A stretch of 46,473 nucleotides of DNA, taken from sequence record OP142323.1; one strand, given 5' to 3'. The stretch is from Staphylococcus phage Lacachita. The notes beneath the pieces were generated by a model. The model did no database searches. It was not told the origin of the DNA and was given only the letters and a program-made list of their open reading frames with translations. Of this stretch, positions 1-46,473 are shown in pieces. The position numbers and the translations under genes were made by a program. Every line of letters starts with the position of its first letter. Positions within the stretch are counted from its first letter, which is position 1.

Positions 1-12
1 AGGAGTGGTTAT

Positions 13-1398
13 ATGGTAAATAGTAAAGAAGTTATTTTAAAGCGAGCGCTATTCGAGTTGAGTAGGCGCTCGTATTTAGATTATGTAGAACAAGTGCATT
101 ACTATAAATACTTTCACATGAAGCACACAAGATACATAACAGAAAGATTGCAGCAAATAGCAGAGGGAGAGCAAAAGTATTTAATTGTTGAGCTACCACC
201 ACGACACAGTAAATCGCAAACAATTACCGAGAGCTTTCCGTCGTACTATCTAGGACTTAATCCACGTAATAGAGTAATAGCTACAGCATACAGTGACGGG
301 TTGGCACGTAAGTTTGGCAGGCTTAACCGAAACAAATTAAAAGAGTTCGGCCAAGATATATTCGGCGTTGGATTGTCAGAGGATAATAGCAACGCTAACA
401 ATTGGGATCTAGACAACGGTGTAGGTGGTATGGTGTCTACAGGTATTGGAGGATCTATAACTGGTATGGGTGCGGACTTATTAATTATAGATGATCCAAT
501 CAAAAACAATGAAGAGGCACAATCACAAACCATGCGCGACAAAGTGTGGGACGAGTGGGAAACAACACTGTCAACACGATTACATAAAGGCGCGAGTGTC
601 ATCGTTGTTATGACACGTTGGCACGAAGATGACTTAGTAGGACGATTGCTTGAACGTAGTCCGTATAACTGGGAGCGTATAAGAATACCAGCAATAGCCG
701 AAGATGATGACGACTTATTAGGACGCGAGATAGGACAACCATTAGCGCCAGAGCTAGGCTATGACAAAGAGTGGGCGGATCTTAAAAGCAAAGAAGTAGG
801 AACAAAGACATGGCTTGCATTATACCAACAACGACCTACAGACAGCGAAGGGAATATATTCAACCGTAGTTGGTGGCAGTTCTATGATACATTACCGAAA
901 TACTTTGATGAGCAAATACTCTCGTGGGACTTAACGTTCAAAGATAACAAAGACAATGACTATGTTGTAGGTCAAGTGTGGGGGCGTAGACGTGCTAACT
1001 ATTACTTACTAGATCAAGTGAGAGATCAAATGGACTTCCCTAACACATTGGCAGCAGTGAGACAGTTATCCAGTCGTTATCCTATGGCAAGAATAAAACT
1101 CATAGAGGATAAGGCAAACGGTCCCGCAGTTATATCGACACTTAAAAAAGAAATAGCAGGTATCATACCGGTTAATCCTAAAGGTGGTAAGGTATCTAGA
1201 GCGCAAGCAGTCACACCATTCATTGAGAGTGGCAATGTATTTTTACCTAAGCACAAAGACTTCACATATGATTTAATAGAAGAGAGCGCAAGTTTTCCTA
1301 ACGGAAAGCACGACGATATGGTGGATGCCATGAGCCAAGCGCTATCTCGTATGGCAACAAAACAAAGCGCTGGAATATCTAGCGTTAATATTTGGTAG
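13..1398 (+). CDS. terL: terminase large subunit (Terminase_6-like ATPase/nuclease)
   Basis: 461-aa ORF with RBS AGGAG at 1-5. Deviant Walker A 'PPRHSKS' and acidic 'LLIIDD' Walker B. It sits directly before the portal gene. Confidence 0.85.
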   Translation: MVNSKEVILKRALFELSRRSYLDYVEQVHYYKYFHMKHTRYITERLQQIAEGEQKYLIVELPPRHSKSQTITESFPSYYLGLNPRNRVIATAYSDGLARKFGRLNRNKLKEFGQDIFGVGLSEDNSNANNWDLDNGVGGMVSTGIGGSITGMGADLLIIDDPIKNNEEAQSQTMRDKVWDEWETTLSTRLHKGASVIVVMTRWHEDDLVGRLLERSPYNWERIRIPAIAEDDDDLLGREIGQPLAPELGYDKEWADLKSKEVGTKTWLALYQQRPTDSEGNIFNRSWWQFYDTLPKYFDEQILSWDLTFKDNKDNDYVVGQVWGRRRANYYLLDQVRDQMDFPNTLAAVRQLSSRYPMARIKLIEDKANGPAVISTLKKEIAGIIPVNPKGGKVSRAQAVTPFIESGNVFLPKHKDFTYDLIEESASFPNGKHDDMVDAMSQALSRMATKQSAGISSVNIW

Positions 1399-1408
1399 GA
1401 GGTTTAGT

Positions 1409-3121
1409 ATGTTACTTGAAACATTTAGCAATCAAGACATTATTGATGTGCATGGCGATATGTTTTTCTATCGCAGTATGTATAGAGGGGAACATGCCAA
1501 GATATTTGAAAGGGCAAAAGATTTAGTCGATAAGGGAGAAGCAGTAGACGCTATTAGGTTTGGTAGTCAAAGTCGCGCTTCAAAGTTACAGACACCTTAC
1601 ATCGTAGCTAACGTATCGAAGATGATTGTTGATATACCCTCAACGTTTATTAATCGTTCGTTAGGAGATATAGTAACAACAGTCAACAAAGAGTACGACG
1701 ACATGAGCAATACATATGCTAATCGTGTTGATGAAGGTTACAAAGAACAAGACAATCAAATGAACGGTACAAACGAACAACAAGAAGATGGGGATAACTC
1801 GAATAACTTTGTGAATAACCAGCAAGATATACAAGCTATCGAACAAGAAGAGTTAGAACTTAAAAGGTCACATCAACAAGAAGTGTTAGATGAGATAGCA
1901 GACAACAGTAAGTTAGTAAGACAACATGGTATGAACTTAAGACAATGGCAAATAGACGGTGGCATTGTAGCAGTTCCTGAAATCATAAACGGTAAGCCGC
2001 GTGTTAGCTTCAAAGAGCGCAACGTTTACTATGCACTCGATGACGGTGTTACATATCAATTGAGATATACTATCGAACGTGACGAACAAAAGTATGTGCA
2101 TGTTCACGAAGAGGTAGAAAACGAAACAAGCGTCGACGGGACACATTATCTATACAAAGACAATGGCAATGATAAGTTGGAGTTGATTGAAGATAACGAA
2201 CTGATAGAAGAGATCATAGGTATTCCGTCTGATCATTTACAATACACATTACATGATCGTAACCGTACACTATTTGTTTATTTACCTAACGATCCTTCGT
2301 TTGATAATGAATATGGTTGGAGTGCATTGTTCGGCCAAGAAGGAAAGCAAGACGAGGTCAACTGGACTATCACAAGAGCAGCACAAACATTTGAACGTAA
2401 TGGCAAGCCGCGTATAAGTATCACTAAAGATATATGGGAACAATTACAAAATGCAGCGCTAGAAGAAACAGGGGATCCTAGAAAGATTAATCATCGCAAC
2501 TTAGAAATCACAACAATAGATGAACAGGGACACTCACTAGAAATTCATCAGATAGATACATCAAAGATTGGCGACATTCCATACGTTAAGGATATTATTA
2601 AGTTCATGCTTATGGAAACGCAAACAAGTGAGAAAGCAATCGATTTCTTTAGTGAAGGTAAATCATATGCAGAAAGTGGCACAGCTAAGTTCTATGATTT
2701 ATTCTTATCACTTATGAAAGCGGAACGATTACGTGCAGAGTATGTAGACTTCATACGCCAAGCGTTTGAGAATTGTCTGTGGTTGGCAAGCGTACAAGAT
2801 AACACAATCGAGATAGAACGTCCTGACATTATGCAAAGAGAGATGTTACCTATCACTTCTAAAGAACGTAGAGATATGAACAACGAAAGCTACGAAGCAG
2901 GAACACAATCACTTGAAACAACATTACGCAATATTAATCCTGAAAAGTCTGATGATTGGATAGAGAATGAACTCGAGCGTATTGAAGAAGGCAAACCGTC
3001 TGTAGATAGTTTTAGTTTGTTTAACGGTCAACAGTCGTCATTGAACTTCAACGCCAACCGAGATGGTAACGGAAATTATCCAGATGATATTAACAACACG
3101 ACAGACGGAAGTAGTGAATAA
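1409..3121 (+). CDS. portal protein (SPP1 gp6-like), with N/Q/D-rich insertion
   Basis: 570 aa, immediately after terL and before the MuF-like gene. Length and gene order are typical of siphovirus portals. Residues about 95-150 form a low-complexity Asn/Gln/Asp segment. Confidence 0.65.
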   Translation: MLLETFSNQDIIDVHGDMFFYRSMYRGEHAKIFERAKDLVDKGEAVDAIRFGSQSRASKLQTPYIVANVSKMIVDIPSTFINRSLGDIVTTVNKEYDDMSNTYANRVDEGYKEQDNQMNGTNEQQEDGDNSNNFVNNQQDIQAIEQEELELKRSHQQEVLDEIADNSKLVRQHGMNLRQWQIDGGIVAVPEIINGKPRVSFKERNVYYALDDGVTYQLRYTIERDEQKYVHVHEEVENETSVDGTHYLYKDNGNDKLELIEDNELIEEIIGIPSDHLQYTLHDRNRTLFVYLPNDPSFDNEYGWSALFGQEGKQDEVNWTITRAAQTFERNGKPRISITKDIWEQLQNAALEETGDPRKINHRNLEITTIDEQGHSLEIHQIDTSKIGDIPYVKDIIKFMLMETQTSEKAIDFFSEGKSYAESGTAKFYDLFLSLMKAERLRAEYVDFIRQAFENCLWLASVQDNTIEIERPDIMQREMLPITSKERRDMNNESYEAGTQSLETTLRNINPEKSDDWIENELERIEEGKPSVDSFSLFNGQQSSLNFNANRDGNGNYPDDINNTTDGSSE

Positions 3122-3123
3122 CC

Positions 3124-4161
3124 ATGAAGGAAAATCAAGTCAAAGAAATGGTGCTGTTTCTACAACGTCAAATATCTTTTTTAATATTGAGTGCTAACTT
3201 ATTAGACGACAAAGAAAAAGATAAGATGTTACGAAACATAAACCACCTTATAGAGATAAACCATTACAACGTAACAGAGTTGGTCGGAGAAGAGTTAGCT
3301 AACGAATACCAACAAGAGTTAGAAAATGCTGAAGCGTTATTGCAAGAGCGAGGGTTGGAGTTAAGTACAGCCCTCAACTCAATGGCGCAAGACAACGCGA
3401 TAAGAATTATTGTTAGCGATACAATGGCCGACCTATCAGCAGCATATAGAACAGCGCGAATAAACATGACGAAGAATATTGAAAAGACTATCGGAGAAGT
3501 TAAAGAAGAAATAGCTAAGGGTATCATGTATGGAGATACTAGAAAGAAAACAACTAAACGTGTACAAGAGGCATTTCTTAAAGAGGGTATGACATCGTTC
3601 GTTACGAGTGACGGTAAACAATTGCCGTTAGACTTCTATAGCGAAACAGTAGTTAGAACTAAAACACGTACCGCACGAATAAATGCACACGTTAACACTT
3701 ACGAAGGTTATGGTGTTAACCTAGTCGAAGTTGTTGGTGCAAGTGATCCATGCCCGCACTGTGGTGCATATCATGACATGGTATTCTCAACAGACGGAAA
3801 AGATAAACGATTCCCCCACCTTAACGTAAGGAATGTATTTCCGTTACACCCTAACTGTAGATGTAGTGTCATTCCTTTCGTTGCTCAACTAGAAGATGAG
3901 GAAGTCGTACAAGATAAGATTAATCTATCTAAAGAGTTTGATCCGACGAAAGATAGAAGAACGGAAGAACAAAAGGCCTCATACAAGAAAATGCAAGACG
4001 CTAGAAGGAAAGCAAGACAAGAAGTCAAAGAATATGATAAAATTAAAAGTATATTAGGTAATGACGCGCCTAAAAATATTGGTGCTTATCGTCGTATGAA
4101 ACGTAACAAGTCAAAAGGTTACTTAGAAATACAAAGGCGAATGAGAGCGCTAAGTAGTTAA
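3124..4161 (+). CDS. head morphogenesis / minor head protein (Phage_Mu_F, SPP1 gp7 family)
   Basis: 345 aa carrying the conserved Cys/His motifs 'CPHCGAYHD' and 'HPNCRCSVIP' characteristic of Mu F / SPP1 gp7. Position is right after the portal gene. Confidence 0.75.
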   Translation: MKENQVKEMVLFLQRQISFLILSANLLDDKEKDKMLRNINHLIEINHYNVTELVGEELANEYQQELENAEALLQERGLELSTALNSMAQDNAIRIIVSDTMADLSAAYRTARINMTKNIEKTIGEVKEEIAKGIMYGDTRKKTTKRVQEAFLKEGMTSFVTSDGKQLPLDFYSETVVRTKTRTARINAHVNTYEGYGVNLVEVVGASDPCPHCGAYHDMVFSTDGKDKRFPHLNVRNVFPLHPNCRCSVIPFVAQLEDEEVVQDKINLSKEFDPTKDRRTEEQKASYKKMQDARRKARQEVKEYDKIKSILGNDAPKNIGAYRRMKRNKSKGYLEIQRRMRALSS

Positions 4162-4276
4162 AGCGTATGACCTGACGTAAGTCGTAAAAAGACGTGTCGT
4201 TTTGTTGTGTACGTTAACACGACACTCTAAAATTTGCTGATAAAACAGTGTTAAAAAATGTAAAGGAGTTAAGACA

Positions 4277-4909
4277 ATGGAAAGAAAATTTTTAAAAGAT
4301 TTAGGTATTGAGGACGAAGCTATCGACAAAATTATGGACGAACATGGAAAGGCTACTAACCAATTAAGAGATCAACTAAACAAAAACAAGAATGATCTTA
4401 AAGAGGTTAAAGAGCAACGCGATGAATATCAAAGTAAACTAAAGAACAATGAGTTTAACGAGGACAAACTTAATGCCTTACAAACTAAATATGATGAAGC
4501 ATTAGGTAAAATCGAGGACTATGAAGGACAGTTAAACACTCAATCTTTAGAGAAAGACATCATCAAACGTATTCCTAACGCATACGATACAGACGATGTG
4601 TTGACGTTATTAAATCGCGATAAGTTCGAATATGATGACGATGGCAAAGTCACAAACTTAGATGAAGTGTTAGACGCTTTCAAAGAAGCCAAACCTAACC
4701 TATTCAAAGACGAAGGCGGACAATCAACGCAATCAGCTGGAGAAGGTAAAGGAGAAGGCAATGAAACCGGCGAAGGCAGTGGCGAAGGTTCCGGTGCAGA
4801 TAAGCGTTATGGTTATAGATCAGGTGTTACAAAAGGCAACCCTAAAGGCGAAACAGATCATGACAAACTAGGTAAAGAACTAGCTGATAAGTTTGGTAAG
4901 ATGATATAA
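4277..4909 (+). CDS. scaffolding protein
   Basis: 210-aa acidic, coiled-coil-rich protein with a Gly/Glu-rich C-terminus, lying between the portal/MuF genes and the capsid genes. Confidence 0.55.
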   Translation: MERKFLKDLGIEDEAIDKIMDEHGKATNQLRDQLNKNKNDLKEVKEQRDEYQSKLKNNEFNEDKLNALQTKYDEALGKIEDYEGQLNTQSLEKDIIKRIPNAYDTDDVLTLLNRDKFEYDDDGKVTNLDEVLDAFKEAKPNLFKDEGGQSTQSAGEGKGEGNETGEGSGEGSGADKRYGYRSGVTKGNPKGETDHDKLGKELADKFGKMI

Positions 4910-5025
4910 GCTATAGCGTTTTGTACATTTACTGGTATAATAGTTACAGTCACAACATCTAAGGTGCGATACTGTTTCAATCCGTTGTAGACTATTTATA
5001 TATCTAATCAAGAGGAGGAATAGAA

Positions 5026-5397
5026 ATGAACTTGAAACCAGTTACTAATCAAGTTGTAGACAACCAACCTAAATTTATTATGAGTGGTAAAAATTTAGAA
5101 TGGTCTGTAGGTCAAGTTACTTTAGACGCTTCTAAATTCCAAGAGGGAGAAGTTGTCAAAGCAGGTACAGCTTTATTTAGAGATCCAAGCACTAAACTAT
5201 ATGAAAAAGTTACAGGCGACACACCTGAAACTATGGAAGCGCCAGTATTAACTGGAGCAACTGTTGTTATCAAAGGAACAGAGTCTAATGAAACTGTATC
5301 AGGTCTTAAAAAAGGATCTGTTTATAGCGAGTTGTTAACAGGCGCAACAGATAACTTCAAAAAAGCAGTACAAGGCCGCATTGTATTTGATCTATAA
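5026..5397 (+). CDS. putative head decoration protein (lambda gpD-like position)
   Basis: 123-aa ORF with strong RBS GAGGAGG, located between the scaffold and the gpE-like capsid gene, matching the lambda C-D-E order. Assigned by position only. Confidence 0.3.
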   Translation: MNLKPVTNQVVDNQPKFIMSGKNLEWSVGQVTLDASKFQEGEVVKAGTALFRDPSTKLYEKVTGDTPETMEAPVLTGATVVIKGTESNETVSGLKKGSVYSELLTGATDNFKKAVQGRIVFDL

Positions 5398-5431
5398 TAC
5401 AGTGGGAATACATAACTAGGAGGAATAAATA

Positions 5432-6451
5432 ATGCCATTTATTACGGAGAATGAAAACTTACAACAACCTACGTTGCAGTCTTACATTTCTAATCGCGAA
5501 TCCGAAAAAGTAAGACGCTTAGCTAAGTCTTATCCTGATGAACAAGTGTTTGAAATTAACAACGCTTTTAACATCATTGAAGATACTGGTATCAAAGCCG
5601 GTTCTATTATTGGTTTTGACGCTGAAACACCAATCAGAACTAAACCTCAATTACAACAAATGTTAGTGTCACTTTCTAAGATCGCACACGCACATCACTA
5701 CACAGAAGAAGAGTTATATAAATACTTCAACCCACGTAGTGAAGCAGAGTCTTTAAAAATCATTCAAGACGCGTTCATGAGTATCAATGCTTTAGACGAA
5801 GGTATTGAAGATACTAAAGAATACATTCGTGCGCAAATGACTTACAACGGTAAGCTAGAGTTAGAAGATCCTAAGTCACAAGTTAAGATTGGGTTTGAGT
5901 TCGACCTACCGGAAGAAACATTCATGCAATCAAACGACTTTGCGTCTGACGATGTAAACCCTATCGAAGTATTAGAACAATTGGTAGAACGTTACCAAGA
6001 GAACAATAACCAAACAGCACCAGCTTATATGGTTATGAACAGAAAAACATATAACAAAATTCGTCGTAACAAAAATGTTGTGGCACAGTTATATGGTAAT
6101 GCTTCAGACGGACGTTTAGTTCGCAATGAAGATATGGAAACAATGTTCGCAGACTTTGGATTACCAACATTAGAAATCGACGACAATGTAACAATCATTG
6201 AAGGATTAACTGAAGATGTACGTCACAAACACTTAGAAGATGACAAAGTTGTTATGCACGCTGAACAATTAGGTAACACATTAATCGGTCCAGCAGCAGA
6301 CAATAACTTTGCTATTGGTAAATATGTTGTTAACGTACAAGACAGGGATCCAATCAGTGAGAAAACTATTGTTGGAGAAGTAACAATCCCAGTGCTTAAA
6401 AATCCTAAAGGCGTTGTTATCTTAGAAGCTAAAGGAAACGACACACCCTAA
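5432..6451 (+). CDS. major capsid protein (gpE-like, Phage_cap_E-type)
   Basis: 339 aa with RBS AGGAGG. It follows the scaffold and decoration genes and is followed by a 9-bp stem-loop at 6453-6474. Confidence 0.6.
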   Translation: MPFITENENLQQPTLQSYISNRESEKVRRLAKSYPDEQVFEINNAFNIIEDTGIKAGSIIGFDAETPIRTKPQLQQMLVSLSKIAHAHHYTEEELYKYFNPRSEAESLKIIQDAFMSINALDEGIEDTKEYIRAQMTYNGKLELEDPKSQVKIGFEFDLPEETFMQSNDFASDDVNPIEVLEQLVERYQENNNQTAPAYMVMNRKTYNKIRRNKNVVAQLYGNASDGRLVRNEDMETMFADFGLPTLEIDDNVTIIEGLTEDVRHKHLEDDKVVMHAEQLGNTLIGPAADNNFAIGKYVVNVQDRDPISEKTIVGEVTIPVLKNPKGVVILEAKGNDTP

Positions 6452-6522
6452 GCAACCTCGAAAGGTCGAAGTTGAAACGGGTAGTGATAGCGTGACAATC
6501 TCGACTGAATAGAGGTGCTTAA

Positions 6523-6888
6523 ATGTTTGACGCTAAGAAAACTATTGATTACTTCAAACGCACACCAGCATATAAGAATAAAAGCTACGCGAATATGAAC
6601 GACGATGAATTAGAGTCTGTTCTATTCGACGCATATGAGGACATCGTTTCACTATATCCTAGTGTGACGGTGTCGCCTCGTATGATAGTTAAACAAATGC
6701 TTTTCAAAAAAGAAGCCGACGATAGTGGCTTTGGTATGGCTCAAAGACATGGTCTAGCTAGTAGAAAGATTAATGACGCTAGCATTACATTTAGTGGCAA
6801 CTATAGTTTGTTCGATCCTTACGTTTGGCAAATGATACAAGCGCAACTAGACGATAGGTTAAGGGGAGGTTTCGGACATCTTGTTTGA
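6523..6888 (+). CDS. head-tail connector (gp6/gp15-like)
   Basis: 121 aa. Its stop overlaps the start of the next ORF. Position and size fit the head-tail joining module. Confidence 0.45.
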   Translation: MFDAKKTIDYFKRTPAYKNKSYANMNDDELESVLFDAYEDIVSLYPSVTVSPRMIVKQMLFKKEADDSGFGMAQRHGLASRKINDASITFSGNYSLFDPYVWQMIQAQLDDRLRGGFGHLV

Positions 6889-7228
6889 TCCAATCATTCT
6901 TTTTAACGACACAGTAAAAATAAGAATACCGCAAATCATTGACGGTAAATTAATCAAAGATAAATACGGTAGATCCTTGAGGGAAACAAGAGAAGTCCCA
7001 GCTCATGTTAGATATAGCATGACAAACTATTACACTAACGACGGAGAAGGACGAACGTCTGACGCTCAAGTGTATATCCCTGACGAAGAAATTACTCGCC
7101 TAATTGATTATGAGACGCGTATCATACACACCAATCCTAGTGGCGATGAACAAACTAGAGCAATACAGAAAATAGAATACGGCCAAGATGTAACCGGAGC
7201 GAATGTATTTATTAAGGTGTATCTATGA
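6881..7228 (+). CDS. head closure / head-tail adaptor
   Basis: 115 aa, translationally coupled to its neighbours (ATGA overlap with the next ORF). Confidence 0.4.
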   Translation: MFDPIILFNDTVKIRIPQIIDGKLIKDKYGRSLRETREVPAHVRYSMTNYYTNDGEGRTSDAQVYIPDEEITRLIDYETRIIHTNPSGDEQTRAIQKIEYGQDVTGANVFIKVYL

Positions 7229-7710
7229 GCAATGGACGTATAAGTATCAATATCGAGTTAGAAGGTTTCGAAGAGTTTGCAGACGCAATGGCTAAAATGC
7301 CAAAAGTGTTAATGCACAACTTATCAAAAGAGCTAGGATATGCAGCATTGACAGCCGAGAGGTTGGCAAGACAACTTGCGCCTAGAGATACCGGAGAACT
7401 CGAGGACAGCATACATGCAGGCGCTATAAAGCGAGAAGGCGGTGCGCTTGTTACTTACATTGGTACGAATATGGAGTACGCAAAATATGTTCATGAGTTA
7501 TCGTCTAATCGTATCGGGGATAAATACGACAAAGGTGTCAAGATCACTGGCTACTATGTAGACGGTAGAGGACAACGAACACGAGATAAACCAAGCATAA
7601 AAGGTTACAAGCCCGGACGTAAATATTTAAGAAATGCTATTGTTCTAACTGAGCCATATTTAGAAAAAGCAATGAACAGAGCTATTGAAAAAACATTGGG
7701 AGGTGTCTAA
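7225..7710 (+). CDS. HK97 gp10-family head-tail joining protein
   Basis: 161 aa. The N-terminus 'ELEGFEEFADAMAKMPKVL...ELGYAALTAERLAR' is typical of the HK97 gp10 family. Confidence 0.55.
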   Translation: MSNGRISINIELEGFEEFADAMAKMPKVLMHNLSKELGYAALTAERLARQLAPRDTGELEDSIHAGAIKREGGALVTYIGTNMEYAKYVHELSSNRIGDKYDKGVKITGYYVDGRGQRTRDKPSIKGYKPGRKYLRNAIVLTEPYLEKAMNRAIEKTLGGV

Positions 7711-8093
7711 TGATACAGGAATACATAAAGGACAAGCTAGAGACTAAGTTTAATGACTTAGAATGGAGTGTTGACTATAAAACGTCTGACGGTAATTATG
7801 GCGCTGTCTACTATGACGGTGGCGATATGCCTGATAGAAACGACTTAAAAGGCCGACACGTAAATTATCAAGTAGTTATACAACATGAAGATTTTGAACG
7901 TGCCGAAAGGATAGCGTTTGGCGTCTTTGATATAATTCATGGTATTATAGGTATTAGGACGTATCATTATGACGCGCCTTTGTTTGTTCAATACATATAT
8001 GCTGAAACAGAGCCAATGAGAATTGGTGTTATAAATGACAGAATGCTTTATACAATTAATTTCAATGCTTTAGTTTATAAAGACTATTGCTAA
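7710..8093 (+). CDS. tail completion / tail terminator protein
   Basis: 127 aa between the gp10-like gene and the major tail gene, with an ATGA-type overlap. Confidence 0.35.
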   Translation: MIQEYIKDKLETKFNDLEWSVDYKTSDGNYGAVYYDGGDMPDRNDLKGRHVNYQVVIQHEDFERAERIAFGVFDIIHGIIGIRTYHYDAPLFVQYIYAETEPMRIGVINDRMLYTINFNALVYKDYC

Positions 8094-8111
8094 AAAATAG
8101 GAGGAATACAT

Positions 8112-8951
8112 ATGCTAGCAAGAGGTGCAACAGCACAAAAATATAATTTTGGTATGGCTGATTTCATTATTGACGAAGGTTTACCAACAGAAATTAGATT
8201 TGACGGGCGCTTATGTTCTGATAACTCATACTTACAAGCTGACGGTGGGGAAATCAGTTTAGAACCTGAAACAGAGGACATCGTACTCAAAGACTTTTCC
8301 GAAAAAAACTATGACTACGTTATCACTGGTTGGGACGGTAAAATAACAATCAATGCAAGTGCATATACACTTAAATTAATGAGCGCTTTATTCACAGGTA
8401 CTTATACAGGTGTAGATGAAGAAGGTAACATTAAATGGATTACTGACGCACCTATCGGCTCATCAATGCGAGAGAATGCTCACTCAATCCGCATCCACCC
8501 AAGACAAATGGGCGACGATCGTTCAGAAGATATTTTCGTTTATAAAGCAGTTAACACTAGCGGCTTTGACAGAGAGTTCGACAACGAACAAGCGTCACAC
8601 GAAATTGAATTGGCTATCTTACCTAAGGATTGCGCAGACGCAAGCAAACCAAACAACTATTTCTTCATTGGAGAAAACCCTAAAGACTTTGACGAAAAAG
8701 ACATTTATCAAGGTTATTGGAACAGTGAAGATGTAGGTACTAACTACAATAAATTACCTTTAGTTGGAGATGTTAGAGATCAAGACGATGACTCTGATGT
8801 AGGTGCTGACGGAGATCCAACAGAAACACCTAACGACAATCCAACTGGAGATGTAGAGGATCCTGATCCAGACATGGAAAGAAAACCAGATGAGCCTACA
8901 GACGTTAATGTAGAGCCGGGAGAAACAAGCGCAGACGTTAGCGCTCAATAA
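8112..8951 (+). CDS. major tail protein with acidic Pro/Asp-rich C-terminal tail
   Basis: 279 aa with RBS AGGAGG. It sits upstream of the chaperone/TMP genes. The C-terminal 60 aa are rich in Asp, Pro, Glu and Thr. Confidence 0.6.
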   Translation: MLARGATAQKYNFGMADFIIDEGLPTEIRFDGRLCSDNSYLQADGGEISLEPETEDIVLKDFSEKNYDYVITGWDGKITINASAYTLKLMSALFTGTYTGVDEEGNIKWITDAPIGSSMRENAHSIRIHPRQMGDDRSEDIFVYKAVNTSGFDREFDNEQASHEIELAILPKDCADASKPNNYFFIGENPKDFDEKDIYQGYWNSEDVGTNYNKLPLVGDVRDQDDDSDVGADGDPTETPNDNPTGDVEDPDPDMERKPDEPTDVNVEPGETSADVSAQ

Positions 8952-8983
8952 TTAACGTAAAAAACCTATAAGGAGGTTATACA

Positions 8984-9553
8984 ATGGCTTTAACACTATT
9001 AGTATATAGAGCTGGCGAAGTTATCAAACGACAACCAGCAGCCGAAAGAGGACGTACAACAGTTACTATTGACGGTTTAGAAAGCAACACGACTTATGAT
9101 GAGGGCGACTTCAAATTAGCGTGGACTGACGGAAACCTAGAGAGTGACAAAGTAAACGTGCCAGAGTTTAAAACAAACAAAGTAGGTGTGACTAACATTA
9201 CATCTACACCTGACACTGTTTCATTAACAGTCGGAGAAACACAACAAATCAACACAGTAGTTACGCCTGACGGAGCTAACGATAAGTCACTGACTTATTC
9301 AACAAACAACCAACCCGTCGCTACAGTAACTCAAGATGGATTGATTACAGCAGAGTCATCAGGCCAAGCTACAATCACAGTTAAATCTAATGACGATCCA
9401 ACAGTAACATCAAAAGTTAGAGTAACTGTAAAAGATAAACCGGCTGAAGAACAACCAAGCACTGATGATACAACATCAACAGAACAACCTAATGAGCCAA
9501 GCGAAGATCCTAATGCGGGGGCTGACGGAACATCTGACGCTGAAACTCAATAA
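8984..9553 (+). CDS. Big_2 (bacterial Ig-like) domain tail-surface protein
   Basis: 189 aa. Residues about 65-150 match the Big_2 pattern ('VSLTVGETQQINTVVTPDGANDKSLTYSTNNQPVATVTQDGLITAESSGQATITV'). It has its own RBS AAGGAGG and an acidic C-terminal tail. Confidence 0.6.
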   Translation: MALTLLVYRAGEVIKRQPAAERGRTTVTIDGLESNTTYDEGDFKLAWTDGNLESDKVNVPEFKTNKVGVTNITSTPDTVSLTVGETQQINTVVTPDGANDKSLTYSTNNQPVATVTQDGLITAESSGQATITVKSNDDPTVTSKVRVTVKDKPAEEQPSTDDTTSTEQPNEPSEDPNAGADGTSDAETQ

Positions 9554-9585
9554 TTAAAAAGGGTTTAACTATATTGCAGTATTAT

Positions 9586-9617
9586 GGCTAGGCGTTGAGA
9601 CGCTTAGCCTTTTTTAT
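9586..9617 (+). terminator. rho-independent terminator after major tail / Ig-like genes
   Basis: Stem GGCTAGGCG / CGCTTAGCC with loop TTGAGA, followed by TTTTTTATT. Confidence 0.6.
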
Positions 9618-9682
9618 TAGTGAAATTGTTTTTGTGATATGATATTATTAAATAAGAATAAAAAAGTTAAAGGAGATCAAAA

Positions 9683-10216
9683 ATGACAATTGAACTAATT
9701 ACACAAACAAACGAAGGAAAAGTAACAAAAAGCCATGAAATTCAAGAGATGAACATCAAGCAAGTTGCAAAAGTTGCTAAAGGTGTTTCTAAAATTGTTA
9801 ATTTCATTAATAAAAACGATAAATTACAAAATGCTATAAAAACATTTACTGAAACTCGTGCAGAAGTAATTAAAGAAGCTCAAGCATACTATGAAGAATT
9901 TAAAGACGAAAAAGACGTTCCTGAGTATGATGTAGGCGGAGTTACATTACAACGTGCAGCAGGTTATGTATGGAATGACATTTTAGGTGTATTAAGCGAC
10001 CTATTATACGAAATTCCAGAAACTGTTATCGAAGTTGTCGCAGAAGCAAGCGATATCAATCCTAAATTGTTAGAAGCACAAGACATCGAAACGTTTATTG
10101 ATGTTATTGATGAAACTATCCAAGTTAACGACATCGAAAAACTAATCGGTCGAGTAAAAAAGTTAGGGAACTCGTTGAAACCGATGTTCAAACTCAACAA
10201 ACAACAGGAACAATAA
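9683..10216 (+). CDS. tail assembly chaperone (gpG-like)
   Basis: 177-aa acidic protein immediately upstream of the TMP gene. It contains the slippery heptamer A AAA AAG near its 3' end. Confidence 0.6.
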   Translation: MTIELITQTNEGKVTKSHEIQEMNIKQVAKVAKGVSKIVNFINKNDKLQNAIKTFTETRAEVIKEAQAYYEEFKDEKDVPEYDVGGVTLQRAAGYVWNDILGVLSDLLYEIPETVIEVVAEASDINPKLLEAQDIETFIDVIDETIQVNDIEKLIGRVKKLGNSLKPMFKLNKQQEQ

Positions 10217-10596
10217 ACACTACATCGCCTAGTTTAGAAGAGACGGTAGTATACCGATTATCTGATAAGCTAGGTGGTAGAAGTGAGGTCGTGAGTGCGC
10301 CTTTCGTTGAGTTACTAAGTTACTTAATAACAAGCATAGAAGAGGACAAAGCGAAAGTAGAAGAAAAACAAGTCGAATACTATCTCAACTTTATTGCTAT
10401 GCTTAATAGTAATCCTCAAAACGAAAAGCAAGCTAAAGAAACTGATAAATTTATGAAGAGTATCAAACCTAAACTCAATAAAAACAAGCCGAAAGATCAA
10501 ATAGAAACATCGCAAAAAAATTATCAGTGGCCTGAAAGAGTTCGTAAAAAAATGGAACAAAAACAAAAAGAAAGAGAACAACAGCAACAACAATAA
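9683..10596 (+). CDS. tail assembly chaperone G-T fusion produced by programmed -1 frameshift at 10156-10162
   Basis: The -1 frame is open from 10129 to 10596 and overlaps the 3' end of the G ORF. The heptamer A AAA AAG is in X XXY YYZ phase. The annotated 10291..10596 ORF is the downstream part of the T segment. Confidence 0.6.
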
Positions 10597-10601
10597 TCAT
10601 T

Positions 10602-10638
10602 GCCCCCACTGTTAGCCTAATCAGTGGGGGTATTTTAT
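10602..10638 (+). terminator. GC-rich hairpin with U-tract between chaperone and TMP genes (attenuator-like)
   Basis: Perfect 9-bp stem CCCCCACTG / CAGTGGGGG with an 11-nt loop, followed by TATTTTAT, 20 nt upstream of the TMP RBS. Confidence 0.5.
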
Positions 10639-10657
10639 AGTAAAAGGAGGTTGTCGA

Positions 10658-13600
10658 ATGGCAAGTGTAAAGGAGTTATATGCCAAGATTAGTGCCACTG
10701 CTGAAGGTTTTAATAAGACAATGGATAGTATATCTAGCAAGACAAGACAGACAGCTAAGAGCATATCCAGTCAATCTAATATCATGAGCAAAAGCCTACA
10801 GGGTATCGGTAAAGCTGGGCGTAGCTTTGACAACATAGGAAACAAAATACAAGGCGTTTCTAAAAGTGTCGGTGGCGTTGGCGAGAAAATGACTAACTCT
10901 ATAACTAAGCCGGCAGGTGTAGCAGTTGGCGCAGTTGGTGGGCTTGTCGGTGCTTTAGGTTTCAAACGTCTTGTCGGAATGGATCAGGCAGAAGCTAAGT
11001 TAAAAGGTATCGGTCTTGCAGGGAAAGACGTTACAAAAATACAAAACCAAGTATCTAAGTCTATCGAAGGTAGTATGACAACTATGGCCGAAGGTACTGA
11101 CTTAGCAGCCGGTGCTTTAGGATCAGGTGTTAAAGAAGGAAAAGAATTAGAAAAATACATAAAAGCAGCAGGTAACGCTGCAGTAGGTGCTAATGTACCT
11201 GTAGCTGAAATGGGACAAATATTCAGTCGTGTTAAAGGTCAGGGTAAATTAGCCGGAACTGAATTAGAAATGATGGAAGAACGTTTACCGGGATTCACTT
11301 CTACAATGGCAAGAGAAATGGGCTTGTCTATGGAAGAATTTAGAGACAAAGTTTCAGCCGGAGAGGTTGGATACGATGAGTTCTTAAAAGGTGTTGAAGC
11401 TAGAGCGGGTAAATCGGCAGAAGCTCAATCTCAAACATTTATGGGTATGCTTACCAACACTAAAAACTATTTAGGAATGATTGGAGAAGCATTTCTACAA
11501 CCCGCATTTAAAGAGGCTAAAGTTGTATTAGCTGATCTCGTTAATACTTTAAATAGCGATTCCCTAAGAGAAAGCGCTGCAGAAGCAGGTAAAGTAGTAG
11601 CGCCAGCCTTTGCTTTCCTAGCTAAAGCAGTTACAGGAACAATTAAAGCATTCTTAAATCTACCCGGTCCAGTATTAGGCGCAATTGGTGCTTTAGGTGG
11701 TATATTAATTGCTATTGGTCCGGTTCTTACAGGTTTTGCTAAATTAGGTGGTATGATCGGCGGAATGTTCAAAACGTTCGGATCATTACTATCATTCGTG
11801 TCAGCATTAAACCCAGTAGGACTAATTATCATGGGTATTGTTGCGGCAGTCGCAGCATTAGGTACAGCTTTCTATATCGCTTATCAGAAATCAGAAACAT
11901 TTAGAAACTTCATCAATGGTATAGGCACTATGATAAGTGGTGCCATTGGTTGGATTAAACAATTTGGTCAAGCAATCGGTGCGCTTTTCTCAGGAAATAC
12001 TGGAGAGGGCGTTAACATATTAGAAAAGCTAGGTTTTAATCAAAGTCAAATATCAGCGATACAGGGTATGGTATCAAGTCTTAAAAGTATATTTACTGAA
12101 TTAGGACGAGTGTTAGCGATAACATTTAATGAGATGAAAGGCGCTTGGAATGGAGTAGCTAGTGCATTCACTGGATCAATTCCATTTATTAAAATGGCGT
12201 TCTCTAACATGGTAGCAATACTAGGTCCGATATTTATGGCTTTAGTGAATGTTGTTAAGACAGTGTTCACAACTATAATTTCTGTCATTCGTGGCGCTTT
12301 CCAAATGATACAGGGCGTTATACAAATATTTAGCGGTCTTGTACAGGGCGACTGGTCGTTAGTATGGCAAGGCGTAGTAAATATATTCAAAGGTTTCTTT
12401 GGTATATTAGTTGCCTTAGTTAAACAGCTTGTCATGACGCTATTCTATATAGTTAAAGGATTGGCTACTAGTTTAGGTAATGCCTTACGCATTGCTTTTG
12501 GCGTCGTCAAAAATATCATCGTCGGTATTTTCAACGGTATCAAGTGGGTAGTAGTTACAATATTTAAAAGCATGGTTAATGCTATCGTTGTCAGCGCACA
12601 AACATTGTGGTTGAGAATAACACAAATTTTTAATGCACTTAAATTTGCTATTACAGCTATATGGAATGGAATTAAATTTGTTTCTGTAGCAGTATGGAAT
12701 AGTATTAAGTTTTTAGTAGTTGGTTTCGTTCGAACTATGAAAAATTTAATAATGATGATACTTGGCGGACTGAAAGCCGGTATATTGGCAATTTGGAACG
12801 GAATCAAGTTTGTCACAATGTTTGTTTGGAATTTAATCAAGAATAGAGTTATAGCCAATGCTCGTATCATGAAGAATTTAGTCGTTGCCATATTTAGAAG
12901 TTTAAAAGCTATCGTTTCTGCTATATGGAACGGACTTAAAAACTTTGTCATCTTAGTATGGAACACATTAAAAAATAGAGTAATTGCAATTACTCGTATT
13001 TTGAAAAATATCGTAATTTCAGTAATACGAATAATGAAAAATATCGTTATTGCAACATTTAGAATAATGAAGAACATTGTTATTGCAGTGTGGAACGCAT
13101 TGAAAAATAGAGTTATCGCAGTTGCTCGTATCATGAAAAACATTGTTATTACAGTTATTCGAACATTGAAGAATGTTGTTATTAGCATATTTAGAGCATT
13201 GAAAAATGTAGCGATTGCTATTTGGAATGGAATTAAAAATAAAGTTATTTCTTTAGCTCGAACAATGAAGAACGTTGCTATATCAATAGTTCGCGCAATG
13301 AAAAACGCGATACTTGGAATTTGGAAAGCGCTCAAAAACGTAACAATTTCAATTTGGAACGCAATCAAAAATAAAGTAATCGGTTTAGCTCGCGGTTTGA
13401 AGAGCGCTGCACTTAGTGTTTTCCGTTCATTGAAGTCAGGTATTACTGGAATATGGAATGGTATAAAATCTGTTACATCTAAAGTATGGAACGGAATTAA
13501 AAATGTAGCTATCGGCGCAGCTAAAGGAATGAAAAGTAAAGTCTTAGGTTTATTTGGTTCCATGAAAAACGGAATCAAAAAACAAATTGATAACATCAAA

Positions 13601-15490
13601 GGATTTATGGATAAAATGGTTGGTGGCGTTAAGAAAGGACTTAACGGACTAATCAAAGGTGTTAACTGGGTAGCCGGCAAACTAGGTATGGACAAGCTAC
13701 CTGAAATAAAACTACATAGCGGTACTGTGGGTGGTGGACGTCTTGTAAGAAACGGAAAACTAAACACAGGCACAATGGCTACTGTAGGAGATAAAGGTCG
13801 AGGAAATGGACCGGGTGGCTTTAGAAATGAAATGATACGCTATCCTAACGGAAGAATGGCACTAACACCTAACAAAGATACAACAACATTCTTGCCTAAA
13901 GGTTCAAGCGTATATAGCGGCGCACAAACGCACTCATTATTAAGTAGTTTGCCTAAGTTTTCTACTGGTACTAATCCATTAGGCAACGGAAACAAAAAGC
14001 CTAAGAAAAAGAAAAAAGGCGACAACTTATTTGGCGACGCGTGGGACGCAACTAAAGCTGGTGCAGCTAAAGTCGTTGACGGTGGTAAAGCAGTTGTTAG
14101 CAAAACACTCGACGCTGCCGCAAAAGGTAAAGAGTGGTTAAGTGATAAAGTCGGAGATGTGCTTGACTGGATAGACAAACCAGAAAAACTATTGGATAAA
14201 GTTCTTGAAGGCTTTGGAGTTAACTTAGATGGTTTCGGAATAACTAAAGCTGCTGAATTACCTTACAACATGATGAAAGGTATGTTCGGTAAACTTAAAA
14301 AAGGTGCTATAGAGAAATTTAAAGAATGGTTTGAAGAAAGTAGTAGTGGCGACGGTGGATACATTGACCTTTCTAAAGGTATAAACTTTGGTTTCGCTAG
14401 AACAGCTGCAGAAGCAGCATCTCAGGGTTATCCATTCGCAAGACCTCACTATGGTTTGGATATAAATTATAAATACGACAAAGTATATTCAACGCTTTCT
14501 GGTATGGCAACAGGTAGTTCAGGTTGGAACGGTGGTTTCGGTCAAAACATGTGGATAAGAGCCAAAAACGGAGTAGAAGCCATATACGGACACCTTCACA
14601 AACTAGCCTTTCATGGTAAAAAACGTGTCAAACCGGGAACTTACTTAGGTATTTCCGGTGGGGATCCGGGACGTGACGGACAAAACGCCGGAAGTTCTAC
14701 AGGTCCACACTTACACTATGAAATGCGCTGGAATGGAGTTCCTAAAGATCCAACAAGCTGGTTGAAGAAAAACAATGGTGGCGGCAAAGTCGGTGGTAGT
14801 GGATCAGGAAACGCACGTAAGGCAATCAAGAAAGCACAAGCAATTTTAGGCGGTCGTTACAAATCATCTTATATTACTGAACAAATGATGAGAGTCGCCA
14901 AACGTGAATCCAACTTCCAAGCTGACGCAGTCAACGACTGGGACGTCAATGCTAGAGCTGGAACACCTTCTAAAGGTATGTTCCAAATGATTGAACCATC
15001 TTTTAAAGCATATGCTAAAAAAGGACATGGGAACATATTAAATCCAACTGACCAAGCTATATCAGCTATGCGCTACATTGTAGGTAAATGGGTTCCTATT
15101 ATGGGAAGTTGGAAAAGTGCGTTTAAACGTGCAGGAGATTATGCTTATGCTAATGGTGGTATTGTTAATTCGCCAGAGTTAGCATGGATTGCCGAAGGTG
15201 GTTTCAGTGAGTCTGTTATAAGTCATGACCCTAGAAAACGTATGAGAAGTAAAAGCATACATGATAAAACAGGCAAAATGCTCGGTGTTGATGATGATAC
15301 GCAAATGTTACGAGAAATCATTAATATTCTTGAAGCTGGCAACCACTTACAATCTGTTAATAATAACGCTGTTAATAGATTGTTAGATAAAAACGTCGAC
15401 ATCTATATGGATAAGAAAAAACTAACACAAGCGGTCAACAATCAGTCAGCGGACTTATTCAATTCCGGTATGTATAATCAGGGAGGTTAA
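10658..15490 (+). CDS. tail tape measure protein with C-terminal M23 peptidase and lytic transglycosylase (SLT) domains
   Basis: 1610 aa. The N-terminus has Gly/Ala-rich TM-like segments. The central region is about 30 copies of an 11-aa repeat. The M23 region carries 'HYGLDINY...GPHLHYEMR'. The SLT region carries 'RESNFQADAVNDWD...GMFQMIEPSF'. Confidence 0.85.
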   Translation: MASVKELYAKISATAEGFNKTMDSISSKTRQTAKSISSQSNIMSKSLQGIGKAGRSFDNIGNKIQGVSKSVGGVGEKMTNSITKPAGVAVGAVGGLVGALGFKRLVGMDQAEAKLKGIGLAGKDVTKIQNQVSKSIEGSMTTMAEGTDLAAGALGSGVKEGKELEKYIKAAGNAAVGANVPVAEMGQIFSRVKGQGKLAGTELEMMEERLPGFTSTMAREMGLSMEEFRDKVSAGEVGYDEFLKGVEARAGKSAEAQSQTFMGMLTNTKNYLGMIGEAFLQPAFKEAKVVLADLVNTLNSDSLRESAAEAGKVVAPAFAFLAKAVTGTIKAFLNLPGPVLGAIGALGGILIAIGPVLTGFAKLGGMIGGMFKTFGSLLSFVSALNPVGLIIMGIVAAVAALGTAFYIAYQKSETFRNFINGIGTMISGAIGWIKQFGQAIGALFSGNTGEGVNILEKLGFNQSQISAIQGMVSSLKSIFTELGRVLAITFNEMKGAWNGVASAFTGSIPFIKMAFSNMVAILGPIFMALVNVVKTVFTTIISVIRGAFQMIQGVIQIFSGLVQGDWSLVWQGVVNIFKGFFGILVALVKQLVMTLFYIVKGLATSLGNALRIAFGVVKNIIVGIFNGIKWVVVTIFKSMVNAIVVSAQTLWLRITQIFNALKFAITAIWNGIKFVSVAVWNSIKFLVVGFVRTMKNLIMMILGGLKAGILAIWNGIKFVTMFVWNLIKNRVIANARIMKNLVVAIFRSLKAIVSAIWNGLKNFVILVWNTLKNRVIAITRILKNIVISVIRIMKNIVIATFRIMKNIVIAVWNALKNRVIAVARIMKNIVITVIRTLKNVVISIFRALKNVAIAIWNGIKNKVISLARTMKNVAISIVRAMKNAILGIWKALKNVTISIWNAIKNKVIGLARGLKSAALSVFRSLKSGITGIWNGIKSVTSKVWNGIKNVAIGAAKGMKSKVLGLFGSMKNGIKKQIDNIKGFMDKMVGGVKKGLNGLIKGVNWVAGKLGMDKLPEIKLHSGTVGGGRLVRNGKLNTGTMATVGDKGRGNGPGGFRNEMIRYPNGRMALTPNKDTTTFLPKGSSVYSGAQTHSLLSSLPKFSTGTNPLGNGNKKPKKKKKGDNLFGDAWDATKAGAAKVVDGGKAVVSKTLDAAAKGKEWLSDKVGDVLDWIDKPEKLLDKVLEGFGVNLDGFGITKAAELPYNMMKGMFGKLKKGAIEKFKEWFEESSSGDGGYIDLSKGINFGFARTAAEAASQGYPFARPHYGLDINYKYDKVYSTLSGMATGSSGWNGGFGQNMWIRAKNGVEAIYGHLHKLAFHGKKRVKPGTYLGISGGDPGRDGQNAGSSTGPHLHYEMRWNGVPKDPTSWLKKNNGGGKVGGSGSGNARKAIKKAQAILGGRYKSSYITEQMMRVAKRESNFQADAVNDWDVNARAGTPSKGMFQMIEPSFKAYAKKGHGNILNPTDQAISAMRYIVGKWVPIMGSWKSAFKRAGDYAYANGGIVNSPELAWIAEGGFSESVISHDPRKRMRSKSIHDKTGKMLGVDDDTQMLREIINILEAGNHLQSVNNNAVNRLLDKNVDIYMDKKKLTQAVNNQSADLFNSGMYNQGG
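12600..13560 (+). repeat. coding tandem repeats (33-nt / 11-aa period) inside the TMP gene
   Basis: Repeated units of the form 'AIWNGIKNKVIA' / 'RIMKNIVIAxF'. The periodicity leaves the reverse strand open as a 442-aa artefact ORF. Confidence 0.8.
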
Positions 15491-15493
15491 CAA

Positions 15494-16336
15494 ATGGAGA
15501 GTTGTAAGAAAAGCTGGGTAGAAGTAATGTTCAAAAATAAAACGTATAATCTAGCAAATATTGACGGTTTATACATACAAAACATATCAACTACACACCC
15601 AGTAGGAGAAAACGATCAAATAGAAATTAAGGGGGTTGACGGTGTTATTCCAGCGCCGTCAACATATAAACCCTTCGAACTAGAAATAGAACTCATGTAT
15701 AGAGGCGTAGACGCAAAAGACGTTGAGCTTTTAGTATTCAGACTTAATAACTTTTTAAGTGTAAGAGAGCCTTACTATATTAGACATTCGAACATGCCCG
15801 GACTTAAATATGCTGTATTGCCTAATCCTAAAATTGAAGATGAATATAAAACATTAAGAGATAGAACAATAAAAATAACTTTTAATTGTTATAAAGGATA
15901 TAGCGAAAGTTATGAAGCAACTAACAAGATGAATTTCATAAATGATGATTGGCAATTCCAAGAAGGTTTAAAAGCAGCAGACAAATTAAAGTATGTTCAT
16001 TATGATTGGGGTTATGAAATATATAATGGATCAAGCGACTACATAAACCCGTTTAACCAAAGTTTAACTATTAAATTGAATTTAGACGCCCCTAAAGGTT
16101 TTACATTACACAACAAGACAACAGGGGATAAGTTTGAATATTACGAGCCATTAAAAAGAAATGAAACGTTTGAGTTGAGAGACGTTTATCCTATAAAAAA
16201 CTATAGTGAGCATGTAGGACACTTAACTAATTTTGAATGGATTACGTTAGCGCCCGGATATAATGATATAGAAATATATGGACGCGACTTAGGATATACA
16301 AAGAGTGAATGGATATTTAACTTCACATTCAAGTAG
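15494..16336 (+). CDS. distal tail protein (Dit)
   Basis: 280 aa immediately after the TMP gene, which is the canonical Dit position. Confidence 0.55.
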   Translation: MESCKKSWVEVMFKNKTYNLANIDGLYIQNISTTHPVGENDQIEIKGVDGVIPAPSTYKPFELEIELMYRGVDAKDVELLVFRLNNFLSVREPYYIRHSNMPGLKYAVLPNPKIEDEYKTLRDRTIKITFNCYKGYSESYEATNKMNFINDDWQFQEGLKAADKLKYVHYDWGYEIYNGSSDYINPFNQSLTIKLNLDAPKGFTLHNKTTGDKFEYYEPLKRNETFELRDVYPIKNYSEHVGHLTNFEWITLAPGYNDIEIYGRDLGYTKSEWIFNFTFK

Positions 16337-16348
16337 GAGGTTAGTTAA

Positions 16349-18802
16349 TTGAAAGATTTAGTGTTATCAAATAGAAATTTCACATTTCAAGAGTTAATAG
16401 TCGACTATAACCTAGAGTCGCTATCTATTGAATACAGTTTAAACGATAACAGAGGGATAACTTTTGAAATTCCTAAAACAAAAAGAAATGCCTTTTTATA
16501 CGACAAGATATTACCTGATATGCTTTTAATTTGGGAAGATCAATATTACACAATTATCACATCAGACGAAGCAGCTTCAGGAAATCAACGTACAAAAACA
16601 GTAGAAGCTAAGCATATTTTTATGGAGTCACAATATATCTACATTGAAAGAGATTTATCAAAAGACAAAATAAACGAAGATGTTGAAGATATAGAAACAG
16701 ACGATAATGGCGTTGTCAAAGATAAAAAGAAAAAGAAACCTAACGAAGATGTGTCCGACAGCATAGCAGATAGTAATATAGATGTTGTAGCAGATAAGAT
16801 ATATAAATTCTTAATTAATAAAGGCATGGCCAAGTATCAAATATATGGGATATTAGGTAATGCAAAAGCCGAAAGTGGAATGAACCCTGCTGCTGAACAA
16901 GTTGAGGGAGATCCTGACAGAGGTGGTAAAGGTCTATTTCAATGGGACGATAGAAAGTACAACCTATATAAATTCGCTGAAAATAACAACACAACATGGC
17001 AAGATCCTGACGTTCAATTAAAATTCATGTGGAGTGAATTAAATTCTACAGAAGCGTATGCAATGAAGAAACTGGAAGCTACAAATAATACAAGAGAAGC
17101 AGCTTTAGCATTTCATAGATATTTCGAACGTAGTGCAGATGACACGCAAAAAGAAAAGCGACGTGTCACTTACGCTTTAGAGTATAGAGATATGTTCGAA
17201 GATAAAGACAACAGTCCTGATGAAGTAGCCAACAGTGATTGGTTGGATATTAGCAAAGGGATTAACTATGGTTTCGGACAGGGTGGCGCATATGAACAAG
17301 AAACTGGCGTCGCAAGACATGACGGTATTGATTTAAATTACGTATACGACCCCGTTTATTCTGTTATCAAAGGTTTAGTCAAAGTCGGTTGGGATCCTAG
17401 AGGATATGGAAACTATGTAATGATAAGTGACGGTGCTGGCTTAGATGTTATATACGGACATTTAAGCGAAGTACACGTCACAACCAATCAACAAGTTGTA
17501 CCCGGTACACCGTTAGGAATAAGTGGTAACACTGGTTTCAGTACAGGACCGCACTTACATTTTGAAATGAGAAAAAACGGTGTTGCGTTTGATCCTATGA
17601 ATTGGATTAGATCAAATAAAGGCGGTACTATTTCTGACGATGACATGACTAATACTGGCGCTACAGAGGACGCAAAAGACCTTTACAGTGTAGACTCATA
17701 CTTAGATTATGGCTTTAAAAACAATAAAGCTGGTTTCACTTATGAAATAGTTGGGGATTTCCCTGACTTTAAAGCTATAGATAAGATAGGGGATAAAAAT
17801 TTATTACAACACATTGTCGACGGTGCGAACGTTTTCGGTTATATCTATTATGCCGATAACAAGAACATCAAGATATACGATAAAGCTACATTCTATAAAT
17901 TCGAAAACTACCCTATTGTCTTTAAATATAATAGTGATGATTTGCAAGTTAAAACCAACATAACAGATTTAGAAACATTTATAAGAGGATATGGTGGCAA
18001 GAAGAATACGAGTGACACTAAAAACTACAATCCAATAAGAAATAAAGATTTAAAGTTAAAAGGTAACTTCAATAAAAAAGGAACATGGAACACAGAAGAA
18101 GTTGGATCATACTATGAAAGTGACTTCGTAGCTAAATACGGAAATGAAACACTACAATGGAATTTGAAAAAAGGTAAACAAGGCGGAACTGTTACTGTTT
18201 ACTTAGACGGAGAAAAAGTCAACAGCTTCAATCAATATAACGAAGAGGCTAGTACAGATAAAGTTATACTCAAACGTGGATTAGAAAAAGGAGATCATAA
18301 CATAAAAGTTGAATTTTCCGGCGCTTCTAATGGTGTTGACTATGAAGAAAAGAAACCCGTCATGTATGTTCAAACTAATAAAAGCGATGTATTTAATTTA
18401 ACTGCAGTTTTAAGTGGTAAAGAGGTTTACAACTTCTACGCAGAATACAAATCGCCGCTATACGACACATATACACCAAGAGAAGCACCTACAGTCTATG
18501 AAGATAGTGTGAAAAGCGAAGATGAATTGAAAAAGATAATAAAAGAAAAAATAAAGGAAGAGCCAACAGTTGAAGTATCAACGAACTATCTAAGTTATGA
18601 TAAAATAGAAGCTAACAGTAAGGTTAGGCTAGTGCATAAGGAAATGGGCTTTAATACCGATTTAGAAGTCGTGGAACTTAAAAAAGGACACCCTCGCGTA
18701 AACAAACCGGTAGAGGTTACATTCACAAATAACAGAACGGATATATTAAAATATCAACGTGCATTAAACCAAGCTGTTAGAAAAATGGAATTAGGAGGGT
18801 AA
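16349..18802 (+). CDS. tail-associated lysin (Tal) with phage tail lysozyme and M23 peptidase domains
   Basis: 817 aa with a TTG start 9 nt after AGGAGG. Lysozyme-like motif 'GILGNAKAESGMNPAAEQ...GLFQWDDRKY'. M23 motif 'HDGIDLNYVYD...GPHLHFEMRKNG', paralogous to the TMP M23 module. Confidence 0.7.
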   Translation: MKDLVLSNRNFTFQELIVDYNLESLSIEYSLNDNRGITFEIPKTKRNAFLYDKILPDMLLIWEDQYYTIITSDEAASGNQRTKTVEAKHIFMESQYIYIERDLSKDKINEDVEDIETDDNGVVKDKKKKKPNEDVSDSIADSNIDVVADKIYKFLINKGMAKYQIYGILGNAKAESGMNPAAEQVEGDPDRGGKGLFQWDDRKYNLYKFAENNNTTWQDPDVQLKFMWSELNSTEAYAMKKLEATNNTREAALAFHRYFERSADDTQKEKRRVTYALEYRDMFEDKDNSPDEVANSDWLDISKGINYGFGQGGAYEQETGVARHDGIDLNYVYDPVYSVIKGLVKVGWDPRGYGNYVMISDGAGLDVIYGHLSEVHVTTNQQVVPGTPLGISGNTGFSTGPHLHFEMRKNGVAFDPMNWIRSNKGGTISDDDMTNTGATEDAKDLYSVDSYLDYGFKNNKAGFTYEIVGDFPDFKAIDKIGDKNLLQHIVDGANVFGYIYYADNKNIKIYDKATFYKFENYPIVFKYNSDDLQVKTNITDLETFIRGYGGKKNTSDTKNYNPIRNKDLKLKGNFNKKGTWNTEEVGSYYESDFVAKYGNETLQWNLKKGKQGGTVTVYLDGEKVNSFNQYNEEASTDKVILKRGLEKGDHNIKVEFSGASNGVDYEEKKPVMYVQTNKSDVFNLTAVLSGKEVYNFYAEYKSPLYDTYTPREAPTVYEDSVKSEDELKKIIKEKIKEEPTVEVSTNYLSYDKIEANSKVRLVHKEMGFNTDLEVVELKKGHPRVNKPVEVTFTNNRTDILKYQRALNQAVRKMELGG

Positions 18803-18804
18803 CA

Positions 18805-21426
18805 ATGCAACTATTCACTATGCCCGTTGAATTGGGGCAAGAATTTAGAAAGGTAACCATTATTAATTTTAGAGATATTGTGTTCGAAATTAATAAAGGT
18901 AAGGTCGCGTTAAACGATCATAAAAACAAAGACAAAGTGGCACATAAAAGTAAACAAATTTCTCACTTTGACGAAGATTTAGAAACAATTTTAATCAATT
19001 TCAAAAAACGATTAGAGTCTCACATCATAGGTGCAAATGGCGACGGTATAGCAGAGCTTACTGATAGCCGAGTATCTAGGGACGGAAAAAGATTTAATAT
19101 TTTCAATAACCGTATTGATTACGAATTCCAGCAAACGGAAAAGTTATTCGAACAAAAGTATAAAGAAGTCTATGGTTTGGCTACTCGTCTAAGAAATGTA
19201 AATGACTTTGGTGCTGATCCAACAGGAGAAAAAGATAGTACAGAAGCCTTTGAAAAAGCGTTCGAAAACGGTGGCTATCATGTACATATGACTGAAGGTA
19301 CTTATAAAGTAAGAGGTATTAAGTTACCTAGTAACTCAATTTTAAGTGGGGAAGGCAAAGGCGTTACAACTATTAAAATGAATGATGACGCCCCTCAAGA
19401 AAATATTGTCATTACAAATAGAGATGTAGACGGAACAGCTAAAAACATCACTGTTAAAGACTTTAGTATCAATGGTAATAAGTTCAGACAAGAAGGCACA
19501 TTAAAAGCTGCTGGCGGCTCACGTTCAAGTAACTTACGCTATGCAGGTGTTACTAATGGATATATTTATAACATCGAAAGTTATGACGCACTATTACATG
19601 GTATAGACGTTACATACGCGTCTGATGATTACTTCTATGAAGGAGATAACGTACGTGTTGAGGAGCAATTAGAAAGTAACTTCATTCATATCGACAACTG
19701 CGAAACGTACGGTTTCGGAGACGACGGTATTACAACACACCACTCTAAATTCTTAAATATCACAAACAACTATTCACACCACCCTACAGGTGGAGGTAAT
19801 AATAACGGTATCGAAATAGATGACGGTTCAAGATATGTGATGTTAAGTGGTAATACAACAAAACAAAACTTTGGTGGACTTGAAATCAAAGCGCATGGTA
19901 CAGCTACAGCGCCAAGTGGCGTGTTTGTTAACAACCATTTATCTATTGAAGATACAAGAAGTTATAACGTTAGACACATAGGACATCACAGAGCCGCAAC
20001 AGATGTTAAGAGTAAATCAGCTCATGACGTTGTGCTTAATAACATTACATCTATTTATCCATACGCAAACAATACATATGAAAATGTTACGCCTAGAGCG
20101 TTAGTTATTAGTGCTTATGACGGTGTCGTATGTAACAACGTAACATGCATAGGCGACGGACGTTTCCAAGCAGGCCAACCAGCAATAGCAGTTCAATTTA
20201 TGAGCCAAAACATTGTCATTAGTAACGTGAACATCACAGGCTTCAAAAACGCTATGGCAGACATGAAAGTATTCGGTGGCAATAACGGTGGTAATAAAAT
20301 CAAATTTGCTAACGTTAACATTCACGACTCATCTGTGAATATTGGTATTGCAGGTGGTGCAGGTGTCGAAGGCTTTGGTATTTATAACGCTAACTTAACT
20401 GGATCCGGTAAAGGTAACGGAATAGAACTATACAACCACTACGCAGAAATTGTAGGTGTTGACGCAGTTAACTATGAATACGCAGCAGACATCGCCGGCA
20501 ACAAATACGAAGTAGTGCCAACATATATGAATGGTGGCGCAAGTATAGCTTCAACAGGTAGTGGTGCAATTTCTGAAAGAAGTGCCGTTTTAGCTTCTAG
20601 TAACGGAACATTCGCATACGACAAAAACTCATTTGTCATTGCGTCTAATATGGGATCAGAGGCTTACGGATCACGTTCAGGTGTTATTAATTCATCTAAT
20701 TCAAGAACTAAAAAAGATGGTTTCGCACAAACAATAATGAACTCAAGAAGTGTCGAGTCATTAGGTAATTATCATTTCCAAATGGGTTATGGCGAAGATG
20801 AAAAACCTAAAGCCTCAAACACTAAATTTGATGTATCTGCATTTAGCGGTAATGTAAGAACAGCAGGATATTTAAAATCAGGCCAAGACATCGGGGATAT
20901 TGGCGAGTATTTTGAAAGCAAAACTGGAGAGAAAATCGAAAACGGTTATATTGTAACCTTAGAAGGTCGCTACATTAGAAAAGCTGGTCCAGATGATGAG
21001 CCAGTAGGTATCGTTTCAGGTACAGCCGCATTAGTTATGGGGGATCAATTATTCCACCATAAATCTAAATATAAAAAAGACGAATTCGGTGTTGTTATAA
21101 AATCTGTTCAAATGGTTGAAAATGTAGATGATGAAGGAAACATACACCGCGAACTTGTAGAGTTACCAGTCGTTAATGAAGATTACGACAATCAAAACGA
21201 AGAAGATTACATTCCTAGATCACAACGAGATGAATGGTGCGTTGTTGGTATCAATGGTCAAATTTATACAAGAATAGATGAAACTGTTGAAAACGGCGAC
21301 AAAATAACTGCCATGAGAGGTGTAGGAACAAAAGACAATGCTAATGGCTATTATTACGTCGAAGAAATCACTACACCATACGACGCAGAAAAAGGTTACG
21401 GAGTAGCATTAGTATTCGTTAAATAG
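18805..21426 (+). CDS. tail fibre / pre-neck appendage-like protein with pectate-lyase-fold (right-handed beta-helix) domain; depolymerase candidate
   Basis: 873 aa. 'NVNDFGADPTGEKDSTEAFEKAFENGG' is typical of the Pectate_lyase_3 N-terminus and is followed by repetitive beta-helix-like segments. Confidence 0.55.
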   Translation: MQLFTMPVELGQEFRKVTIINFRDIVFEINKGKVALNDHKNKDKVAHKSKQISHFDEDLETILINFKKRLESHIIGANGDGIAELTDSRVSRDGKRFNIFNNRIDYEFQQTEKLFEQKYKEVYGLATRLRNVNDFGADPTGEKDSTEAFEKAFENGGYHVHMTEGTYKVRGIKLPSNSILSGEGKGVTTIKMNDDAPQENIVITNRDVDGTAKNITVKDFSINGNKFRQEGTLKAAGGSRSSNLRYAGVTNGYIYNIESYDALLHGIDVTYASDDYFYEGDNVRVEEQLESNFIHIDNCETYGFGDDGITTHHSKFLNITNNYSHHPTGGGNNNGIEIDDGSRYVMLSGNTTKQNFGGLEIKAHGTATAPSGVFVNNHLSIEDTRSYNVRHIGHHRAATDVKSKSAHDVVLNNITSIYPYANNTYENVTPRALVISAYDGVVCNNVTCIGDGRFQAGQPAIAVQFMSQNIVISNVNITGFKNAMADMKVFGGNNGGNKIKFANVNIHDSSVNIGIAGGAGVEGFGIYNANLTGSGKGNGIELYNHYAEIVGVDAVNYEYAADIAGNKYEVVPTYMNGGASIASTGSGAISERSAVLASSNGTFAYDKNSFVIASNMGSEAYGSRSGVINSSNSRTKKDGFAQTIMNSRSVESLGNYHFQMGYGEDEKPKASNTKFDVSAFSGNVRTAGYLKSGQDIGDIGEYFESKTGEKIENGYIVTLEGRYIRKAGPDDEPVGIVSGTAALVMGDQLFHHKSKYKKDEFGVVIKSVQMVENVDDEGNIHRELVELPVVNEDYDNQNEEDYIPRSQRDEWCVVGINGQIYTRIDETVENGDKITAMRGVGTKDNANGYYYVEEITTPYDAEKGYGVALVFVK

Positions 21427-21436
21427 GAGGTTAACA

Positions 21437-23572
21437 ATGGATATAGATATTAAAAAGAATGGCAAAGTACGTGTGTTAGATACACCGTACTTTAAGCCAA
21501 TCACACAAACAAATATTTCTTTTTCTAACATGGATATTGGAACTGCTAAAATAACTTTCGAATTATTAAAAAACAGTCTACCTTTACAAGTTAGCGAAAA
21601 GAATGTTGACGTTTATAGTTATTTAGAAAGTAAAAATGGCAGCAGCATAGAAGTACCATTACACTTTGAAGATCCTTTAAATGGTATCGTTAGTATGACA
21701 ATAGACAAAGATTTCTTAGAAGCGTCTACAAATTCAACTGTAGAAGGTCAACTATACATAACGATGAATAAGAAAAACAAAACATACAACGATTACTCAA
21801 ACACTGTAGCATTACAAAAATTTAGTTTTGCAGTTGAGGACGCTTTAATAAATAAAATTAGTGGTAGCGATAAAATATTCTATATTAGATCATTTGACAT
21901 CCTGAAATCAGAAATCAAAAACAAAATTTATGAAATGGAACAAGACATCGGCAAGATTGAAGAAGTAAAAAAAGAGCTTGAAAAATTATTTTATGAAATC
22001 AAAGAAGAAATCACTCAAATTAGAAAAGATACTATTAATCAATTGCAAAGTGAATATAAAGAGTATAGCGATTTATTAAATGATATACATAATCAAGCAT
22101 TAACAGATATTGATAATCGCACCAAAGTGTCACTCAATCAAATTGATAATAAGAAAGAAGAAGTGCTTCAGTTATTAGAAGAAGGCGAAATTGTTACAAA
22201 AACAATGTTTGAAGAATACAAGTCAGATATTCAAGATCAACTAGACGAAGCATTGTTGAAAAATCAAAATGAAATTAAATCATATAAAGACGACCTTCAA
22301 AATACAATTGACAATTTAAATTGGCAAAAGCATAAATTAACAACTGACGAAGGCAACGTCATTTCTGTTACTGACACTGTAGATATGAATACTTTAGGTG
22401 GCTTGGATAAAACAGGATTTTATTACTGTTCAAACATCACAAATTCGCCTGACAGTGAAAGTACAACAGGTTATATAAACGTTTATAATCAAAGCTCTAC
22501 TTTAGGATTTGCTTATTTCATAAATCAAGACGGTCAAACTATATATACCAACACTAAAAACAATGGTTCGTGGGGAGATTGGCAACCTATAAGTAAAGAT
22601 CAAATTGAAGATCTAGAATGGCAAAAATACAAATTAACCGAAGATAACGGGAATCGTGTTTCTTTAGGAACATTAGATAAGCCTGTAGAAAAACTTTCGG
22701 CTGGATATTACGAGTGTACTATACCGTCTAATTCAGAAGTGGTAAACGCGCCCTCCAACAATAGCGGAAGCTCATATTTAGCTGAAATAGACGTCACAGT
22801 TGGGAATAGTGGTAGGAAACAAATACTTTTAATCCAAAGTTATACAAAAAATATATGGTTTAAGACTATACATACTAATGGTGCTGATAGAGGTTGGGTT
22901 TTAGTAAATAGGGATTACGAAAAAGATTTGGATTGGCAAAAATATAAAATGGTTGATGACAACGGAAAAAACTATACGGTAGATTGCAAAAATAATGGAA
23001 CGACATTACATAATTTAGCTCCTAAACATTATTACCTTACTAATGTACCTGATCTACCAAGCGGAGTAGGGAAAGACGGTATGGCTTTAGTTATATCCGA
23101 TAATACAGATAAAAATGGACGTATCATTTATTCTCCGCAATCCTCATCAGGTGTTTATATGAAGAACAAAGTTATGGGTAATTGGTCGCCATTCGTTAAG
23201 GTTACAACTAACTACAGTTCTACTGGTTGGCAAGACTTGCCACTCACAAATGGTATACAAGAATATTCAAGTAGTTATACACCTCAATTCAAATTGGTAG
23301 AAATGAACGACATGATAATGTTCTCTTTAAGAGGTGCTATAAAAAATGTTACAAGCTCAAGACAAATGTTTGCGCAGATACCACCTTATATACTAAGAAA
23401 GTTAGTGCCACCGCACCCTTATGTGCAATCGGGAAGCGTTAAAAACGGAGAAGCTACATTCGTTCGTTTAAGTATCGAAAGAAACGGAGAGGTCGGTATC
23501 ATTGCATTTTCAAAACCTAATGAAATGAACGCGTCTGACTTTTATCCGATTGATACAACAATTGTTATTTAG
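21437..23572 (+). CDS. tail fibre / receptor-binding protein with coiled-coil and three tandem ~100-aa repeats
   Basis: 711 aa. Repeats each begin 'DL(E/D/N)WQK(Y/H)K(L/M)..D.G' at about aa 293, 390 and 497. An N-terminal coiled-coil spans aa about 150-290. Confidence 0.5.
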   Translation: MDIDIKKNGKVRVLDTPYFKPITQTNISFSNMDIGTAKITFELLKNSLPLQVSEKNVDVYSYLESKNGSSIEVPLHFEDPLNGIVSMTIDKDFLEASTNSTVEGQLYITMNKKNKTYNDYSNTVALQKFSFAVEDALINKISGSDKIFYIRSFDILKSEIKNKIYEMEQDIGKIEEVKKELEKLFYEIKEEITQIRKDTINQLQSEYKEYSDLLNDIHNQALTDIDNRTKVSLNQIDNKKEEVLQLLEEGEIVTKTMFEEYKSDIQDQLDEALLKNQNEIKSYKDDLQNTIDNLNWQKHKLTTDEGNVISVTDTVDMNTLGGLDKTGFYYCSNITNSPDSESTTGYINVYNQSSTLGFAYFINQDGQTIYTNTKNNGSWGDWQPISKDQIEDLEWQKYKLTEDNGNRVSLGTLDKPVEKLSAGYYECTIPSNSEVVNAPSNNSGSSYLAEIDVTVGNSGRKQILLIQSYTKNIWFKTIHTNGADRGWVLVNRDYEKDLDWQKYKMVDDNGKNYTVDCKNNGTTLHNLAPKHYYLTNVPDLPSGVGKDGMALVISDNTDKNGRIIYSPQSSSGVYMKNKVMGNWSPFVKVTTNYSSTGWQDLPLTNGIQEYSSSYTPQFKLVEMNDMIMFSLRGAIKNVTSSRQMFAQIPPYILRKLVPPHPYVQSGSVKNGEATFVRLSIERNGEVGIIAFSKPNEMNASDFYPIDTTIVI

Positions 23573-23583
23573 GAGGTATAGAT

Positions 23584-23928
23584 ATGGCAATGGAATGGAA
23601 ACAAGTGTTTTTATATGACGGAACACAAATACTTTTAAAACCTGATATGTTTGGCAATTATGAATATCCGAAAGAAAAATGGACGGATATTAAACCACCG
23701 CAAGGAATTTATACACCGTTTCGTTTTGATGGGGAAAAGTGGATTGGTAGCACTAAAGAAGAATGGGAAGCAAGACAACCTAAAATAGAAATACCACCAA
23801 GCGAAGAGGAAGAACTTCATCTTGAACTTATAAAAACAAACATAGAACTAAAAAAAGAAGTTTCGCAACTCAATGAAGATGTAGCAAATCTTGTAACAAT
23901 GTTAGTTCAAAAACAAGGAGGCAATTAA
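23584..23928 (+). CDS. hypothetical protein (possible fibre assembly/chaperone)
   Basis: 114 aa with RBS AGGAGG, immediately after the fibre gene. Confidence 0.35.
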   Translation: MAMEWKQVFLYDGTQILLKPDMFGNYEYPKEKWTDIKPPQGIYTPFRFDGEKWIGSTKEEWEARQPKIEIPPSEEEELHLELIKTNIELKKEVSQLNEDVANLVTMLVQKQGGN

Positions 23929-23929
23929 T

Positions 23930-24079
23930 ATGTATAGAACATTTAAAAGATTATGGAAAAAAGGACTTTTAGATGAAAAAACAGTGTATGACGCAGTTGT
24001 GGTTGAGTTTATAACTGCCGAACAATACAAAGAAATAGTCGGAGAGGAATTTGTGCCGCCTAAAGACGATGAAGTGTAG
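23930..24079 (+). CDS. small hypothetical protein (49 aa)
   Basis: ATG is coupled to the upstream stop (TAATATG). It fills the gap before the membrane protein gene and falls below the ORF-track length cutoff. Confidence 0.3.
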   Translation: MYRTFKRLWKKGLLDEKTVYDAVVVEFITAEQYKEIVGEEFVPPKDDEV

Positions 24080-24089
24080 GAGGGGTATT

Positions 24090-24527
24090 ATGAACAAATA
24101 CTTTACACCGAACGATAAACTAGCTACCCTCTCTCTATTTGGATTAGGCACATATAATGGTGCTAGAGGCTTTTTTTGGGTACTAAGTCAAGAAGTGGTG
24201 GTACACGATAGCAAATTCTATGTTGCTTTAAATGAATTCATGCCTATATGGATATGGGGCGTTATATTAATGATATTTGGCCTGTGTTTAATACTCTCTA
24301 GTGTTTTATATAGTAGAACAGATATAAGCAACAAATCATATTATTTAATGACAATTGGAGGGTTTGGTTGTGGGGTTATGCAATTTTTAATGGCATCTGC
24401 CAGTTTATACAACGCTATAAACTGGTTGACGCCAATAAACTTTACTATCTTAGCAGCGTGGTGTGGTTTTGTAGGCTATATAGGAGTGTTAGGAGTAAAT
24501 GACAAACAACGATTTTCTAAAGATTAG
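24090..24527 (+). CDS. integral membrane protein (4 predicted TM helices)
   Basis: Start at ATG 24090 after GTAGGAGGGG; the listed start at 24051 has no RBS. Four hydrophobic helices are visible. Confidence 0.4.
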   Translation: MNKYFTPNDKLATLSLFGLGTYNGARGFFWVLSQEVVVHDSKFYVALNEFMPIWIWGVILMIFGLCLILSSVLYSRTDISNKSYYLMTIGGFGCGVMQFLMASASLYNAINWLTPINFTILAAWCGFVGYIGVLGVNDKQRFSKD

Positions 24528-24897
24528 AGATTGGGAGTCGGAAAAAAGAGAAATACAAAAGCAAATAAACGAAGTTGACACAAAACACACCGAAAATTAC
24601 AACAATTTGATTAACAGAATAGATGTACAAACAGTTGTACAACGTAATACATATGAGTCGCAAAAGAAATCTGAAAAGCATTTAGAAAAAATAAGCGAAA
24701 ACATTAGCAGTGTTGGCACTAGGGTTACAAAACTCGAATTTGCTAACGAAACAAATGAAAAAGAGATAAAGAAAATGCAAACAACATTGGAAGAAAAAAG
24801 CAAAGGCAACACAAATATTATTGTTGCTTGGATAGGTGTTGTTGGTGTATTACTACCTTCACTAATTCCTGTGTTTTCTAACTTATTTGATAAATAA
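24499..24897 (+). CDS. coiled-coil protein with C-terminal membrane anchor
   Basis: 132 aa. The C-terminal hydrophobic segment is 'IIVAWIGVVGVLLPSLIPVF'. Located upstream of the holin gene. Confidence 0.4.
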   Translation: MTNNDFLKIRDWESEKREIQKQINEVDTKHTENYNNLINRIDVQTVVQRNTYESQKKSEKHLEKISENISSVGTRVTKLEFANETNEKEIKKMQTTLEEKSKGNTNIIVAWIGVVGVLLPSLIPVFSNLFDK

Positions 24898-24915
24898 AAT
24901 GGAGGTGTCGAGTTT

Positions 24916-25185
24916 ATGAAACCTGATGTAGGTACAATAACTAGGGTTGTATTATTTATTTTAGCTTGGGTTAACCAAATACTAGCTAATTATAATTTAT
25001 CCCCTATAGAAGCAAGCGAAGAAAATATCAGTGACATTATCACTGGTGCGATTTCTGTTTGGGTATTATGGAAAAACAACAACTTTACACATGCTGCAAA
25101 AGAAGGACAACAAAAAATACACGAGGTCAAATCCGGAAATAACAAACATACAGGTTCGCCCGTTATTGATGAGGAGGATTTATAA
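24916..25185 (+). CDS. holin (two-TM class II-like)
   Basis: 89 aa with two TM segments and a charged C-terminus. Its stop overlaps the endolysin start (TAATG). Confidence 0.55.
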   Translation: MKPDVGTITRVVLFILAWVNQILANYNLSPIEASEENISDIITGAISVWVLWKNNNFTHAAKEGQQKIHEVKSGNNKHTGSPVIDEEDL

Positions 25186-25272
25186 TGACTTCAATAAGAA
25201 CATATAAACAAGCGTCGAAGTATCTAAAGTATATGGAAGGTAAAGCATGGAATCCGGACAAAGCTTATGGAT
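25185..25272 (+). CDS. endolysin exon 1 (N-terminus of CHAP domain)
   Basis: Translation 'MTSIRTYKQASKYLKYMEGKAWNPDKAYG', with RBS GAGGAGGA. Unspliced, the frame stops at 25299-25301. Confidence 0.7.
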
Positions 25273-26277
25273 TAATTGATAGTCCATATAAAACCTATTG
25301 AATTGCTGGGAACCCCTAACGTAAAGTCGAGGGCAATCAGCAGCGAAGCCTTTGTGGTAATAGCAAAGGAACGTTCAACGACTAAGTGCATACAATCGTA
25401 TGACAGCGGTAGGTATTCTTGATACAAATAAATGACATGCTATAATCAAGACAACAATTACGGAAAGGTGTTTTGATTATGGTTAATAGTGTTGAAACTG
25501 GAAAAAGATATAACAATATAAAAGTTTTAGAGTATTCTCATACAAACAAACACAACAAGAGAAAATACAAATGTAAATGTATGGTATGTGGCAAAATTTT
25601 TATAACGTTAGGCACTACAGTTAAAACAGGTAGGCTAAAAAGTTGTGGTTGTTTATCTAATAAAAAAGCCCAAGAAAGAATGAAAAAGCATGGAATGCAT
25701 GGCACACAAATATATAATCGTTGGAAAGGCATGAAATCAAGATGTAGGAGTAAATCATATCATGCTTATCATAGATATAACGGTAAAGGTATAACTGTTT
25801 GTGAACGGTGGTTAAATGATTTTATGAATTTTTACAATGATATGAATGATACATTCTTTGAAGGTGCTGAATTAGATAGAATAGACAATAGCAAAGGTTA
25901 TTATCCTGAAAATTGTAGGTGGGTTACGCACAAGCAAAACTGCAACAACAGAGATAAATATAAAAATAACACCGGTTATACAGGAATACATTTTGGAAAG
26001 AAAAATAAAACTTATCAAGTTAATATGTGTCACAAAAGAAAAAGTATTTATATCGGAAGTTACAAAAATATAAAAGATGCAGTAAATGCAAGAAAATCAT
26101 TTATATTAAAATTCAACAAAGATAATGGGACAAATTACAAATATGAAGAGTATCAAGAATAATGATATAGTCTAGTCTTATATGAAAGTATAAGGTTTCT
26201 AAAACAGAAACTATTTAACGTTACACAAAATTATAGAGAAATTTATAATCAGAGAGGCGTTAAATATAATATTAACG
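25273..26277 (+). mobile_element. group I intron interrupting the endolysin gene (carries an HNH homing endonuclease ORF)
   Basis: P1 pairing: exon GGAU (25269-72) with intron GUCC (25282-85), including the U.G wobble at the splice site. P10 pairing: intron AUUGAU (25275-80) with 3' exon AUCAAU (26278-83). The intron ends in G26277. Length 1005 nt, which preserves frame. Confidence 0.7.
25479..26162 (+). CDS. intron-encoded HNH-family homing endonuclease
   Basis: 227 aa from ATG 25479 after GAAAGGTG. Basic and Cys-rich, with an HNH_3-like 'LDRIDNSKGYYPENCRWVTHKQN' segment. It lies wholly inside the intron. Confidence 0.7.
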   Translation: MVNSVETGKRYNNIKVLEYSHTNKHNKRKYKCKCMVCGKIFITLGTTVKTGRLKSCGCLSNKKAQERMKKHGMHGTQIYNRWKGMKSRCRSKSYHAYHRYNGKGITVCERWLNDFMNFYNDMNDTFFEGAELDRIDNSKGYYPENCRWVTHKQNCNNRDKYKNNTGYTGIHFGKKNKTYQVNMCHKRKSIYIGSYKNIKDAVNARKSFILKFNKDNGTNYKYEEYQE

Positions 26278-27605
26278 ATCAATGCTTTGATACAGCTAAT
26301 CAGTATTGGATGTACTTATTCGGACATATGTTAAAAGGCATAGGCGCTGCAGATATTCCTACATGGAACAATTTTGAAGGAGAAGCGAAAGTTTATAAAA
26401 ACACAGTAGACTTTTTAGCTAAACGTGGAGATTTAGTTATATTCAACAGAAATTACGGTGGCGGTTATGGACACGTCGGCATCGTTATAAAAGCGACACT
26501 AGATTACATAGTGGTCATAGAACAAAATTGGCTTGGCGGTGCTTATTGGACACCACCAGAAGTAACTACACGTCGCACACATGGCTATGATTTTCCTATG
26601 TTTTTTATACGCCCCTACTTTGCAAAAGAAACGAAAACAAACGCTGTTAAAAGTAAAATGACACCTAAGAAAAAACCTAAAATGAACAAAGGTAAGAAAA
26701 TATTACTTGTAGCCGGACATGGTAAAGGTGCTTATTCAAACGATCCGGGTGCAGTAGCTAATGGATATAATGAGCGCGATTTCAACAGAAAAGAAGTTAT
26801 ACCTAGAGTTAAGAAATATCTTGAGAGTGTAGGTAACACTGTCGTTCTATATGGTGGTAAGAAAATGAACCAAGATTTATATCAAGACACGTTATACGGT
26901 CAAAGGGTAGGAAATTATAAAGATTACGGTTTATATTGGGTTAAAAACAATGTTAAACCTGACGCGATTGTAGAATTTCATCTCGACGCTGCAAGCCCTA
27001 AGGCTAGTGGCGGTCATGTTATAGTAAGTGATAAATTCCCTGCCGATGATATAGACAAAGCATTGTCTAGTACATTAGATAAAACAGTAGGAAAAATAAG
27101 AGGTGTTACACCTAGAAATGATCTATTAAATGCAAATGTTACTGGATCATTAAACTTAAACTACAGATTGATAGAACTAGGTTTTATAACATCTAAAAAA
27201 GATATGAACTACATCACGAAAAATATTGATGACTTTACTAAAAGAATTGCAGAGGCAATCAACGGTAGACAGATCGAAGCGCCAAAGAGCAAACCTTCTA
27301 AAGCTAAAAATACATGGAATTGGTCGGGTACTTTCTACCCTAATGCGCCTAAAGAAGGTATTAGAGTTAGAAGATCGCCCGGCTTAAATGGTGCTATTGT
27401 CGAAAGTGGTTCGTGGTTATACCGAAAAACAGATTGGGTTAAATTTGATAGAGTTATCAAAAAGGATGGATATTGGTTTATTAGGTTTAAATATCAAGCG
27501 CCGGGATCTAGCAATAAACACTTCTACTGTGCAGTATGCAAAATTACCGATGAGCAACAAAAAATAAAAAACGAGAAATATTGGGGAACCATAGAGTGGA
27601 AATGA
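26278..27605 (+). CDS. endolysin exon 2 (rest of CHAP, Amidase_3, SH3b)
   Basis: The spliced junction reads '..[14 protein letters not shown]..', restoring the CHAP catalytic Cys context. The CHAP His sits in 'GYGHVGIV'. Amidase_3 is marked by '[18 protein letters not shown]'. The SH3b-like domain is the C-terminal about 90 aa. Confidence 0.75.
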
Positions 27606-27683
27606 TTTACAAACAAAAATATTGGGTATATAATAATAACCATAAAACTATTATTCATTTTTCCCACTTAATAAATTTAACTT

Positions 27684-27714
27684 AGCCACGTCGTAATAGA
27701 CGTGGTTATTTTTA
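27684..27714 (+). terminator. rho-independent terminator after endolysin
   Basis: Stem CCACGTC / GACGTGG followed by TTATTTTTAT. Confidence 0.6.
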
Positions 27715-27793
27715 TGTGATACTATTAATTACGTAACCTAAAAGGTTATTAATTTAATTGTCCCTTTTAATTTGATACTATATTATATATTAT

Positions 27794-27830
27794 GACAAAC
27801 GATATCCCCCTCTCGTTTGTCTTTTTTTAT
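27794..27830 (+). terminator. second rho-independent terminator
   Basis: Perfect 9-bp stem GACAAACGA / TCGTTTGTC followed by TTTTTTT. Confidence 0.65.
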
Positions 27831-27837
27831 TTTAATG

Positions 27838-27866
27838 TTTACATTCTTAAATACTAATGCTATAAT
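27838..27866 (+). promoter_or_regulatory. consensus sigma-A-type promoter (TTTACA-17-TATAAT) at the lysis/early junction
   Basis: -35 TTTACA at 27838-43, 17-nt spacer, -10 TATAAT at 27861-66. RBS AGGAGG and ATG 27897 lie downstream. Confidence 0.6.
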
Positions 27867-27896
27867 TAGTATGTAATATTTAAGGAGGGAAACAAA

Positions 27897-28073
27897 ATGA
27901 AAAATAGTACAAAAAGTTTTATAACTTCTGAATTAGTATTCGTTGTAATGAGTATATTGTTGATGAGATTGTTTTATTTCACAACAGCGATAGGGTTATC
28001 AATTTTTATTAGTGCAGCGTTTTATTTATTTTTTGTAAGTTATGTATTCGATAAGGAGGATAAAAAATGTTAG
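27897..28073 (+). CDS. small membrane protein (58 aa), first gene after the junction promoter
   Basis: Two hydrophobic segments. Its stop overlaps the ATG of the next gene. It falls below the ORF-track length cutoff. Confidence 0.35.
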   Translation: MKNSTKSFITSELVFVVMSILLMRLFYFTTAIGLSIFISAAFYLFFVSYVFDKEDKKC

Positions 28074-28312
28074 AAACAGTTAAATATATTTTAGATATTA
28101 TAGAGGAACACGAAACAGATTTTTATTTTACGACAGACTATAACGCTATATACGAAAATGGCGTGACAGCTTTCAATTTTACAACTTATAACGACGATTT
28201 AACATTTATAAGAGATAACGTCAGAATTACATCTTTAGAAAGTGAAGATGTTAAAGAAAAGAAAGTAAATAGAATTTATGAAATTATAACGAACGGATAT
28301 AAGGAGTTTTAA
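28067..28312 (+). CDS. hypothetical protein
   Basis: 81-aa acidic protein with RBS AAGGAGGA. Confidence 0.35.
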   Translation: MLETVKYILDIIEEHETDFYFTTDYNAIYENGVTAFNFTTYNDDLTFIRDNVRITSLESEDVKEKKVNRIYEIITNGYKEF

Positions 28313-28313
28313 A

Positions 28314-28799
28314 ATGAGTAACATTTATGAATTAACAGAAAGCTACAAACAAGTATTAGAAGCCATTACCAATGGAGCAGATGATCAAGTATATTTAGAT
28401 ACACTACAATCAATCAATGACAGCATAGAAGATAAAGCAGATGGTTACATGAGAATTATTAAGAATTTAGAAGGCGATAACGAAGCATTAGACAAAGAAA
28501 TTAAAAGGCTTCAAGCAAGAAAGAAAACAAACGAAAATGGCATAAAACGTATGAAAGAAGATTTACAATTAGCAATGGAACAAACAAATAAATTAGCATT
28601 TAAAACGCCATTATTCAGTTATGGTATACAAAACAATGCACCGTCATTAGACAACATAGACACATCTAAAATACCTAAAAAGTATTTTGTAGAACAAGAA
28701 CCTAAATTAGATAAAAAAGCATTGTTAAACGATCTGAAAGAAGGTCAAGAAATAAACGGAGCAACTATAAAACAAACTCAATCATTAAGAGTAAGATAA
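28314..28799 (+). CDS. Siphovirus Gp157-like protein
   Basis: 161-aa coiled-coil protein directly upstream of the ERF gene. Matches the Gp157 family pattern ('TPLFSYGIQNNAPS...EQEPKLDKKAL'). Confidence 0.5.
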   Translation: MSNIYELTESYKQVLEAITNGADDQVYLDTLQSINDSIEDKADGYMRIIKNLEGDNEALDKEIKRLQARKKTNENGIKRMKEDLQLAMEQTNKLAFKTPLFSYGIQNNAPSLDNIDTSKIPKKYFVEQEPKLDKKALLNDLKEGQEINGATIKQTQSLRVR

Positions 28800-28814
28800 T
28801 AGGAGGATTACAAA

Positions 28815-29528
28815 ATGAAAAAATCAGAGAGTATTGTAGAAATAAGTAAAGCATTATCAGAATTTAGAAAAGAAGTTAAACAACCGATGAAAGACGCTAA
28901 CAACCCATTCTTCAAAAGTAAGTACGTTCCGTTGGAGAACGTCGTAGAAGCTATCGACGAAACAGCGCCTAAACATGGATTGTCGTTTACGCAGTGGGCT
29001 TTAAATGATAATAATGGCAACGTAGGAGTTGCAACATTATTATTACATTCAAGTGGCGAATTTATTGAATATGACGCCGTTTATATGAAACCAGAGAAAT
29101 TAACGCCTCAGGGTGCAGGTAGTACAATAAGTTATTTAAAACGTTATGCTTTATCAGCGGTTTTCGGAATTACAAGCGATGTAGACGACGACGCAAACGA
29201 AGCAAGTGGAAATAACAAGCAGAATAATTATCAACAACGCAACAACCAACAAAGACAACAACCTCAAGCAACAAGAACGAATGATAACAAACTGCCAGTG
29301 CAAGACAAAGGAAAGTTATTACTAGCACAACAAAAAGCAACAGACTTAGCAGACGTCATAAACTCTCAAGATGAAGCAGACGGAAACAACCCTATAACAC
29401 AAGAAAAGATACTAAATGGATATGTAAATAAAGTGGGTGCTACTGATTTATCGAAAGCAACAAATGAACAGTTAATTAATATTGTTCAATTGATAGATAA
29501 AAATATAGAAAAGTATAAAAACAAATAA
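28815..29528 (+). CDS. ERF-family single-strand annealing recombinase
   Basis: Motifs 'NPFFKSKYVPLENV' and 'GAGSTISYLKRYALSAVFGITSDVDDDAN' align with P22 Erf. The C-terminus is Gln/Asn-rich. Confidence 0.75.
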   Translation: MKKSESIVEISKALSEFRKEVKQPMKDANNPFFKSKYVPLENVVEAIDETAPKHGLSFTQWALNDNNGNVGVATLLLHSSGEFIEYDAVYMKPEKLTPQGAGSTISYLKRYALSAVFGITSDVDDDANEASGNNKQNNYQQRNNQQRQQPQATRTNDNKLPVQDKGKLLLAQQKATDLADVINSQDEADGNNPITQEKILNGYVNKVGATDLSKATNEQLINIVQLIDKNIEKYKNK

Positions 29529-29646
29529 TCAATTTTAAGGGGGTATTTAGGGGCGTTTATAAAAATAGGTATAATTTATCCTTTTTTACATTTACGCTTT
29601 AAAATACCCCCAAATTTTTAAAAATAAAGGCATATGAGGTAATTAT

Positions 29647-30324
29647 ATGACTGAAGTTTACAAATACAAAGGTAACGGAGACGGAACTTATAACATTCAA
29701 ATAGATAACGTGAAGATACCATTCAAAAATTTAGAAATGTTAACACGTGGCTTAGGAACAGAAGCGGAATTAAAGTTTATTGATCCTGACGACATATCAC
29801 ATAAACAACGTAAACTAATATTTGCATTGCTAGGCGATATTGAAGAACACACAGGCGATCCAGTAGAGTATCGTCGACACAGATTAACATTAGAGTTTAT
29901 GGCTTATAAAAACATAGATGAATTTAGTTTATCTAACTGCAGCATGACAGACGCACGAGAGTTTATAGAGTTTATATTAGCGTTCATATTTAGAAATAAT
30001 ATACCTATCACTTATGACACATCAGACTTACTCAAAGAAGATAAAGCCTATTTATACTATGCAACAATTAATCGTAAGTGCGTTATATGTGGCGAAGAGA
30101 ATGCACAACTTGCACATCACTATCACATCGGTAGAGGTATGAACAGAAACAAAATGGATCATTACGGTTACGAAGTATTAGCTTTGTGCCATAAACACCA
30201 TCGCTTACAACACAACATAGGTATAAGAACGTTTGATAAAAAATACGCTTTAGATAAGTCTTGGATCAAAGTTGATGAGCGATTAAATAAAATGTTGAAA
30301 GGACAAAAATACGAGGAGAATTAA
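29647..30324 (+). CDS. Cys/His-rich putative HNH-motif nuclease
   Basis: 225 aa. 'CVICGEENAQLAHHYHIGRG...CHKHHRLQHN' resembles an HNH/zinc-binding motif. Confidence 0.35.
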   Translation: MTEVYKYKGNGDGTYNIQIDNVKIPFKNLEMLTRGLGTEAELKFIDPDDISHKQRKLIFALLGDIEEHTGDPVEYRRHRLTLEFMAYKNIDEFSLSNCSMTDAREFIEFILAFIFRNNIPITYDTSDLLKEDKAYLYYATINRKCVICGEENAQLAHHYHIGRGMNRNKMDHYGYEVLALCHKHHRLQHNIGIRTFDKKYALDKSWIKVDERLNKMLKGQKYEEN

Positions 30325-30326
30325 TT

Positions 30327-30509
30327 ATGAGAGAGAAAATAGAAGCAGTAATCAATTCTGATTTATCAGGATACGCAATCGAAAAGCATTGTAAAACTGT
30401 ATCGCAAAATACAGTAAGCAGCCTAAGAACAGGTAAATACGAAATAGATAATTTAAGATTTAAAACTTGCGAAGAGTTATCAAAGGTTTATGACGATCTT
30501 ATTAAATGA
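30327..30509 (+). CDS. hypothetical protein (60 aa)
   Basis: Translationally coupled ORF. A UUCG-tetraloop hairpin plus U-tract at 30509-30528 follows it. Confidence 0.3.
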   Translation: MREKIEAVINSDLSGYAIEKHCKTVSQNTVSSLRTGKYEIDNLRFKTCEELSKVYDDLIK

Positions 30510-30537
30510 GTGCTTCGGCACTTTTTATATTCGATAG

Positions 30538-30566
30538 TTTACATTTTATGTTGTAAATGTTAAAAT
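30538..30566 (+). promoter_or_regulatory. early promoter P-A (TTTACA-17-TAAAAT) with embedded TTTACA/TGTAAA inverted repeat
   Basis: -35 at 30538-43 and -10 at 30561-66. The spacer matches the 34802-18 spacer at 14 of 17 positions. Confidence 0.5.
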
Positions 30567-30594
30567 TATTTTAGGTTTTTAAGGAGGAATGATT

Positions 30595-30864
30595 ATGAGT
30601 AATCAAATAACAGTGAATAAAGATTTAATAACAGAAAGCAGAATGAACGGTAATAATAAAATCGTTTATATGTATTTGAAATTATTAAGCAATGGAGGAG
30701 ATCTAGTACCTATACCATTGCAACATATCGCTGACGAATTATTTATAAACGTAAACACTGTGAAATCGTCAATAAAGATTTTAAGAGAGTTTGGATATAT
30801 TAAAGTTCATAAGCAGTTAGGCAATAGAGGAAGTATTTTAAATGCGTACGAAATAGTTAAATAA
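30595..30864 (+). CDS. small HTH DNA-binding protein
   Basis: 89 aa from ATG 30595, 7 nt after AAGGAGGA. An HTH-like segment 'LQHIADELFINVNTVKSSIKIL' is present. Confidence 0.4.
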   Translation: MSNQITVNKDLITESRMNGNNKIVYMYLKLLSNGGDLVPIPLQHIADELFINVNTVKSSIKILREFGYIKVHKQLGNRGSILNAYEIVK

Positions 30865-30877
30865 AGGAGATAAAATT

Positions 30878-31780
30878 ATGAGTAACAAAAGATATTATTG
30901 GTTGAAATTGAAAGAAGATTTTTTCGAAGATGAAACAATAGAATTTATAGAAAGTCAAAAAAACGGTGTGAAGTACGTAAACTTTTATTTAAAATTATTG
31001 CTTAAATCTTTAAAAAATGAAGGTTATTTAATTAGATATATTGGAGAAAAACTTATTCCTTACGATCTTGAAGCACTTTCTCGATTAACCAATTGCGACT
31101 TCGACACTGTTAGAAGTGCAATGGACTTATTCACAGAAATTGGCATAGTTAAAAAAATGGAAAGTGGCGAGATATATTTAACACAAATAAACGAAATGAT
31201 TGGATCAGAAACCAAAAAAGCAGAAAGTATGCGTCGTCTAAGAGCTAAAAGAAGAAAAAACGAGCAAATAAATGAGGGTGGTAACAATGTTACCGGCGAG
31301 TTACCTGAAGTTACTGAACCGTTACTCAAACGTTACACAGAGAAAGAGATAGAGTTAGATAAAGAGTTAGATAAAGAGTTAGATAAAGAGTTAGAGAAAA
31401 GAGATAAGAATTTAGATAAAGAGAACAAGAATGTTAAGAGTAACAGTGAAGATGAAAAAAAAGAAAGCATACCAGTATCAGAAGTATTTATACTGTTACA
31501 AAATGAATATACTAATCAAGTAACGCCAATCAAACTAGAAAGTTTAATACCAGAGATAGAGAAGATCGGGGAAAATGCTACTGACATAATATCTTTAGCT
31601 ATTGACTATGCTAAGAACAAGACAAACAATTTAAATTACCTAGTTAAAATTATTAATAACTGGGCAGATGAGGGTATTAGTACAGTAGAACAAGCTAAAG
31701 AAAAAATAAGCGGTAAACAAAAGAAGAATAACACTAGCTGGATAGATGACGAACTTAACACATTCGGAGGGGACGCCTAA
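30878..31780 (+). CDS. replisome organiser (phage_rep_org_N + DnaD-like C-terminus)
   Basis: The N-terminus 'YYWLKLKEDFFEDETIEFIESQ...FYLKLLLKS' is typical of the phage replisome organiser N domain. A central ELDK repeat is encoded by DNA iterons. The C-terminus is DnaD-like. Confidence 0.7.
   Translation: MSNKRYYWLKLKEDFFEDETIEFIESQKNGVKYVNFYLKLLLKSLKNEGYLIRYIGEKLIPYDLEALSRLTNCDFDTVRSAMDLFTEIGIVKKMESGEIYLTQINEMIGSETKKAESMRRLRAKRRKNEQINEGGNNVTGELPEVTEPLLKRYTEKEIELDKELDKELDKELEKRDKNLDKENKNVKSNSEDEKKESIPVSEVFILLQNEYTNQVTPIKLESLIPEIEKIGENATDIISLAIDYAKNKTNNLNYLVKIINNWADEGISTVEQAKEKISGKQKKNNTSWIDDELNTFGGDA
31353..31412 (+). repeat. 4-5 tandem 12-bp iterons (GAGTTAGATAAA) inside the replisome organiser gene; candidate origin
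   Basis: Three perfect copies and two degenerate copies, flanked by an A-rich region. Confidence 0.5.
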
Positions 31781-32145
31781 TGAGTATGACTAGAAAAGAA
31801 GGTCTTAAAATACTAAAGTTAGTAAGCGACTTATTTGAGATTGACTTTGACGAAAACAAAGGTAATGCTTGGCTAGATATACTAATGCAAAAAGGCGACT
31901 ACGAAGAAACAGTAAAAAATATCAAAAGACGAGCTGTAGACGGTAGCCGCTTCAAACCTAGAATATCTGAAATAGTTATCAAACCAGTTAAAAAGAATGA
32001 TTTTTATAAAAACTATGATGAAACAAAAACACATGCTTATAAAAAGAAAAACGATAAACAATATGCACAAGTTATAAAGAAGTTTGAAATGTTAAGAGAT
32101 AAATTACAAAAAGAGGTTGAAGCAGATGAAGAACAACGTATATAG
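31780..32145 (+). CDS. hypothetical protein (possible helicase-loading accessory)
   Basis: 121-aa basic protein between the organiser and helicase genes, with ATGA coupling. Confidence 0.3.
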   Translation: MSMTRKEGLKILKLVSDLFEIDFDENKGNAWLDILMQKGDYEETVKNIKRRAVDGSRFKPRISEIVIKPVKKNDFYKNYDETKTHAYKKKNDKQYAQVIKKFEMLRDKLQKEVEADEEQRI

Positions 32146-33397
32146 CTTGAATACTGAACAGAGTATATTAGCTAATCTTATACAAGACAGCAGTTTGATT
32201 GACGACTTAAAAATATCGCCTGAAATGTTTCAAGATCAATCAGCTGCTAATGTTTTAAGATTTATCTTAGAACGTGGAGAAGTCAATATACAAGAAATTT
32301 ATCAAAAATCTAGGTCAGATCATTCTTTCATGAGTACGGATATGTTGGGAGCTTTATATAACACCGACGAAGTAACTCGAGTGATGTTTAAAAACGATCA
32401 ACAAGATTTATTAGAACAATACAAAAGCCGACGTGTTCAAGAAATAACGAGAGAATATATTAAAACACCTATGACTAAACAAGAAAGAGAAAACATGCAA
32501 TCCGAAATAGAGAGCGTCAATAACATATCTATGAACGAAGATAATAAGTTAAGTAAACAACTTTTAACTTTTGTTGATGATTTCTTGGACGACAAACCGA
32601 AACAATTCATCAAAACAGGATTGTCGAATGTAGACGCGCAAATATACGGCTTCGAGCCAACACAACTTATTGTCATAGGCGCTAGACCGGGTGCTGGTAA
32701 AACAGCTATCGCGTTAAACATGATGTATAATATAGCTAGGAATGGTTATCCGGTGTCTTTCTTTAGTTTAGAAACAACGGATCAAAAAATACTTAGCAGA
32801 CTTGTTTCTAGCACGTCAGGTGTATCAGGTAATAAAATAGATTTTAAAAATGACTTGAGTGATAAAGAAGTAACTCAAGTAATGAGTGCTATTGATAGAC
32901 TAAGCAATTTAGAAAGTAGCGGTTTTCAAATTATAGATAGTGGGTACGTCACTATGAATGATATAAGACGTGTAGCAAAAGAAAAGCACGACAAGCCTCA
33001 AGTTATATTCATAGACTACTTGCAACTAATCAAAGTTGAGGGTAGCAAAAAGGATAGACGATTAGAGATTGACGAGATAAGCAGAAACTTAAAACTCATT
33101 GCAAAAGAGAATAATTGTGTGATTGTAGCATTGTCACAATTAAGTAGAGGCGTAGAAAGTAGGCAAGATAAAAGACCTACGCTATCTGATCTAAAAGAGT
33201 CGGGCGGTATTGAGCAAGACTCAAATATGGTTATGTTTCTTTACAGAGAGGATTATTACGACACAACATTGCAAGATGATACGACAGGAATATCTGAAAT
33301 AGAACTGAATGTAGCCAAAAACAGAGATGGATCAGTAGGCACAGTATTGCTCAATTTCCATAAATTCACACAAAAATATACAAGTAAGGTTATTTAA
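32117..33397 (+). CDS. dnaB: replicative DNA helicase (DnaB family)
   Basis: Walker A 'GARPGAGKTAIALN', Walker B 'VIFIDYLQLI' and 'LSQLSRGVESRQDKRP' are all present. 426 aa. Confidence 0.85.
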   Translation: MKQMKNNVYSLNTEQSILANLIQDSSLIDDLKISPEMFQDQSAANVLRFILERGEVNIQEIYQKSRSDHSFMSTDMLGALYNTDEVTRVMFKNDQQDLLEQYKSRRVQEITREYIKTPMTKQERENMQSEIESVNNISMNEDNKLSKQLLTFVDDFLDDKPKQFIKTGLSNVDAQIYGFEPTQLIVIGARPGAGKTAIALNMMYNIARNGYPVSFFSLETTDQKILSRLVSSTSGVSGNKIDFKNDLSDKEVTQVMSAIDRLSNLESSGFQIIDSGYVTMNDIRRVAKEKHDKPQVIFIDYLQLIKVEGSKKDRRLEIDEISRNLKLIAKENNCVIVALSQLSRGVESRQDKRPTLSDLKESGGIEQDSNMVMFLYREDYYDTTLQDDTTGISEIELNVAKNRDGSVGTVLLNFHKFTQKYTSKVI

Positions 33398-33398
33398 A

Positions 33399-33659
33399 AT
33401 GTTTAAAACTATTGACGATGAGAAAGCAGCAATTAAAAAACTATATAAAGAAACACAAGATCCCGTTCTAGCAATTCATCTTATCGCATTAGGTAGAAGC
33501 ATAAATGAATTGTTAGAACGTGGAGATTTAATTATTTTTGATATTTTGAACGAAGAAAATTTAAAAAAAGTATTGGATAATATTGATTATGATAAAATAA
33601 ATAAATGGTTAAAACGAAAAGGCTATTTAGAGGACGATACAGACGATTTATTGTTTTGA
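33399..33659 (+). CDS. hypothetical protein
   Basis: 86 aa, coupled to the helicase stop. Confidence 0.3.
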   Translation: MFKTIDDEKAAIKKLYKETQDPVLAIHLIALGRSINELLERGDLIIFDILNEENLKKVLDNIDYDKINKWLKRKGYLEDDTDDLLF

Positions 33660-33738
33660 TGATTAATATATCCGAAAAGTAAAAAATAAACGAAAATGAC
33701 GCCTTAGAATTAAAAATAAAGGCATAGGAGGACTTAAT

Positions 33739-34206
33739 ATGTTGAACAGAGTAGTATTAGTAGGAAGATTGACGAAAGATCCGGAATTTAGAACAACGCA
33801 AAGTGGTGTAGAAGTAACGACATTTACTTTAGCGATCAACAGAAATTTTACAAATGCACAGGGAGAACGTGAAGCAGATTTCATAAACGTTGTAACTTTT
33901 AATAAACAAGCAGTCAATGTAAACAACTATTTGAGCAAAGGAAGTTTGGCAGGTGTAGACGGCCGCTTACAATCTCGTAGTTACGAAAACCAAGAAGGAC
34001 GACGTGTATTCGTTACAGAGGTTGTAGCAGATAACGTTCAATTTTTAGAGCCTAAAGGAAACAACAATCAACAGAACAACCAACAAAATAACGGATACCA
34101 ACAAACAGGACAAGCACAGCAAAACAAACAAACACCTATGGGAGATAATCCATTCGCAAATGCTAACGGTCCAATTGATGTGAGTGATGATGATTTACCT
34201 TTTTAA
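33739..34206 (+). CDS. ssb: single-stranded DNA-binding protein
   Basis: OB-fold N-terminus '[16 protein letters not shown]', a Gln/Asn-rich linker and an acidic 'DDDLPF' tail. Confidence 0.9.
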
Positions 34207-34256
34207 ATAAAAATATTATTTTATAAAATATAAAACGAATTAACAGGAGATCTAAA

Positions 34257-34772
34257 ATGATTGAATGGAAACCGATTGAAGGTTATGAAGGAAAATACTA
34301 TATAAACCAATACGGGCAAATAATAAGTCATTACTTTAAAGAGCCTAGAATGTTAAGTATTAAAAGTACAGACAACGAGTATTTAAGAGTAAATCTAACT
34401 CGCAAAGGGAAACGAAAAAGAAGGTCAATACACAGACTTGTTGCTGAAACATTTAAGCCTAATACAACCGGAGAAGATTTGCAGATAAATCACATAGACG
34501 GGGACAAATTTAATAACCATGTAGACAATTTAGAATGGTGTACGTGTAGAGATAATATATCTCACGCTTTCGAAAAAGGATTGAACCAAAACAACAACAG
34601 GATAATATTAACCGATATAGAAACAAATGAAGAGACACACTTTATAAGTCAAAGGAGAGCGAGTGAATACTTAGGACAAAAACAAAACTATATATGCAGA
34701 ATGTTTTCTAAAGGTATAAACATCGTCGAAAGCAAGAACGGTAAAATATACAAAGTAAAGCGGGAAAATTAA
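34257..34772 (+). CDS. free-standing HNH homing endonuclease (NUMOD4 + HNH_3)
   Basis: 'WKPIEGYEGKYYINQYGQI' (NUMOD4) and 'INHIDGDKFNNHVDNLEW' (HNH). Confidence 0.8.
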   Translation: MIEWKPIEGYEGKYYINQYGQIISHYFKEPRMLSIKSTDNEYLRVNLTRKGKRKRRSIHRLVAETFKPNTTGEDLQINHIDGDKFNNHVDNLEWCTCRDNISHAFEKGLNQNNNRIILTDIETNEETHFISQRRASEYLGQKQNYICRMFSKGINIVESKNGKIYKVKREN

Positions 34773-34793
34773 TTCCCGTTTTATTATTATTTT
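34761..34793 (+). terminator. terminator after HNH gene
   Basis: Stem CGGGAA / TTCCCG followed by TTTTATTATTATTTT. Confidence 0.5.
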
Positions 34794-34795
34794 AG

Positions 34796-34824
34796 TTTAC
34801 AATATTTGTTGTAAATGTTACAAT
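34796..34824 (+). promoter_or_regulatory. early promoter P-B (TTTACA-17-TACAAT) with TTTACA/TGTAAA inverted repeat and downstream TTACAAT-GTAT-ATTGTAA palindrome
   Basis: Near-identical to the promoter at 30538-66. An additional palindrome lies at 34817-34838, before the XRE-type gene. Confidence 0.5.
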
Positions 34825-34856
34825 GTATATTGTAAACGATAGAAAGAGGTGGACAA

Positions 34857-35048
34857 ATGTACTTTTACGACGAAGAGGAAATGCGAAACCGTTTGAAAGA
34901 AAAAGGTTTGAGCATTAGAGAATTAAGCAAACGAGTTGATTTGCCATACAATACAGTTTACGCGATATTCAAAGGTCAAAGTAACATAGACGGAGTGAGA
35001 TTGAGAGTTTACAAAAAGATTGTAAATGAATTGTGGAAAGGAGAGTAA
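34857..35048 (+). CDS. XRE-family HTH transcriptional regulator (Cro-like)
   Basis: 'LSIRELSKRVDLPYNTVYAIFKG' is a classic HTH. 63 aa. Confidence 0.5.
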   Translation: MYFYDEEEMRNRLKEKGLSIRELSKRVDLPYNTVYAIFKGQSNIDGVRLRVYKKIVNELWKGE

Positions 35049-35052
35049 GTGT

Positions 35053-35259
35053 ATGGTTAGATTAAGTGATGAATTTTACTTAGTAGATCAAAAGAATAAA
35101 CAACGAAAAATATCTGTAGAGTATTGCAGAGGTTGTGGAGATAGATATTATTTTAGTGGTATTTATGGAACTGAATTTCAAGACATCAGAGAAAAGTACA
35201 CCAAAGATCAAATTCTTAACTTTGCTCAAGTTCACAACTTAGAAATCGAAGAGGTGTAA
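35053..35259 (+). CDS. hypothetical protein (68 aa, CxxC motif)
   Basis: ATG 35053 follows AAGGAGAG. Contains 'CRGCGDRYY'. Confidence 0.3.
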   Translation: MVRLSDEFYLVDQKNKQRKISVEYCRGCGDRYYFSGIYGTEFQDIREKYTKDQILNFAQVHNLEIEEV

Positions 35260-35696
35260 TGATGTTCGAAACAGGTCAATATATCAAATTTAAAATGCAA
35301 GATAAACTTGTTATGGGCGAAATAATGTATATTACCGAAAATTCAGATACCGGAAACATTAATTTTACTGTAGAAACAGATAATGATTTCATCATTGCAG
35401 TAGATCCTAAAGACATTAAAAAAGTTATATTTAGCAAAAATCAATACACATTAATCAAGAATAAACTTAAGCATATCAATTATTACTTATATACATCAGA
35501 TGAGGAGAAAGTTTTCGGCGTGAGTATCGCAAACGATAACTATTATATTTACAACTTAGCTAGCGATAGATATTGGAATCATGAAGTGACTGAAAAAGTC
35601 ATGAATAAAAAACAATATAATAATTTCAAACACAACAATAATCTCTACGAATTGTCAGAGATCAAAGATCAGTCAGACATATTTGATTTTTTATAG
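35259..35696 (+). CDS. hypothetical protein
   Basis: 145 aa with an ATGA overlap. Confidence 0.3.
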   Translation: MMFETGQYIKFKMQDKLVMGEIMYITENSDTGNINFTVETDNDFIIAVDPKDIKKVIFSKNQYTLIKNKLKHINYYLYTSDEEKVFGVSIANDNYYIYNLASDRYWNHEVTEKVMNKKQYNNFKHNNNLYELSEIKDQSDIFDFL

Positions 35697-35706
35697 GAGG
35701 TTAAAT

Positions 35707-35904
35707 ATGGATAAAGAAATCAACTTCGATTACGAGGTAACTTTAAAGATGAGAGTCAAACGTTCGTCTATAGTCAAAAACATAGAAAAAGAAGAGGAAA
35801 AAGAGGACGACTACTGGAGAGAAAGAATAGACAACGACGTATTCAGCGAGGTTATAGAAGATCCTAAAATGGAAATCGAAGATGTAGAGGTAGAAAGAAT
35901 TTAA
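35707..35904 (+). CDS. hypothetical acidic protein
   Basis: ATG 35707 follows TAGGAGG. Confidence 0.3.
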   Translation: MDKEINFDYEVTLKMRVKRSSIVKNIEKEEEKEDDYWRERIDNDVFSEVIEDPKMEIEDVEVERI

Positions 35905-35908
35905 GGAG

Positions 35909-36100
35909 GTGTTATCGTTGGAATTGAACTTACTAGAGCCTGACGATGACATAATTTTTAAATATCCTAAAGGCACGAATTATTTTCCGGGAAAAGTTGT
36001 AGCATTACATTACAATTTCGAAGGGGATATGTATTTAGAACTAAAAGTAGATACAGAAACAGTTTATATAAATAGCGATTATGACATCGTTAAAATTTAG
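35909..36100 (+). CDS. hypothetical protein
   Basis: 63 aa with RBS AAGGAGGTG. The alternative TTG start at 35918 has better spacing. Confidence 0.3.
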   Translation: MLSLELNLLEPDDDIIFKYPKGTNYFPGKVVALHYNFEGDMYLELKVDTETVYINSDYDIVKI

Positions 36101-36112
36101 GAGGATAAACAA

Positions 36113-36394
36113 ATGATTGTATCAAATAAAAAAATAGAAGCATACGAAGGCAATGAGAATTACGACATTATATCTAATCCAAGTCACTATAATGGTAATG
36201 GAGATATTGATTTAATAGAGTTTTGCAGACAACAATTTACAGAAGAAGAATTTAGAGGTGCAATGAAATTTACACAAATGCGATATGCCTTAAGAACAGG
36301 TAGAAAAGATGATGAACTGCAAGAGCAAAAGAAATTGAGAGAATATGCTGATAGAAATATCAAAAGAATAGAGAAAGAAAGAGGTATTGAATAA
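36113..36394 (+). CDS. hypothetical protein
   Basis: 93 aa with RBS TAGGAGGA. Confidence 0.3.
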   Translation: MIVSNKKIEAYEGNENYDIISNPSHYNGNGDIDLIEFCRQQFTEEEFRGAMKFTQMRYALRTGRKDDELQEQKKLREYADRNIKRIEKERGIE

Positions 36395-36882
36395 TGCAGG
36401 TTTATTTAGCAGGAGATATGTTAAGCGAAGGACAACAACTTAGGAGAACATATGAAAAAGAAAGAATAGAAGAATTAGGGTTTAAGGTTTACAACCCTTC
36501 TGATGATAAAAGTATTAACGATAAAAAGAATGCAAAACAGGATAATTTAGCTGAAAGAATAGTCGAGAATGACACCAGAGGTATTTCAGAAAGTCACATT
36601 CTTGTATTTGATTATCTACCTCATGCACAGGGAACACTAACCGAACTAGGTTATGTACAAGCTATATTAAGAGAAATGAAAAGAGAAAGTTTTAAACCGC
36701 CTTTAGTATTTGTTCAATGTACAGACATAAGACAGGGCAACGGACATATACCGACAGAGAGCGACAGATTTGAATTTAGTATAAACCAATATGTATATGG
36801 TGTGATATTAGAAGTCACTGAAGGTAGAGGAATACAAAGTTTTGATGAGATTTTAGAAACATTAAGAGAAATAAAAAATTAA
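36394..36882 (+). CDS. nucleoside 2-deoxyribosyltransferase-like protein
   Basis: An N-terminal 'VYLAGDM' Rossmann-like motif and the overall 160-aa size fit the Nuc_deoxyrib_tr-like fold. Confidence 0.45.
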   Translation: MQVYLAGDMLSEGQQLRRTYEKERIEELGFKVYNPSDDKSINDKKNAKQDNLAERIVENDTRGISESHILVFDYLPHAQGTLTELGYVQAILREMKRESFKPPLVFVQCTDIRQGNGHIPTESDRFEFSINQYVYGVILEVTEGRGIQSFDEILETLREIKN

Positions 36883-36901
36883 ATTATTGGAGGATAAACA
36901 A

Positions 36902-37144
36902 ATGACTAAAAACACATTAAACGATTTGAACAACCACTTATTCGCGCAACTCGAAAGATTAGGAGATGAAGAACTAGCAGGAGATGAGTTGAAAGAAGAG
37001 CTTGAACGTTCTAGGGCTATATCAGACATAGCTAGAAATGTTGTGAGTAACGGCAACCTTATTTTACAAGCGCATAAGTTTAAGGATCAAAGAATAGACA
37101 ATGAAAACCAACTGCCTGAAATGTTAGAGGATAAAAAGAGATGA
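36902..37144 (+). CDS. hypothetical acidic protein
   Basis: ATG 36902 follows TTGGAGGA. Confidence 0.3.
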   Translation: MTKNTLNDLNNHLFAQLERLGDEELAGDELKEELERSRAISDIARNVVSNGNLILQAHKFKDQRIDNENQLPEMLEDKKR

Positions 37145-38214
37145 CACGTTTGACATGGAAACAAAAGCACATTGACTTTGTTAATTCTATATACAAGCAA
37201 AACAAAGCAAAAGATGTGACGAAAATGTTTAACGATAAATTTGGAACTGATTTAAGTGTTAGTGCAGTAAGTAAGAAAATAAGGTATCTAAAAGGGTTAA
37301 ACGGAAGTTATAAAAACGAAAGTGAAAGGAATGTGAACAATAAACCTATAGGAACGATAAGAAAGGGTTTGAATGGATATTTAGAAATAAAAATAAAAAA
37401 CATAAAATATAACGGCGATAAAAATTGGAAAAAGTATCATGAATATATTTGGGAAAAAGAGAATGGTAAAACGATACCTGAAAAATATAAGGTAATTTTT
37501 CTTAATGATAACAAGAGAGATTGTCGTATAGAAAACCTTCGTTTAACAACTCGTCATGTCTATAGAGTTATGATTAGTAAGAAACTATTTTCTAATGATC
37601 CTAAAGAAACGATTAAAGGTATAAAAGAAGCTGAAACATTTATAAAATCTAAAAAGCCTAAGAGAACATCGTTTAATTGGGAAAAGAAACACATTGACTT
37701 TTTAAAAAAACATGCAAAAGGTAGTAACACAAAAGAGATAACAAAAAAGTTCAACGATCATTTCAACACTAATAACAGTGATATGTCAGTACGTACACAA
37801 GTGTATAATCATAATTTAAAATTCGATAACCACCCCGGAAGATTTAAAAAAGGGAATATACCACCGGGAGAATATAAAATAGGAGACAAAGCTATAGACG
37901 GAGACGGTGGTGTGATAATAAAAATAGCAAATGATCATCATAATTATAAAAGGAATTGGAAGAAGTACCATATTTATTTATGGGAAAAGTATAAAGGAAC
38001 CGTACCTGAAGAACACTTAGTCATATTTTTAAATAATGATAACAGAGACTTTAGAATAGAAAATTTAGAACTTGTCCCTAGAAGTATTTATCAAATGATG
38101 ATATTAAACGACTTAGTATATGACGATCCAGAACTTACGAAAACAGGTATTAATATAGCTAAGTTATTAAAAAAACAAACTAAAAATTCAGTGAAAGAGA
38201 TGAAAAAAAGATAA
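37141..38214 (+). CDS. tandemly duplicated HNH_3-like (possibly degenerate) DNA-binding/endonuclease protein
   Basis: Two about-170-aa repeats. Each has 'W..KHIDF...TK.FND.F' and 'KYH.Y.WEK..G..PE...VIFLN..NRD.RIENL'. The His of the canonical 'DHIDGN' motif is replaced (FLNDN). Confidence 0.5.
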   Translation: MTRLTWKQKHIDFVNSIYKQNKAKDVTKMFNDKFGTDLSVSAVSKKIRYLKGLNGSYKNESERNVNNKPIGTIRKGLNGYLEIKIKNIKYNGDKNWKKYHEYIWEKENGKTIPEKYKVIFLNDNKRDCRIENLRLTTRHVYRVMISKKLFSNDPKETIKGIKEAETFIKSKKPKRTSFNWEKKHIDFLKKHAKGSNTKEITKKFNDHFNTNNSDMSVRTQVYNHNLKFDNHPGRFKKGNIPPGEYKIGDKAIDGDGGVIIKIANDHHNYKRNWKKYHIYLWEKYKGTVPEEHLVIFLNNDNRDFRIENLELVPRSIYQMMILNDLVYDDPELTKTGINIAKLLKKQTKNSVKEMKKR

Positions 38215-38474
38215 TGGATTATATAGAACAAGCACTTGAAGAAATTGAAGAAAAAATAGGAAAAGAATTAGATCTAAAAAGTGAAACATATTTACTTCAA
38301 ACACCATCGGCTTATATATACGTTGGATTAGAAGAAGGCGATGACGGAGAAATGGAATTAAAAATACATGTTACTGGTGGCAACATCACTTATTTAGAAA
38401 CAGATAACGACATGTTCAAAGACTTATATGTAAATGTTGATGAGGGAGAGAAGGATAAAAATGGCGACAGATAA
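38214..38474 (+). CDS. hypothetical acidic protein
   Basis: 86 aa with an ATGG overlap. Confidence 0.3.
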   Translation: MDYIEQALEEIEEKIGKELDLKSETYLLQTPSAYIYVGLEEGDDGEMELKIHVTGGNITYLETDNDMFKDLYVNVDEGEKDKNGDR

Positions 38475-38640
38475 ACAAGTGGAATATGTTAAGGGCTTGC
38501 AAAAACAAACTTCACTTACTGATTATAGTCGTAAAGAAATAAAAGCTATGACACATGAAGAGGTAAGTGATTTAATAGATGAATTACGAGATGACATATT
38601 ATATAACGAGTTAATGAGTTATGGATTACCAAATCAATAA
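38461..38640 (+). CDS. hypothetical protein (59 aa)
   Basis: ATG 38461 follows GGAGAGAAGG. Confidence 0.3.
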   Translation: MATDKQVEYVKGLQKQTSLTDYSRKEIKAMTHEEVSDLIDELRDDILYNELMSYGLPNQ

Positions 38641-38658
38641 ATAAGGAGTGTATAAGAA

Positions 38659-39081
38659 ATGGTAAAGATAAAGAAAAAAACATATAAAGACTTACGCAAT
38701 CTTATTAATTGGGGGATTAAAAATGATGTACGAAGCAAGAAGTATTACAGTTGCCACCATTCTAACAAAGAACATATTTTGCAATTTGATGAACTAGGAA
38801 AAATAAGTTTACAAGGCAATGTATCAACGTTAGAAGCGTTTGAAGTTGAAGTAGAAGTAGAAATCACAGAGGATACAGTAATTCCTAGACTTTTAGAAGT
38901 TAGAAATGCAATACCTTCAAAAAGTACAGAGTGGCAAGATTTAAAATTATTCAAATCTTATTTATATGCTAATCATTCTATTTCGGAATTTAAAGATAAA
39001 AATAGTGCCGCTATTTACATCTTAAATGATGATATGACAATGACTTTAATTTGGAAGGACGGGGAGATCATTGGAGATTAA
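38659..39081 (+). CDS. hypothetical protein, paralogue family A (copy 1)
   Basis: 140 aa. Its C-terminus 'MTLIWKDGEIIGD' is shared with the ORF at 40025. Confidence 0.4.
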   Translation: MVKIKKKTYKDLRNLINWGIKNDVRSKKYYSCHHSNKEHILQFDELGKISLQGNVSTLEAFEVEVEVEITEDTVIPRLLEVRNAIPSKSTEWQDLKLFKSYLYANHSISEFKDKNSAAIYILNDDMTMTLIWKDGEIIGD

Positions 39082-39322
39082 AGATTACAAAGATATTTGG
39101 TTCAAGTTGAAAGAAAAGAAATTACAAGAATATGCGGGATTTCATCGTTTATTAAATCAAACTATAAAGCCTGATAGTCAATATCATTTATTTCAGATAG
39201 CCAACGCAATGGTAGGTAAAAACGAGGTATATCAAGTATTAGAACAAATGGATCTATTAGACGGGACGCAAGAGTTTCAAAAACTATTAAATGATTTGGA
39301 GCGTGAGGATAATGAAAATTAA
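39071..39322 (+). CDS. hypothetical protein
   Basis: 83 aa, overlaps its neighbours. Confidence 0.3.
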   Translation: MEIKDYKDIWFKLKEKKLQEYAGFHRLLNQTIKPDSQYHLFQIANAMVGKNEVYQVLEQMDLLDGTQEFQKLLNDLEREDNEN

Positions 39323-39575
39323 TATTGAAAATGATATTACAGCAGAACTTTTGTTACAAGGAATAAAATTTCATAAAGAAACAAGAAAAGACGGGAAAGC
39401 ATGTGACAGAATTAAAGAAATAGAAATATTACTCGTAAATATAATAGGGTATTTAGGATACCTTAAAAACGAAACAATGACAGATCCTAGAAATTTAAGC
39501 GGCAAAGAAATCAGAGGAAATATAGACAATTTAATCGAAAGAATTAAAGAGGAAATATACGAAATTGAAGAATAA
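39312..39575 (+). CDS. hypothetical protein, paralogue family B (copy 1)
   Basis: 87 aa from ATG 39312. 'ETMTDPRNLSGKEIRGNIDNLIERIKEEIYE' is shared with the ORF at 40927. Confidence 0.4.
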   Translation: MKINIENDITAELLLQGIKFHKETRKDGKACDRIKEIEILLVNIIGYLGYLKNETMTDPRNLSGKEIRGNIDNLIERIKEEIYEIEE

Positions 39576-39602
39576 TAGGAATTTAAGTAAGGAGTGCTTA
39601 GA

Positions 39603-39995
39603 ATGGATAATATGAAAATTAGAGCGTGGGATAAGAAAGAGAAAAGAATGTGCAGTGTTGTAGCTATATGGTTTAGTCTTGGCAGTATTATTTTAGAGAG
39701 TGGTATATTTGTTTACGAAAGAAAACTTGATGAAGTCGAATTAATGCAATCAACAGGCATTGCAAGTTTGTATGATGATGACATTACTGAAATTTATGAA
39801 GGAGACATTGTAGAGCTTAAATACCCGTATGACAAACGTTTTAAAACTAAAGGCATTATTGTATGGAATAGTTATAAAGCGTGTTTTGGTATAAGCATGA
39901 AAGAAACTACTGAACAATATGAATTATATAGAATAACAGCAGAAAATTATTTGAAAGTAATAGGAAACAAATTTCAAGACTTGGAAATGTTGTAA
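39603..39995 (+). CDS. YopX-family protein
   Basis: The N-terminus 'MKIRAWDKKEKRM' is typical of YopX. RBS AAGGAGTG. Confidence 0.55.
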   Translation: MDNMKIRAWDKKEKRMCSVVAIWFSLGSIILESGIFVYERKLDEVELMQSTGIASLYDDDITEIYEGDIVELKYPYDKRFKTKGIIVWNSYKACFGISMKETTEQYELYRITAENYLKVIGNKFQDLEML

Positions 39996-40024
39996 GATAA
40001 ATAAAATTAAGGAGTGTATGAACA

Positions 40025-40435
40025 ATGGTAAAACTTAAAACAAAAGTTACGCTTAAACCTAGAGATTTTATAAAGTATCTATTAGATTTTGAAGAAGTAG
40101 ATTTCACTTTAATGGTTAAAACAGAAGGTGGATATAACAATACATTTGAACCAAAGTTGAAAGTGAAAAACTATATCACTTACAACGAAAAAGATGAAAC
40201 GTTTACAGTCGGAGTTCAAGAGGATATTACAGAAGAAACAGTATTACCTAAAACATTATGTATTGTTTTTTATGGTAACAGCGGCGATGAATATTATATA
40301 AAACGAGAAAATTGTTCGATAAAAGAAATCATTGATAAAAATAGCAGCGACTCAATAATTACTAAGGGTATATATTTAGTTAACGAAGATATAACACACA
40401 CATTGATTTGGAAAGACGGAGACCTAGTAGATTAA
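40025..40435 (+). CDS. hypothetical protein, paralogue family A (copy 2)
   Basis: 136 aa. Shares 'ITEETVLPKTL' and 'HTLIWKDGDLVD' with the ORF at 38659. Confidence 0.4.
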   Translation: MVKLKTKVTLKPRDFIKYLLDFEEVDFTLMVKTEGGYNNTFEPKLKVKNYITYNEKDETFTVGVQEDITEETVLPKTLCIVFYGNSGDEYYIKRENCSIKEIIDKNSSDSIITKGIYLVNEDITHTLIWKDGDLVD

Positions 40436-40461
40436 AAATAAAAAAGGAAGAGTGGTAAATA

Positions 40462-40740
40462 ATGGCAGAAGATCCAAATTTTGTTGTACATGGCTCACAA
40501 GTCCAAAAATGGACTGATGATATTCAACAATTAAAGAAAGAACGTGACGCTTACAAGAAGCAACGTGATGAACTCATCAATGATATGGCAGAAACGAAAA
40601 GGAAGGCAAAGGCGTTTGATGAGATAGATGATTTAATCGTTAACGGGACATTAAAAGATAGAGAGCCAAATGCAATATTTCAAAACATCTGTCATGTAAT
40701 TATAAATTTAAATGAGCGTTGCAGAGATGTGGAAATTTAA
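40462..40740 (+). CDS. hypothetical coiled-coil protein
   Basis: 92 aa. Confidence 0.3.
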   Translation: MAEDPNFVVHGSQVQKWTDDIQQLKKERDAYKKQRDELINDMAETKRKAKAFDEIDDLIVNGTLKDREPNAIFQNICHVIINLNERCRDVEI

Positions 40741-40906
40741 AGAGTTCAAAGACTATGATGTAGGAACGAACATGAGTGCAATAGATCAATTAGAAATACA
40801 TTGTGAAAAGTATAAAAACACTGAGGTTGTCGGATATACTGTTAACCATTTTGAAAACTTAAACAATAAAGAGAGAACTTATATATTAGTTAAATATCTA
40901 GTTTAA
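40727..40906 (+). CDS. hypothetical protein (59 aa)
   Basis: Internal ATG 40727 overlaps the upstream stop. Confidence 0.25.
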   Translation: MWKFKEFKDYDVGTNMSAIDQLEIHCEKYKNTEVVGYTVNHFENLNNKERTYILVKYLV

Positions 40907-40926
40907 AAGTATAGGAGTGTAATGTT

Positions 40927-41196
40927 TTGAAATTAAATTTAAAGATAGAGATAAACGACGAAGATTTGTTAGAAGATGTTGGGTTTCATAGAGAAGTGAA
41001 TAAAGACGCTAAGGCAGCAAGTAAAATAGATAGTTTAAACGAAATGTTTGGCATGGTTTTAGTGAGATTAGTAAATTTGCGACATGAAACTATGGAAGAT
41101 CCTAACAATTGCAGTGGTAAAGATATAAGAAAAAGTATAGACGATTTCATAGATAATATAAAAGAAACAATAGAAGATTTTAAGGAGGAACAATAA
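40927..41196 (+). CDS. hypothetical protein, paralogue family B (copy 2)
   Basis: TTG start after TAGGAGTG. Shares 'ETMEDPNNCSGKDIRKSIDDFIDNIKETIEDF' with the ORF at 39312. Confidence 0.4.
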   Translation: MKLNLKIEINDEDLLEDVGFHREVNKDAKAASKIDSLNEMFGMVLVRLVNLRHETMEDPNNCSGKDIRKSIDDFIDNIKETIEDFKEEQ

Positions 41197-41514
41197 ATGA
41201 CAAATACATTAGATCAATTAGTAGAACAAGTACAACAATGGAGTATCGATAAAGATTTACACAAAGGTAATTCAGATAGACAGGCACTTAAATTCTATGA
41301 AGAAGCTGGAGAAGTGGCAGCTGCATTATCACGTGGAAACTTAGAAGCATTAAAAGACGGAATAGGAGATACGGTGGTTACATTAATCATATTAGCGCAA
41401 CAACATGATATGACCTTACAGGAGTGTTTACAATTTGCTTATGACGAAATCAAAGGAAGAAAAGGAAAGACAATCAATGGAACGTTCATCAAAGAGTCAG
41501 ACCTTAAAGAATAA
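41197..41514 (+). CDS. MazG-like nucleotide pyrophosphohydrolase
   Basis: 'ALKFYEEAGEVAAALSRGN...DGIGDTVVTLIILA' matches the MazG/HisE-like EExxE fold. Confidence 0.6.
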   Translation: MTNTLDQLVEQVQQWSIDKDLHKGNSDRQALKFYEEAGEVAAALSRGNLEALKDGIGDTVVTLIILAQQHDMTLQECLQFAYDEIKGRKGKTINGTFIKESDLKE

Positions 41515-41562
41515 AGACATAGTAGCAGAGATTAAAAGAATACTAGGTAAGGAGTGAATGGA

Positions 41563-41883
41563 ATGATAGTTTATTTACCGCATTACGATAACGGAGAAGA
41601 AACTTGTAACAATTCGCATGGCGTGAGTGATAAAGCATATACATCGTTAGAAGATGCTATCCAAGAGATAAAAGAAATGGGCTATGTTATTCAAGAAGAT
41701 AAAAGTGATGAGATTGAATACATGGGCTTTCCGGATATTGAAATAAACAGTGAAATTTTACCGTATGCTTTTTATAAAGTTCCTTTTGAAAGTTACAGAA
41801 AAACATCCACTTATTTTTTTGATGATAGAGAATTTGCGTTTATTAACAAAATAGAATTAGTGGAGGGAGAAACTGATGATTAA
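41563..41883 (+). CDS. hypothetical protein
   Basis: ATG 41563 follows AAGGAGTG. Confidence 0.3.
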   Translation: MIVYLPHYDNGEETCNNSHGVSDKAYTSLEDAIQEIKEMGYVIQEDKSDEIEYMGFPDIEINSEILPYAFYKVPFESYRKTSTYFFDDREFAFINKIELVEGETDD

Positions 41884-42034
41884 ACGCATATTAAAAATTT
41901 GGTTTACTATCGCTATGTATGAGTTAGGCAAATGGATTGGTAGAGAGTTGTATTACTACTTAACAGCTAATGATGATGTTGAAGCGCCAAACGACTTTAA
42001 CGAAGAAGATCACATACATTTAAACAATTTATAA
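41876..42034 (+). CDS. RinB-like small protein (52 aa)
   Basis: 'MIKRILKIWFTIAMYELGKW...TANDDVEAPNDF' resembles the staphylococcal-phage RinB family. It falls below the ORF-track length cutoff. Confidence 0.45.
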   Translation: MIKRILKIWFTIAMYELGKWIGRELYYYLTANDDVEAPNDFNEEDHIHLNNL

Positions 42035-42161
42035 TTAAGGAGTATTAATGATATGTGGATAATATTACCTATATTCTTTGGAAGTATACCAGTTATCGGT
42101 TTTATCATAGGAGTAAAGAGAGCGGATAAAATTAATCAAGTAGTTAAAGGAGAATATAAAA

Positions 42162-42365
42162 ATGTGGATAGCAATTAGTGTAGTATTAGGGATTATATCT
42201 TTAATATCTATATTTGAGAACATGAGTAAAAGCAACACAATAAAATCGCTAGCATACGAGAATGCTTATCTTTTTATATTAATGCACGAAAAAGAGGACA
42301 AAAGTATAAAAGATATTAACGATATGGCGAAAAGTGCTATTGAAAGACAGAGGTTTATAAAATGA
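42162..42365 (+). CDS. small membrane protein
   Basis: 67 aa with an N-terminal TM segment. A second small 'MWI..' membrane ORF lies at about 42053-42184. Confidence 0.3.
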   Translation: MWIAISVVLGIISLISIFENMSKSNTIKSLAYENAYLFILMHEKEDKSIKDINDMAKSAIERQRFIK

Positions 42366-42841
42366 TAAAATATGCAAATAGAGGCAAGTTTTTAGAAACT
42401 GTCATCAATAATACAAACAAGATTTATAAAATGAAAGGTGTGGCTATCATAGATAAGATAGCTACACCTATTAACTACAACAAAAAAGGTAAAAGCGCGT
42501 TTTATGAAGCGAAAAGCACTGTAGATTTTGTAGGGTGCTTAAATGAAGGACGTATGATAGCTTTTGATACTAAACAAACGAAACAAAAGTCGCTGCGATT
42601 TGCTAATATAGGACGACATCAAGAAGAATATTTAAGGAATATAAGCAAATTAGGTGGCATAGCCTTTTTTCTTGTATATTTTGAAGCAGTAAATAAATAC
42701 TACAGAATAAGCATAAACGATTATATGTATTTTAAAAATAATACAGGACGAAAAAGCATACCGATTAAGTTTTTCGAAGATAATATCACAGAGGTGCGAA
42801 GCAAAGAAGGTTATCCCGTACATTATTTAGACGGGTTGTGA
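42362..42841 (+). CDS. recU: RecU-type Holliday junction resolvase
   Basis: Aligns with B. subtilis RecU: 'GVAIIDKIATP', 'FDTKQTKQKSLRF', 'HQEEYLRNISKLGGIAFFLVYF' and 'GRKSIP'. Confidence 0.7.
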   Translation: MIKYANRGKFLETVINNTNKIYKMKGVAIIDKIATPINYNKKGKSAFYEAKSTVDFVGCLNEGRMIAFDTKQTKQKSLRFANIGRHQEEYLRNISKLGGIAFFLVYFEAVNKYYRISINDYMYFKNNTGRKSIPIKFFEDNITEVRSKEGYPVHYLDGL

Positions 42842-43138
42842 TTGACTATGAAACCTATATGTATTATATTTATTATAGCAATTATATATTGCTAATGATT
42901 TAATCCTTTGTTTATCTTTTTCTTGTAATTTGTAATTTGATTTTCTCATTATCATTTCTGACTGCATGACTTACTTAGTACGCCGGCTATTTTAGTCGGT
43001 GTATTTTTTTGTCTGATTTTAATAATGAATAAAACATAACTCGTGTTTATCTCGTATATATTTTGTTATATTTTCGTGCATATCTTGTTCGTATTGTGTT
43101 ATAATAGAGTATAAGCAAAAACAGAAAGTAGGGAAGGT

Positions 43139-43303
43139 ATGAAAGGAGCGTACGATGTACACGAAGTCGCAGAATTTTTAGAAATAAGCGTTCAGTCAGT
43201 GAGGAAATACATCAAAGAAGGAAAGCTCAAAGCTGTATTGATCGCAAACAAACATGTTATATCAGAACGTAATTATCAGAAGTTTATTGACGGAGATTGG
43301 TAG
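43139..43303 (+). CDS. small HTH DNA-binding protein (55 aa), first gene of the putative late operon
   Basis: 'VHEVAEFLEISVQSVRKYIKEGKL' is an HTH. RBS GGGAAGG. Preceded by an extended -10 TGTTATAAT at 43097-43105. Confidence 0.45.
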   Translation: MKGAYDVHEVAEFLEISVQSVRKYIKEGKLKAVLIANKHVISERNYQKFIDGDW

Positions 43304-43311
43304 GTGTAAAA

Positions 43312-43689
43312 GTGAGAAGCATAGAAGATAGCCTATATTATTTCAAAGCTAAATGCTATGAAGTAATAGACGGAGATACAGCAGGCTTTATGATTGATGT
43401 TGGATTTGATACATACAGAGATAAACGTGTGAGATTTCTGTATGTAGACACACCGGAAAAAAGGCAACCTAATCATAAAGAAGCTACTGACTTTGTTAAA
43501 GAACGAATACTAAATAAACAAGTTATCATAAGAACTTATAAGGCTGATAACTTTGGGCGTTATTTAGGCGAGGTATGGTATTACGATGAAGAACGTAATA
43601 AATACATATTGCTAAGTAATGATATTATAGATAACGGATTAGAGAAGCCAAATAGCAAATGGAATAACTACATAGATTTGGGGGATTAA
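43312..43689 (+). CDS. SNase-like (thermonuclease family) nuclease
   Basis: 'VIDGDTAGFMI...RVRFLYVDTPEKRQ...YKADNFGRYLGEV' carries the Ca-site and catalytic Arg/Glu pattern of staphylococcal nuclease. Probable GTG start. Confidence 0.6.
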   Translation: MRSIEDSLYYFKAKCYEVIDGDTAGFMIDVGFDTYRDKRVRFLYVDTPEKRQPNHKEATDFVKERILNKQVIIRTYKADNFGRYLGEVWYYDEERNKYILLSNDIIDNGLEKPNSKWNNYIDLGD

Positions 43690-43908
43690 ATGTTTAATGT
43701 TACGAGATCGATGATAGATAAAGCCATAGAAATTGTATCTAAAGAAACAAACAACGATTATTTAAAAGGGGACGAGTGCTATTTAATGCCTATATACTAT
43801 GTAGGCACTATGAATGTTAAAAATTATTTATTTGAGTACAAAACATATCAAAACCCTGATGAAATACAAGAGAGATATTTTAGTGTTGAAGAACTTACGG
43901 AGGATTAA
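43690..43908 (+). CDS. hypothetical protein
   Basis: 72 aa with an ATGA overlap. Confidence 0.3.
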   Translation: MFNVTRSMIDKAIEIVSKETNNDYLKGDECYLMPIYYVGTMNVKNYLFEYKTYQNPDEIQERYFSVEELTED

Positions 43909-43910
43909 AA

Positions 43911-44195
43911 ATGTGGATTAATGTTATGAATTGGTTTGATAAGATCATGAGTGGAGATATTGAGAAGCAACCTAGATATTCTATATACTCACTTAGTTCA
44001 AAGTGTATATTCATAAAGGCAGATTATCCGGGATATTTAGAACGGGAATTAATGCAGTATTTGCACCAACCATGTTTCGATGGTTGGTTGTATGAGATAG
44101 ATATTGTTAAAGGTAACAAAAAGAAACACATAAGTTTGAGCAATAGAAAAGAAGTCAAAGAAGTGGCGTTTATACCTAACGCATATTTTAAATAA
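43911..44195 (+). CDS. hypothetical protein
   Basis: 94 aa. Confidence 0.3.
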   Translation: MWINVMNWFDKIMSGDIEKQPRYSIYSLSSKCIFIKADYPGYLERELMQYLHQPCFDGWLYEIDIVKGNKKKHISLSNRKEVKEVAFIPNAYFK

Positions 44196-44211
44196 TAGGA
44201 GTAAAGCAAGT

Positions 44212-45711
44212 ATGGAAATTATAAACAAAAGTATATATGACATTATAGATTATGATGACAACCCTAGATACAACGACGAGGCAGTAGATTATGTAAAAGA
44301 AAGCATTAAAGAATTTGGTTTCAAAGTACCGATTATTATTGATGAAAATGATGTAATTATAGCAGGACATACAAGAAAGAAAGCAGCACTCGAGATAGGT
44401 ATTAAAGAGGTGCCAGTTATTGTTGCCGATGATCTTACACCGCAACAAGTTGACGCATTTAGATTGGCCGACAATAAAGTCGCTGAATTTAGTGAGTGGG
44501 ATGAAGATTTATTGATGAGTGAACTCAATAAACTAGATGATTTAGACATGAGTGCATTCGGATTTGAAGATATGGAGTTAGACTTAGAAGATACTGAAAT
44601 AGAAGAAGAAGAGATTGAAGAAGATGAAGTGGTAGAAATACCGGAAGAACCTAAGTCTAAATTCGGACAAATATATCAACTCGGCAATCATAGGCTCATG
44701 TGTGGCGACAGTACAAGTGATGAAGATGTTAGCAAGCTGATGAACGGACAACAGGCGTCGTTAGTGTTTACTGATCCACCTTATGGAGCTAAGAAACAAA
44801 AAGACGGTGTACTCAATGACAATCTTAACTATGATAGCTTGTTAGAATTTAATAAGTTATGGATACCACTATCATTTAAATATTTAAAAGAGAATGGCAG
44901 TTGGTATTGTTGGGGATTAGATCAACCACTTATGGATATTTACACAGAGATATTAAAGCCTAAGATTAAGAATAACGAGATTGTATTCAAAAACCTAATC
45001 ACATGGGATAAAGGATCAGGACAGGGGCAAAATTCTGATGCCCTAACTAAATATGCAACAGCAGATGAGAAGTGCTTATTTGTCGCTGGAGATGTAGACA
45101 GCATGCCTAACAATTTCTATGAAGGGTATCGACCTATATTGAACGCATTAAAAGAACAAGCCGAAAAAGTAGGATTAGGATCTAAGAAGTACAAAGAAAT
45201 CATAGGAACACAGATGTATAGTCATTACTTCTCAGACTCTCAATTCTCACTAATACCACGAGAAGTATTTGCTAAGTTAAAGAAATACTACGGAGAAGCG
45301 TGGGAATTAACATGGGAAGAATTAAGCCGTATGATAAACAAAGCTACACCCGGCCATAATGATTATGTAGAAGAGTACAGAATGAAGAGGTCATATTTCA
45401 ATAACACACATGATAATATGAATAACGTATGGCACATTAACAGAATAGTATCAGGCACAGAAGAGTATAGAGACAAAGGCCAACACGTTACACCTAAACC
45501 CCTAGCCCTATGTAGTCGAGGTATTAAATCAAGTTCTAAAGAAAAAGAAATAGTCCTCGATTTATTCGGAGGCAGTGGTAGTGTGCTTATAGCTAGTGAG
45601 TTAAACAATAGATCATGCTATACAATGGAATACCAGCCGCAATATATTGATGCAATTATAGAAAGATGGGAAAGACGTACAGGCAGAAAGGCGGAGCTAC
45701 TTAATGGATAA
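44212..45711 (+). CDS. ParB-like nuclease domain fused to beta-class N6-adenine/N4-cytosine DNA methyltransferase
   Basis: N-terminal ParBc region 'VPIIIDENDVIIAGHTRKKAAL'. Motif IV 'FTDPPYGA' precedes motif I 'VLDLFGGSGS'. Confidence 0.8.
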   Translation: MEIINKSIYDIIDYDDNPRYNDEAVDYVKESIKEFGFKVPIIIDENDVIIAGHTRKKAALEIGIKEVPVIVADDLTPQQVDAFRLADNKVAEFSEWDEDLLMSELNKLDDLDMSAFGFEDMELDLEDTEIEEEEIEEDEVVEIPEEPKSKFGQIYQLGNHRLMCGDSTSDEDVSKLMNGQQASLVFTDPPYGAKKQKDGVLNDNLNYDSLLEFNKLWIPLSFKYLKENGSWYCWGLDQPLMDIYTEILKPKIKNNEIVFKNLITWDKGSGQGQNSDALTKYATADEKCLFVAGDVDSMPNNFYEGYRPILNALKEQAEKVGLGSKKYKEIIGTQMYSHYFSDSQFSLIPREVFAKLKKYYGEAWELTWEELSRMINKATPGHNDYVEEYRMKRSYFNNTHDNMNNVWHINRIVSGTEEYRDKGQHVTPKPLALCSRGIKSSSKEKEIVLDLFGGSGSVLIASELNNRSCYTMEYQPQYIDAIIERWERRTGRKAELLNG

Positions 45712-45868
45712 GCAAGAAGTTTTAGATATACTCAAGAGATTAAGATCGCAGTGTATATTAACTAAGCAAGAGTACAGAACAATCAAAGGACAAACAAATA
45801 ATGGAGATGTAGAGGCAGCATTTAAAGGATTAAAACGATTGTTAAGACGTAAGGGGGTGCAAGTATGA
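45704..45868 (+). CDS. small basic protein (54 aa) coupled between methyltransferase and terS
   Basis: ATGGATAA overlaps the methyltransferase stop, and its own stop overlaps the terS ATG. It falls below the ORF-track length cutoff. Confidence 0.35.
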   Translation: MDKQEVLDILKRLRSQCILTKQEYRTIKGQTNNGDVEAAFKGLKRLLRRKGVQV

Positions 45869-46398
45869 GTGAAAACAAAACAGACGGACGAGTTACTAAA
45901 GGTAAGTATCATGACTGGATATCTGACGAGGGTTTGAAGATTATTGAAGGTTGGGCTAGAGACGGACTGAGTAACAAACAGATCGCTCACAATATTGGGA
46001 TTGATGAAGCTACGTTCTATACGTGGCAGCATAAGTACGACAAGTTCCACGAGGCAGTAAAGAAAGGCAAAGAGGTTATCGACAGAGAAGTAGAGAACGC
46101 CTTACTTAAACGTGCATTAGGTTATGAAGCCGAAGAAACAAAGACATATTTTAAGAAAGGCAAGAACGGAGAAGAAACAAAACATATCGAAAAGACAAAG
46201 AAACACATTGCAGCAGATACAACGTCTATGATCTTTTGGCTTAAGAATAGAAAGCCTGATGAGTGGAACGACAGACGCGAGATCACACATACTGGATCTA
46301 TAGACAGCAATGTTAAGATGTTTGAAACAGTAAGCACTGATGAATTGCGTGACATTGTAAGTGATGTTAAAGATATACTACGCGGCGACAATCAATAA
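45865..46398 (+). CDS. terS: terminase small subunit
   Basis: An HTH 'GLSNKQIAHNIGIDEATFYTW' near the N-terminus. 177 aa. It lies 87 bp upstream of terL across the window ends. Confidence 0.6.
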   Translation: MSENKTDGRVTKGKYHDWISDEGLKIIEGWARDGLSNKQIAHNIGIDEATFYTWQHKYDKFHEAVKKGKEVIDREVENALLKRALGYEAEETKTYFKKGKNGEETKHIEKTKKHIAADTTSMIFWLKNRKPDEWNDRREITHTGSIDSNVKMFETVSTDELRDIVSDVKDILRGDNQ

Positions 46399-46473
46399 TA
46401 TAACAAACTTATAACTCGCTCGTCATAGACTTATAATCCGAGCGTAACAAGATATATACAAGATAGGTAAACT

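Follow-up and report, generated by a model that had tools for sequence, protein, structure and literature searches.

Siphophages carry entry-aiding peptidoglycan hydrolases on tail-tip proteins or tape measure proteins (TMPs). The Tal protein of the lactococcal phages Tuc2009/TP901-1 has an M23 domain at its C-terminus. Phage T5 and mycobacteriophage TM4, both listed in a review (PMC6116005), follow the same principle with their muralytic TMPs, Pb2 in T5 and the TM4 TMP. In staphylococcal siphophages the TMPs of phiIPLA35, QT1/2638A, phi13, PVL, StB20 and 6ec contain an M23 domain and then an SLT domain at the C-terminus. Rodriguez-Rubio et al. 2012, a paper cited in both PMC6116005 and PMC6950010, reports by its title that the phiIPLA35 TMP has a muramidase domain that is active, and the QT1 TMP, which contains lysozyme-like and M23 domains, has been detected in virions by mass spectrometry with uniform coverage (PMC6950010). 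The enterococcal Tal 'DA3' combines a PF06605 scaffold with a PF18013 lysozyme and an M23 domain (Alrafaie & Stafford 2023, PMC10194240), and the co-occurrence of such Tal proteins with TMP-borne lytic transglycosylases has been reported (PMC10194240). In the Bacillus phage phi29 the tail-knob protein gp13 (PDB 3CSQ/3CSR) is a cell-wall-degrading enzyme comprised of a lysozyme-like domain (PF18013), a linker and an M23/LytM-type domain.

The window analysed here is a stretch of 46,473 nucleotides from Staphylococcus phage Lacachita (OP142323.1). Its tail block belongs to the already known Staphylococcus epidermidis siphophage group of Southeast, Sazerac and CUB-EPI_14; Southeast is 99.1% identical to Lacachita at the nucleotide level over the region studied. 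The genes form a TMP-Dit-Tal tail-tip module, in which the TMP gene is the longest and lies directly upstream of Dit. The features are as follows.

10658..15490, plus strand: tape measure protein (TMP), 1610 aa
14363..14791, plus strand: TMP M23 metallopeptidase domain, aa 1236-1378, with H1264-x3-D1268, H1312 and H1351-L-H1353
14804..15139, plus strand: TMP SLT/lysozyme-like (GH23-type) domain, aa 1383-1494, with catalytic-type E1417-S1418
15494..16336, plus strand: Dit, distal tail protein, 280 aa (Pfam Sipho_tail, E 7.7e-15; PHROG 33 Dit, E 2e-33)
16349..18802, plus strand: Tal, tail-tip hub protein, 817 aa, TTG start with AGGAGG 7 nt upstream
16784..17200, plus strand: Tal lysozyme-like domain (Phage_lysozyme2), aa 146-284, E175 aligning with E45 of phi29 gp13
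17222..17623, plus strand: Tal M23 metallopeptidase domain, aa 292-425, with H324-x3-D328, H371 and H402-L-H404
17681..18799, plus strand: Tal C-terminal scaffold, aa 445-817, where the gp27-like hub resumes after the enzyme cassette (Pfam Prophage_tail)
18805..21426, plus strand: phi29-gp12-like tailspike, a pectate-lyase beta-helix with a Peptidase_G2 autoproteolytic chaperone

Two virion tail proteins therefore carry four peptidoglycan-hydrolase domains, M23 and SLT on TMP and lysozyme and M23 on Tal. This had been proposed in a first-pass annotation of the sequence, and Pfam upholds all four assignments, with SLT marginal in the whole-protein scan.

The TMP belongs to a recognised family (Pfam TMP_3, E 5.5e-15; NCBIfam tape_meas_nterm; PHROG 167 and 4070, E ~1e-210) and has hydrophobic segments at aa 335-409 and aa 515-599. 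At its C-terminus an M23 domain is followed by the SLT/lysozyme-like domain. Peptidase_M23 (PF01551) matches aa 1263-1365 (nt 14444-14752) with an E-value of 3e-16 and 59.8 bits. The AF2 model of this domain has a pLDDT of ~90, and Foldseek matches it to LytM (2b0p, TM 0.79) and lysostaphin (4qpb, TM 0.75). Degenerate forms of the LytM domain occur widely, and the fold and sequence matches include EnvC, SpoIIQ and DipM. One of the two M23 domains could thus be a non-catalytic LytM-type module, as in EnvC, NlpD and SpoIIQ, that acts in binding or as an activator, in which case only three enzymes would be present. Immediately ahead of the HxH motif the TMP copy carries an insertion of 8 residues (GGDPGRDGQNAG, aa 1334-1345), which the TMP of phage PT94 shares. 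However, both the TMP and the Tal copy keep all of the zinc ligands and catalytic histidines listed above, and these positions are invariant in an alignment of 34 TMP homologues (H55, H103, H142 and H144 in alignment numbering). A degenerate module is therefore very unlikely.

The SLT domain matches its Pfam model at aa 1409-1474 (nt 14882-15079, E 6.8e-4). In the whole protein the score is 19.6 bits, just under the gathering cut-off of 21.3 bits, whereas a 244-aa fragment of the TMP scores 23.3 bits, above the cut-off. The model matches 13 of 14 orthologous TMP C-termini (best E 3.3e-8), and the E-S, G, Q and F residues of the region are invariant among these 14 and among the 34 TMP C-termini. 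In the AF2 model the region is helical, with a pLDDT of 72-89. A search against PDB sequences gave no strong match for the region (best E ~0.03-0.07), and SLT was not among the top 50 Foldseek matches.

The Tal protein has a scaffold at either end, Prophage_tailD1 at aa 5-89 and Prophage_tail at aa 444-803. Foldseek relates it to the monocin tip protein FtbL (9j1k_L, E 2e-18) and to Listeria gp18 (3gs9, E 1.5e-9), and the 817-aa Tal cluster P0121 is 99% identical to it. Between the scaffold parts lies a gp13-like cassette of lysozyme and M23 domains, which separates domain D1 from the remainder of the gp27-like Tal. We regard it as an insertion because homologues of 521-530 aa, which in a MAFFT alignment lack the stretch from aa ~105 to 445 corresponding to the cassette, align on both flanks, as do homologues of every length class. 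The proteins of 521-530 aa have no cassette, those of 641 or 714 aa have M23 only, those of 800-858 aa have lysozyme and M23, and one class of 1032 aa has lysozyme and two M23 domains. Low-pLDDT linkers are present in the AF2 model at aa 126-144, 285-290 and 430-443.

Phage_lysozyme2 (PF18013) covers aa 148-283 of Tal (nt 16790-17197, E 1.3e-34, 119.8 bits), and phmmer aligns the domain with phi29 gp13 (3csr, E 2.3e-8). Peptidase_M23 (PF01551) covers aa 323-416 (nt 17315-17596, E 1e-24, 86.9 bits); the domain superposes on LytM (2b13) with a Foldseek TM of 0.84 and an rmsd of 1.9, and its phmmer matches include lysostaphin and LytM. The cassette as a whole is collinear with gp13 through both domains (BLASTP E 3e-12; Foldseek 3csq E 4e-12 over ~300 columns). 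The next gene encodes a tailspike (Peptidase_G2, E 3.9e-58; Pect-lyase, E 1e-12; PHROG 4775, pre-neck appendage) that aligns with phi29 gp12 over 776 aa at 39% identity (E 1e-151), and genes 12 and 13 are adjacent in phi29. The cassette could have been acquired as a block with the tailspike gene from a phi29-like podophage, the resemblance to the TMP M23 then being secondary. Several observations make this improbable. The Tal M23 is ~24% identical to the M23 of gp13, as against 45-53% to staphylococcal TMP M23 domains, and the Tal variants P0147-P0149 have an M23 of the same clade (83% support) without a lysozyme domain. The same cassette is found in a Staphylococcus pettenkoferi prophage with a Peptidase_S74 fibre and in the phage contig k141_44668 with an M14 peptidase protein, neither of which has a gp12-like gene; a third phage, L024, whose Tal has M23 only, also lacks one. 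Beyond this group, the lysozyme domain is closest to tail lysins of jumbo staphylococcal phages (46%) and not to proteins of podophages.

The M23 modules of TMP and Tal are homologous far beyond chance, with 66/162 identities (41%) and an E-value of 2e-36 in a pairwise BLASTP. The strings used in the first-pass annotation to illustrate this, IDLSKGINFGFA and LDISKGINYGFG, are present at TMP aa 1236-1247 and Tal aa 299-310. The shared segment of about 30 aa ahead of the M23 segments had been taken for a linker, but it is the N-terminal part of a lysostaphin-type M23 fold. Residues 10-138 of the 140 in the lysostaphin catalytic domain (4qp5) align with Tal aa 297-422, in the AF2 models the segment is part of the M23 fold itself (LytM match TM 0.77-0.84), and the Pfam M23 model begins downstream of it. 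The HxxxD and HxH zinc motifs are intact in both copies, which also share an N-terminal D-[LI]-S-K-G-I-N-[FY]-G-F motif that several other TMP lineages lack. Staphylococcal and macrococcal phage tail M23 domains group together against those of bacteria and other phages, with bootstrap support of 92% and 78% in two trees. The two modules are members of one subfamily.

This homology had been read as a duplication of the TMP M23 and its upstream segment into Tal, in this genome or its immediate lineage. The shared motif and the common clade of staphylococcal TMP and Tal M23 domains would fit such an event, and on account of that clade a duplication between TMP and Tal far back in the family's history is conceivable. 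A recent duplication is largely refuted, and we consider the reading unlikely. The identity of the two copies is no higher than is typical between M23 domains of different phages, because it is lower than that to foreign TMPs, the copies do not group as sisters and there is no nucleotide trace. The Tal M23 is 45% identical to its own TMP M23 over 132 kept columns, compared with 52-53% to those of phi13/PVL108 and 52% to that of a Macrococcus TMP; its identity to an unrelated bacterial LysM-M23 protein (46%) is about equal to the within-genome value. Of 44 TMP M23 domains ordered by closeness to the Tal M23, the phage's own stands 13th. In neighbour-joining trees (~132 columns, not maximum likelihood) the two copies are sisters in 0/500 bootstraps. 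The TMP copy falls in a clade with the TMPs of PT94 (75% identity), SpP, IME1354 and QT1, phages of other genera, with 96% support and with the Tal copy outside; the Tal M23 clade has 97% support. Codon-aligned nucleotide identity is 55.7% and the longest common word is 11 nt, and neither the codon alignment nor the shared words gave a trace of recent duplication.

Four other genomes with M23 on both proteins show the same pattern. Within-genome identities in the five are 45, 41, 57, 30 and 34%, the own TMP copy ranks 10th, 14th, 6th, 21st and 20th of 22, and the Tal M23 is nearest to its own TMP copy in none. In the divergent relative TPWB-09 an M23 is likewise present on each of the two proteins (Tal 72% and TMP 52-56% identical to those of Lacachita), therefore any duplication would predate that split. 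The TMP and Tal modules are probably old relatives rather than products of a duplication in the Lacachita genome.

A TMP M23 was present in 24/24 staphylococcal prophage loci, and the Tal cassette in 1/31 in the same survey; the TMP-borne M23 is the general state in this phage group and the cassette a rarer add-on. The first-pass annotation had read the redundancy as a sign of a strong wall-penetration apparatus, for instance against thick walls or biofilms, and this reading is speculative. The Tal protein P0152 has an extra M23 that shares 61% identity with the TMP M23 of k141_44668 and ≤35% with everything else, and the M23 of the k141_44668 Tal (P0150) is 78% identical to the second M23 of P0152. 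M23 modules are thus exchanged from phage to phage between TMP genes and Tal genes. The exchange may have run from TMP to Tal or in reverse, in one or more events, because the deep nodes of the M23 tree have 25-43% support. We therefore favour, with a probability of roughly 0.8, the reading that Lacachita has two tail hydrolase pairs, one on Tal and one on TMP, whose M23 domains come from an exchanged family of staphylococcal phage tails and were not duplicated here.

The comparisons above show what the four domains are, that their catalytic motifs are intact, that the cassette is an insertion and where the M23 domains fall in the trees. We infer the enzymatic activity, bond specificity and copy number of these hydrolases, and by analogy the order in which the two pairs act. 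Each pair would combine a glycan-strand cutter with an M23 endopeptidase for the cross-bridge or stem. The Tal pair would face outwards at the tail tip, since flexible linkers set the cassette between D1 and the gp27-like rest, and the TMP pair, at the C-terminal end of TMP, would lie inside the tip and be expelled first. The gp12-like tailspike next door, itself outside the four-enzyme set, belongs to the same wall-penetration module and may clear teichoic acid. The Tal cassette would then open the outer wall layers, Tal would open, and the ejected TMP C-terminus would cut the inner layers with its M23 and SLT domains, after which the hydrophobic segments of TMP would reach the membrane.

TMP-borne M23 and lysozyme domains and Tal-borne PF18013 and M23 domains have already been described for related phages, and the arrangement is ordinary biology; papers on the close relatives of Lacachita do not mention tail lysins. 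The Lacachita TMP does not differ in kind from the other staphylococcal M23 and SLT TMPs, whose M23 domains are 38-76% identical to its own, the nearest being Sextaecvirus TMPs of Staphylococcus chromogenes and Staphylococcus saprophyticus (PT94, 72-76%). The Tal cassette has the domain order of phi29 gp13 and, like gp13, lies at the distal tail tip beside a gp12-type tailspike gene. Unlike gp13, a free-standing podophage protein of 365 aa, it lies inside a siphophage Tal, and its M23 is in the staphylococcal TMP-type clade. The enterococcal DA3 Tal has the same components, but its M23 is described in the C-terminal region, and hosts and sequences differ; the Lacachita cassette is internal, so that the Tal scaffold falls into two parts, aa 1-105 and aa 445-817. 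In Tuc2009/TP901-1, T5 and TM4 one enzymatic module is present on one protein, whereas in Lacachita a glycosidase-type domain is paired with an M23 domain on both TMP and Tal.

The region 10658-18802 encodes the tape measure protein (TMP), the distal tail protein (Dit) and the tail-tip hub protein (Tal). It has 99.1% nucleotide identity to Staphylococcus phage Southeast (OQ623150) and 95-96% to Sazerac, CUB-EPI_14 and S-CoN_Ph27; the hosts of these siphophages are S. epidermidis or coagulase-negative staphylococci. The first-pass annotation had placed four peptidoglycan hydrolase domains in these tail proteins. Pfam searches place all four at positions that fit its approximate coordinates: an M23 peptidase and a marginal lytic transglycosylase (SLT, 19.6 bits) in the TMP, and a Phage_lysozyme2 domain and an M23 peptidase in the Tal. 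The features of the region and of the genes downstream are as follows.

Features of the tail-tip region and downstream genes (domain positions in amino acids)
10658-15490, TMP open reading frame, 1610 aa
TMP aa 1263-1365, Peptidase_M23 (PF01551), E 3e-16, 59.8 bits
TMP aa 1409-1474, SLT (PF01464), E 6.8e-4, whole-protein score just under the cut-off of 21.3 bits
15494-16336, Dit open reading frame
16349-18802, Tal open reading frame, 817 aa, TTG start
Tal aa 5-89, Prophage_tailD1 (PF18994), E 8e-11
Tal aa 148-283, Phage_lysozyme2 (PF18013), E 1.3e-34, 119.8 bits against a cut-off of 28.2
Tal aa 323-416, Peptidase_M23 (PF01551), E 1e-24, 86.9 bits
Tal aa 444-803, Prophage_tail (PF06605), E 1.3e-15
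18805-21426, open reading frame for a protein like phi29 gp12, 873 aa
24916-25185, holin, downstream of the tail-tip genes
25473-26162, open reading frame without a family match, 229 aa, between holin and endolysin
26310-27605, endolysin with CHAP, Amidase_3 and SH3b (SH3b_P2) domains, downstream of the tail-tip genes

The endolysin brings two further peptidoglycan-cleaving domains, so the genome encodes six such domains.

An AGGAGG lies 7 nt upstream of the TTG start of the Tal at 16349. The resulting 817-aa protein agrees with a cluster of 99% identity and with the 819-aa protein of phage TPWB-09. In the GenBank record of Southeast the Tal CDS begins at an ATG equivalent to position 16520 of the window. 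That annotation is 57 codons short and can be corrected here; the missing part (window 16349-16520, OQ623150 17383-17554) contains most of the Prophage_tailD1 domain. In S-CoN_Ph27 (OR354850.1), otherwise 95% identical, the annotation breaks the TMP into four CDSs and the Tal region into several 'hypothetical proteins', including a 150-aa M23 fragment, which suggests assembly frameshift errors rather than real gene splitting.

Both M23 copies score above the Pfam gathering cut-off for PF01551 (28.7 bits). The motif residues (HxxxD, the catalytic histidine and HxH) are H1264, D1268, H1312, H1351 and H1353 in the TMP, where they are invariant in 34 homologues, and H324, D328, H371, H402 and H404 in the Tal. 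Foldseek comparison of the AF2 models with LytM gave TM scores of 0.77-0.79 for the TMP domain and 0.84 (rmsd 1.9) for the Tal domain, and against LytM and lysostaphin taken together the superposed models of the two domains reach TM scores of 0.75-0.84. By Pfam score, motifs and predicted fold, both copies are thus predicted peptidases of the lysostaphin/LytM type. A degenerate, non-catalytic LytM domain was considered and rejected because the M23 motifs are conserved. The TMP copy carries an 8-residue insertion (GGDPGRDGQNAG versus GNTG) immediately before HxH (window 14657-14692, TMP aa 1334-1345). This insertion is shared with the S. chromogenes phage PT94, is absent from most other TMP and Tal M23 domains, and could alter the substrate groove.

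The SLT call is marginal in the whole-protein scan. Scanned by itself, the C-terminal fragment of the TMP reaches 23.3 bits, and SLT matches occur in 13 of 14 orthologous C-termini (best E 3.3e-8). Within the SLT region (aa 1383-1494) are E1417-S1418, with the predicted catalytic Glu, and, further on, G1440-M-F-Q1443, which fits the motif G-[LM]-x-Q; the E, S, G and Q of these E-S and G-x-x-Q motifs are invariant in alignments of 14 TMP C-termini and of 34 homologues. The assignment therefore appears firmer at the level of the family than from the score of this TMP itself. As to fold, a profile of the region found only weak c-type lysozyme and SLT matches in the PDB (E 0.03-0.07), and the top 50 Foldseek matches for the TMP C-terminal model all belong to the M23 half. 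In the AF2 model the SLT region is helical with pLDDT 72-89.

The central part of the TMP is built of 11-residue tandem repeats (33 nt) that nest within larger units of 66 and 132 nt (window 12959-13248, more broadly aa ~640-1000), with periodic W/F/I-x-N/K motifs such as IWNGIKN and IMKNIVI. An antisense open reading frame (12445-13773, 442 aa) overlaps the repeats and may be a mere by-product of them.

The TMP-Dit-Tal gene order, both scaffold domains and the predicted hub fold identify the Tal as a siphophage tail-tip protein with a gp27-like hub. Its AF2 model has a mean pLDDT of 79.5, with low-confidence tethers at aa 126-144, 285-290 and 430-443. Among the best Foldseek matches are the monocin tip protein FtbL (9j1k_L, E 2e-18), Listeria prophage gp18 (3gs9, E 1.5e-9) and full-length phi29 gp13 (E 4e-12, about 300 columns), together with LytM and lysostaphin. 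With the full-length Tal as query, about 33 clusters (37-99% identity) showed the same order of D1, lysozyme2, M23 and Prophage_tail; one is a S. pettenkoferi prophage protein named "phage tail tip lysozyme" in UniRef. Other relatives have M23 only (641 or 714 aa) or neither enzyme (521-530 aa), and a single protein of 1032 aa (P0152) has lysozyme2 and two M23 domains. All of them share aa ~1-105 and aa ~445-817 of the Tal in alignment. The enzymes therefore form a cassette inserted at a single site in the hub scaffold, between D1 and the rest of the hub, and this site occurs with no cassette, with M23 alone, with lysozyme and M23, or with lysozyme and two M23 domains.

The two M23 modules had also been taken as paralogues, linker included, for which a duplication within the genome was suggested. 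They are homologous (41% identity over 162 residues, E 2e-36), and the supposed linker is part of the M23 domain. The shared segment D-[LI]-S-K-G-I-N-[FY]-G-F falls within the lysostaphin catalytic alignment (4qp5 residues 10-138 against Tal aa 297-422) and within the modelled M23 fold; the Pfam model begins later.

Their nearest relatives lie in other phages. Among 50,697 phage records searched by tblastn, the best match of the Tal M23 was the Tal of TPWB-09 (72%), followed at about 53% by TMP M23 domains of S. aureus phages of the phi13/PVL/tp310 type. The TMP M23 was closest to the TMPs of PT94 (72%), SpP, IME1354 and QT1. Neighbour-joining trees were built from modules of 16 fetched phage loci, with support given as bipartition counts from 500 bootstraps. 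The Tal copies of this phage and TPWB-09 cluster together (97%), and the TMP copy falls with other TMPs in a clade to which they do not belong (96%). All staphylococcal phage tail M23 domains group apart from bacterial M23 domains and phi29 gp13 (92%). The two copies of this genome were sisters in 0 of 500 replicates, an outcome unchanged when Tal homologues from the protein collection, Macrococcus TMPs and the TMPs of 24 prophages in GTDB genomes were added. A search of the protein collection with the 165-aa Tal module yielded hardly anything but short bacterial M23 proteins, with no TMPs among them, and served as a source of outgroups.

Ranking by identity gave the same picture. Of 44 TMP M23 domains compared with the Tal copy, the one from this genome ranks 13th (45% identity; the best reaches 52%), no closer than M23 domains of different phages are, and no donor for the Tal copy was found among these 44. 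Conversely, the Tal copy is 34th of 77 in nearness to the TMP copy. Five genomes have M23 in both proteins (this phage, TPWB-09, the S. pettenkoferi prophage and two metagenomic phages), with within-genome identities of 45, 41, 57, 30 and 34%; in none is the TMP M23 the nearest relative of the Tal M23. At the DNA level the two copies are 55.7% identical when codon-aligned and share no exact word longer than 11 nt. On the tree, the ranks, the dual-M23 genomes and the nucleotide comparison, the pair are relatives within one phage-tail family and did not arise by duplication in this lineage. The domain interpretation of the first-pass annotation is right; its duplication interpretation is wrong, and its idea of an especially strong wall-penetration apparatus is a conjecture.

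Among species-representative genomes, all 24 staphylococcal prophage loci that carry a Tal of this family have M23 in the TMP, and the Tal cassette occurs in only one of 31. M23 in the TMP, mostly accompanied by SLT, is the default state, to which the Tal cassette is a rarer addition. The extra M23 of P0152 (aa ~230-448) shares 61% identity with the M23 in the TMP (L022 1203-8150) of phage contig k141_44668 and at most 35% with all others sampled; the second M23 of P0152 is 78% identical to that of the Tal of k141_44668 (P0150). By sequence, this looks like a direct case of an M23 subtype common to a TMP and a Tal. M23 may be a mobile module that has passed repeatedly between the TMP gene and the single Tal hot-spot at the D1/D2 junction, the two M23 domains of a virion having diverged to cut different bonds. 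We hold this reading tentatively, at roughly three chances in ten. If it is true, the pair would be complementary, not redundant; one might, for example, cut Gly-Gly bridges of S. epidermidis peptidoglycan and the other bridges that are Ser-containing or D-Ala-Gly.

Staphylococcal-type TMP(M23)-Dit-Tal modules were also seen on 41,200-bp contigs in the assemblies of Micromonospora sp. NPDC050417 and Nocardioides sp. NPDC127503 (L027 and L035). The two have the same lengths, ORF coordinates and match statistics, appear to be one and the same contig, and are probably contamination by a staphylococcal phage.

The domains of this tail tip are of kinds already described. PMC6116005 reviews virion-associated lysins of TMPs and tail tips, and its reference list includes studies of T5 Pb2, the TM4 TMP and the phiIPLA35 TMP. 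In QT1, whose TMP has lysozyme-like and M23 domains, this protein was detected in virions with uniform coverage by mass spectrometry (PMC6950010). Enterococcal phage Tals with PF06605, a gp13-like PF18013 lysozyme and M23 have been catalogued, and co-occur with TMP lytic transglycosylases (PMC10194240). The papers on CUB-EPI_14, Lacachita and Southeast are silent on tail lysins. For the most part the finding changes nothing, beyond giving the right labels to tail-tip enzymes in a phage group that is under consideration for S. epidermidis therapy and for biofilm control. The two M23 domains, the gp13-type lysozyme and the SLT are compact, apparently intact predicted catalytic domains, of modest practical value as candidates for enzybiotic engineering against coagulase-negative staphylococci. 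The evolutionary value is likewise modest: the Tal variant series and the sharing of M23 subtypes between TMP and Tal illustrate domain-level mosaicism in tail proteins.

One of the closest known systems is that of phi29. Both domains of the Tal cassette align collinearly with phi29 gp13 (26% identity, E 3e-12). The lysozyme2 domain (aa 146-284) matches the gp13 structure 3csr in phmmer (E 2.3e-8), and E175 aligns with gp13 E45, which is reported by Xiang et al. 2008 to be catalytic. The protein encoded at 18805-21426 resembles the pre-neck appendage tailspike gp12 (39% identity over 776 aa, E 1e-151), with a pectate-lyase-like beta-helix and a C-terminal Peptidase_G2 autoproteolytic chaperone. 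Its gene directly follows the cassette-bearing Tal, echoing phi29, where genes 12 and 13 adjoin. This arrangement might reflect capture of gp12 and gp13 en bloc from a podophage, which we rejected as the main explanation: the M23 half of the Tal is far nearer to staphylococcal TMP M23 domains than to gp13, M23-only Tals fall in the same M23 clade (83%), and other cassette-bearing phages have no gp12-like gene. For these three reasons the pair was probably not captured together. In tblastn of the fetched stretches, no M23 match at E <= 1e-5 was found in the tail lysins nearest in lysozyme2 (Machias, SPbeta-like, Stau2) or in gp13, and no donor of the whole cassette was found there.

Phi29 gp12 acts on glycerol-phosphate teichoic acid, the type also present in S. 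epidermidis. We propose that the gp12-like tailspike would first strip teichoic acid, and that the externally tethered lysozyme and M23 of the Tal would then break both the glycan strands and the peptide bridges in the outer wall. The Tal would open and the TMP would emerge C-terminus first, its M23 and SLT widening the hole, until its hydrophobic segments (aa 335-409 and 515-599) reached the membrane. In each tail pair a predicted glycosidase-type enzyme is joined to a predicted endopeptidase, by the logic of phi29 gp13.

Follow-up and report, generated by a model that had tools for sequence, protein, structure and literature searches.

The interval at 27606-28073 of Staphylococcus phage Lacachita (OP142323; the window is the whole stretch of 46,473 nucleotides analyzed here) very probably represents the boundary between late and early transcription in a complete, circularly permuted 46.5-kb genome of the CUB-EPI_14/Sazerac/Lacachita genus. 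Because no integrase, attP, CI-type repressor, or antirepressor was detected, phages of this lineage appear to have no recognizable route by which to integrate, and integrated copies are absent from public assemblies. Sequence comparisons show the missing lysogeny module to be an old, lineage-wide trait and not the product of a recent deletion. The absence of the module from the genus is already known: papers of 2022-2026 describe these phages as being without lysogeny genes (PMC9230115, PMC10286716, PMC13064016), no integrase was found in the 46,473-bp genome of Lacachita (PMC10286716), and the lack of lysogeny proteins and the location of all genes on one strand have been reported for the genus (PMC9230115; PMC13064016). 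The promoters of the junction, the conservation of its non-coding part, and the RNA that may arise from promoter P1 are not discussed in the published accounts consulted; possibly new are the finding that local conservation is highest in the non-coding junction and the suggestion that P1 and terminator T1 may encode an RNA of approx. 75 nt. The usability of the genus for treating implant infections by S. epidermidis depends on whether it is strictly lytic, a matter on which published opinions differ. The present data effectively exclude integration for the genus.

Genome organization and the absence of lysogeny genes

Lacachita, Sazerac (ON550478), Southeast (OQ623150), CUB-EPI_14 (ON325435), S-CoN_Ph27 (OR354850), 9S_3, and ct5pN1 form one genus of S. 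epidermidis siphoviruses, the members of which are 91-96% identical to the window in DNA over the region, have the same gene order, and use one coding strand. In particular, the window matches Sazerac at 94.2% over 4 kb (100% coverage), Southeast and CUB-EPI_14 at 91-92%, and S-CoN_Ph27 at approx. 95% along the whole genome, while the capsid is 99% identical within the genus. The 46,473-bp window shares the features that delimit the genus, namely, more than 90% nucleotide identity, collinearity, and an integrase-less genome of approx. 46 kb encoded on one strand. An early protein of 81 aa is restricted to the genus, and the lysin gene, intron-split in Lacachita, is intron-less in CUB-EPI_14. 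Domain annotation of the ORFs bears out the order from terL via lysis and early/replication genes to terS that was proposed in the earlier note: terL, portal, capsid, tail, holin, intron-split lysin, junction, recombination, replication, RinB, RecU, methylase, and terS genes follow one another, all on the + strand.

The earlier note had also seen no integrase, repressor, or antirepressor, had placed every gene on one strand, and had proposed recombinase profile searches across all frames. A Pfam search of all 68 + strand ORFs and of 113 further reading frames with a length of 55 aa or more (8,850 aa) returned no Phage_integrase, Resolvase, or Recombinase domain, and hence no tyrosine or serine recombinase, no Peptidase_S24 or Ant/Bro-N/KilA-C domain, and no CI-type repressor. 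On the - strand, none of the frames of 55 aa or longer matches a Pfam profile and there is no long HTH_3 protein, in agreement with the one-strand organization; the HTH proteins of the window are all small (54-91 aa) and encoded on the + strand. Likewise, tblastn of the int, xis, cI, cro, and ant products of phage phiETA3 against the window gave no match, and neither an Xer/dif-type integration site (within 3 mismatches) nor a tRNA-linked attP candidate was found in the window, which is devoid of tRNA genes. Remnants or pseudogene fragments of int, attP, or cI were not detectable in any frame. The possibility that the genome might continue beyond the ends of the window was not borne out, as the last 150 nt and the first 150 nt, once joined, align unbroken to a differently linearized relative (98.3% over 300 nt); the window thus closes on itself, and nothing is missing. 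Moreover, the exact 58-aa protein encoded in the junction turned up in 160 blocks of public assemblies, where the contigs carrying it never exceed 50 kb and the best measure 46.2-46.6 kb, and none of 185,579 species-representative genomes contains the junction sequence.

Promoters, terminators, and the first early gene

The last late gene ends with the second exon of the endolysin (26310..27605, + strand), which comprises the C-terminal part of a CHAP domain, Amidase_3, and SH3b_P2 according to Pfam and terminates with a TGA codon at 27603-27605. The group I intron inside this gene is the sole Rfam match at both gathering and permissive thresholds; the junction itself has none at either. Between the endolysin stop and the ORF encoding the 58-aa protein lie 291 non-coding bases. 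The description of the approx. 460-bp junction as terminators, a promoter, and a small membrane protein gene holds, since sequence inspection located every element at the coordinates given here. Two strong terminators had been claimed, and two were found: T1 (27683-27716, + strand) consists of a 10-bp stem (27683-27708), a 6-nt loop, and a U-tract with a fold z of -5.1, and T2 (27794..27833, + strand) of a 9-bp stem (27794-27802/27813-27821), a 10-nt C-rich loop, UAUCCCCCUC, and a long U-run with a z of -5.6. A consensus terminator scan missed T2 solely owing to its loop of more than 8 nt; both T1 and T2 are already annotated as terminators in the GenBank records of Sazerac and Southeast.

The promoter sequence of the earlier note, described as single and perfect, was confirmed to be present; there are, however, two such sequences, and each matches the TTGACA/TATAAT consensus at 11 of 12 positions, so that neither is strictly perfect. 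P1 (27606-27634, + strand; TTTACA at 27606-27611, 17-nt spacer, TATAAT at 27629-27634) begins at the base immediately following the lysin stop codon and is invariant across 15 genomes. P2 (27838-27866, + strand; TTTACA at 27838-27843, 17-nt spacer, TATAAT at 27861-27866) has an extended -10 TG, is kept among the compared genomes apart from two spacer substitutions in Sazerac, and is predicted to be the promoter of the first early transcription unit. Sites matching at least 11 of 12 positions number three on the + strand and none on the - strand of the 46.5-kb window, where approx. 1.4 per strand would be expected by chance; thus, the presence of two within 291 nt far exceeds chance. The 27-aa ORF that spans the lysin stop and is listed as Sazerac_028 is not considered a gene, given its overlap with P1 and its position, which would be upstream of the start of the P1 transcript. 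An 8-6-8 perfect palindrome, ATACTAATgctataATTAGTAT (27851..27872, + strand), spans the -10 box of P2 and was considered as an operator; it is unique in the window, but 72% of shuffles also yield one, which makes it a weak candidate, and Sazerac has two uncompensated changes in its left arm.

Terminator-plus-promoter modules recur twice downstream on the + strand. The second module (30508..30566; TTTACA-17-TAAAAT with TG) directly precedes the HTH_36 and replication genes, and the third (34754..34824; terminator at 34754-34785 and promoter at 34796-34824, TTTACA-17-TACAAT with TG) directly precedes a gene encoding a 63-aa XRE-like HTH_3 protein (34857-35048). The earlier note had pointed to this XRE-like gene as a possible remnant of a genetic switch; it is a real gene and the first of a unit delimited by terminator and promoter, but since it has no divergent partner gene, the switch-remnant label is speculation. 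The repeated sequence TGATACTAT found behind each terminator was discarded as not significant (three copies against approx. one expected, a number equaled in 11 of 100 shuffles).

The promoter, terminator, and RNA assignments derive from consensus, folding, and conservation, and from these we infer that the promoters and terminators are active, when each unit is transcribed, and that P1 yields an RNA. Late transcripts would run from approx. 43.1 kb, cross terS, terL, and the structural genes, and, once past the lysin, stop at the tandem terminators T1 and T2. The host sigma-A RNA polymerase would start early transcription at P2, leading to expression of the DUF1270 gene and of the Gp157-ERF-HNHc recombination genes, and the modules at 30.5 kb and 34.8 kb, also of the TTTACA type, would launch transcription of the replication unit and of the early unit behind it. 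P1, located directly 3' of the lysin stop and followed by T1, would most likely give rise to a short non-coding RNA.

The first early gene (27897-28073, + strand) encodes a protein of 58 aa with two predicted membrane helices (DUF1270/phrog_369) and strong hydrophobicity over residues ~7-50. Its ribosome-binding site, AAGGAGGG (27882-27889, + strand), is also annotated as such in Sazerac, the record of which already lists a 'transmembrane protein' at this position. The ORF overlaps the next one (start at 28067) by 7 nt, and the two appear to be translationally coupled. The Pfam DUF1270 profile was matched at positions 1-52 of 53 with 26.5 bits against a cut-off of 27 bits when the protein was scanned within a concatenate; PF06900 (DUF1270) is precomputed for an identical 58-aa protein, and phrog_369 matches with E = 1.6e-11. 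The protein is 38% identical to ORF12 of the temperate phage phiETA3, which is located in the early-right operon of that phage.

Temperate relatives and the age of the junction

The earlier note remarked on features resembling those of temperate staphylococcal phages, which proved correct for the lysis cassette, distal tail, ERF/Gp157/HNHc_6, RinB, and DUF1270, but not for the rest of the genome, including the capsid. In particular, phiETA3 (Phietavirus) and IMG/VR prophages of coagulase-negative staphylococci encode lysins 79-86% and holins 53-60% identical to those of Lacachita (79% aa identity for the phiETA3 lysin), and temperate staphylococcal siphoviruses also share HNHc_6 (50%), RinB (61%), SSB (42%), DUF1270 (38%), and a Peptidase_G2 tail protein (approx. 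52%). In contrast, the head and packaging proteins of phiETA3 have no match in the window, and in the GenBank phage collection the capsid has no staphylococcal relatives beyond its own clade. In temperate staphylococcal siphoviruses, the interval from the lysin to the early genes is occupied by attP, xis, cI, cro, ant, and an oppositely oriented integrase gene, all of which are missing from Lacachita. Temperate relatives with 82-86% identical lysins have a - strand integrase 0.4-1.8 kb beyond the lysin, and at 21 IMG/VR loci the DNA similarity of the window to the lysins of temperate phages ends at 27605-27609.

This pattern raises the question of whether Lacachita is a recent deletion derivative, i.e., a clear-plaque or virulent mutant from which attP-int-cI-cro was excised, leaving a scar at 27606-27896. 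The shared modules listed above would be expected of such a mutant, and the DUF1270 homologue of phiETA3 lies approx. 1.9 kb downstream of cro in the early-right operon, so that the early operon of Lacachita looks like a 5'-truncated version of it; moreover, integrated relatives of the head module occur in chromosomes of Bacillales and in S. xylosus, on the 97-kb contig JBSGLX010000007. Nevertheless, the earlier note's suggestion of a deletion derivative found no support, and this origin is highly improbable. The junction is common to all 15 genomes compared, including Sazerac, Southeast, CUB-EPI_14, S-CoN_Ph27, and 10 metagenomic or run assemblies, and is identical in isolates and metagenomes from three continents; it is strongly constrained and not decaying, and no frame holds fragments of int or cI pseudogenes. 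A comparison with temperate genomes, proposed as a way of locating a deletion scar, revealed no collinear temperate parent. In the search for such a parent, the BppU-like tail protein and the DnaB helicase had no useful relatives in IMG/VR, and the loci anchored on the tail and those anchored on the capsid belonged to different phages. A capsid profile search showed that sister clades, viewed within 10-kb flanks of their capsid loci, share the head-tail module at 50-60% identity; one representative is the 53.5-kb contig UViG_2593339076_000001.

The same layout is found in a lineage far removed in its capsid. TPWB-09 (PQ358088) and similar 47-kb metagenomic contigs have, like Lacachita, a lysin, promoter, terminator, second promoter, and early genes in succession; in TPWB-09, a promoter begins 5 nt past the lysin stop, a position equivalent to that of P1, 77 of 77 genes are on one strand, and there is no integrase. 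The phage also shares with Lacachita the DUF1270-like protein, Gp157, ERF, and ParB_N-methylase genes before terS. However, identity to Lacachita is only approx. 53% in the capsid and approx. 71% in the DNA of the recombination genes, with intergenic regions largely unalignable, and TPWB-09 differs in having one terminator instead of two, two extra small genes ahead of the DUF1270 homologue, and early-region genes annotated 'Ant' and 'repressor'. Taken against a deletion, this evidence means that any loss was ancient and lineage-defining or that the genome was built by module exchange.

A comparable situation was reportedly described by Lucchini, Desiere, and Bruessow in 1999 for virulent Streptococcus thermophilus phages (e.g., Sfi19) and their temperate relative Sfi21. 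Like Sfi19, Lacachita is a one-strand siphovirus in which a short segment separates the lysin from the early genes in place of a lysogeny module, and most other modules are common with temperate phages of the same host. Unlike Lacachita, the Sfi19 system reportedly has a close collinear temperate partner, and cro- and ant-like remnants persist.

A possible carrier state and the conserved P1-T1 segment

A phage without integrase might nonetheless be temperate if it persisted as a plasmid-like or carrier-state episome, with the junction promoters, and possibly the P1 RNA or a small HTH protein, providing unconventional immunity. The authors who described Lacachita propose a plasmid-like state (PMC10286716), and such a state would fit the phenotypes reported for the phage: transduction, a 100-fold lower plating efficiency on transductants, and intermittent turbid plaques, along with a 46.7-kb copy that forms a separate contig in the assembly of an S. 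epidermidis isolate (PMC10286716). An episome would also explain why no copy in public assemblies exceeds the length of the genome, one of the three small HTH proteins (HTH_36, HTH_3, HTH_17) could be a repressor, and the putative P1 RNA is predicted to pair with the ribosome-binding site of the first early gene in the manner of c4 RNA, although this pairing is non-specific (see below). The published ParB argument for a plasmid prophage is, however, unsound because the 499-aa 'ParB' is a fusion protein, with ParB_N at residues 16-73 and an N6_N4 DNA methylase at residues 183-483: it scores 39.9 bits against TIGR00180 parB_part, below the cut-off of 58.45 bits and over residues 19-106 only, and its best full-length match is phrog_498, a DNA methyltransferase. 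Domain searches of the window found neither a ParB/Spo0J protein with HTH and dimerization domains nor a ParA ATPase, the components of P1-/N15-like ParAB systems, and no ParA/CbiA domain, plasmid Rep, or CI-like repressor. Divergent promoters serving a leftward gene are absent, as is any gene on the - strand; Gp157 lies beside ERF in the recombination module and is classed with Mu Gam-like end protection, not with immunity; and the 'temperate' call of PhageAI is expected from modules held in common with temperate phages. An episomal life cycle is therefore considered unlikely, and the sole immunity candidates that lack another explanation are the three small HTH proteins and the P1-T1 segment with its unusual conservation.

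Diversity (pi) in the junction is 0.008, whereas the lysin reaches 0.056 and the genes downstream 0.088-0.105. The estimate of conservation is partly biased given that 10 of the 14 compared genomes were retrieved by identity of the adjacent 58-aa protein. This bias fades fast, as an ORF 170 nt further downstream already shows a pi of 0.088. Within the junction, the region of the putative P1 RNA has a pi of 0.0025 against 0.056-0.105 in flanking genes and is invariant among the compared genomes, so it carries no covariation signal. P1 and T1 may encode an RNA of approx. 75 nt (27641..27716, + strand), with an unpaired, U-rich 5' part bearing a UCCC motif followed by the T1 hairpin. This RNA is predicted to form a duplex of -20.8 kcal/mol with the ribosome-binding site and AUG of the 58-aa gene, a value reached by none of 1000 shuffles. 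It is the best pairing among 68 ribosome-binding regions, but only marginally so: two others lie at approx. -20, and other windows of the genome reach -25 kcal/mol. The 58-aa gene was therefore rejected as a specific sRNA target, the pairing not being unique to one ribosome-binding region, and no equivalent pairing was found in TPWB-09. Assessed as a type I toxin-antitoxin or sRNA pair, the junction offers both a gene for a small hydrophobic peptide and a putative RNA complementary to the start region of that gene, with a predicted pairing that is not specific to it.

Short regulatory RNAs of this kind are found in other systems. The c4 RNA of phages P1 and P7 is a promoter-proximal regulatory RNA that is complementary to a ribosome-binding site and acts in the immunity of plasmid prophage P1, and staphylococcal sRNAs (the Rsa RNAs and RNAIII) bind Shine-Dalgarno sequences via unpaired UCCC motifs. 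Like these RNAs, the putative P1 RNA is short, is located upstream on the same strand, and combines an unpaired C-rich anti-RBS motif with a strong terminator hairpin; unlike them, it is only predicted, its pairing is not target-specific, and it shows neither covariation nor an Rfam match. That an abundant early P1-T1 RNA of approx. 75 nt controls expression by binding Shine-Dalgarno regions, that of the DUF1270 gene first, through an unpaired UUUCCC motif is a doubtful proposition. If true, it would represent an integrase-less staphylococcal phage with RNA-based control of its first early gene, and the RNA might underlie the carrier state or the partial resistance to superinfection described for Lacachita. 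A P1 transcript that reads through to T2, the loop of which is also C-rich, would be approx. 195 nt long.

Gene content and the published record

Phage Lacachita is very probably non-integrating, and the junction between its lysin stop and first early genes (27606-28073) a plain boundary between late terminators and early promoters. A Pfam scan of all 68 plus-strand ORFs detected no integrase, resolvase, large serine recombinase, S24 repressor or antirepressor domain. A second scan took in every remaining stop-to-stop stretch of 55 aa or longer, whatever its reading frame among the six (113 frames, 8,850 aa); it found no lysogeny domain, and its sole match was a small XkdX gene left off the ORF list. 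The integrase, excisionase, cI, cro and ant of the temperate siphovirus phiETA3 gave no tblastn match to the window. The earlier note had reported from the sequence that integrase, repressor and antirepressor were absent, and these searches bear it out. Moreover, the last and first 150 nt of the window, once joined, align in one piece (98.3%) to S-CoN_Ph27, a record cut elsewhere, which makes the window one complete circular permutation of a genome that does not continue beyond its ends.

The late genes run from terL through a portal-sized protein, a MuF-like protein, scaffold, capsid (Phage_cap_E), tail genes and tape measure to Dit, Tal, a Peptidase_G2 fibre, a BppU-like protein, XkdX, an SPP1-type holin and the split lysin, which the junction follows. 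Beyond it lie DUF1270, Gp157, ERF, HNHc_6, HTH_36, a replisome organiser, DnaB helicase, SSB and several HNH endonucleases; then a 63-aa HTH_3 protein, DUF3310, nucleoside deoxyribosyltransferase, YopX, MazG, RinB, DUF1514 and RecU; and lastly a 54-aa HTH_17 protein, SNase, a ParB_N-methylase fusion and terS. The XkdX-family gene (49 aa, 23930-24080, between 23584-23928 and 24051-24527) falls below the 50-aa ORF-list threshold and was recovered solely by the six-frame scan. An antisense ORF of 442 aa (12445-13773, minus strand) has no Pfam match; it falls where the tape-measure gene is repetitive, and most likely arises as an artefact of repeat composition. The load of HNH-type nucleases is unusually high, comprising NUMOD4+HNH_3 (34257-34772), a double HNH_3 protein (37141-38214), an intron ORF (25473-26162) and HNHc_6 (29647-30324), and their presence differs among genomes: in one contig (L014) SSB is preceded by an additional NUMOD4/HNH gene, and in another (L007) the double HNH protein is split.

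The missing lysogeny module is a correct observation but already known for these S. epidermidis siphoviruses, the genus having been described three times; as the main claim is already published, its overall interest is low. The description of CUB-EPI_14 gives 'no lysogeny-associated proteins', a single coding strand and a predicted pac site, and records that PhageAI called the phage 'temperate' (PMC9230115); no integrase was found in Lacachita (PMC10286716), whose genome (OP142323) is linearised at the terminase gene, as in its relatives. Lacachita shows transduction, a 100-fold lower plating efficiency on transductants and, intermittently, turbid plaques, and its authors propose a plasmid prophage or pseudolysogeny, citing a 'ParB' and a Gp157 'resistance protein' (PMC10286716). 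These phenotypes, together with an isolate assembly in which one contig stands alone at genome length, fit a carrier state. They would also fit some true episomal lysogeny, which is rated improbable. The 'ParB' (499 aa, 44212-45711) fuses ParB_N (residues 16-73) to an N6_N4 DNA methylase (residues 183-483), reaches 39.9 of the 58.45 bits required by TIGR00180, the ParB partition family, and has a DNA methyltransferase PHROG as its best full-length family; it was thus rejected as a partition protein. Gp157, encoded beside ERF, falls into the class of Mu Gam-like end protection, and the window contains no ParA, CI-like repressor or minus-strand gene. The genomic argument made in print for a plasmid prophage fails when tested. 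In contigs resembling TPWB-09, a divergent relative of the genus, two such fusions stand in tandem just before terS (e.g., TPWB-09, L134).

Junction elements and proposed transcription units

All junction elements lie on the plus strand. The first base after the endolysin TGA (27603-27605) opens a sigma-70-type promoter, P1 (TTTACA 27606-27611, 17 nt, TATAAT 27629-27634), which is followed by a predicted intrinsic terminator, T1 (stem-loop 27683-27708, then UUUUUAU); the RNA 27641-27718, which includes T1, has a predicted fold of -17 kcal/mol (z = -5.1). In the second terminator, T2, the stem arms 27794-27802 and 27813-27821 enclose a 10-nt loop, UAUCCCCCUC, and a long U-run follows (fold z = -5.6); the consensus terminator scanner missed T2 solely because this loop exceeds 8 nt. 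GenBank records of Sazerac and Southeast already annotate both terminators, and that of Sazerac also names a 'transmembrane protein'. Another promoter, P2 (TTTACA 27838-27843, 17 nt, TATAAT 27861-27866, with an extended -10 TG), precedes the ribosome-binding site AAGGAGGG (27882-27889) of a 58-codon ORF (27897-28073); the following ORF begins at 28067, before this one stops. The product of the 58-codon ORF is hydrophobic from residues ~7 to 50 and matches Pfam DUF1270 and phrog_369, a PHROG without known function. The terminators and tiny membrane ORF described previously are therefore present, but there are two promoters instead of one. Sites with at least 11/12 consensus promoter matches number three on the plus strand of the window and none on the minus strand, against a chance expectation of ~1.4 per strand; two of the three fall within the 291 non-coding junction bases and the third inside the lysin intron. 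This group I intron (25263-26309; Rfam RF00028, 60.9 bits, 25263-25530) splits the lysin gene and carries a 229-aa ORF (25473-26162) without a Pfam match, just ahead of which lies a near-consensus promoter, TTGATA-16-TATAAT with TG (25419-25446). CUB-EPI_14 and one contig (L012) have a 471-aa lysin and no intron.

The module of a terminator and a TTTACA-17-TAnAAT promoter with TG occurs twice more on the plus strand, at 30508-30566 before HTH_36 and the replication genes, and at 34754-34824 before the XRE-like HTH_3 gene. The promoters of these modules, P3 (30538-30566) and P4 (34796-34824), share TAGTTTACA-N8-TGTAAATGTTAnAAT, their -35 box forms one arm of an inverted repeat TTTACA/TGTAAA, and each precedes a small HTH gene (HTH_36 at 30589, HTH_3 at 34857), an arrangement that suggests autoregulation. 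The XRE-like HTH_3 protein, which would be the first product of one early unit, may well be a Cro-like regulator of the repeats common to P3 and P4. Its gene had previously been considered a possible remnant of the genetic switch; however, nothing marks it as a cI/cro relic, because it has no divergent partner. A further strong terminator (42977-43005) lies in the longest non-coding gap (42842-43138, 297 nt), ahead of the HTH_17 gene and the methylase-terS-terL block, and is followed by TGTTATAAT (43097-43105) ahead of the 54-aa HTH_17 (excisionase-fold) gene. The late operon probably starts in this gap, and possible roles of the HTH_17 protein are late regulation or assistance to terS. In the simplest reading, host polymerase would drive three early units from P2, P3 and P4, and a late unit would extend from near 43.1 kb through the structural and lysis genes to T1 and T2.

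The junction in relatives of the phage

Over this region Sazerac matches the window at 94% identity, and Southeast, CUB-EPI_14 and S-CoN_Ph27 do so at 91-92%; the non-coding junction is essentially identical across 15 genomes, including four GenBank relatives and ten metagenome or sequencing-run assemblies. In a public assembly collection, 160 indexed blocks contain the exact 58-aa protein. The longest contig carrying it never exceeds 50 kb and belongs to the 20-50 kb class in 68 of these blocks; the best, at 46.2-46.6 kb, equal one genome length. All ten contexts shown have the lysin and then, 291 nt on, the DUF1270 gene. A 32-nt string taken from T1 is absent from 185,579 species-representative genomes, and neither these nor the contigs carrying the protein record an integrated copy.

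TPWB-09 differs considerably from the window (capsid 53% identical, recombination genes ~71% identical in DNA) but likewise has one coding strand (77/77 genes) and no integrase. It carries TTTACA-17-TATAGT 5 nt past the lysin stop, then a terminator, another promoter of the form TTTACA-17-TATAGT and small early genes, one of them for a DUF1270-like protein. As judged from these sequences, the integration and immunity module has been missing throughout the divergence of the genus from TPWB-09.

The lineage is a mosaic that has its lysis, distal-tail and recombination modules in common with temperate staphylococcal phages, as would also be expected of a deletion derivative of such a phage, the alternative raised in the earlier note. 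In temperate-type phages and prophages, the Peptidase_G2 tail protein is ~52% and the lysin up to 86% identical to those of the window, and wherever sequence runs on in loci sharing Peptidase_G2 (L020, L036, L066, L070, L088, L089), an opposite-strand integrase lies 0.4-1.8 kb beyond the lysin. In 21 loci of this kind, DNA similarity ends at 27605-27609, at the stop codon, and none matches the junction or first early genes. Comparison with temperate relatives gave no recognisable scar; with one junction common to 15 genomes and the same plan in TPWB-09, a recent deletion is most improbable, and the earlier interpretation is borne out in part.

Outside the clade, the GenBank phage collection contains no staphylococcal capsid relatives, the next best being Bacillus PM1 and Geobacillus TP-84 (30%). 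Sister clades in IMG/VR have the entire head-tail module in common with it at 50-60%; for terS to Tal, aa identity ranges over 30-69% in L116-L131 (IMG/VR) and L133. The morphogenesis module does have integrated relatives, since homologues of terL (59-67%) occur in Bacillales chromosomes of megabase size and in a 97-kb S. xylosus contig. The latter (L133, JBSGLX010000007) has the head-tail copy at its start and different early genes (IstB-like loader, PVL_ORF50, Bro-N), and is probably an integrated temperate relative of that module.

The conserved P1-T1 segment

Nucleotide diversity across 14 genomes is as low as 0.008 for the 291 non-coding junction bases and 0.0025 from P1 to T1, against 0.056 for the lysin exon, 0.088 for the 81-aa ORF and 0.105 for Gp157; the estimate is biased, as 10 of the 14 were retrieved via the adjacent 58-aa protein, yet diversity is high again 170 nt on. 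A promoter straight after the last late stop codon, with a strong terminator within ~50 nt, is by its predicted elements the anatomy of a small RNA gene. The predicted RNA of ~75 nt has an unpaired 5' part with UUUCCC and could form a duplex of -20.8 kcal/mol with the RBS and AUG of the 58-aa gene, an energy reached by 0/1000 dinucleotide shuffles of either partner; the duplex is present in the co-fold minimum. Its specificity is weak, with the ribosome-binding regions 30589 and 41554 reaching about -20 and other genome windows -25. TPWB-09 has no comparable pairing, the segment has no Rfam match, and the region, being invariant, shows no covariation. For these reasons, a functional RNA encoded between P1 and T1 is rated plausible and control of the DUF1270 gene by it is a hypothesis only. 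This highly conserved segment is the sole lead worth following experimentally. TPWB-09 retains the promoter-terminator-promoter order despite its diverged sequence. A 13-nt string, ATACTATATTATA, is common to both junctions, although they are otherwise unalignable, and lies directly upstream of the last junction terminator (27775-27787 in the window, 7750-7762 in TPWB-09).

Follow-up and report, generated by a model that had tools for sequence, protein, structure and literature searches.

The window analyzed here is the whole 46,473-nt stretch of DNA of the Staphylococcus phage Lacachita (OP142323.1), whose host is Staphylococcus epidermidis. All Lacachita genes are located on one strand, and three predicted promoters, P1, P2 and P3, would divide the early region into three terminator-bounded operons, namely recombination genes, replication genes, and an XRE gene together with many small genes. 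P2 and P3 lie in this early region and between them carry a 20-bp palindrome three times, which are its only occurrences in the genome. The Lacachita paper gives only counts of predicted promoters. The following features are considered (positions in the window):

27838–27866, + strand: predicted promoter P1 of the first early operon, TTTACA-17-TATAAT with TG, used for comparison
30327–30509, + strand: gp30327, 60-aa HTH protein, last gene of the P1 operon, candidate repressor (AcrIIA15-NTD/Aca-like)
30508–30523, + strand: weak intrinsic terminator ahead of P2, UUCG-loop hairpin and U tract, −7.6 kcal/mol, z −2.6
30538–30566, + strand: predicted promoter P2, TTTACA-TTTTATGTTGTAAATGT-TAAAAT; −35 TTTACA 30538–30543, 17-nt spacer, TG 30558–30559, −10 TAAAAT 30561–30566
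30538–30557, + strand: putative operator O1, TTTACATTTT/ATGTTGTAAA, symmetric at 7/10, over the P2 −35 and most of the spacer
30595–30864, + strand: 89-aa winged-helix protein of replication-initiator type, first gene of the P2 operon
34754–34785, + strand: strong intrinsic terminator ahead of P3, hairpin and U tract, −15.9 kcal/mol, z −6.5
34796–34824, + strand: predicted promoter P3, TTTACA-ATATTTGTTGTAAATGT-TACAAT; −35 TTTACA 34796–34801, 17-nt spacer, TG 34816–34817, −10 TACAAT 34819–34824
34796–34815, + strand: putative operator O2, TTTACAATAT/TTGTTGTAAA, perfect 7-bp arms, 6-bp centre
34817–34836, + strand: putative operator O3, GTTACAATGT/ATATTGTAAA, over the P3 −10 and predicted start site
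34857–35048, + strand: gp34857, 63-aa XRE/HTH_3 protein, first gene of the P3 operon, candidate autorepressor
35008–35026, + strand: palindrome inside the gp34857 coding sequence, TTTACAA-AAAGA-TTGTAAA, 7-nt gap, codons for VYKKIVN

Both P2 and P3 have the form TTTACA-17-TAnAAT with a TGn extension (TG at −15/−14 in each) and are predicted to be strong promoters of the extended −10 type, used by the host sigma-A. P2 would drive the replication module, and the P3 operon consists of the XRE gene and about 25 genes downstream, ending at a terminator at 42977–43005. Re-reading of the sequence reproduced the promoter sequences and coordinates given in an earlier note on this DNA, as well as the identity of the two spacers at 14 of 17 positions (binomial P ~8e-5, local base composition). 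The terminators and small HTH genes that the note had placed before and after each site were also found, the 30595 product matching HTH_36 (winged helix) at E 1.3e-6 and gp34857 matching HTH_3/XRE at E 1.9e-6.

The TTTACA...TGTAAA inverted repeat described in the note is present at both promoters, but its gap is 8 nt and not 11 nt. A genome scan with TTTACA-N11-TGTAAA gave 0 matches, whereas the N8 pattern matched exactly two sites, at P2 and P3. The repeat is best taken as a 20-bp operator, TTTACAA-N6-TTGTAAA, whose first base is also that of the −35. The additional palindrome TTACAAT-GTAT-ATTGTAA near P3 does exist, at 34818–34835; it is not a separate feature but belongs to O3, a third copy of the 20-mer (GTTACAATGTATATTGTAAA, 34817–34836) with one mismatch. 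The distance between O2 and O3 is 21 bp, i.e., two helical turns, and the pair spans −35, −10 and +1.

The 14-base operator pattern with at most one mismatch matched the genome at three places only, all at P2 and P3, and with three mismatches the number of matches was at the background level. Three occurrences of TTTACA-N4-14-TGTAAA were observed against 0.22 expected. Lacachita contains 28 20-mers symmetric at 8/10 or more; three were found at 168 promoter-zone positions against 0.10 expected (Poisson P 1.6e-4), although pseudo-palindromes arise easily in AT-rich DNA and the P value versus zone shuffles was only 0.014. In addition, the left arm is fixed by the −35, so that only the right arm carries independent information. 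The palindrome in the gp34857 coding sequence probably lies outside the operator system. One of its arms is destroyed by a synonymous change (codon ATT to ATA) in Sazerac, CUB-EPI_14 and Southeast; since it is thus lost in these relatives, the three closest that were checked, it is probably a chance by-product of codons. P1 has the same −35 as P2 and P3 but lacks the TTTACAA/TTGTAAA palindrome, its −35-register site being symmetric at 5/10. A different palindrome found near P1 (TACTAATGCT/ATAATTAGTA, 27852–27871) is not kept in Sazerac and L020, and comparison of Lacachita with these two phages revealed no conserved operator-like site at P1.

All relatives down to 46% protein identity contain two to five near-identical TTTACA promoters with lineage-specific spacers. 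Spacer identity is 14–17/17 among promoter copies within one genome versus 7–11/17 between orthologues, and Lacachita differs from L007 by three identical substitutions, GTAAATGT to GGTAATGG, in both P2 and P3. It is possible, though rather unlikely, that there is no operator and that P2 and P3 both go back to a single ancestral cassette of terminator plus promoter, of which they are copies, the palindromes being AT-rich accidents beside TTTACA. Their likeness would then be kept by recent duplication or gene conversion, which the phage ERF/SSB recombination system could drive, with sigma-A recognition of the −35 and of the TGn extended −10 as a further constraint. The presence of several near-identical cassettes in every lineage is consistent with copying, and all of the approximately 20 copies share TTTACA, a mid-spacer GTT-like block and ATGn before the −10, with or without the palindrome. 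In the equorum-type and TPWB-09 phages, the identity extends beyond the −10 into the 5′ UTR, as for copied cassettes, and in the equorum-type lineage the palindrome is absent at the −35 register (4/10), though both HTH genes are present. A mosaic junction adjoining P2, described below, also suggests that the cassettes are module boundaries. However, the similarity of P2 and P3 in Lacachita ends sharply at −3 and at the −10, with unrelated flanks, and gene conversion of a ~10-nt patch between loci separated by 4.3 kb would be unusual. O3, moreover, is an extra copy of the palindrome and not of the promoter.

A further point against copying is that substitutions are central and spare the arms. 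P2 is unchanged in Sazerac, CUB-EPI_14 and Southeast and identical to that of Lacachita in L021 and L022, while L020 and L023 have one central spacer change each, altering position 13 of O1 alone. P3 is conserved in 15 genomes, in which O2 varies at positions 8, 13 and 14 only and O3 is invariant; natural substitutions in O1 and O2 are thus confined to the site centre. Dyad symmetry in the register counted from the first T of the −35 was found in four of five lineages, at 8/10 in P3 of Lacachita, P3 of L007 and P2 of L011 and at 7/10 in P3 of TPWB-09 (P 0.002–0.02 per lineage for a fixed −35; common descent of all these promoters from one ancestral cassette makes the lineages less than fully independent). 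The P2 of L007 and Px of TPWB-09 are symmetric at 6/10 only. The three inner pairs are perfect in both L007 and L011, yet different in sequence, so symmetry is retained with other inner sequences, which again argues against simple copying. In all three lineages comparable at both promoters (Lacachita, L007 and TPWB-09), the best palindrome lies at the XRE gene's own promoter. The proposal of an operator-like repeat shared by two promoters is supported by the sequences and their comparison: the repeat is duplicated at P3, unique in the genome, dyad-symmetric in four diverged lineages and substituted only centrally.

A TACA/TGTA core is common to BlaI/MecI operators and the cop box. The arms of the Lacachita site contain these motifs, which form the core in the cop box of the CopY family (TACAnnTGTA; PMC7253601), and a host (Staphylococcus) regulator, e.g., a winged-helix TACA/TGTA repressor, might bind the sites and so couple the early transcription of the phage to host physiology. 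The invariance of the −35 TTTACA in all lineages could also be due to a conserved host factor. We consider this highly improbable: TACA and TGTA are 8 bp apart here versus 2 in the cop box, and the right arm varies between phage lineages, some of them from closely related samples, so a phage-specific factor fits better than a host factor. Searching the literature yielded no staphylococcal operator with the form TTTACAA-N6-TTGTAAA.

Early promoter/stem-loop cassettes (PeSL) are known in T4, and repeated early promoters in virulent Gram-positive phages. As in T4, near-identical cassettes of a terminator and an early promoter bracket modules that vary among relatives; unlike PeSL, the Lacachita copies carry a dyad-symmetric site, and at two of three promoters only. 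For PeSL of T4, a role as linkers for recombination, through which co-infecting phages shuffle modules, has been proposed. That the Lacachita cassettes serve mainly in this way, with their identity selected for homology and not for regulation, seems improbable. It would account for the terminator ahead of each promoter and for inter-cassette modules that differ among relatives (Ant/HTH inserts, different replication modules), and the Lacachita/L021 mosaic junction lies within ~100 bp of P2. This junction, however, is inside the 30595 gene, downstream of the cassette and not within it, and P2 × P3 recombination in one genome would lose the replication genes. Dyad symmetry and O3 are left unexplained by linkers, which are in any case compatible with an operator.

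The 30595 product had been taken for a regulator-like HTH protein, but it is a winged helix of replication-initiator type, and its matches in PHROG are DnaD-like and replication-initiation N-terminal domains. In L021 and L022, P2 and gp30327 are identical to those of Lacachita and the 30595 product has only 55% identity; P2 and gp30327 are thus co-inherited on the replication-module swap. The 30595 product is unlikely to be the operator's partner, since the P2 operator is identical in relatives with this gene swapped.

Two proteins are candidates for the binder. The first, gp34857, is a genuine XRE HTH protein, which also matches HTH_26 (E 5e-5) and gives an AlphaFold model with four helices (pLDDT 82.5). 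Among solved structures, its fold comes nearest to HipB, the SinR N-terminal domain, C.Esp1396I/C.AhdI and P22 c2; the E-values are weak (at least 0.08) and indicate no more than a family-level resemblance. The closest match, HipB, was solved with a bound 20-mer operator. XRE autorepressors with tandem palindromes include HipB (TATCC-N8-GGATA repeats in the hipBA promoter), C.AhdI, C.Esp1396I and Cro, and the four-helix fold of gp34857 is closest to these. Like theirs, the gp34857 gene immediately follows a promoter whose −35 and −10 are covered by two phased palindromes, and the Lacachita arms are 8 bp apart, as are the half-sites of HipB. Unlike HipB and the C-proteins, gp34857 has no toxin or restriction-modification partner, and the same site is also found on a distant second promoter, P2. 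With P3 as its own promoter, always bearing the best palindrome, and a HipB/SinR/C-protein-like predicted fold, gp34857 is a good candidate for the operator binder.

The second, gp30327, is encoded by a gene that stops 29 nt short of the P2 operator. It is a homologue of the AcrIIA15 N-terminal HTH domain, which acts on IR1/IR2 operators in Staphylococcus (PDB 8JFR, 8JFU; PMC10901769, PMC7104187); this domain and Aca autorepressors in general are among the closest known systems. Its family profile matches AcrIIA15 (PDB 8JFR/8JFO; E 1.9e-8) and Aca11 (E 0.012), and the protein matches phrog_1529 and phrog_6831, both annotated as transcriptional regulator. AcrIIA15-NTD is a structurally characterised repressor that binds 20-bp inverted repeats as a dimer, one of them between −35 and −10, with Q26 contacting A4/T17 and S25 and K31 contacting G6 (PMC10901769). 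The Lacachita operator is likewise 20 bp long; A4/T17 occupy the same register, positions 2–4 read TTA, one site lies over the −35/spacer and one promoter has two sites. The recognition helix of gp30327, VSQNTVSSLR, keeps S25 and Q26 and has Ser at the K31 position, facing A instead of G. Residue 26 tracks base 17 (Q/T17 in Lacachita, L011 and TPWB-09; K/G17 in L007), and in the equorum-type group, which has no palindrome, it is A. Other members of the family occur in small operons with promoter-adjacent palindromes: PhiSepi-HH1 has a perfect 20-mer between −35 and −10, and phi11 and BM31 have palindromes of their own near the promoter. Unlike AcrIIA15, gp30327 is free-standing (60 aa) and without an anti-CRISPR domain, and no neighbouring acr gene was identified; the half-sites differ (TTTACAA versus TTATGAC), as does the operator spacing (21 bp versus 30 bp, counted from the oligo). 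A point against gp30327 is that, by the Aca precedent, a site would be expected in P1, its own promoter, where no conserved site was found; the Lacachita sites are in two promoters downstream of its gene. Judged from sequence, gp30327 appears as good a candidate as gp34857, and the evidence prefers neither.

The earlier note had suggested a Cro-like switch, which overreaches: no divergent promoter or integrase was found in the annotated region of Lacachita, and the published description of the phage reports no lysogeny genes and no integrase. Having neither a CI partner nor a divergent promoter, Lacachita does not have a bistable Cro/CI switch. Lactobacillus phage A2 is an example of a Gram-positive phage switch with three-site 20-bp operators. 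The OR, OL and OD sites of TP901-1 and phi13 (phi13: PMC8516035) similarly comprise several palindrome copies, some over promoter cores and one distant, all recognised by one small phage repressor, as proposed here for Lacachita. The phi13 half-site, AGTTCAYR, is different (PMC8516035), and the A2 and TP901-1/phi13 systems, unlike Lacachita, have divergent lysogenic/lytic promoters as well as a CI that contains an oligomerisation domain. An early shut-off or feedback repressor fits better as a label.

On balance, we consider it somewhat probable that a phage HTH dimer, gp34857 or gp30327, represses P2 and P3 via the 20-bp operator. Such an element is an ordinary kind of phage control, with no earlier description for this phage group. 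One operator copy would lie at P2 and two copies 21 bp apart at P3, with the −35 hexamer as the left arm, and a small HTH dimer on O1–O3 would block RNA polymerase. The protein could be gp34857, made from P3 as an autorepressor, or the AcrIIA15-NTD/Aca-like gp30327, made from P1. At P3 this would provide negative feedback, and at P2 the transcription of the replication genes would be shut down as the protein accumulates.

The 46,473-bp window, from the phage Lacachita (OP142323) described in PMC10286716, matches the Staphylococcus epidermidis siphoviruses Sazerac, CUB-EPI_14, Southeast and S-CoN_Ph27 at 95-98% identity. Genes of its annotated early and middle region lie on the plus strand, and the published description of CUB-EPI_14 places every coding sequence on one strand. 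Promoters and terminators are given in the published descriptions only as predicted counts, and no transcription-start mapping or transcriptome for these phages was found in the literature searched. The arrangement of the region under study is as follows.

Predicted promoters, candidate operators and operons of the early and middle region (plus strand)
27838-27866: promoter P1, TTTACA-17-TATAAT with TG; opens the early region after the lysin terminator and lacks the TTTACAA/TTGTAAA palindrome
P1 operon: DUF1270, a gene of unknown function, Gp157, ERF and HNHc upstream of the 60-aa HTH protein gp30327
30538-30566: promoter P2, with candidate operator O1 at 30538-30557
P2 operon: winged-helix gene (gp30595), replisome organiser, helicase loader, DnaB, SSB and an HNH gene
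34796-34824: promoter P3, with candidate operators O2 at 34796-34815 and O3 at 34817-34836
P3 operon: XRE gene (gp34857) and about 25 more genes including a RinB homologue (41876-42034) and RecU; ends at a strong terminator (42977-43005)
43095-43105: extended -10 element TGTGtTATAAT after that terminator, without a recognisable -35; it may be the activator-dependent late promoter
43139-43303: HTH_17/MerR-like gene of 54 aa, followed by methylase and small terminase genes

Several other features of the genome were recorded. In the lysis region, an Rfam match (RF00028, 60.9 bits) at 25263-25530 places a group I catalytic intron between the holin and amidase genes; one non-coding RNA of the group I intron type is already mentioned in PMC10286716. 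The structural region contains long tandem repeats that keep the reading frame, with periods of 33 nt and 132 nt and up to 12 copies (12626-13533); they probably lie within the tape-measure gene. Three copies of AAGAGTTAGAT in the replisome-organiser gene (31350-31398) encode ELDK repeats and, by analogy with other phages carrying a replisome-organiser gene, may represent the replication origin. In addition, two 49-nt leader and ribosome-binding-site stretches (29601-29649 and 33693-33741; TTAAAAATAAAGGCATAnGAGG), standing ahead of the HNHc and SSB genes, respectively, were 73% alike.

The positions proposed for the second and third promoters in an earlier sequence-only note were found to be correct: P2 reads TTTACA-TTTTATGTTGTAAATGT-TAAAAT (30538-30566) and P3 reads TTTACA-ATATTTGTTGTAAATGT-TACAAT (34796-34824). 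The terminators and small HTH genes that it had placed around them are also present, namely a weak hairpin with a U-tract before P2 (30508-30523, -7.6 kcal/mol), a strong one before P3 (34754-34785, -15.9 kcal/mol), an 89-aa winged helix of the HTH_36 type encoded at 30595 and a 63-aa HTH_3/XRE protein encoded at 34857. In the promoter scan (hexamers and a 17-nt spacer), each promoter matched the sigma-70 consensus at 10 of 12 positions, and both contain the TG of an extended -10 element at -15/-14 (ATGTTAAAAT and ATGTTACAAT). They are intergenic, lie upstream of a ribosome-binding site and a gene on the same strand, and are conserved in relatives; promoters at equivalent positions were present in five lineages. 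To judge from the sequence, both are very probably genuine promoters of the sigma-A type. Their spacers are identical at 14 of 17 positions, as had been noted (P of about 8e-5 at the local base composition), and this likeness is not due to chance. A minus-strand promoter created by the right arm at P3 (TTTACA-18-AATAAT) was rejected, having no counterpart at P2 and pointing straight into the terminator. All of the early promoter copies, about 20 from six lineages (the window and the related loci L003-L014 and L020-L023), have an exact TTTACA -35 and never TTGACA, including early promoters without the palindrome.

The TTTACA and TGTAAA arms of the inverted repeat at P2 and P3 are separated by 8 nt; the gap of 11 nt stated earlier was a miscount, and the motif TTTACA-N11-TGTAAA derived from it had no matches in the window. 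With one extra base per arm the element reads TTTACAA-N6-TTGTAAA. The additional palindrome noticed at P3 does exist, but it is not a separate element: the 20-mer occurs here for a third time (O3; GTTACAATGTATATTGTAAA, 34817-34836), 21 bp downstream of O2. Symmetric positions number 7/10 in O1, 8/10 in O2, which has perfect 7-bp arms, and 8/10 in O3, and the three sites overlap core promoter elements, namely the -35 and spacer, and the -10 and +1. This layout fits the dyad of an operator for a dimeric HTH repressor, in which the arms lie about 1.5-2 helical turns from each other.

The element is rare in the genome. A search for its 14 specified bases with at most one mismatch gave three matches, all at P2 and P3, while with three mismatches the count was at background level (18 found against 12.6 expected). 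The word TTGTAAA occurs only five times on the plus strand, and three of these occurrences are arms of the element. The window contains 28 20-mers with at least 8/10 symmetry, three of them within 168 positions around the three early promoters, where 0.10 were expected (Poisson P 1.6e-4; 0.014 by zone shuffles). A fourth TTTACAA/TTGTAAA pair with a shorter gap (35008-35026) was discounted as probable chance, since it lies inside codons for the conserved VYKKIVN and has been lost by synonymous substitution in each of the three closest relatives checked. Separately, a perfect 7-N6-7 palindrome, ACTGTAT-CGCAAA-ATACAGT, was found at 30396-30415 in the HTH-coding part of gp30327, about 120 bp upstream of P2, and a lone TTGTAAA at 30389 stands just ahead of it.

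Palindromic operators lying over phage early promoters and bound by small HTH repressors are textbook elements. The most economical reading of O1-O3, which we hold at slightly better than even, is that they form one operator with three sites, recognised by a dimer of a small HTH protein of the phage. Such a dimer would bind the three sites and shut down the replication and XRE operons or exert feedback on them.

Homologues of the XRE protein were found in the diverged lineages L007 (78% identity), TPWB-09 (46%) and the large equorum-type metagenomic set L003-L010 (about 60%), with unchanged gene order. These genomes also encode gp30327 homologues, as do L011 and L012. Scans of IMG/VR with both protein families revealed no relatives. 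The phage S-CoN_Ph26, with a 39-nt match to P3, was left out: its record is split into many tiny ORFs and looks error-rich. Each lineage contains two to five promoters with the exact TTTACA -35, a 17-nt spacer and a spacer sequence of its own. Spacer identity was 12-17/17 within a genome versus 7-11/17 for orthologous P3 copies across lineages; thus, the promoter copies have undergone concerted evolution. When the window is compared with L007, P2 and P3 show an identical set of three changes (GTAAATGT to GGTAATGG). This within-genome likeness offers a small, clean case in which regulator co-evolution can be set against gene conversion as the force keeping phage promoters alike.

The main rival, which we regard as rather unlikely, assumes no operator at all: repeated promoter cassettes would be kept alike by duplication or gene conversion. 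It is favoured by the cassette-wide identity in other lineages and by the lack of the palindrome in the equorum-type group. Dyad symmetry was scored at the promoters in 20-mers that all begin with the first T of the -35.

Dyad symmetry at early promoters (symmetric positions)
Window, P3: 8/10
Window, P2: 7/10
L007, P3: 8/10
L007, P2: 6/10
L011, P2: 8/10
TPWB-09, P3: 7/10
TPWB-09, promoter Px: 6/10
Equorum-type group: 4/10

Symmetry thus reaches 7-8/10 in the window, L007, L011 and TPWB-09 and 4/10 in the equorum-type group, these lineages sharing ancestry; shuffling each site outside an unaltered -35 gave P of 0.002-0.02 per lineage. The inner three pairs are perfect and differ in sequence (CTT-AAG in L007, TTA-TAA in L011), as would be expected from selection for symmetry and not for a particular sequence. 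Wherever both promoters were available (the window, L007 and TPWB-09), the P3 copy was the better palindrome. The equorum-type group has instead a 20-bp pseudo-palindrome centred on the -10 (TAAACATAGT-ATTATGTGTA). Among 15 P3 copies of close relatives, O2 varies only at positions 8, 13 and 14 and O3 is invariant; two P2 variants change only at position 13. Two further rivals, that a host factor binds the P2 and P3 sites or that the cassettes are purely recombination linkers, were considered minor.

Two other non-coding features of the relatives were observed. After the P2-equivalent region, L007 (about 960-1106) and L011 (about 1036-1121) share a conserved non-coding stretch (aaaagcccgtagcaatcagtaagtgttagcgcacttaatgattatgctcaactaatcgtta...), which gave no family match in an Rfam search and in L007 adjoins a DUF559-type endonuclease gene. 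A separate mobile module (L005, 4944; L006, 3738; L008, 947) encodes a 119-aa HTH_3 protein and an anti-repressor; it is equipped with a TTTACA promoter of its own, in which an inverted repeat (TTACAT-TACGTG-ATGTAT) again starts in the -35.

The only HTH proteins identified in the early region have 60, 63 and 89 aa. Within the operator reading, the putative binder is divided roughly evenly between gp34857 and gp30327, which are not paralogues (BLASTP E 1.6). The 63-aa gp34857 is a clear XRE protein: it scored 28.3 bits against Pfam HTH_3 (cut-off 23), and its predicted model contains four helices (pLDDT 82.5). Among solved structures, its fold comes closest to HipB, the N-terminal domain of SinR, restriction-modification C-proteins and P22 c2, all dimeric repressors with palindromic sites. 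P3 is the protein's own promoter.

The 60-aa gp30327 had been overlooked as a candidate. Its family profile matched the N-terminal domain of AcrIIA15 (PDB 8JFR, E 1.9e-8) and Aca11 (9LX2, E 0.012). The AcrIIA15 domain binds as a dimer to 20-bp inverted repeats in its own promoter, one of which lies between the -35 and -10; Q26 contacts A4/T17, S25 and K31 contact G6, and the crystallised oligonucleotide is ATTATGACAA-ATGTCATAG (PMC10901769, PMC7104187). Aligned in the same register, this oligonucleotide and the Lacachita site TTTACAATAT-TTGTTGTAAA have T2, T3, A4, A7 and the mirror positions in common. S25 and Q26 are kept in gp30327, while K31 is replaced with Ser at the point where the Lacachita base is A and the AcrIIA15 base is G. 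Residue 26 is Q where base 17 is T (the window, L011 and TPWB-09), K where it is G (L007), and A in the equorum-type group, which has no palindrome. This tracking is suggestive, although the correlation does not discriminate between the candidates because the XRE recognition helix also differs between those lineages. Aca and AcrIIA15 systems carry the inverted repeats in the promoter of the HTH operon itself, whereas P1 has no TTTACAA/TTGTAAA site; unlike this precedent, the candidate sites of Lacachita lie at P2 and P3, downstream of the gp30327 gene. This counts against gp30327 as the binder, since the precedent predicts a site in P1, where no conserved one is present.

P1 contains a perfect 7-N6-7 palindrome of another sequence, TACTAAT-GCTATA-ATTAGTA (27852-27871), centred on the -10. 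It is kept in CUB-EPI_14 and Southeast and broken (TGATAAT) in Sazerac and L020, but the recognition helix of gp30327 is unchanged in both of the latter and the whole protein is identical in Sazerac. As an autoregulatory site of gp30327, this palindrome is therefore unsupported. In the equorum-type phages, a different palindrome in the same register is present on all early promoters.

Proteins of the gp30327 family are widespread among phages of staphylococci and streptococci. In all three temperate phages examined, the family gene lies near the genome end beside the lysis genes, after them and last in a small operon with palindromes near its promoter, including a perfect 20-mer between the -35 and -10 in PhiSepi-HH1.

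Small operons with a gp30327 homologue in temperate phages
BM31 (L017): 3580-4177
phi11 (L018): 900-1490
PhiSepi-HH1 (L019): 960-1513

In these operons, the homologue is preceded by one or two very short ORFs (30-55 aa) that appear to encode hydrophobic peptides, and in phi11 and BM31 the ribosome-binding site is covered by an inverted repeat, CTTACA-N7-TGTAAG. With gp30327, by contrast, a homologue of the AcrIIA15 DNA-binding domain is placed among the core early genes of a phage, apart from any known anti-CRISPR gene.

The third HTH protein, gp30595, is an unlikely binder since P2 is unchanged where its gene was swapped: in L021 and L022, P2 and gp30327 are identical to those of the window, while gp30595 is only 55% identical, the mosaic junction being located about 50-100 bp downstream of P2. 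In the equorum-type phage L003, the interval separating the gene of an 85-aa winged-helix protein from the replication initiator contains origin-like repeats (6631-6793; CCTTTGTAAATTTCTTTCA twice, an inverted TTTTACAAA, and repeats of GAACTTAGAT). The TTGTAAA/TTTACAA words within them were judged a coincidence and no link to the operator, the L003 protein being 26% identical to gp30595. Among the known systems compared, neither the phi13/TP901-1 CI consensus AGTTCAYR nor the CopY cop box fits the Lacachita operator.

The autoregulated Cro-like switch suggested as a possibility in the earlier note was overstated, as no CI, divergent promoter or integrase was found in the annotated region. In a lambda-type CI/Cro switch, divergent promoters share operators, CI carries an oligomerisation or cleavage domain, and integration functions are present, whereas the annotated Lacachita genes are on one strand and neither integrase nor CI has been reported (PMC9230115, PMC10286716). 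The published descriptions likewise list no repressor (PMC9230115, PMC10286716). We consider it improbable that O1-O3, gp30327 and gp34857 form a one-directional two-repressor circuit able to hold replication and late genes off. In such a circuit, gp30327, expressed from the unregulated P1, and gp34857, expressed from P3, would compete or cooperate at the shared sites.

There is a dispute over the lifestyle of the group comprising Lacachita, CUB-EPI_14, Sazerac and Southeast: a member is recommended for phage therapy in one paper, and another argues that the genus is temperate although it has no known repressor or integrase (PMC9230115, PMC10286716). The 'ParB' used in PMC10286716 as evidence for a plasmid prophage appears to be the gene at 44212-45711, encoding a 499-aa fusion of ParB_N to an N6/N4 DNA methyltransferase. 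It was the sole ParB_N match among ten proteins of the region scanned, and the fusion is also present in related phages (L003). By domain content, this gene is not a partition protein, which weakens the plasmid-prophage argument.

None of the papers found on this phage group describes the putative operator, its third copy, the Aca-like candidate or the way in which the promoters evolved together. The disputed lifestyle gives the element some practical value: with a defined candidate operator present only at the replication promoter and the next one, and with two named candidate repressors, the dispute becomes concretely testable. If the two-repressor circuit were true, it would provide a genus without integrase with the state, carrier or pseudolysogenic, and the partial, 100-fold immunity that have been reported for Lacachita, and the immunity system would be built from an Aca-type repressor and not from a CI/Cro pair.
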